A stretch of DNA of 64,000 nucleotides from the human T2T-CHM13v2.0 reference genome, Homo sapiens, in assembly GCF_009914755.1 (NCBI RefSeq), contig NC_060936.1; one strand, 5' to 3'. Position numbers and translations under genes: made by a program. Positions 1 through 64,000 of the stretch are shown here, in pieces; within the stretch, counting starts at the first letter, position 1; the number at the start of each line of letters is the position of its first letter. Under the pieces are notes generated by a model. That model saw only the letters and a program-made list of their open reading frames with translations. It was not told where the DNA came from and ran no database searches.

Positions 1-442
1 CCACCCAACCTGTCTTGTGCTTAATATCAGAGTGGTGTAGTGGGTGGATGGTGGCAAGGGAGATATGTGCTTTTTCTTACTACTTTTGTCATTGTTCTAC
101 GTTTTTTTTTTTTTTTTAAAGCAGCCTTTCTTCCCTCTCCAAATATTTACATTTTCCTTAAATCCAGAATTTTAATTTGGGGTATCCCATATTTAGCTTT
201 GTAGCAGCTATCTTCACAATGTATACAAGGCAAGGAATTACCACATTTCATCTTTACAGAATTTAAGGCGCTAAACAACCTACGTGTAACTATTTTTGGT
301 GAAAGTTACATATAAAATGGATTACTGAAGGAGGCTCAACTCTTTGGAAACTCTTAAAATCAGGATGAGTGCTGATAATTTCTAATTAGATGGTTTGGGT
401 TAATTTTATCTAAAAGTACAGAGAAAGTTAAAATGTGTAATG

Positions 443-743
<301 letters not shown>

Positions 744-904
744 GTGTTTATATTGAACTAGTAGCTTATTGTTAGTAGAATGAATTCTAACCCGATTTCT
801 CACTTACGTGTGAAATATTTGGTTATTCATTTTCCATCTTTCAAGGAAGAGATAGAACATTATTGTAATTTTTAAAACTTATTTATTTTTTAAATTTTAT
901 TTTA

Positions 905-1345
905 TATATTTTTTTTCAGACAGAGTCTCACTGTATTACACAGGCTGGAGTGCAAGTGGCACAATCTTGGCTCACTGCAACCTCCGCCTCCCAGGCTTAA
1001 GTAATCCTCATCTCAGCCTCCCGAGTACATGCAGGCCATGTTCCTGGCTAATTTTTTTGTATTTTTTGTAGAGATGGGATTTCACCCATCTCTGTTGTCC
1101 AGGCTGGTCTCTAATTCCTGAGCTCAGGTGATCCACCCACTTCAGCCTCCGAAAGTGCTGGGATTATGGGCATGAGGCACCACGCCTGGCCTTACTTTTT
1201 ATTTTAGAGATGGAGTCTTGCTTATTGCCCAGGATGGAGTGCAGTAGTGTGCAGCAGAGCTTCTAACTCCTGGGCTCAAACGATCCTGCTGTCTCAGCCT
1301 CTGGAGTAACTAGTACTATAGGTGCTACTACACCACACCTGGCTA
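905..1345 (-). mobile_element. AluJ plus adjacent monomeric Alu-like fragment
   Basis: Reverse-complement Alu motifs; boundaries approximate. Confidence 0.85.
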
Positions 1346-1429
1346 AGAGAACGTTATTTTCAATGATAGTGTCTACCAACTCATAAAGATAGTCTTCCTC
1401 CACCCACATTTATTTCAATGGTCATAGAA

Positions 1430-1600
1430 AAAAAAATCAGACTACCTAGATTCAAATCCCAGCTCTACACTAGCTATGTGACTTTGCACATATCATTTAA
1501 TTTCTCTGTGCCTCAATTTCCTCATCTATAAAATGGGAATAACAGTCCTACCTCATAGGGTTGTTGTAAAAATTAAATAAGTTAATATCCATGAAGCATC
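1430..1600 (+). mobile_element. MIR SINE
   Basis: Core ttcaaatcccagctct...tctctgtgcctcaatttcctcatctataaaatgggaataacagt. Confidence 0.85.
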
Positions 1601-2271
1601 AGGCTCCGTTCTATTGTTATTTTCTAGTAGGAAATTAACAATAGATATTAGTTATTGTTATTGCATAGACTATTTATAGCTTAGCAGGTAATGAGTCCGC
1701 CAATCTGAATGCTCCAACCATGCATCTGCTGCATAATTTAAAAGTATTGCTAAAACCTGAAGCTGGGCAATTCAGGGAAGCATAAACAGTTATTTTGAAG
1801 TATTCACATAGATTTTTTAAAGTCAGGTAAGTTTTGGCTTTTCTATTAGAATATATGAGATCTTTTTTTAATACACCAGAGCTTTCCTCTATTTGTAATT
1901 TGTTTACATTTTTAATTTAAAGAAAGCCATTTAAAAATTTAGAAAGGAATTTTAAATGTTTGAAGTCTTCCAAACAGTGGTATGAGAAAAAAATTAAGGG
2001 TTGTCCTGTAATTTTTCATAATTTTTAGCCGTTTATAAAACCCTGGCTTCCTAGTTTCTTCTATCTGAAATAGCCCTTTATAATTATTATTATTATGTTG
2101 AAAGATCAATAATAAAAATTATGTACTACTGAAGATAAAGGGATTGTATTACTCTTTTAATAATTACTTATTTTTTAAATGAATTCTAACAAAAAGGTCC
2201 CTAAATGGGAGTTCTGACTCTGTCCCTAAAGTTATATAATCTTGAGTAAATCACTTAAAAATTTTGTGTTT

Positions 2272-3170
<899 letters not shown>

Positions 3171-3369
3171 TAATGAGCATTTTTCCCTATTGCAATCGCC
3201 TAAATAAAATCATCTCCTTAATTGTTCAGTACATTTTGTTTTTCACAATATTATTAAATTCCAAGGCTAAATTTCCAAAATGGGAGGTAAAGGAGGGAGG
3301 AGGGCTTGTTTGCTCTAAAAAATAAAAATATAAAAATTCAGGTTAAGGTTAACTTAGGAGGACACTTAC

Positions 3370-3775
3370 TATAATATAATTGTTCCATGAACTTTTTAAG
3401 TGCAGAAATATTGATGAGGTTGTGGAAATAACATACAAATGAAGTTCTGACTCCTTTTTCTCTAAATTTGAGTTGCTCTGTGAAGGGGAATCTAAGAGGG
3501 AATTTCCTAAGTAAAACTCATTTCCGTTCCCATTGCACTTGAAAGGAATTTCACTTATGGAGTTGTGATCTGGAAGTCCCTGGGGTTCTTTTGTGTTTGT
3601 TGTGCAAGATGGCTCGCTGACAGCCTTGCCAGTTGTTGGTGCAGACTGAGAGCTCCTCCTGGAGGGGGAAGGTAGGGGTCGAAAGGCACCTTGGCCATGA
3701 AGGGACAGCTTTTTGAGGCCTGGACGAGGACAGAGAGTTGAGTCCTTGGATGGTGTACTGCTCTCCTGCTGGTCC
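3370..3775 (-). CDS. C12orf56: C12orf56 internal coding exon (exon 4), 406 nt
   Basis: Acceptor cctgacag| and donor |gtaagt. Stop-free frame (R)DQQESSTPSKDSTLCPRPGLKKLSLHGQGAFRPLPSPSRRSS...ELHLYVISTTSSIFLHLKSSWNNYII. Phase matches the 15734-15806 exon. It has no in-frame ATG and the ORF track does not report this frame. Protein recognised from memory. Confidence 0.9.
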
Positions 3776-4194
3776 CTGTCAGGTAGAATTTAGTATTAAA
3801 CATGACATGCAAAATTTCACAGTAAGCAACAAAGAGAACCGGTAGTTTAAGACTGAACACAAATGTTTTCTCACAAAAGGAATGCTTGTTAAAACAAGGA
3901 AGTCATTGAACCTCGCTGGTAATAACCCATTGACTAGAGGAGATTTGATACTGCAATCTTTTAGTATACGTTTCTGTTTTCAGAAATAAACTGTATTTCG
4001 GAAATACATTTTATTTCACAGAATGAAGCACTGTATATATTGAAAGTATTGTGCCTGTCCTTCATGGAGCCCTGATATTTCCACTGAAAGGACTTTTTAA
4101 GTTTTGAAACTTGATTGTCCTTTAATTGTACATTGCTAATGGATCCTATAAAGAAAAAACAATTCAAATAGGGATATGAAGAGAGGGGTTTTGT

Positions 4195-5257
<1,063 letters not shown>

Positions 5258-5517
5258 TGAGATTTTTTAAATGATGTTTTCTTTAATTCCCCTCCTGCTA
5301 ATACTCTTCTGATTTTCCCAATAGCATCAGCACTTTTTTCAGAATCAATGCTGTGTCCTTTACTTTCCCTATTCTCTCCAGCTCACCATGACCTTTCTTT
5401 ACTTTGCTGCACAAGAAAACAAGTTGGAGAAACTAAGAAGTTGCAGAGTATGGTGAGACCTAAATTCCAATCCTGGCTCTGCCACTTAATGGTTATGTGA
5501 CCTTTGTTAAACAAAGT

Positions 5518-5874
5518 TGATGAGAGGCCATTGTTTTCAACTAGCCTCCTGCATGAGGCCCCAGCAGAACGGACCAAAACAGAAGGGAGTCCCTTGTGCT
5601 TAGTACCAGTAATCAAACTGAACTTGGAAACTGACCAGTTTTCCAGAAGAACAGATTCCACTCAACCTCAGTCAATAATGAAGTAGTGTCCTCTGTTTTA
5701 ACCCTATAAGAACAGTAACTTTGAAACAAGCAATCCAATTTGTGCCTCATTTCAGCTTACTTCAGCCTTTCTCTGCCTATAAAGTCAACCTCCTCTGCTC
5801 AGCTTTTCAGACCACTTCTCCCACTTCTAGAATCACAAATAAAACTAAATCTATGCTTATTTTGTCTTTTGACA
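5518..5874 (+). mobile_element. ERV1 (MER4-group) solo LTR inserted in a MIR
   Basis: TG...CA ends, TATAAA and AATAAA; MIR sequence continues on both sides. Subfamily not assigned. Confidence 0.6.
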
Positions 5875-6153
5875 TCTTAGTGGACCTAGGACTTCATTTC
5901 CTAATTTTAAAATAGAAACAATAATAGTACCCATCTCATAAGGTTTATGTGAGGATACATGCAATGAGTTTGCAAAACTGGAAACAATATGTGCAAGCTA
6001 TTACTATTACCCTATATTGCCTTCAGTTGATGGTTTATCTTTTTTTTTATTTCAATAATTTTGAGGGGAAGTTTATCCTTTTACATTAAGTTATCTTCTC
6101 TCTCCCATAAGATTAGAACCTCCACGATAGTGGAAAACTACTTTGTTTTGTAG

Positions 6154-6297
<144 letters not shown>

Positions 6298-6300
6298 TAA

Positions 6301-6444
<144 letters not shown>

Positions 6445-6619
6445 TAAGTGGAATGTTTAACTCATTTATTTTTTTAAACTCTCTTATTTCTTGGTGAATA
6501 CAGTAAAAGCTGTAAATACAGCTTTAGAGCAGACCTCTAAAGTCTGCTTTAGCTCAGTTGCATGCACTTTGGTATGTATTGGCATTAAGTTCTAAGTATC
6601 TTTTAATTTCCTTTATTAT

Positions 6620-7395
<776 letters not shown>

Positions 7396-8489
7396 TGAGG
7401 CCCAGGAGTTCAAGACCAACCTGGCCAATATAGCGAGGCCCCATTTCTGATAACAACATCCTTCTTGTGGCCTGCAGCTTCTCATCATTAGGCCCAAAAC
7501 ATGGCACCTAGGAGGTGTTTCAAATCTCTGTACATGATAACATCCTTTAGTCCTCTACTTAGTGTTTTCTATCCCACCCTGCCTTTTGTTTAGGCTTCTA
7601 ACTCAAATGTTTAATTATGGAGATGACAGTGCTAAAAAACTATGGGACAGTAGACCCAGCTCCCTCTTCACCCTCCTTTTTTTGGAAACTACTCCTCTCC
7701 TCTACAAACAGAGCACACAGAAGCTGCCATGTTTTTAAAGACCCTGATTTGTCGGCTGTGGTGAATATTTTTCAGCAGTGTGTCATTTATTCAAGCTGGG
7801 CAATCAGAGACTTTCTTCAGGATTTAAAAATTCAATACAAGTAAGTGTGTGAGTTAGCCTTTGTCTGGTGGTGGAAGCTGTAAAATGTGAATTTAAGACA
7901 GTCAGTGACTGGTGTGCTGCCCCATGGAGGATGTGGTGTTCAGGGAGAGAAGATGCAATTGACACACAAACATCAGAGAAGGAGACAGGGACTGAGTCCT
8001 GGGACACTCAAGCCCCCAGTTCCAGCTGTGTCTAAATTCCGTTCTTACCATTCCTACGTTCCCAGGATTCCATTTCTAAGCTTTACTGAGTTTGCTCACC
8101 ATTGTATTCATACATTTAAAATAGAACACAGAGCCCAGCAATTCGAATATGCCAGATTAGACTGACAGAGAGATCTCTGTCTGTATCTATATCTTTATAT
8201 ATTTCCATTTCTAAATATATCTGTTGAATGAATACTGAATTTCATGAGTTGACGCAGTAATTCCAATAAATTCCCTTTTTAAACCTAAAATGCATTTCTG
8301 TCACTTTTAACAGAGTTTTAACCTCCACAGTAACCTAAAACAACTACTGCAAACATTTCCTTTTTTTTTTTTTGCCAAGACAGGGTCTTACTCTGTCACC
8401 CAGGCTGGAATGCAGTGGTGTGAGTAGCTTGGACTAGAGGGACATGCCACAAGCCCAGCTAATTTTTGCTTTTTTGTTTGTTTGTTTAA

Positions 8490-8711
<222 letters not shown>

Positions 8712-8979
8712 TGACTATGGGAGCATGTGGATGCCTATTCCTAGAACTGCCCCTCCTTCAATCCTTCCAATTACAAAGACCATGTTAAGAATTTCACTCA
8801 GTGCCCTGCTACAAGGCAGAGCCCTCCCCGCAGAAGCTCATAAGTCACATTCTTCAGGGCAATAATGGAAATACATAAACTCTGTCCAAACATGGTTTAT
8901 TATTACATGGATTTAGAGCAAATCACACTCCCACAAGCCAATATTATGCAAGCCAGGCTAGGTTGTAAAGAATATGATT

Positions 8980-9680
8980 ATTCATTCAACAAATATTAAG
9001 CACCTAGTATGTACCAAGCACTGGGCCAACACTAGAAATATATCAGTGCACAAGAATATCTAGGTCCCAGCTCTCATGGAGCTTGCATTCTAGTGGGAAG
9101 ACAGACAATAAGCAATGAACATGTAGTTATAACTTACAAAAGTGCAATTGAAATCAACAAAGCAGTCTGATAAAGAAAACTTGTGTGTGTTTGTTGACGG
9201 GTGGCATACTTCAAACTAGGTGATCAAGCAAGAACTCTCTGGGATGAGGACATTTAAGCTAAGATCTGAAGGATGAGAAAGAGTGAGCCATGTGAAAAGC
9301 AATGTTAAGAGGGGTAAGAAGTTCAAAGGTCTGAGCTGGAAAGAGTTTGCAGTGCTCCAACTATTGAGATGAACAAGAGAAGTAAGAGGTGAAGCTGGAG
9401 CGGTAGGCAACGGCCAGTTCTTGCTGGGATGTCTAGACGTGGTAAAAGGTTTATCTGCTGTGCAATGGAATACCACTGAAAGGTTTTAAGCAAGAAAGGG
9501 ACATTTGGAAAGTATCATTTTGGCTTTAAGGTGGATAATGGATTCAGGCAGAGGCAGACAGGTACTGAGAATGGAGGTGGAGAGTGTAGTAGAGGTGTTG
9601 CAGAAGTGATGAGAGGTGATAGTGGAGTTTTGGCAGTGGAGATAGAAGTTGATGGGTGAGTTAGAGACATATTATGAACT
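8980..9680 (-). mobile_element. L2 LINE fragment
   Basis: attcattcaacaaatattaagcacctagtatgtaccaagcactg terminus typical of the L2 3' end, followed by a purine-rich body. Confidence 0.75.
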
Positions 9681-10160
9681 CAGGAGTTCCAATAATCCAG
9701 GGGAAGATTGATGTCATTGTAGATTATTTAGGCCAGCAATTCTCAAACCTTGGTAGCTAGCTAACAGAATCATCTAGGTAGCTACCAAAAACAGACAACT
9801 GAACACTGTCCCTAAAGCTGAGGATTCCATAGCCTGGAGTAGAGCCTAGGAGTCTGTACTCTCCACGAGCCCTTGGGAGATTCTTATACATGACCAAGAT
9901 TGAAATAAACATGGACTTTTGCCATTATTCCAGGTCAGCTTTATTTCCACACCCCAGAAGATCTAGGCTAAGTCCTCACATTTCCCAGTCAGCATGTGTT
10001 AAGAGTGTAGACTAATCTCAAAGCAGTAACACCACATTAAGCAGCAGCAGTGGAGCTGGGCATGCCTGTAATCCCAGCTACCTAGGAGGTCGAGGCTTTA
10101 GTGAGCCATAATCACACCACTGTACTTGGCCCAGGCAGCAGAGCAAGACCCTGTCTAAAA

Positions 10161-10192
<32 letters not shown>

Positions 10193-11628
10193 GAAGCAGC
10201 AGCAATGAGTGTCCCAGATTCTAACTTTCTGATAAGTAAATTCAAGCCCCTACAGTCTATTTAACTTTACACCGAAGGACTACTGGGGGAAAATGAGATC
10301 TCATATTCAATTGACTTCTCTAAAAGTGTGTGGTTTTATCTTTTTGTAAAAGGCAGAATAGTACACATACATGAATCTTTGATAATCTAGGTCCTTCTGA
10401 GCTTCGGGATTATCTTCATTAATATAGTGTGGAACTGAAATTGATGAGTTGGCCTGAAACAGCAGGCTCCCAAAGGCAGAAGCCAAAAGAAGGGGAGACT
10501 TGAGTACCCCACCTCCCTAGCATCTCCAATAGTCTTCCCCTGAGTGAGCCACCACAAATAAATATCTATGCCACATAAAAACAATGTATCTGTGCCTGCT
10601 AAGGAAAAAAGAGTTTCAATCTACCCCACATAAACATACAGTCTAGGTAAATGAATTCCCTAATCTCCCCTATTGCTGCCCCAAAGATCTTTTTTATAGA
10701 AATTCCAGGACCATCACTGACTCCAGGAAGGATCTAACACCAGTCCAAATCCTCTTCTATATATATGGGTATAAACCTAAAATTCTACTAGTTTTTTTCT
10801 GCCTCTAGCCAAGATGGAGTAATAGGGACCATATATACCCTTCTACCTGAAACAACCAAAAATTGGACAAAATATATGCAAAAATAGATTTCAAGACACT
10901 AGACACCAGGCAATAAAAGACAATGAGCCCTGGTAGATGGGAAATAATCAAGGTGAGACCTAATGATTGTCCCAGTTTACTGCCTTGAAAAAGTCTCCAG
11001 GGCACAGGGTAGAGAGGAGGGGGGTGGTACATACTGATTGTGGTAATGGTTTCATGGGGAGATATATATGATAAAACATACATGCACAGTTTATTGTGTG
11101 TCAATCATACCTCAGTAAAGCTGTTACAACAAAATTCTACAAATAGAACTTCTTTCCTGGAGCTGCTGGCTTTCATGCCTGCTAAAATGGAAATCCCACC
11201 AAAGGAATAACCATTTTAAATCTGTATTATTAAATTATCACAATGTTCTGGGCACAGTGGCTCACGCCTATAATCCCAGTACTTGGGACCACCGCCAGCC
11301 GAGGTGAGTGGATTACAAGACTGGGAGTTCGAGACCAGCCTGACAAACATGGTGAAACCCCGTCCCTACTAAAAATACAAAAAAATTAGCTGGGTGTGGT
11401 GGCGGGTACCTGCAATCTCAGTTACTCAGGAGGCTAAGGCAGAAGAATCGCTTAGGGAACCCAGGAGGCGGAGGTTGCAGTGAGCCAAGATTGAGCCACT
11501 GCACTCCAGCCTGGGCGACGGAGCTAGACTCTGTCTCAAAAAAAAAAAGAAAGAAAGAAATTGTCACAATGTGGTATCAGTAAAAACCCAAACATAAAAT
11601 TTAGAGGAAGAACAAGGATACTTGCTAG

Positions 11629-12053
11629 GTGGTATGGTTTGAATATTTGTCCCCTCCAAAACTTACATTGAAATTTAATCCCCAGTATGGCAGTATTGAG
11701 TGGTGAGACCTTTAAGAGGTGACTGGGTAGTGAGGGCTCTGCCCTCATAAATGGATTAATCAATTCATGGATAAGTGGGTTAATATGTTAATGTGTTATC
11801 ATGGGATTGGAACTGGCTTTATAAGAAGAGGAAGACAGACTTGAGCTTGCATGCCCAGTGCTCTTGCCATGTGATGTCCTGCACAGCCTAGGAACTCCGC
11901 TGAGTGTCCCCACCAGCAAGAACGCTCTCAGCAGATACAACTCCTTGACCTTGGCCTTCTCAGCCTCCATAACTATAAGAAATACATTTTTTTCCTTATA
12001 AATTAGCCAGTTTCAGGTATTCTGTGATATGCAACAGAAAACAGACTGAGATA
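11629..12053 (+). mobile_element. MaLR LTR (MSTD-like)
   Basis: tggtatggtttgaatatttgtcccctccaaaac...gcaacagaaaacagactgagata. Confidence 0.8.
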
Positions 12054-13194
12054 CCAGGGAAGGCTAGAGAGAGGACAGCACAGAGAAGGGAGAAAGAGCA
12101 CAGAATGGGAGAAATGGAAACAAATCTTGACCATTTGACAAGTGTGTTGAGAGCTGGAAGTAGCCAGGATAGTTCCATGAAAATGCATGGTAACCATGGC
12201 TCATATTTACCTATGTAACAAATCTGCACGTCCTGTATATGTATCTCAGAACTAAACATAAATAAAATAAAATTTTTAAAAAAGAAAATGTGTAGTGGTG
12301 TTTCTTAGTTGCCACAATAAATGGGGAGCATTATTGGCACTTAGTGGACAAAAGCCAGGGAAGATGAAGTTTCACAATGTGTGGCCCCATTCTGCACAAG
12401 TACAAATGGTACCACACAAATGCCAGTAGCACCCCTTGAGAAATCTGGTGAAAGGAATTTAGCTACACAGGCTGTTGGTTCCTTCTCCAATGCCAGCATT
12501 TTAAAGGGGTCTCAATGCGCATTTTAAGCTATGGTTTGCCATGCTAAATAGAACACATTAGACAATTCTGTCTTAGTTTTTTTGATGTTTGGCTTCAAAT
12601 GTAATCAAAACCTCCAAAGCCTTGAGAACTCTGACAGGAACACATGAACTCCTTAACCTTGAACTTACTTAAGCACCTTTAAGAATATTAGGTACTGCAG
12701 CCATTGTCCAACAATTTTCTTATCCAGAATAATTGGCCTTAAGGTTAAAATTCTACAAAGCAAGTTGGTAATGTGTTTAGGAAAAATAAACTTCCTAAGC
12801 CATTTTTTTTTTGGCAAGAAAGAAAGTTATAATAATAATGAAATTTAGGTTTGGAAGAGACCTCATAGGTCCTCTTGTTCAAACTGTGAGAGAGGGTGAG
12901 AATGACAGAAAGTGCAGTGAGAAAAGGCCCCTCCCCAGCAAGCTAAGCAACACAGCATGGGCCACCATGGGTTTGTGAATATCCCCAGTTAGGATTTCAC
13001 TTTTTCCGAACAGCATTTTGCAATGCTTTTCTAATCTGGATATTTCCCCTTGCTATGACCTGTCTTTCTAGGATCCAATTCATATTAATTTTCCCTATGC
13101 CTCTATATCCCTTGAGTGGCAGCTCCCAGAATCCTACACTCCCCTCTTCCTTCTAATATCTAAATAGAGAAAGTGTGTAACAGTATCACACTTT

Positions 13195-13870
<676 letters not shown>

Positions 13871-14268
13871 TTAAATTTACCCAGACTTCTTTCCCACCTT
13901 CCAGACTGAAATTTCAACTGTCAGATGAACTTATACACCAGATAAGCCCACTAGAACCTCAAGCTTAACCTATTTAAACCAGTACTTGAGCGTGATCCCT
14001 TCTGACATCCTTATTTGTTTGAAGGGCATCGCTATTCAGTCACCCCAGCTGGAAACCACGTAGTTTCTCTTTCCAGCTCTCCTATTTCAATTAAATGTTA
14101 GTATTGTGGATTCTGCCTATGAAATATCTCTTCCATCCGTCCCTTTTTCTTTATTTTTGCTATCACTACCCCAGTTCACATTCTAATGACTTTCCACCAA
14201 TCTCAGGTCTTTCCCTACTTCAATCCATTTTAAGCACAATCGTCGGATTATTTTTCTGTAGTAATGGT

Positions 14269-14270
<2 letters not shown>

Positions 14271-14303
<33 letters not shown>

Positions 14304-14963
14304 TTTTTTATTATTACACTTTAAGTTTTAGGGTACATGTGCACATTGTGCAGGTTAGTTACATATGTATACATGTGCCATGCTGGTGCGCTGCACCCAC
14401 TAACTCGTCATCTAGCATTAGGTATATCTCCCAATGCTATCCCTCCCCCCTCCCCCCACCCCACAACAGTCCCCAGAGTGTGATGTTCCCCTTCCTGTGT
14501 CCATGTGATCTCATTGTTCAATTCCCACCTATGAGTGAGAATATGCCGTGTTTGGTTTTTTGTTCTTGTGATAGTTTACTGAGAATGATGATTTCCAATT
14601 TCATCCATGTCCCTATAAAGGACATGAACTCATCATTTTTTATGGCTGCATAGTATTCCATGGTGTATATGTGCCACATTTTCTTAATCCAGTCTATCAT
14701 TGTTGGACATTTGGGTTGGTTCCAAGTCTTTGCTATCGTGAATAATGCTGCAATAAACATACGTGTGCATGTGTCTTTATAGCAACATGATTTGTAGTCC
14801 TTTGGGTATATACCCAGTAATGGGATGGCTGGGTCAAATGGTATTTCCAGTTCTAGATCCCTGAGGACTCGCCACACTGACTTCCACAATGGTTGAACTA
14901 GTTTACGTTCCACCAACAGTGTAAAAGTGTTCCTATTTCTCCACATCCTCTCCAGCACCTGTT
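14271..14963 (-). mobile_element. 5'-truncated young L1 (L1PA2-like) 3' end
   Basis: ORF2 C-terminus (ORF 14518..14958), 3' UTR with the GAG diagnostic (not Ta ACA), (TAAA)n tail, TSD gtaatggttt at 14261-14270 and 14964-14973. Confidence 0.92.
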
Positions 14964-15733
14964 GTAATGGTTTCTATATCATTCTCATGGCCAAAACTTT
15001 CCATAGTTTTTTCATATCCTGTGAAATGAAATGTAAAGTCTTCATCTGGACTTTTAAGACCCTCCAAAGTGTAGGATCCATTTCACTTTCAGGTCCTATT
15101 TTCAATCCCATGGGGCTAACTAACACATGTTCCATTTCTTTTCTGCCTGGATCTCCTCTCCCACTATTCCTCCAACTGCAGTGTCCCCATCTCCAGGCGC
15201 CCTATTCCTTTACCAACTGTCACCAGGCATCTTGACTTCTCCCCACAACTGAATATCATCTGTCCCCTCTTTAAATCTCTTTGAAAATTGCTCAGACTCA
15301 TTCAGGACACTTAGCATGTGGACTATGTATTTTCTTAATTTGTGCAAATGCTGTATATCTTAGTTAGAATCAGCTTCTCAAGGACAGAATTTATGAGTAC
15401 TCATCTTTGTATCCATCATAGGGCCTAACATAGTGCCCTACACAGAACCAGAGCTCAACAGATGTCTTTGAATTTAATTTTAATGAATTATTTATCTATA
15501 TTGTGACATCTATATGTTCAGTAATATATAGAAAATTAGAAAAACTATACTATTTAACTGATTTGAATTGAGAAAAAGTTCTCTCAAAAATACTTTCTTC
15601 CTTATTGCATATGTAAGATTAATAGAACTCAGTCCAAAGCCATTAGTAGAGAAAAAAAATTAAGAAAAACAAGTTACAATGTAAAAATGTTTTGGTTAGC
15701 AAGTTAAACACATACTCCAAACAACAATCTCAC

Positions 15734-15806
15734 CTGAGAGGAGATTCTTTCAGACTTCTGGACTCTTTGCTTCTCCAAAAGGCAAGGCCGTTCTTTTCTT
15801 CCTTGA
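15734..15806 (-). CDS. C12orf56: C12orf56 internal coding exon (exon 3), 73 nt
   Basis: Poly-T acceptor ...tttttaag| and donor |gtgaga. Encodes (V)KEEKNGLAFWRSKESRSLKESPL(R). Phase 1 in and phase 2 out, matching both neighbouring exons. Confidence 0.9.
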
Positions 15807-16033
15807 CTTAAAAAAAAAATAGTTATTTGGTCATTAATTAAATAATTTGATTGAAATTATGAAGAAGACCTAGTCTCATGTACTGATTAAATGACTGTTC
15901 ATAAATCCTCACAAAAATTGTAAGTCCAAAATTGTAAGCTGGGTAGCACGATGGAGCAAAAAGAACTTTGACTTTGACATGAACATGTCCTCGGCCAAGC
16001 ACGGTGGCTCACACCTGTAATCCCAACATTTTA

Positions 16034-16630
<597 letters not shown>

Positions 16631-18298
16631 GTGGTCCGCTGTTATTCTGTCTTTCCAGCCTCTCCCTTTTTTGAAGAATTGCTCTCTTCCTATAGTTACC
16701 ATGAGGGTTCTTATCCTTAAATAAAAAAAAAAAAAAGAAGGAAAAAAAGACTTTGCTCCTTCCATGAAATGAATGATGCTTAAGTTTTAGTGCCCCTGGC
16801 CAGGTGCGGTGACTCACACTTGTAATTACAGCAGTTTGGGAGGCTGAAGCAGACGGATCACTGGAGGCCAGGAGTTCGAGACCAGCCTGGCCAACATGGT
16901 GAAACCCAGTTTCTACTAAAAACACAAAAATAGCTAGGCGCGGTAGGGTGGGCCTGTAGTCCCAGCTACTCAGGAGGCTGAGGCAGGAGAATCTCTTGAA
17001 CTAGGAGAGAGAGGTTGCAGTGACCCAAGATTGTACCACTGCACTTCAGCCTGGGTGAAAGAGCGAGACTCCATCTCAAAAAAAAAAAAAAAAAAAAAGT
17101 TTCAGCCCCGCTCAGTGCATGAGTTCCTTCCAAAGTCTTAGGAGAGACCCTAAAAATGTGTTCACATGGCCAAATGTTTTTATAAGAATTGCAAAGAGAA
17201 TAATCCACCTCTTCAACCACAATAATTTAAGAGCACAGGGTCTTCTTCCCACTTCAATTTTTCTTCTGTCTCACTTCCTCTCTTGAGAGTGGCTGTAGGC
17301 ACTTTGTATTTGTGATTTCTTCTGTCCTGATTTCTTTGGAGTGCTGCGGGCATTGTATTTGTACAGTGTAAGACAGACGTCTTAGTTATTTCAAGGGGGG
17401 GCTCTCCAAATTGTATGAGTTTCGGTCCCCATAAAACCTAGATCCGCTCCTGCCCTAGCCACAGCTGATGGGTCTAGAGGTGGACTGCTGACCCAGTCTG
17501 GGCCAATCAATGTCTTGCCCTGGATTTGTGACATTTGTTCTTGAGAGACAGGGCTAGAAGTCTTTGGAGCGGGCTGGACCCTAGGAGGAGGTCCTAGCCA
17601 AGCTGCTTAGACCCCAGAACAGGCACCTGGGCTCCTGGTCTTTCACTATTTGGCCCTTTTGCTTCCCTTTTGATTCCCTAGGAGACTCCAAAATCTTCCA
17701 ACAAATTCCCCTTGACATTAAGATAGGCAGAATCAGTTTTTTCTATTTGGAATTTAAGAAACTTTAAGACCCCAATCATCACAATCAGTTGTAAAAGTAG
17801 GCATTTCACAAATAATGGTACAAAATGTGATGCAAATAATGCCTTTGTATATTGCTGGAATTAGGTGGAAGCACTTATGACTCATCAATCAGACAGGTTT
17901 GAGCCCATCTCCTGCTTCAGATCACAGATTACAGAATGTCTAGGAGGTAAACCACTTGGTCCTGGTGATACAGCAATACCAACCCAAGGAGCAAGCAGCT
18001 TGGAAGAAAACAGGAAAAATAGAGCACATCACTGCTGGCATGCTGGAAAGGAGGACGAGATTACCGAGGCTTATTTGTTAGGATGTTAGTGTTACTTGCA
18101 CAATCATCCTGTAACAGTCTTAAGTTGTCTGTTAAACCTCATTCCATCCAAATTCACTAACCAAACTTGAATTCTCTCTTTTTTGTACGAAGTCATTAAA
18201 AAGTTGGAAAAAAAAAAACAACTTTAGTGTTCACGTCCCTGCCTCTTTCTATGTTAGCTTTATTTTATTTATTTTTATTTATTTTTTTATTTTTTTGA

Positions 18299-18514
<216 letters not shown>

Positions 18515-19138
18515 TGATCCGCCCACCTTGGCCTCCCAATGTGCTGGGATTCCAGGTGTGAGCCACCATGCCCAGCCTATGTTAGCTTTAAATTTCACTT
18601 TGTAATAATGGTCTGGAGAATCAGGATCATCTGTGCTCTCCACTCAGAAATAAAGTACAGTTCAATCTGTTTCTGCACTTGGTGGAAAGTCTGGTCTCCT
18701 GGACACCAAGGACCAGAGTCTGGCAGGTGTAAGGCAATAATGACAAAAGAGCCTGAGTGTAGTGTCATCTGCTGCTGTATTCTCTAGTGTGCATGTAGCA
18801 GTTGACATGCTTCTTCAGTGGCTTGGATATGAATTCCTTCAGTCATTTAGCACAATGCATATCTGATGGAATGCTTGGTAGTACGGGCCAGCTGAAGAAC
18901 ATTTTTAGAAGGGACACTACAAAAATAATACATCTGCTTTCTCTATTGCAAGGGGTTCAATTATATTCATAAAGTCCCATTCCTGTGGGGAAGATGGTCA
19001 GGCTTCCATATGTAAAAACTATCCATGAAACCTGAGAGACTCATCAGTTTCTTGTGCTTTTACTTTTGCCCCACATCATTGGTTTTAGAAAATATCTAGG
19101 TTTTACATTTATTTTTAAAAATTACACACACACACATA

Positions 19139-19468
19139 CAGTTGTCCCTTAGTATCCATGGAAAATCGGTTCTAGGATCGCCCTTGGAAACCAAAATCTG
19201 AGTATGCTCAAATGCCTGATAGAAAATGGTATAGTATTTTCATACAACCTATGCATACCCTCCCATATACTTTAAATAATCTCTAGATTATTTATAATAC
19301 TAACTACAACAAAAAATGTCATGTAAATAGTTATACTGTATTGTTTAGGGAATAATGACAAGAAAATAGTCTGTACATGTACAACACAGATGCAACTTTT
19401 TTTTAGTATGATTTCAATCTTCTGTTGGCTGAATCTATGAATGTGGAGCTCACGACTGTGGAGAGCCA
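19139..19468. mobile_element. MER2 (Tigger-family MITE)
   Basis: TA-cagttgtcccttagtatccatgg start; the right end is replaced by an inverted-repeat arm. Confidence 0.75.
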
Positions 19469-19669
19469 ATATTCACTGCAGCTCTAGAATAACAGAAAAG
19501 ACCTTAAAGGCTTTTGTGGTATTACTAAACTTTGGTTCAGTTTAGATTTCATTAAACTATGTTTCAATCTAGTTGGGGATTCATCTATTTAATTTTATGC
19601 CAATATTTCAAAATATACCACTAAAGCCTGTAAGGTCTTTTCTGTTTTTCTAGAGCTGCAGTGAATATT
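19468..19669. repeat. 55-bp inverted repeat with 92-bp spacer
   Basis: 19468-19522 matches the reverse complement of 19615-19669 at 52/55. Confidence 0.9.
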
Positions 19670-19694
19670 TGAAAACACTAGTTACCTGTGTCTA

Positions 19695-20185
<491 letters not shown>

Positions 20186-22266
20186 TCATCTCCAAAAAAA
20201 AAAAAAAAAAAAAGAGCTTTTGCTACTAATACAGTTCAATCCTGTCACTCTGTTCCCATCTGCATTGTTCATTTAGAGTTTAATAACCATCCTCTTTCAT
20301 CTCAATGTGAAAAGTACAATTCAGGTATGGCATGTTGCATCACACCTGTAATCCAAGCACTTCACGAGGCTGAGGCAGGAGGATTGCTCAAGGCCAGAAG
20401 TTTGAGATCAGCCTTGGCAATTCAAAGTGCTAATTGTGACCCATGTAAGAACATATGTATACTAAAAAGAAAAGCATCTTTTCCTCTATATATTCAGAAA
20501 AGTTGGGTCTAATTAGGAATCCTGTTAAAAATGTGATAATTTAAACTAAGTGTTTTTACTAGAAATGATTTCCAATATTGAGCTTGCTTTGTTCAGATGA
20601 CCGAGTTGATTGGACCATGGGCACCTGTATCACATGACAAAAATATCCCCTAGGATTTTTTACCCAAGAGGTTTGGAGTTAGTCCTAATAATTACCTTTA
20701 TTTAAGTGCTCAGCAGTTATTGTGTGCTGCTGCTCTACACATGACATCATCATTATTAACATATTAAAGATTCTAGCAATGACTATTATCAAATAGATGG
20801 TCGAGTAGGTTTGGGCCTGTCTCTTGCTTTAGGACACATATTGCAGAATGTCTCTGAGGTGAACCACTGGGGCCCTAGATATATAGCAATACCTGACTCA
20901 GGGAACAAGCAGCTGGAAGAACAGAAAACATACAGCATTACTGTTGGCATAATGGAAAAGGGGAGTGTTTTCTATCTTGTAATGTAGCTGGGGCTCCTTG
21001 TGACAGTGGCAGTTTTGTGTTGTCAAAAGCCTCCACGCCCAAGTGTCAGATGGTACTTTTGGGAATGAAAGTAGAGAACAGGTGGGGGCAAGTGTTATTC
21101 TATGAATAGCCCTGCACATCAGCACAGGACAAACTCTTCACTAATTTTAATATCACTTGCAAAGTTTCTAGGAATTTAAATGTCATCAAACTTCGATCTG
21201 TTTTACTACATTATTTTCGTATGTGTTTTTATTTTCCTATACACGTTGAAGGAAAAAAAAAGCCAAGAATAATTATGCTTGTGGACAAGGATAAATATGC
21301 ATTTAAGGCAACCAACACCAATTAGATACCCTAATTAGTGTGACAGGAGACCTGGTGAGCAACCAGGGATTTGATAAACCTGCTAATTACAACTCCTACA
21401 AACAGTTTCCATGCCACAGTGTGTCAGCATGGAAAGGTGCTCATCCATGAAAGTGTAAAAGCACCACACAGTTTTCTCACACATTGTAGCTCTGAGTCCG
21501 ACTTGGAATAAAGTCTAGTGGACAATGAATGGGCTGAATGTGCTGGCCTAGCTACACAAGCTGGATGCCAGAAGTAGAAGGGCCTATCCAGCTCCTTGGA
21601 CCTTCATCCTTCCCTTCTCCCTCTATGCTAAAGATTCAATCTTAAGGGCCGACTTCATTAAGTCAGCCACCCCAGCTGTGTACCCTGCCCTGTCCACCTT
21701 ATTTCATGTAATATAACAACTCTGTGAAGCTAGTAATGGAGATGAGGAAACTGAGACTCATAAAGGTTAAGTGACTTGCTTAAGGTCACACATCCAGGAA
21801 ATGTGAGAAACAGGATTCAAACCTGGGCTTAGTGAAATGCAAAGTCCATGTTCTTTTTCTATGCTTTTCACCAACTCCCAATTACAGGGACAGATACCTT
21901 AAAAAGGCTCATATATCAACATATCTATATAGATATAGATATACAGATATGTCTGAGTTGTTTTTACTCACTTCAGACACCAAGTGTGTAATTTTTTTTC
22001 TCTTTCACCCAAAGCCAATTCTCTAATTCTCTAGATACCAACTGGGAGTACTACAATTCAATTCCATTCTGCCATTCACTACTTGGCAGTAGCACAGACC
22101 CCACAGGTTAAGGGCTCAGTCCCACAAGACTGCCCTAACTTCAGATGCCAGTTGCAACTCCCAGGTTTCCACCTGTATTTCTGACCAACCAGCTATAAAT
22201 CAGGAGCTCCCCATGAAGTGAACCAGAACATGCCACCCAAAATATACTACTTTGGCATATTGGTTA

Positions 22267-22485
<219 letters not shown>

Positions 22486-22710
22486 TCACGTGTGGTAGTG
22501 CATGCCTGTAATCCCAGCTGCTCAGGAGGCTGAGGCACAAGAATCACTTGAACCTGAGGGGTGGAGGTTGCAGTGAGCTGAGATCACACCACTGCACTCC
22601 AGCCTGGGTAACAGAGCAAAATTCTGTCAAAAAAAAAAAACAAAAAAACACCAGGACATAAATTTCCCATGAGAAAGGCAACCTCTTTATACCAGGGAGA
22701 GGAGAACATT

Positions 22711-23681
<971 letters not shown>

Positions 23682-24630
23682 GAGAACATTTTTATCAATA
23701 GAGGTGAGGCATGGACACTGAGATGAATCTGTACAAATACTAAAATAAATCTTGTCTTCCATTAATTTTCACCATATATTTCCTAGTCATTTTCCCACAG
23801 TTCACTATGCGTAGCCTAAGCCCCTTTGCTTTGTCTTGTCACAACTCTACAATTTATCATTCTTTGTTAACATGGTATATAAGCACTCAGGCCTGTCGGC
23901 TTCTTTGGGTCTTCATTTCTCTTCTATGAAGTTTCCCCTGCCATGTAAAAATGTTAACGTCAAATAAAATGTGTATCCTTATCTCCTGTTAACCTGCCTT
24001 TTCTCAGCTTAATCCTCAGAAACAGCCACAAAACCTAAGAAGGTAGGGGAAAAGTCTTTCCTCCCCTTTACCACAAGCACCTCCTCAGGTTTAATAATTT
24101 GCAAGAACAGCTCACAGAACTCAGGAAAGTGTTTCATTTCCTATTACCAGTTTATTATAAAGGATTATATTCAGGAATAGCCAAGTGGAAGAGATGTATT
24201 GAGCAGGGTATCAGGGGAGGGGTGCAAAGCCTCCATGCCCTCTCCTGGTGCACCACTGTCCCAAGAACTTGATGTGGTCACCAACTTGGGAGCTCTCCAA
24301 ACCCCGTCATTTAAGGGTTTTTTTAAGTTTGTATTTGTTTGTTTGTTTGTTTTTCAGACAGGGTCTTTCTCTGTCACCCAGGCTTCAGTGCAGTGGTGTG
24401 ATCATGGCTCAGTATAGCCTCAACCTCCCAGGCTCAAGTGACTCTCCCACCTCAGCCTCCTGAGTAGCTGGGACTACAGGTGTGCACCACTACACCCAGC
24501 TACTTTTTGTATTTTTTGAAGAGACAGGGTTTTGCCATGTTTCCCAGGCTGGTCTCAAACTCCTGCCTTAAGCAATTGTCCCACCTTAGCCTCTCAAAGT
24601 GCTGGAATTACAAGTGTGAGCCACAATGTC

Positions 24631-25188
24631 TGTATTAGTCAGTGTTCTCTAGAGGGACAGAATTAATGGAATAAATATATAGAGCCCAATGTGTCCAGGT
24701 GGATATGATAACTTCCAGTTGTATATATATGATAACTTCCATATATTTATATATATGGACATTTATACAGAATGGGTAGAGAACTCCCATATATATATAT
24801 ATGGAAGTTTATTAAGTATTAACTCACATGATCACAAGGTCCCACAATAGGCTGTCTACAGGCTGAAGAACAAGGAGAGCCAGTCCGAGTTCCAAAACTG
24901 AAGAACTTGGAGTCTAATGTTTGAGGGAAGGAAGCATCCAGCACAGGAGAAAGATGTAGGTTGGGAGGCTAGACCGGTCTCTGTTTTCACATTTTTCTGC
25001 CTGCTTATATTCTGGCTGTGCTGGCAGATGATAAGATTGTGCCCACCCAGAATAAGGGTGGGTCTGCCTTCCCCAGCCCACTGACTCAAATGTTAATTTC
25101 CTCTGGCAACACCCTCACAGATACACCCAGGATCAATACTTTCTATCCTTCAATCCAATGAAGTGGACACTCAGTATTAACCATCACA
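24631..25188 (-). mobile_element. HERV-L 3' LTR (MLT2A)
   Basis: TG..CA termini; PPT aaggggtggact immediately upstream on the minus strand; AATAAA at 24808-24813. Confidence 0.92.
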
Positions 25189-28100
25189 AGTCCACCCCTT
25201 GTCAACTTAAACCCATATACATCCCCTGAGATCATACATAACCTTCAAATAAAGACAATAATAAGGTCATAATTATGCCTAGCATAATACAACTATCCTT
25301 TGTACAACCAGAAATGCAACAATCCCCAACCCAAATACTATTCCATAAAGTTAACAATATTTAAATGCTGATGTAAAGTCAATAAATCTTATGTCACATG
25401 CTAAAGGAAAAAGGAAATAAAATGAAGATATTTTCTTAGTACAAGTGTATACATGCACAAACATGTTTTTAACGAAAGAAGGAGGAAATACTCATGACAA
25501 TTACAGTCCTTGTTTCTGCATCTGGTCACGTCGTCATAGCTGGTATTGATGACTACCTTCTTCTACTACCCATTCTGTATTCTTTTTGCCTTCAGCAAGC
25601 ACCTCAGCAGGTCATGGTTTTTTCCTGGTGGAGTGACCCAAACCTTCATTCATGAAGGGTCTGGGTCATTTGTAGTCCTGCCTGAATTGGGCTGTTGTAG
25701 TTTCTCACTGACCTTAATCAAAGGGCATAGTAACACTAAGAGACACCCTAATGGATCTCCTGTATTCCATGCATACTCTTTCTTAACTCCATTGTGGAGT
25801 TGTAGACTGATTTCATCTTGATAGTCTGGGTCAGTCACCCCAGCCAACACTGTAACTACCTTCTTGGCCTGTTGACTTAAAGGTAGGAGGAGCCCAATGT
25901 GTCCAGGTGGATATGATAACTTCCAGTTTAATGAAATCGTTGTTGTGTCTCCTGGTGGCAGCATTCCTCCCTCTGGAACTGAGACCTCTAGGCTAGCAGA
26001 ATGTAATGTCATGGGAACAGGAAGCAAAAATTTTGCTAGTGGATCTCTAGGGGTGATGGTGAGTGGTGCCACTTCCGCTTCCACCCCTTGATTCCTGGAC
26101 CCATGAATCCTGGCTATGGGAGGAACAGCACCATATTGGATGCTGATTCAGAGCATACATGGCCTTCTGGAGAACTCTGCCCCAGCCCTGCAAAGTATTG
26201 TCACCTAGTTGGCCTTGTAATTGTAACTTCAAAAGGCCATCCCACCATTCTATCAATCCAGCTGCTTCAGGATGAGGAGGAACATGGTAAGACCAGTGAA
26301 TTCCATGAGCATGAGCCCACATCGCACTTCTTTAGCCGTAAAGTGAGTGCCTTGGTCAGAGGCAATGCTGTGTGGAATACCATGAAGGTGGGTAAGGCAT
26401 TCCGTGAGTCCACAGATGGTAGTCTTGGCAGAAGCATTGAGTGCAGGATAGGCAAACCCATATCCGGAGTAAGTGTCTATTCTGATGAGGACAAACCTCT
26501 GCCCTTTCCATGATGGAAAAGGCCTAATATAATCAACCTGCCACCAGGTAGCTGGCTGATCACCCCGAGGAATGGTGCCATATTGAGGGCTCAGTGTTGG
26601 TCTCTTCTGCTGGCAAATTGGGCACTCAGCAGTAGTCATAGCCAGATCAGCTTTGGTGAGTGGAAGTCCATGTTGCTGAGCCCATGCATAACCTCCATCC
26701 CTGCCACTATGACCACTTTGTTCATGGGCCCATTGGGTGATGACAGGGTTGGCTGGGGAAAGAGGCTTAGTGGTGTCCACAGAATGGGTCATCCTATCCA
26801 CTTGATTATCAAAATCCTCCTTTGCTGAGGCCACCCGTTGGTGAGCACTCACATGGGATACAAATATCTTCCCAGTTTTTGACCACACAAAGAGGTCCAT
26901 CCACATACCTCTTCCCCAAATTTCTTTGTCACCAATTTTCCAATAATGCTTCTTCTGGAAGCTTCTTCTAGCAGTCCCTGACCATCCACCAAACCATTGG
27001 CTACAGCCCATGAATCAGTATGCAATCGTACATCTGGCCATTTCTCCTTCCATGCAAAGCGCACATCCAGGTGCACTGCTCGAAGTTCTGCCCAATGGGA
27101 AGATTTCCCTTCACCACTGTGCTTCAGGGATGTCCGAGAAAGAGGCCGTAGTGCTGCAGCTGTCCACTTTCGGGTGGTGCCTGCATATCATGCAGAACCA
27201 TCTGTGAACCAGGCCCTAGTCTTCTCTTCCTCTGTCAACTGATCATAGGGAACTCCCCGTGAGGCCAGTGATACAGGCTAGGGGAGAGAAGGCAGGGTGG
27301 CAGAAACCATGGGCATTTGAGCCACTTCCTCATGTAACTTACTTATGCCTTCAGGACCTGCTTGAGCCCGTTCACATATATACCACTTCCATTTGATGAT
27401 GGAATGCTGCTGTGCATGATCCACTTTATGGCTAGATGTGTCAGAAAGCACCCAGTTCATGATAGGCAGTTCAGGTCACATGGTGACTTGGTGACCCATG
27501 GTCAAACGTTCAGTTTCCACCAAAGCCCAGTAACAGGCCAAGAGCTGTTTCTCAAAAGGAGGGTAGTTATTTGCAGAAGGCAGGGCCTTGCTCCAAAATC
27601 CTAGAGGCCTCCTCTGTAATTCACCTATGGGGGCCTCCCAAAGGCTCCAAACAGCATCTCTATCTGTGACTGACAGCTCAAGCACCATTGGATCTGCCGG
27701 GTCATATGGCCCAAGTGGCAGAGCAGCTTGCACAGCAGCCTGGACCTGTTGCAGAGCCTTCTCCTGTTCTGGACCCCACTCAAAACTGGCAGCCTTTCAG
27801 GTCACTTGATAAATGAGCCAGAGTAACACACCCAAATGAGGGATGTCTTGCCTCCAAAATTCAAATAGGCCCACTAGGCATTGTGGCTCTTTCTTGGTTG
27901 TAGAGAGGGCCAAATGAAGCAACTTATCCTTCACCTTAGAAGGAATATCTCGACAGGCCCCACACCACTGGACCCCTAGAAATTTTACCGAGGTAGAAGG
28001 TCCCTGAATTTTAGTCGGATTTTTTTCCTATCCTCTAGCACACAAATGTCTCACCAATAAGTCCAGTGTGTTTGCTACTTCTTGCTCACTAGATCCAATC

Positions 28101-30830
28101 AGCATAATGTCATCAATGTAATGGACCAGTGTGATATCTTGCAGAAGCAAAAAGCGATCAAGGTCTCTCTGAATAAGATTATGACACAAAGCTGGAGAGT
28201 TGCTATACCCCTGAGGTAGGACAATAAAGGTATATTGCTGGCCTAGCTAGCTGAAGACAAATTACTTCTGGTGGGCCTATGGATAGGAATGGAGAAAAAG
28301 GCATTTGCCAAGTCAATGGCTGCATACCAGGTACCAGGAGATGTGTTAATTTGCTCAAGCAATGAAACCACATCTGGTACAGCAGCTGCACTTGGAGTCA
28401 CCACTTGGTTAAGCTTACAATAATCCACTGTCATTCTCCAAGATCCATCTGTCTTCTGCACAGGCCAAATGGGAGACAGATGAACAGGGATGTGGTGAGA
28501 ATCACCATCCCTGCGTCTTTCAAGTCCTTGATGGTAGCACTAATTTCCATGATCCCTCCAGGGACACAATATTGTTTTTGATTTACTATCTTTCTAGATA
28601 GAGGCAGCTCTAATGGCTTCCATTTGGCCTTTCCCACCATAATAGCCCTCAATCTACCAGCCAATGTGGGGGTTCTGCCAGCTGCTAAGTATGTCTATGC
28701 CAATTATGCATTCTGGCACTGGGGAAATGACCACAGGATGAGTCCAGGGGCCCACTGGACCCACTGTAACTCGAAGCTGAGCTAAAACTCCATTAATTAC
28801 CTGACCTCCATAAGCCCCTACTTTAACTGGAGGACCACAGTGATGTCTTGGGTCCCCTGGAATCAATGTCAGCTCAGAGCCATTGTCCAGTAGTCCCCTA
28901 AACGTCTGATCATTTCCCTTTCCCAAATGCACAGTTACCCTGCTAAAAGGTCACAGGTCTCCTGGGGGAAGGATGGGAGAAAGATTCACTGCATAAATTG
29001 TTGGTAATGTAGTGGGGTCCTTCCTTAAGGGGACATGACCTCCCCTTCATTCAAGGGGTTCTGGGTCTGTAAACTGGCTCAAATCTGGAAACTGATTAAG
29101 AGGCCATGATCCTCTGTTTTCATAATTCAAATTAGTCTTTTGTCCATTCGACCTAGAAGTTTTCTGCTTATATAAATTAAGTAGGAATGCAGTAGGCTTC
29201 CTATTAATTTCATTTCTAAGAACACCGTGGTTAATTAGCCAATGCCACAACTCTATGTGAGTCAGACTATTCTGATTGTTTTGCCTCTGCTGTCCATTAT
29301 GGTAACTATGCCCACCTTGCCTTTGACAGTTGAGTGCTGCCACTTGGCCACTGCCACCTCGGGATCCAATTATTCCCATTGTATTTAAATTTCATAGTTG
29401 AGTGACTGCAGTTCCCACCGTTAGATCTGACATACAGAGAAGAGCAATTACAGGGCTCTTCAAAGATGCAGGTGCTGCCCTCACACATCTATTTCACAAG
29501 GCATTGGTCAAGGGTATATCTTCTGGACCCTCCCAGCTGGGATGAGTAGCTCTAAAATGACTAATCCACTCCACCATCCCAAACTCCCTAAGCCTTTGGA
29601 TGCCTTCCCCTACATTAAACCAAGGGAGATGAGGCATTTCCGGCTCACTCACAGTGGGCCATCGTTTAATCCATATTTCAGCTAACCAAGCAAATAAACT
29701 ATTAGAACCTTTTTTAACTCCCTGAGCTGCAACATTAAACGCAGAGTCCCTACTTAGTGGGGCCAAATCAATAAATTCAGCCTGATCCAACTCTATGTTC
29801 CTTCCACCATTATCCCACACCCTTAATATCCATTCCCATGTCTGTTCTCCAGATTGTTGTTTAAAAAAATTAGAAAACTCATGAGGTTCTTTTTGAATGT
29901 AGCACACCTCCTTATGGGGTCATACTCTCAACCTCCAGGGGCCTACGGGGACTTTAGTTATAGGTCTACAAGCAAACAGGAACATTGGGGGGTGGGTCCT
30001 GAGGAGAGTCAACATTATTTTGCCTGGCAACTGCCTCAGGGGAGGCCATCACTGTTGCCTCAGGGGAGGCCATCACTGTTGCCTCAGGCAGTGCAGGATT
30101 TATCTCCTCAGGCAAAGGTGGCAAGACTGATGGCAGCATGGATCAGGGATGGGATGTTGCCATTACTGGGGCTAGGGAAGCTGTTTCTTCTGGCAAAAAA
30201 AAGTTCATCAGAGTTTACAAACTCAGTGTCCCCAACTTCATCAGGGTCCTCCCACACATTCCCATTCCAAGTTGCAGGGTCCCTTTCTTTTCCAGTCAAT
30301 GCCCTAACTTTAACAGTAGACACCTGGTGAGGCTGTGCATGTATCTTCCATTGCAGGTCAGCGACTTGCATGATAAGAGCTTGTGTCTGTTTTTCCACAA
30401 TTGTAGCTCTTTCACTATAGGAGATAAGACTCTCACTCAGGGCAATCTAAGCAGACTAGAGGTTCAGTATCTGCTTCTGACGCTGGTAGATAGAATCCCT
30501 GAGTTTATCATTTTCTTTCATCACTTTGTCTGCAGAATTTAGGAGCAACCAACAAGCTTCATTATGTTCCTTGGTTGTCTACATAATACTTCATACAAAT
30601 GTAGTATGCATAGAGTCACTAAACTCCTTGTCTCTCATGAGCGATGAATCAAGAATGTCAAATGCATTTATTTTGCACTCTCTAAACAGTTTATGCCAAG
30701 GACTATCAGTGCTCTCCATACTATTAGAAGTAGAGTCCTTAGCATTTTTTGGTCTAAGCATGTAAAGCAGTCAACTCCAGAAACCCCAAAACCAATGAAA
30801 GAACTCCATCCTTAATATTCAGTTCCTCTA

Positions 30831-30848
30831 GAACCACTCCTGGTACCA
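30831..30848 (-). other. Primer binding site, tRNA-Leu
   Basis: TGGTACCAGGAGTGGTTC just inside the 5' LTR, complementary to the tRNA-Leu(TAA) 3' end. Confidence 0.85.
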
Positions 30849-30853
30849 AAATT

Positions 30854-31297
30854 TGTATTAGTCAGGGTTCTCTAGAGGGACAGAACTAATGGAATATATA
30901 CATATACAAAGGGGAGTTTGGTAGGTATTAACTCACATGATCACAAGGTCCCACACTAGGCTGTCTATAGGCTGAGGAGCAAAGAGAGTCAGACCGAGTT
31001 CAAAACTGAAGAACCTGGAGCCCGACGTTCGAGGGCAGGAAGCATCCAGCACAGGAGAAAGATGTAGGCTGGGAGGCTAGGCGAGTCTCTCTTTTCACAT
31101 TTTTCTGCCTGCTTTATATTCTAACCTCACTGGCAGCTGATTAGATTATGCCCACCCAGATAAAGGGTGGGTCTGCCTTCCCCAGCCCACTGACTCAAAT
31201 GTTAATCTCCTTTGACAACACCTTCACACACATACCCAGGATCAAAACTTTGCATCCTTCAATTCAATCAAGTTGACACTCAGTATTAATCATCATA
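30854..31297 (-). mobile_element. HERV-L 5' LTR (MLT2A1-like, 444 bp)
   Basis: Homologous to 24631-25188; TATAAA at 31113-31118; TAATCTAATCA at 31138-31148. Confidence 0.92.
31138..31148 (-). promoter_or_regulatory. Consensus DUX4 motif TAATCTAATCA
   Basis: Exact match to TAAYYYAATCA about 20 bp upstream of the LTR TATA box; binding not shown. Confidence 0.7.
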
Positions 31298-31752
31298 GTG
31301 CCCAACCCATTTAAAAATTTTTATGGAGGTTTCATTAAGTAGGCATGAGTTATTAAATCATGGGTCACTGGTGATCATCTCAATCTCTAGTCCCTCTCCA
31401 TCCCAGGAGGTTAGAGATGTGGGTGGCAGTAGAGGAGGAGTGAAAGTTCTAACTCTCTAATCACATGATTGGTTCCTCTGGCAACCAGCCCCATCCTGAA
31501 GCTATCTAGAGGCCCACCAAGTGTCATCTCATTAGCATTTGTTCTATTGTTGAAAGGAGCTTGTTATGAATAACAAACAATGTTCTTATCACTCAGGAAA
31601 TTCTAAATGTTTCAGAAGCTCTGTGTGAGGAACTAGGCACAAGGACCACTGCACTCCAGTCTGGGCAACAAATTAAGACACGGTCTGAAAAAGAAAATAT
31701 CTATATCTATACCTATATCTATATATATATCTATCTATATCTGTCTATCTAG

Positions 31753-31935
<183 letters not shown>

Positions 31936-32062
31936 TAGTAGAGACGGGGTTTTACCATGTTGGCCAGTCTGGTCTTGAACTCCTGACCTCAAGTGATCTA
32001 CCCACCTCAGCCTCCCAAAGTGCTGAGATTACAGGTGTGAGCCACCATGCCCAGCCTAGTAA

Positions 32063-32281
<219 letters not shown>

Positions 32282-32399
32282 TGAACTCCTGACTTCATGA
32301 TCCTTGGCCTTCCAAAGTGCTGGGATTACAGGCTTGAGCCACTGTACCCAGCCTAACTTCCCTGTTTTTTAGAGACAGGGTCTCACTCTGTCCCCCAGG

Positions 32400-37597
<5,198 letters not shown>

Positions 37598-37665
37598 ATT
37601 TTAAGAAATATATATATATACTTTTTTTTTTGCCTTAGATCCAGAGACAGATTGGAAGTACCTAC

Positions 37666-37828
37666 CTTTCTTGTTGTTAGCTTTAGTATGATGAAATGGA
37701 AATAGGAATTTCCTGACACTGTTTGACTTTTTACACTCTTTTTTCAAAACGGTTGAAGAATAGATGATACGAATGTGTTGGCTGATTTCTCTATCTGGCG
37801 AACTCAAAAATTCCGGGTAATCATCAAT
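37666..37828 (-). CDS. C12orf56: C12orf56 internal coding exon (exon 2), 163 nt
   Basis: Acceptor ttttttttccag| and donor AAG|gtaggt. Encodes IDDYPEFLSSPDREISQHIRIIYSSTVLKKECKKSNSVRKFLFPFHHTKANNKK and overlaps ORF 37601..37807. Confidence 0.92.
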
Positions 37829-37909
37829 CTGGAAAAAAAATTAATTCACCTCATTGAAGACAAATACAACTGCTTACCTATTTTGGTATAATAAATCCCC
37901 CAAAGCTAA

Positions 37910-39869
<1,960 letters not shown>

Positions 39870-40528
39870 GAGGTGCAGGTCAGGCAGAATTCCTGTATAA
39901 GTTTTTTGAGAGTACCTAGAATTTAGATAAAAATGTTTCCTGTGATCATGCAGTTTCATTTTTCTTTTCACAAATATAAGAAAGAAATATCAAGTAATAC
40001 AATTTATAAAATCTAAATCAAAGTAATTGAAGATAGGAAGATGAATTAATAAAAAGCTAACAATATCTACTCAAATTCAATTTTTAAAAATTATTTTCAA
40101 ATAGGTAGAGTAATTCAAACCAGTTAATGAATTTGTACCTGAAATCACCACTCAACTTTCTCTGACTTAGGCTAAACAATTTTAATTCCATTAGTCTTAT
40201 TTATTTTTATGATTTGAACAGTAATTTAATTTTAAATTTTTTTGAGATGGTCTCAAAAAATTAGAAAAAATGTAAATTTGTGCTCAATATAATGAAATCA
40301 TTATTCTGATAGATTTTTATTTCAACTTTATGTTTTATAATATCTCAGATTGAAGATAGTTTCCAAGATCCTTAGGTAACTTAAAGCCTTGGGCAGATAT
40401 TAAATTGACTTAATAGATAATCATCAGACACCAAGATAATTCCTAAGTAAGAGAGAATACTGAAACATTGGCTACTTGAGCATTATTTTAAGTGTATATA
40501 CATATAGTTTTGTTTTTTCTTCTTCTCA

Positions 40529-40632
40529 TGTCAGATGGGTAATGTGCCTACATCATAACAAGCTTTAAGGGTGGTACATCTCACACGTGAGTGTGAAAAC
40601 CCAATCACCATGCTTATGAACTTCAAAAGGAT
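40529..40632 (-). pseudogene. U13 snoRNA (SNORD13) retrocopy
   Basis: Reverse complement ATCCTTTTGAAGTTCATAAGCATGGTGATTGGG...GGCACATTACCCATCTGACA, followed by an A-rich tail. Confidence 0.9.
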
Positions 40633-40668
40633 AAAAAATACATAAACTTGCCTGGGCATGGTGGTTCA

Positions 40669-40975
<307 letters not shown>

Positions 40976-41072
40976 TTAAGCTTATTTTTATATTTTACAG
41001 AGAGGTTATATATTTTGGTCATGTTAATGAATGTGCTCATTTACAAAGTTTCCATGCTGTGAAAGAGGTTCT

Positions 41073-41625
41073 TGTTAGAAACAAATGCTTGTTCCTCAGT
41101 GCTGAAAAGAACTAGTGCTCAGATAAAGAATTTTCTCAGCAAGGCAATTTTTACTTCCATAGAAGGGTGCAACTCGTGGATGGAGCAATGGCAAGAGCAC
41201 ACCTGAACAAGGGAGGGGAAGGGGTTCTTATTCCTGATGCAGGTAGCCCCTACTGCTGTGTCATTCCCCTGTTGGCTAGGGTTGGACCGCACAGTCTAAG
41301 CTAATTCCAATTGGCTAATTTAAAGAGAGCAGGAGTACAAGTCAGAGTGGTGGGGTGAGTAGTTTGGCAGGAAGGATGGTTACAGAACAGGTAAGTCAGG
41401 ACGGAGCAGGTGACCAGGGGTGACTCAGGTCAAAGCAGGTGACCAGGGGAACAGATGTGAACTACTGATTAGAACAAGTGGGAAAGTTGTTTACTGAAAC
41501 TAGAGGCAAGGGGGTGAAGAGAACCAAGAAGTTAAACTTTAAAATGGAGAACAGAGAATAAGAGAGCTGAACATACTAACATACTGATTCCTTGAAGAGA
41601 AGCTTGGAGTTCACTATATCTAACA
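41073..41625 (-). mobile_element. Solo LTR10 (HERV-I family)
   Basis: Minus strand starts TGTTAGATATAGTGAACTCCAAG; TG..CA ends; perfect TSD TTCT. Confidence 0.8.
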
Positions 41626-42970
41626 TTCTTTTCAAGCATGTTGCTTTCCATGTCTATTATTTAATGTTTTATTGTCACTTTGACTCACTAGGTAACCAGG
41701 CATTGTTTCTCAGGCACCCATGATTCTCTCTTAACCAAAAGTCAAAATCTCCTTTAATAAACACTTGATTTTTGCCTTCCCCAAATAAGATTCTAATTAT
41801 AAGAAAGAAATATATTAAAATCTCAGGATATATTTTATACCTAAAACATCTTTGAGATTTATCAGCAGGCTCCTAAAAAAAAAAAAACACAAAAATGTGG
41901 TCTTTCAACTTATGAAAAGAGGAGGCTGGAAATAATTTGGTCTATTTACTACTGTTTCACGGGAAGAATTGTCAAGTCCAAAGAGATGTTCAGTGTTCCT
42001 TAGCTTAAATTTGTATAGGTAAGTTCTTAAGTAAGTTGTATAACATAAATATTTCAGAAATTGTTTTATGGGAGATTTGTCAATGCTTTTATTGCCTATG
42101 TATCAGTCTTGGGGGTGCTTTGCCTTATTATATTAGACAACTGAAATATGTGTTAGCAATCATAATTTTTTCTTTTTTTTTTCTTTCTTTTTTTTTTTGA
42201 GACAGGGTTGAGCTCTGTAGCCAAGGCTGGAGTGCAGTCGTACAATCTCAGGTCACTGCAACCTCTGCCTCCCAGGCTCAAGTGATCCTCCCACCTCAGC
42301 TTCCTGAGTAGCTGAGACTACAGGCACATGCCACCAGGCTAGGCTAATTATTTTTACTTTTTTTTGTAGAGATGAGATCTCGGGCCAGGTGAGGTGGCTC
42401 ACACCTGTAATCCCAACAGTTTCGGAGGCCAAGGCAGGTGGATCATTTGAGATCAGGAGTTCGAGGCCACCCTGGCCAACATAGTGAGACCCCCCCAATC
42501 TCTACTAAAAATGCAAACATTAGCGAGGCTTAGTGGCAAGTGCCTGTAATCCCAGCTAATCAGGAGGCTGAGGCAGAAGAATCGCTTGAACCTGGAGACA
42601 GAGGCTGCAGTGAGCCAAGACTGCTCCACTGCTCTCCAGCCTGGGTGACAGAGGGAGACTCCATCTCAAAAAAAAATAAAAAGAAAAAGAAAAAGAAATA
42701 AAGAAAACAAAGCCACTTCTACATACCCTACAAAGCCTCCATCACTGTAAGGTGATATGTGATTACATTGATGGTTGTCACACAAACAAGGGGACATATT
42801 TGTGTATGTAAAAGGAGAGATGATGACAGGTGTGATAAAAAGAAACTATGAATAGTGCTAGTACCAAAAGATTACATACCAAAAGTACTATGATTTCTCA
42901 TTTCCCCCTTTCTCTCTTATTGATTCATTTAGAAATCATAATCTCGGCTGGGCGCAGTGGCTCATACCTA

Positions 42971-43662
<692 letters not shown>

Positions 43663-43743
43663 TTAATTCAACTTGGACTTAAGTAAAGAGGGCAAAGTGT
43701 TAGAGAAAGGAAGGTGGTTTCTTCTTCTTTTTCTTATTTGCTT

Positions 43744-44256
43744 ATAATGGAGTTCAGGACATACTACTCCAAAATAGGGCGCTTCACCAGATTATTTTAA
43801 GCTGAAGGAACTTGAGGAATGACATGTACAGGAAGCACTTTTGACCTTTCTCTGAAGCAGGTCATAAAATCTAGGAATAATTTTCTAACCTTCTTTTGAT
43901 GCAGGTCATAAAACCCTCATGCGAAAGATGCCCTCCCTATATCCAGAGGAAAGGATAAAGTATCTGAACAGTTAGGCCTGTTTAGGCCTAACTTTCTCCA
44001 ATTTGTTACACTGAGCTCATACTTTTTCTTTGTCCTATTATATTTCTCCATGACTTTCCTCTCTTCATCAAACCAAGCATAAAAACATTCAGGTTTAACC
44101 ACTTCTTCAGATCTTCCTTTCCTTACAAAGGCTCCCATGTCACATAAAAAATAAATGTGTATGTTTTTCTCTTGTTAATCTATCTTTTGTTACCAGGGCC
44201 CCAAGCCAACGAACCTAAGATGGGTAGAAGGAAAAGATGTATTTCCTCCTTTATAC
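43744..44256 (+). mobile_element. MER34/MER39-like ERV1 solo LTR
   Basis: ggagttcaggacatactactccaaaat start; similar to the LTR at 22214; AATAAA near the end. Confidence 0.6.
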
Positions 44257-44737
44257 TTTTAAAAATTAAAAAAAAATTCAAAAATAAAAATCTCTGTTTA
44301 AAAAATGTCTCTTTCTAAAGATCACAGCGTGTTTGTGAAGCCAGAGAGGACCACTCAGGAGCTAAGCAAGCCTAATTTACACATCTGTGCGGGGGTAAAG
44401 AGTTTTCTAAAAGCTTTTCCACTGTGAGCACTGAACAGGGCAGGAAGGCTTAATCCAAAGAACATGCTCTCAGTGCCTGTAGAAAGAAAAGAAGCTCTTT
44501 TATTATTATTATTTTTTTAAAGACAGAGTCTCGCTCTGTCACCCAGGCTGGAGTAGAGTGGCATAATCTTGGCTCACTGCAACCTCCTCTTCCTGGGTTC
44601 AAGCAATTCTCCCTGCCTCAGCCTCCTGAGTAGCTGGGATTACAGGCACCCATCAACATGTCCGGCTAATTTTTGTAGTTTTAGTAAAGATGGGGTTTCA
44701 CCATGTTGGCCAGGCTGGTCTTGAACTCCTGACCTTA

Positions 44738-44845
<108 letters not shown>

Positions 44846-44950
44846 TTAGCAATTTAGTTTAAACATGGTATTATTTGAAAGAAATATTTTTTTGCTTTAC
44901 ATCAGAGACATTTTTACAAAATTCAAAAACTGGCTGGGTGCGGTGGCTCA

Positions 44951-45346
<396 letters not shown>

Positions 45347-45724
45347 CTATAAAATAATTTTAAAATTTTCTAACTGTCCTAAAATAAGCTCAAAGTACGG
45401 TGAGTAAAATTCTATTTTGCATGGCTATTTAGCTTATTTAGGTTGAAAATAAGTTAAGATTTCTCATGTTTCATATAACATTGAATTTGTTTTTAGGACT
45501 GTTTATGAAAGTTGAAAGAACTGCTTTTATCCAGACCCTTTTTAGCACAGGCAATAATATCTAAGTAATATATACCTGAAAATAATTTTAAAAGTCCAAA
45601 TCAGGAAACATAGTTTTTTTTCCTAAGAATTGCCAACAAAAAACCTTTGGTATAACAATATATCACACCATTTATATACATTTGATAAATCAACTCTTTT
45701 AAGTGTAATTGCATAAAATTATTA

Positions 45725-46937
<1,213 letters not shown>

Positions 46938-47076
46938 GCAACTAGCTGTCTTTTCTCCTTAGAAACTGGGGCTGGGGAAGTTGGAGTTAGTTGCAAATGG
47001 TCTCCTAAATTCTCACTCCCTGTCATAAATTATAGTATTTTGTAATATTTGGCCTAAGACTTGCTTTGGAAGGAAC

Positions 47077-47964
<888 letters not shown>

Positions 47965-48150
47965 GTGCTGAATGTATAACCCTCAAGTGGTTTGGAACCA
48001 AGTGATGCACCAGCTACTATTCTTGAAATAAAATCTGGGCACTGAGAAAACTCTAAAACAACCATGTTACCTGCTGAAGGAAAACAAACATGCTAGCTCC
48101 CTAGCCAGGTGCACCTTCTCTCAATCTGTGAGGCTAAAAGGATAGGTAAG

Positions 48151-49602
48151 TGTGCAGGAAAGGGTTAATTCAGCAGGGTTGGGTTGTTTAAACACTGTAC
48201 ATTCCAAAGAAAGGCTTGAATCAGGACTGGCCTTTGACCCACGAGGGGGATATCATCTCGAAGCCTTGGAATATTCTACTCCATAAAAGTGTTTTGGGGC
48301 ACACGCTAGGGGCCCCTTTGCGAGGAGGAGGAAGAGGGGAAATGGTTGCCAGAGGAGTTTCTTGAATTGTATTCTTTGGAACCAGCACCTACTATGTTCT
48401 CAATGCCGTGCCACCTATAGATGATCATGGGAATAGCCAGAGTAGTCACGTACAAATCTTTTTGCGGAAAAAGGTGCTTGAATGTGTGCCTAAATGTTCG
48501 AGTTTAGCACGAGGCCACCATTGGAACACTGATGACAGATCATGATGCGGTCGTCCTTTTGGATCTTTTTAATAATGTGTGACCCTTCACCTTTAATCCC
48601 CTGACCTGCATTACCTTGGTAGCCATTTCATTTTTTAATTTCATTTTTTACTTTTGGTGTACAAGCTGTAACATTTCATCTATCAAAGTGTAACATGATG
48701 ATTTCCTCAAATAGATAACTCCTTTGAGCAATAAATTTGCAAAATGCTGTCTTCGTTTGCTGTATTAAAATTCATTTCCGTTTTTTCTTTCTTTTTTTTT
48801 TTTTAAAAAAGAGTGTTGGGCCAGGCACGGTGGCTCACGCCTGTAATCCCAGAACTTTGGGAGGCCGATGTGGGCAGATCACTTGAACCCAGGAGTTCCA
48901 GACTGGCCTGGGCAACATGGGGAAACTCTGTGTCTACTAAAAATACAAAAATTAGGCGGGTGTGATGGCATGTGCCTGTAGTCCCAGTTACTTGTGGGAG
49001 GTCGAGGTTGCAGTGAGCCGAGACTGAGCTACTGCACTCCAGCCTGGGCAATGAGAGTGAGACCCTGCCTCAAAAAACAAAACAAACAAAAACTTCTTAA
49101 ATTTAAAAAAAAAAGTGTTTTTGCATGTCTGAAACCTTGGACCATACTGTACCAGTTGGACCAGATAGGTTTATCCTGACAATGTGATTTATTGTAAACA
49201 CCTGTTTTTGCTCAAGGGTAGGGAGCAGTGAAGAGGCATTGGGGGTGCTGGCGTCTGAGTAACTGAAGTCACTCAGTCACTCATGCAGGCCTTGCATGCC
49301 TATGGGACTAATGGAACACCAAGGCTAAGGTGAGCTTCCCTGGTTGGCAACACTTTGTACATGTTGTCGCATGTTGCTGGGAGAAGTAAGCAGGTCTATG
49401 CTGCTCCACTGAAAAAGGACACTGTCAGTTTGTACCTAGTTTCTCTTAGATTTCATCCCATGCACCTTTTCCCTTTACTAACTTTAATCTGTATCTTTTC
49501 GCTGTAATAAATGTAGCTGTGAATGTAAAAGCGTTTCTGAATCCTGTGAGTCCTTTCAGTGAATCATCAAGCAGGATGGCAGACTTGGGAGCCCCCTACA
49601 CA
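48151..49602 (+). mobile_element. MER77/MER68-like ERVL LTR interrupted by a retrocopy and an Alu
   Basis: tgtgcaggaaagggttaa...cctacaca termini; 5-bp TSD gtaag/gtgag. Confidence 0.7.
48296..48800 (+). pseudogene. Processed pseudogene of the short CAMTA1 isoform
   Basis: 48378-48545 translates GTSTYYVLNAVPPIDDHGNSQSSHVQIFLRKKVLECVPKCSSLARGHHWNTDDRS*, matching the CAMTA1 N-terminus. Followed by a 3' UTR with ATTAAA. Flanking repeat aaaagtgtttt. In-frame TGA at 48363. Confidence 0.88.
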
Positions 49603-49898
49603 GTGAGATAACCATACCCAGGCATGAGCCGTTGGCTGCCTAGACCACTCTCACCCCGCCTCCTTTGGGCACTGCATGGCTTTGTCCTACCCCAGGCCTA
49701 GAAGTCAGAGAGAAGTCAGCCCACTGCCCCATCCTTCCTCTTTAAAGGATTCATAAAAATTCTATCCTTGTGGCCAGATCCTCTCCAGCATGAAGATGGG
49801 GAAAGGAAAATAAATGAAATATTGAAACAATGTCACATAGAATATAAGAACTAACATTCATTGAACACTCATTACATGATCTTTTATGTGCTTTATAG

Positions 49899-50135
<237 letters not shown>

Positions 50136-50459
50136 TAGTAGAGATGGGGTTTCACTATGTTGGCCAGGCTGCTCTCCAACTCCTGACCTCGTGATCTGCC
50201 CTCCTCAGTCTCCCAAAGTACTGGGATTACAGGGATGAGCCACCACGCCCGGCCGCTATTCCCATTTTATAAGGGAATACAAGGAACCTAAGGCTCAGAG
50301 AACTAAGTTACTTGCCCAAATTGCCACTGCTAATGAGTGGCAGACCAGAGATTCAAAATGAAGCCTATGCTCTCAACTTACACAAACTGACGCACAAAAT
50401 ACAAAACAGCAGGGCATGGTGGCTCATGCCTGTAATATCAGCACTTTGGGAGGCTCAGG

Positions 50460-52045
50460 TATATATAATATAATATATTCTATTATATAATACAATATAT
50501 AGTTTATATAATATATAATATATAGTTTATATAATATATATAATATATAGTTTATATAATACATATAATAAATATATAATGTATATATTATGTATAATAT
50601 ATAGTGTATATATTATGTATAATATATAGTGTATATATTGTATTATATATAGTGTATATATTATACATTATATATAGTGTATATATTATACATTATGTAT
50701 AGTGTATATATTATATATTATGTATAGTGTATATATTATATATTGTATATAGTGTATATAATATATAGCTTGTATAATATATAGTTTATATTATTATATA
50801 TAATATATAGCTTGTATAATATATAGTTTATATATTATATATAATATATAGCTTGTATAATATATAGTTTGTATAATATATAGTTTATATATTATATATA
50901 ATATATAGCTTGTATAATATATAGTTTATATATTATGTATAATATATAGCTTGTATAATATATAGTTTATATATTATGTATAATATATAGCTTGTATAAT
51001 ATATAGTTTATATATTATGTATAATATATAGCTTGTATAATATACAGTTTATATATTATATATAATATACAGTTTATATATTATATATAATATACAGTTT
51101 ATATATTATATATTATATACAGTTTATTATATATTATATACAGTTTATATATTATATATAACATACAGTTTATATATATTATATATAACATACAGTTTAT
51201 ATATATTATATATAACATACAGTTTATATATATTATATATAACATACAGTTTATATATATTATATATAACATACAGTTTATATATATTATATATAACATA
51301 CAGTTTATATATATTATATATAACATACAGTTTATATATATTATATATAACATACAGTTTATATATATTATATATAACATACAGTTTATATATATTATAT
51401 ATAACATACAGTTTATATATATTATATAACATACAGTTTATATATATTATATAACATACAGTTTATATATTATATATAACACAGTTTATATATTATATAT
51501 AACATACACTTTATATATTATATATAACATACACTTTATATATTATATATAACATACACTTTATATATTATATATAACATACACTTTATATATTATATAT
51601 AACATACACTTTATATATTATATATAACATACACTTTATATATTATATATAACATACACTTTATATATTATATATAACATACACTTTATATATTATATAT
51701 AACATACAGTTTATATATTATATATAACATACAGTTTATATATTATATATAACATACAGTTTATATATTATATATAACATACAGTTTATATATTATATAT
51801 AATATACAGTTTATATATTATATATAATATACAGTTTATATATTATATATAATATACAGATTATATATTATATATAATATACAGTTTATATATTATATAT
51901 AATATACAGTTTATATATTATATATAATATACAGTTTATATATTATATATAATATACAGTTTATATATTATATATAATATATAGCTTATATAATATACAG
52001 TTTATATATTATATTATATTATATTATATATAGTTTAGTTTATAT
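50460..52045. repeat. AT-rich minisatellite/VNTR (mostly 25-27 bp units, e.g. tatatattatatataacatacagtt)
   Basis: Seen directly; gives the spurious repetitive ORFs 51099..51432. Confidence 0.97.
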
Positions 52046-52105
52046 ATACAAATATAAAGAAACTAAAATACTATGGGTCTAAAAATAAAATTGCTTCTAT
52101 TATGA

Positions 52106-58130
<6,025 letters not shown>

Positions 58131-59075
58131 AACAAAACCTGATATCCATGTAATGGAAGTGCACAATGTAGAGAAAAATTTGGAGATCAACTGGGCCACA
58201 GTTTTGAAATCAGTGTAAGACCCAGCAAGTGCTAAATTGTGAGACATCTTTCAGCTTCCATGGTCCTTTCAGGACCCAACTTCTCTGCACAGCAAACTCT
58301 AACTCTCCAGTCTCCACTAAAGGAAGGAAAGCAAGTAACAAATTATTTGTTGTAATTTAATGAGTCACCTGATCTGAGAGTATTTCAAAGAATCTAAAAG
58401 AGGACCAATGGTAAACCCAAAGGATTGAATCTACCGATAATTTTTTTTAGGGGGTTAAAATTTATTTATATGTTTTTTTAATCTTCTCGTTCATGTTCTC
58501 TCATGAAAATCTACTAACACAGTGGCCAATATATGAAAACATTCTGAGTAGCTTTTCCCCAAATTAAACCACATTAGCAATTACCTTCACATTGTACATA
58601 AGCTTAGTCTTAAGTAGAAACTATTTTTCCATTTGGAACTTGGCAAACCCTCTCATTTTCATAATTAAAAACCTCATTGCCATCTCCACCAGGTGGTCTT
58701 TTTTTCCATTATATTCTACCTGGGCTTTAGTGTACCAATCCCTAAGGAAGTCTGGGTAGATGAGCTATTTTTAGAATCTATGAATATTGCTGGCATGAAT
58801 GATCCATCTACAAATTCCCAAAAGAATTACCAGTTTTGAGAATTAGGCAGTGCCTCATCATAATATGGAAAATTATTTCAGTGTTAGGCTTGAAAAATCA
58901 TTGCCTCGGGGTCTGGATACACAGCCAAGAAAGACTAAAAGTAAAAATCTTTCAAATCCTGGCCCTAGGAAAAGGATGCTACATCCCACCTGGGCCTTTT
59001 CAGCTAAACTGGTCCTTGAACCTCATCAACAACAGCAAAGACACCAGTCTGGGCTTTGAAGGATGACAATCTTGA

Positions 59076-59333
<258 letters not shown>

Positions 59334-59509
59334 TGAGTAGCTGGGATTACAGGTGCCCACCACCATGCCCGGCTAATTTTTAAATTTTTATTAGAGACAG
59401 GATTTCACCATGTTGGCCAGACTAGTCTCAAACTCCTGACCTCAGGTGATCTGCCTACCTTGGCTTCCCAAAGTGCTGGGATTACAGGTGTGAGCCACCA
59501 TCCCCAGTC

Positions 59510-62200
<2,691 letters not shown>

Positions 62201-62849
62201 TAAAATGTTACTTTCAAAATGCAAAGGAGTACCTCTTATTTCTTGGTTTCCCATATTTTGTGAATAAATCTATATTTATCTTATCCGTTATTCTTGCTTT
62301 CATAGCCTTGATTCATATTTCTTTTATCAGCTTTTAATTTCAGAGAAAAAAAGACCCCTAAGCTTTCAGCAGTTGATTATCTAGTTTCTGATTTGTTCAG
62401 TTCAATTCACCATAAGTATTTTTGAGCTCTTACTACAAAGGCCAAAACTGAAACATACAAAATGTAAGATGGGTTTCTGTTTTCAAAAGGCTTAAAGTCT
62501 TGCGGGAATTCAGGCAACCAAAAAAAATTTTTTTTTATGATCTACTAGGTACCAAAGGAGCTGTAGCCTAGAGATTAGAGCACTGACTCTGGAGCCAGAT
62601 GATCTAAATTCAAATTCTGGTTCTGCCACTTAATGGACAACCTTGGGCAAATTGCTTAAATTCTCTGTAATTCAGGTTTCTTGTCTGTAAAACTGAGCTA
62701 AGAATATTATCTGAGTTGTTATGAGGATGAAGTTCCAAGCTAAGCACTTAGAACAGCATCTAACTGGCATACAGTAAGCACTCAATAAATGTCAACTATT
62801 TGAGATGGTCATTAAGTACTGCTCACAAATATTACTGTTTTCCTTTCTT

Positions 62850-63865
<1,016 letters not shown>

Positions 63866-64000
63866 CTGTCCTTACAATCACTGGGAATATAGTAGTGAAT
63901 CAAATTGACAAGATGCCTGCCTTCATGAAGCTTCTTAAGACTTGAATGCAATTTCATTTTTTTTTTTTTTTGAGACGGAGTCTCGCTCTGTCTCCCAGGC

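What the first reader, a model, noticed from the sequence alone, without database searches (positions are those of the whole stretch)
30854..31297. Sense-oriented MLT2A 5' LTR with DUX4 site, TATA box and splice donor: candidate embryonic alternative promoter for C12orf56
Seen on the minus strand (host orientation): perfect TAATCTAATCA (31138-31148), a second near-match (31260-31270), TATAAA (31113-31118) and donor CAT|GTGAGT (30931-30936). The LTR's own AATAAA is mutated to TACCAAA. Known: MLT2A1/HERV-L LTRs are DUX4-responsive promoters in cleavage-stage human embryos and make spliced chimeric transcripts. Inference: an LTR first exon could splice to the 15806 acceptor. Exons 3-4 have no in-frame ATG, so the product would be non-coding or N-truncated.
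Basis: partly seen in the sequence, partly recalled or inferred. Interest (0 to 1): 0.7.

Follow-up and report, generated by a model that had tools for sequence, protein, structure and literature searches.

The report
HERV-L LTR inside C12orf56 intron
This is the front LTR of a dead ancient retrovirus sitting inside the human gene C12orf56; it keeps all the parts of an early-embryo promoter, but this element and its splicing to the gene are already catalogued in print and its measured activity is very low.

Summary
The element is the 444-bp MLT2A1 5' LTR of a dead, near-full-length HERV-L provirus (24631-31297), in sense inside a C12orf56 intron. It keeps the family's embryonic promoter parts: two DUX4-type sites, TATAAA, an AG-rich start region and a GTGAGT donor. 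Its AATAAA signal has decayed. Only 6 of 40 sampled copies keep both sites, TATAAA and a GTRAGT donor. The exact TAATCTAATCA, the optimal DUX4 site, is a minority state (25 versus 593 genome-wide in LTR context), probably acquired after integration. No in-frame ATG exists in the three host exons of the window.

Hashimoto et al. 2021 already list a 444-bp minus-strand MLT2A1 here: 2 DUX4 motifs, detected in 1 embryonic cell, 0.076 TPM, "not active". Their supplementary figure lists "C12orf56 x 2" among 25 MLT2A elements spliced to coding genes in 4-8-cell embryos. This provirus's two LTRs are the only MLT2A elements in or within 40 kb upstream of the gene. C12orf56 is absent from Young 2013's 238 DUX4-activated promoters in myoblasts.

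Verdict: observation confirmed, interpretation partly supported, mechanism and locus already in print. The LTR is a weak by-product promoter or exon. Low interest.

The parts
30854..31297 (-). 5' LTR, MLT2A1 type, 444 bp. Termini read TA...CA where most copies read TG...CA.
   Evidence: Family similarity ends at these positions. Full-length alignment to RepeatMasker-labelled MLT2A1 LTRs. Repbase MLT2A1 is 444 bp. Hashimoto Table S1 has a 444-bp minus-strand row at hg38 chr12:64346076-64346520.
31260..31270 (+). Site B: reverse-oriented DUX4-type site, LTR positions 28-38. Reads CAATTCAATCA on the + strand.
   Evidence: The homologous site reads CAATCCAATCA in 29 of 40 copies. Hashimoto describes one reverse and one forward DUX4 motif per MLT2A and scores 2 motifs for this element.
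31239..31244 (-). TGATCC at the position where about 12% of MLT2A1 copies carry the OTX2 site TAATCC. This copy has the non-OTX2 state.
   Evidence: Sequence. Hashimoto text and Table S1, OTX2 motif = 0.
31138..31148 (-). Site A: forward DUX4 site TAATCTAATCA, LTR positions 150-160. This is the biochemically optimal 11-mer.
   Evidence: Only exact hit in the window. Optimal 'CT flavour' per Zhang 2016. The family's usual state is CAATCTAATCA, 21 of 40. Genome-wide in LTR context: 25 T-state versus 593 C-state.
31113..31118 (-). TATA box, TATAAA, LTR positions 180-185.
   Evidence: TATAAA in 23 of 40 copies and TATA-like in 34 of 40. TATA boxes lie upstream of MLT2A start sites.
31083..31093 (-). 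Predicted transcription start region (AAGAGAGACTC, AG-rich), LTR positions 205-215. Inferred, not measured for this copy.
   Evidence: Hashimoto 2021: active MLT2A1 copies start at consensus positions 205-215 in an AG-rich region. Sequence.
30937..31093 (-). Predicted LTR first exon, about 145-160 nt. It holds one ATG that opens an 18-codon upstream ORF.
30972..30973 (-). AG of an acceptor-like site (CTCTTTGCTCCTCAG|) 35 nt upstream of the donor. It could make a 35-nt cassette exon, 30971..30937.
   Evidence: Sequence only; use not shown.
30931..30936 (-). Splice donor GTGAGT (context CAT|GTGAGT), LTR position 362.
   Evidence: GTRAGT in 31 of 40 copies and GT in 36 of 40. MLT2A1 donors cluster around position 350.
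30917..30922 (-). Decayed poly(A) signal: ACCAAA where most copies read AATAAA.
   Evidence: 32 of 40 keep AATAAA/ATTAAA. The 3' LTR of the same provirus keeps AATAAA.
25189..30853 (-). HERV-L internal region: PBS-like TGGTACCAGGAGTGG, then gag, protease, RT, RNase H, integrase and dUTPase. All are broken into short open frames.
   Evidence: Pfam RVP, RVT_1, RT_RNaseH_2, rve, dUTPase. 85.8% identical almost end to end to a published HERVL-int provirus.
24631..25188 (-). 3' LTR, 558 bp, with 24- and 90-nt insertions. Both DUX4-type sites are decayed; the donor CAT|GTGAGT and AATAAA are kept.
15734..15806 (-). Next downstream C12orf56 coding exon, the proposed acceptor (TTTTTTTTTTAAG|TCA).
   Evidence: Hub annotation; splice context. 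No ATG in any frame.

Best explanation
The feature is the MLT2A1 5' LTR of a dead, near-full-length HERV-L provirus. The provirus integrated in sense orientation into a C12orf56 intron in an early simian ancestor.

The LTR still carries the whole promoter module by which this family fires at the human 4-8-cell stage:
- a reverse and a forward DUX4-type site;
- a TATA box about 20 nt downstream of the forward site;
- an AG-rich start region about 28 nt further on;
- a strong GT donor about 150 nt after the start.

A C-to-T change, most likely after integration, turned the forward site into the optimal DUX4 11-mer. The poly(A) signal just after the donor has decayed.

In cleavage-stage embryos the LTR most likely fires only weakly, as part of the family-wide DUX4-driven burst. 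Its donor, and that of the 3' LTR, are occasionally spliced to C12orf56 coding exons. The resulting RNAs lack the gene's start codon, so they are non-coding or N-truncated by-products and not a dedicated promoter product.

Shown: anatomy, family, motif states, and the published catalogue values. Inferred: that the two published C12orf56-linked MLT2A elements are these two LTRs, that the RNAs start in the 5' LTR, and that DUX4 binds this copy.
For: Provirus and family:
- Pfam finds protease, RT, RNase H, integrase and dUTPase downstream of the LTR.
- The provirus aligns at 3-6489 of 6647 nt, 85.8% identical, to the chr11 MLT2A1-HERVL-int-MLT2A1 provirus of Young 2013 Fig. S5. I located that provirus with their primer.
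- The LTR is 444 bp, the same as Repbase MLT2A1 and unlike MLT2A2 at 549 bp.

Family module:
- Of 40 other copies, 26 keep site A as YAAYBBAATCA, 30 keep site B, 23 have TATAAA and 31 have GTRAGT.
- Only 6 of 40 keep all four together.
- Layout, start site at 205-215 and donor near 350 match Hashimoto 2021.

Site A:
- TAATCTAATCA is the most active DUX4 site (Zhang 2016).
- The same provirus's 3' LTR has C at position 1, as do 593 of 618 genomic copies of the 19-mer context.

Published data for this locus:
- Table S1 row at chr12:64346076-64346520, minus strand, 2 DUX4 motifs.
- 'C12orf56 x 2' appears in the list of 25 human MLT2A elements joined to coding genes. The underlying acceptor set (1,504 sites) was required to be supported by at least 3 samples.
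- No other MLT2A element lies in T2T chr12:64243001-64409500.

Coding: 0 in-frame ATG in 214 codons, and one 18-codon upstream ORF in the LTR exon.
Against: - Hashimoto Table S1 scores this LTR as not active in embryos: expressed in 1 cell of the 4-8-cell set, mean 0.076 TPM. Their threshold was 5 cells, and 280 of 2,416 long MLT2A1 copies pass it.
- C12orf56 is absent from Young 2013 Table S4, the 238 DUX4-activated alternative promoters in myoblasts. Only 3 of those are MLT2A1, and none of the 13 chr12 rows is near this locus.
- C12orf56 has 0 hits in the supplements, as held, of Torre 2023, a 2026 TE-gene chimera atlas, Brind'Amour 2018 and Taubenschmid-Stowers 2022.
- About 97% of MLT2A acceptors lie in unannotated or non-coding DNA. 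A review of Xiang 2026 says 71-80% of MLT2A1 chimeras fuse to other repeats.
- I could not see the junction coordinates, so the identity of the two elements rests on elimination.
- The link between hg38 and the window rests on a constant offset of 21,223 and equal length.
Confidence: 0.6

Rival explanations
1. Exonisation, not promotion. The published MLT2A-C12orf56 junctions come from C12orf56 pre-mRNA started at the gene's own promoter. In that case the LTR is spliced in as a cassette exon, using its internal acceptor-like site and its donor, or the donors are used after read-through.
For: - The LTR holds a good acceptor-like site (pyrimidine run plus CAG, AG at 30973-30972) 35 nt upstream of the donor.
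- 5'-end data show almost no starts in this LTR: 1 cell, 0.076 TPM.
- The 3' LTR, whose two DUX4-type sites are both decayed, would also have to be 'connected'. That is easier if transcription comes from upstream.
Against: - Hashimoto's cloned and assembled MLT2A transcripts have first exons contained in the LTR.
- A 35-nt exon is very short.
- I found no data on C12orf56 expression from its own promoter in 4-8-cell embryos.
- A 5' LTR start with read-through to the 3' LTR donor explains both elements equally well.
Confidence: 0.2
2. Inert relic. The LTR is silent in all tissues, and the published 'C12orf56 x 2' refers to other elements or to multi-mapping artefacts among similar HERV-L copies.
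For: - Base rates are low. Only 280 of 2,416 long MLT2A1 copies are active in embryos.
- 20.7% of MLT2A1 copies are DUX4-bound in myoblasts, and 5.4% of those are activated.
- This copy is scored 'No' for embryo, pineal gland and amniotic membrane.
- Young 2013 warn of mis-mapping among related ERVL copies.
Against: - No other MLT2A element exists in the gene or within about 40 kb upstream.
- The acceptor set behind the list (1,504 sites) was required to be supported by at least 3 samples, and a junction to a unique exon anchors the read.
- The best genomic matches to this LTR are only 86-90% identical, so mapping should be feasible.
Confidence: 0.12
3. Selected exaptation. The optimal DUX4 site, the loss of the poly(A) signal and the intact donor were retained by selection. 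On this view the LTR is a genuine embryonic or testis promoter, making a functional N-truncated C12orf56 protein or a regulatory RNA.
For: - The T-state at site A is rare: 25 versus 593.
- The full module without AATAAA is seen in 1 of 40 other copies.
- Precedents exist: MLT2A promoters for ABCE1, COL5A1 and GALNT13 in pineal gland.
Against: - Measured activity is near zero.
- The three changes are few, and with thousands of copies some will show them by chance.
- No in-frame ATG lies in the next two exons.
- Expression of individual MLT2A copies is poorly conserved among primates, with Spearman 0.08-0.24.
Confidence: 0.05

Closest known systems
MLT2A1 (HERV-L LTR) embryonic promoters, as catalogued by Hashimoto et al. 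2021 (Genome Res, PMC8559712)
   Same: Same family and length (444 bp). Same layout: reverse and forward DUX4 motifs, TATA box, AG-rich start region and GT donor near position 350. This very element appears in their Table S1, and C12orf56 is in their list of genes joined to MLT2A elements.
   Different: It fails their criterion for an active element: 1 cell against at least 5. Unlike most copies it has T, not C, at position 1 of the forward site, and it has lost AATAAA.
DUX4-activated MLT2A1 alternative promoters in myoblasts: ALG13, ATF7IP, PA2G4P4 (Young et al. 2013 Table S4, PMC3836709)
   Same: An MLT2A1 LTR upstream of host exons, in sense, with DUX4 motifs.
   Different: Those three have linking reads after DUX4 expression. 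C12orf56 is not among the 238 listed promoters.
Pineal-gland MLT2A promoters of ABCE1, COL5A1 and GALNT13 (Hashimoto 2021)
   Same: The LTR supplies the first exon and donor. For COL5A1 the start codon is lost, so a shorter protein is expected, much like the N-truncation predicted here.
   Different: Those are somatic, tied partly to an OTX2 TAATCC site. This copy has TGATCC, OTX2 motif 0 and pineal expression 0.
MLT2A1 'conserved head, variable tail' chimeric RNAs at human genome activation (Xiang et al., Science 2026; seen only through a review and a commentary)
   Same: A 5' MLT2A1 segment joined to downstream sequence.
   Different: 71-80% of those tails are other repeats. The primary paper and its locus lists are not held, so whether this copy contributes is unknown.

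Membership tests
MLT2A1 (LTR of HERV-L) | Colinear over its full length with LTRs that RepeatMasker labels MLT2A1 | tested here: met
   Aligns at 3-444 of 444 at 83.0% to the 5' LTR of the chr11 provirus labelled MLT2A1-HERVL-int-MLT2A1 in Young 2013 Fig. S5. In an earlier 424-nt alignment it matched that provirus's 3' LTR at 80.6%.
MLT2A1 (LTR of HERV-L) | Length near the 444-bp Repbase consensus (MLT2A2 is 549 bp) | tested here: met
   444 bp between the points where similarity among independent copies ends. Consensus lengths come from Hashimoto 2021.
MLT2A1 (LTR of HERV-L) | Listed as MLT2A1 in a published RepeatMasker-derived table | tested here: met
   Table S1 row chr12:64346076-64346520, minus strand, 444 bp. 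The match to the window rests on a constant offset of 21,223 at both ends, and on there being no other MLT2A element nearby except the 558-bp 3' LTR. That sheet S1 is the MLT2A1 sheet follows from the paper's text.
MLT2A1 (LTR of HERV-L) | Flanks an ERV-L internal region (pro-pol with a dUTPase after the integrase) | tested here: met
   Pfam RVP, RVT_1, RT_RNaseH_2, rve and dUTPase in that order downstream. That the dUTPase position is an ERV-L hallmark is recalled knowledge.
MLT2A1 (LTR of HERV-L) | 5-bp target-site duplication and TG...CA termini | tested here: inconclusive
   Flanks are GGCAC and GACAT, 3 of 5 matching, with both differences transitions. Termini read TA...CA. Five solo copies (L003, L010, L022, L028, L030) show exact 5-bp duplications.
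Embryo-active MLT2A1 promoter (sensu Hashimoto 2021) | DUX4 motifs, one reverse and one forward | tested here: met
   Sites at LTR positions 28-38 (reverse) and 150-160 (forward). Table S1 gives DUX4 motif = 2.
Embryo-active MLT2A1 promoter (sensu Hashimoto 2021) | TATA box upstream of an AG-rich start region at positions 205-215 | tested here: met
   TATAAA at 180-185 and AAGAGAGACTC at 205-215. This is sequence only; no start-site data for this copy beyond the next row.
Embryo-active MLT2A1 promoter (sensu Hashimoto 2021) | 5'-end reads in at least 5 four- or eight-cell blastomeres | tested here: not met
   Table S1: expressed in 1 cell, mean 0.076 TPM, 'Active in embryo: No'.
Embryo-active MLT2A1 promoter (sensu Hashimoto 2021) | GT donor inside the LTR near position 350 | tested here: met
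   CAT|GTGAGT with GT at position 362.
Embryo-active MLT2A1 promoter (sensu Hashimoto 2021) | DUX4 occupancy by ChIP-seq | not testable with these tools
   Peak lists are not in the supplements I could read. Hendrickson 2017 is not held.
LTR-derived alternative promoter of a host gene | Junction reads from the LTR donor to host coding exons | tested here: inconclusive
   'C12orf56 x 2' is among the 25 human MLT2A elements joined to coding genes. The two LTRs here are the only candidates in the gene plus 40 kb upstream. I could not see donor or acceptor coordinates. C12orf56 is absent from the myoblast list.
LTR-derived alternative promoter of a host gene | The chimeric RNAs start in the LTR | not testable with these tools
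   This needs long reads or 5'-end reads linked to the junction.
LTR-derived alternative promoter of a host gene | Conservation or selection of the promoter state in other primates | not tested

The most novel reading that the evidence does not exclude
The post-integration change that made the forward site the optimal DUX4 11-mer, the loss of the LTR's own poly(A) signal and the intact donor are not chance. On this reading, one 5' LTR promoter with two donors (5' and 3' LTR) was retained in apes. It would be a cleavage-stage or testis switch producing an N-truncated C12orf56 protein or a regulatory RNA with a function of its own.
Probability: 0.06. Interest if true: 0.5.

Novelty: already known. 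Interest (0 to 1): 0.22.

Why it matters
MLT2A1 LTRs are the main DUX4-responsive promoters at human embryonic genome activation, and recent work assigns their chimeric RNAs a role in that process. This copy shows how a full promoter module can persist in a gene's intron and leak into the host's exons. It adds nothing new in kind: the element, its motif count, its low activity and the link to C12orf56 are already tabulated. The new details are small. Its forward site is the rare optimal DUX4 11-mer, probably gained after integration. Its poly(A) signal is lost. The two published C12orf56-linked elements are most likely the two LTRs of one provirus.

Tried and rejected
1. I first suspected from memory that the LTR was an MLT1 (MaLR) element. 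I rejected this because the downstream region encodes protease, RT, integrase and dUTPase, and the LTR matches published MLT2A1 labels.
2. I first set the 5' end at 31277/31278. The family flank comparison corrected it to 31297. The motif counts and the K2P value used the 424-nt part only.
3. The repeat finder over the whole window showed only Alu families in the 20 of 25 families listed, and did not reveal the 3' LTR. blastn did.
4. Literature searches:
   - C12orf56 with DUX4: 0 papers.
   - C12orf56 alone: 37 papers. None of the 30 listed titles concerns embryos or LTRs.
   - No top-listed paper pairing C12orf56 with MLT2A1, HERVL, 8-cell, ZGA or 8CLC.
5. C12orf56 had 0 hits in the supplements, as held, of these papers:
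   - Torre 2023.
   - Young 2013 Table S4. I did not search Table S5 or files 13-16.
   - The 2026 TE-gene chimera atlas.
   - Brind'Amour 2018.
   - Taubenschmid-Stowers 2022.
   Some stored files are cut, so absence is weak evidence.
6. Hendrickson 2017 and Xiang 2026 are not held.
A weak 66% fragment at 113,916-114,020 has no donor region and is not MLT2A.
9. I did not attempt MaxEnt-type splice scoring or PWM scoring with the JASPAR DUX4 matrix, because no matrices are held.
10. The MLT2A1 sample of 40 copies consists of best matches to two query LTRs, not a random sample. The genome-wide 19-mer counts are the less biased estimate.

Full report
**What is there**

- TAATCTAATCA at 31148..31138;
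- TATAAA at 31118..31113;
- CAT|GTGAGT with GT at 30936;
- ACCAAA at 30922..30917, where related copies mostly read AATAAA.

I first set the 5' end 20 nt too far in. Comparison of 38 other copies with their flanks shows that family similarity runs through a further 20 nt and then stops. The LTR is therefore 30854-31297, 444 bp.

**It is the 5' LTR of a provirus**

Directly downstream lie a PBS-like TGGTACCAGGAGTGG and a string of short open frames. Pfam assigns these to retroviral protease, reverse transcriptase, RNase H, integrase and dUTPase, in that order.

A second LTR lies at 24631-25188. It is 86.5% identical over 399 nt plus 92% over the last 51, and is interrupted by 24- and 90-nt insertions. 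The provirus is thus 24631-31297 (6,667 bp), in sense within the intron between the exons at 37666-37828 and 15734-15806. All its genes are broken into fragments; the longest open frame is 253 codons.

The flanks are GGCAC and GACAT, a decayed 5-bp duplication. Five solo copies show exact 5-bp duplications.

The two LTRs differ at 52 of 423 aligned sites (K2P 0.136). That gives roughly 31-68 million years, depending on the rate assumed. This fits the 45-65 million years that Hashimoto 2021 give for MLT2A.

**Family**

No repeat library is at hand, so I anchored the name to published labels.
- Young 2013 Fig. S5 shows a provirus at hg19 chr11:121.88-121.895 Mb, labelled MLT2A1-HERVL-int-MLT2A1 by RepeatMasker.
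- Their RT-PCR primer hits the held genome exactly once.
- The window's provirus aligns to that locus at 3-6489 of 6647 nt at 85.8%.
- Its 5' LTR aligns at 3-444 to that provirus's 5' LTR at 83%.
- Hashimoto 2021 state that Repbase MLT2A1 is 444 bp and MLT2A2 is 549 bp. This LTR is 444 bp.
- Their Supplemental Table S1 has a row chr12:64346076-64346520, minus strand, ID 2575. It has the same length and strand as the window's LTR, at a constant offset of 21,223 from the T2T coordinates.

My first suspicion, from memory, that this was an MLT1 element was wrong.

**The motifs are inherited family parts, with three copy-specific changes**

I recorded the state of each short motif in 40 other copies. 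Eleven were best matches to this LTR and 29 were best matches to the published chr11 MLT2A1.

| Feature | State in the 40 other copies |
|---|---|
| Forward site | CAATCTAATCA in 21; TAAYCYAATCA in only 3 |
| Reverse site at 31260-31270 | reverse complement CAATCCAATCA in 29; CAATTCAATCA in the window |
| TATA box | TATAAA in 23; TATA-like in 34 |
| Donor | GTRAGT in 31; GT in 36 |
| Poly(A) signal | AATAAA or ATTAAA in 32 |

Both sites plus TATAAA plus GTRAGT are kept together in 6 of 40, and in 1 of 40 also without AATAAA.

Genome-wide, the forward site with its 8 adjacent LTR bases occurs 25 times in the T-state and 593 times in the C-state. The 3' LTR of the same provirus has C at that position. 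The T in the 5' LTR is therefore most simply a change after integration.

Zhang 2016 found TAATCTAATCA to be the most preferred and most active DUX4 site, with the consensus base favoured at every position except position 5. The C-state is still a good site: the chr11 LTRs carry it and score above Young's PWM threshold under ChIP peaks.

Taken alone, one exact TAAYYYAATCA in 64 kb is not beyond chance: 0.63 are expected, and 46 of 100 shuffles have at least one.

**Layout against the published promoter**

Hashimoto 2021 report the following for active MLT2A1 copies:
- one reverse and one forward DUX4 motif;
- an OTX2-type hexamer near position 50;
- TATA boxes upstream of start sites at positions 205-215, in an AG-rich region;
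- GT donors around position 350.

In this LTR the same parts lie at:
- 28-38: reverse site;
- 54-59: TGATCC, the non-OTX2 state;
- 150-160: forward site;
- 180-185: TATA box;
- 205-215: AAGAGAGACTC;
- 362: donor.

The predicted first exon is about 150 nt.

**What a chimeric RNA would encode**

The three host exons in the window form one open frame of 214 codons with no ATG in frame. Exon 15734-15806 has no ATG in any frame, and the five ATGs of exon 3370-3775 are all out of frame. The LTR exon has one ATG, opening an 18-codon ORF that stops within the LTR exon.

**Is it used?**

Base rates:
- In DUX4-expressing myoblasts, 20.7% of 3,780 MLT2A1 copies are bound, and 5.4% of the bound ones are activated.
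- In embryos, 280 of 2,416 long MLT2A1 copies are active.
- MLT2A1 opens at the 4-cell stage, and 30.2% of the open copies are DUX4-bound.

For this copy:
- Table S1 gives 2 DUX4 motifs and 0 OTX2 motifs. It was expressed in 1 cell of the 4-8-cell set, at a mean of 0.076 TPM, and is marked "Active in embryo: No". Pineal gland and amniotic membrane are both 0.
- C12orf56 is not among Young's 238 DUX4-activated alternative promoters. Only 3 of those are MLT2A1, and none of the 13 chr12 rows is nearby.
- C12orf56 does not occur in four other supplement sets as held.

On the other side, Hashimoto's splice analysis found 1,504 robust acceptors, each supported by at least 3 samples. About 97% lie in unannotated or non-coding DNA, and "25 human ... 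[quoted passage not shown] The human gene list in their supplementary figure includes "C12orf56 x 2" and sums to 25 only if the x2 entries count twice.

I scanned T2T chr12:64243001-64409500, that is, the whole gene plus about 40 kb upstream. The only MLT2A elements there are the two LTRs of this provirus. The other hits are two fragments of about 110 nt at 65-66% identity, without a donor region. Both LTRs keep CAT|GTGAGT. By elimination, the two published elements are these two LTRs.

**Most likely mechanism**

The 5' LTR is a weak member of the DUX4-driven MLT2A1 burst. Its RNAs either splice from the 5' LTR donor, or run through the provirus and splice from the 3' LTR donor, to C12orf56 exons. 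The products have no start codon of the gene.

The main rival is exonisation from host transcripts. The LTR has a pyrimidine-rich CAG acceptor-like site 35 nt upstream of its donor, and 5'-end reads in the LTR are almost absent.

Selection for a dedicated promoter is not excluded but has little support.

**Novelty**

The kind of element, this element itself and its link to C12orf56 are all in print, though only in supplementary material. The added details here are:
- the rare optimal DUX4 site, probably gained after integration;
- the decayed poly(A) signal;
- the assignment of the two linked elements to one provirus.

Noticed in passing
window 24682-24720 and 25890-25928: A 39-nt stretch inside the 90-nt insertion of the 3' LTR is identical (39 of 39) to a stretch in the provirus's dUTPase region. 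It looks like a short internal duplication or patch. The insertion is also AT-rich and partly self-complementary (hits at 24710-24809).
   Followed up: partly
window 30937-30973: The LTR holds an acceptor-like site (CTCTTTGCTCCTCAG|) 35 nt upstream of its donor. It could be spliced into host RNA as a 35-nt frame-shifting cassette exon.
   Followed up: partly
loci L002-L012 versus L019-L048: The copies closest to the window's LTR mostly have a GTGAGT donor and TATAAG (9 of 11 each). The copies closest to the chr11 MLT2A1 mostly have GTAAGT (20 of 29) and TATAAA (21 of 29). This suggests sub-lineages within MLT2A1. The window's LTR mixes the two states (GTGAGT with TATAAA).
   Followed up: partly
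window 24631-25188 (3' LTR): A sense-oriented AATAAA is kept in the 3' LTR inside the host intron, while both of its DUX4-type sites are decayed. The insertions lie just downstream of that signal.
   Followed up: no
window 31298-31520, minus strand: The sequence just upstream of the LTR looks like part of another old LTR-type repeat. It contains homeobox-like words such as CCAATCATGTGATTAG. It was not identified.
   Followed up: no
window -19254..-19139 (+ strand) and 113916..114020 (- strand), in loci L052 and L058/L060: Two fragments of about 110 nt, 65-66% identical to the first third of the LTR. They are probably remnants of more distant MLT-type families.
   Followed up: partly
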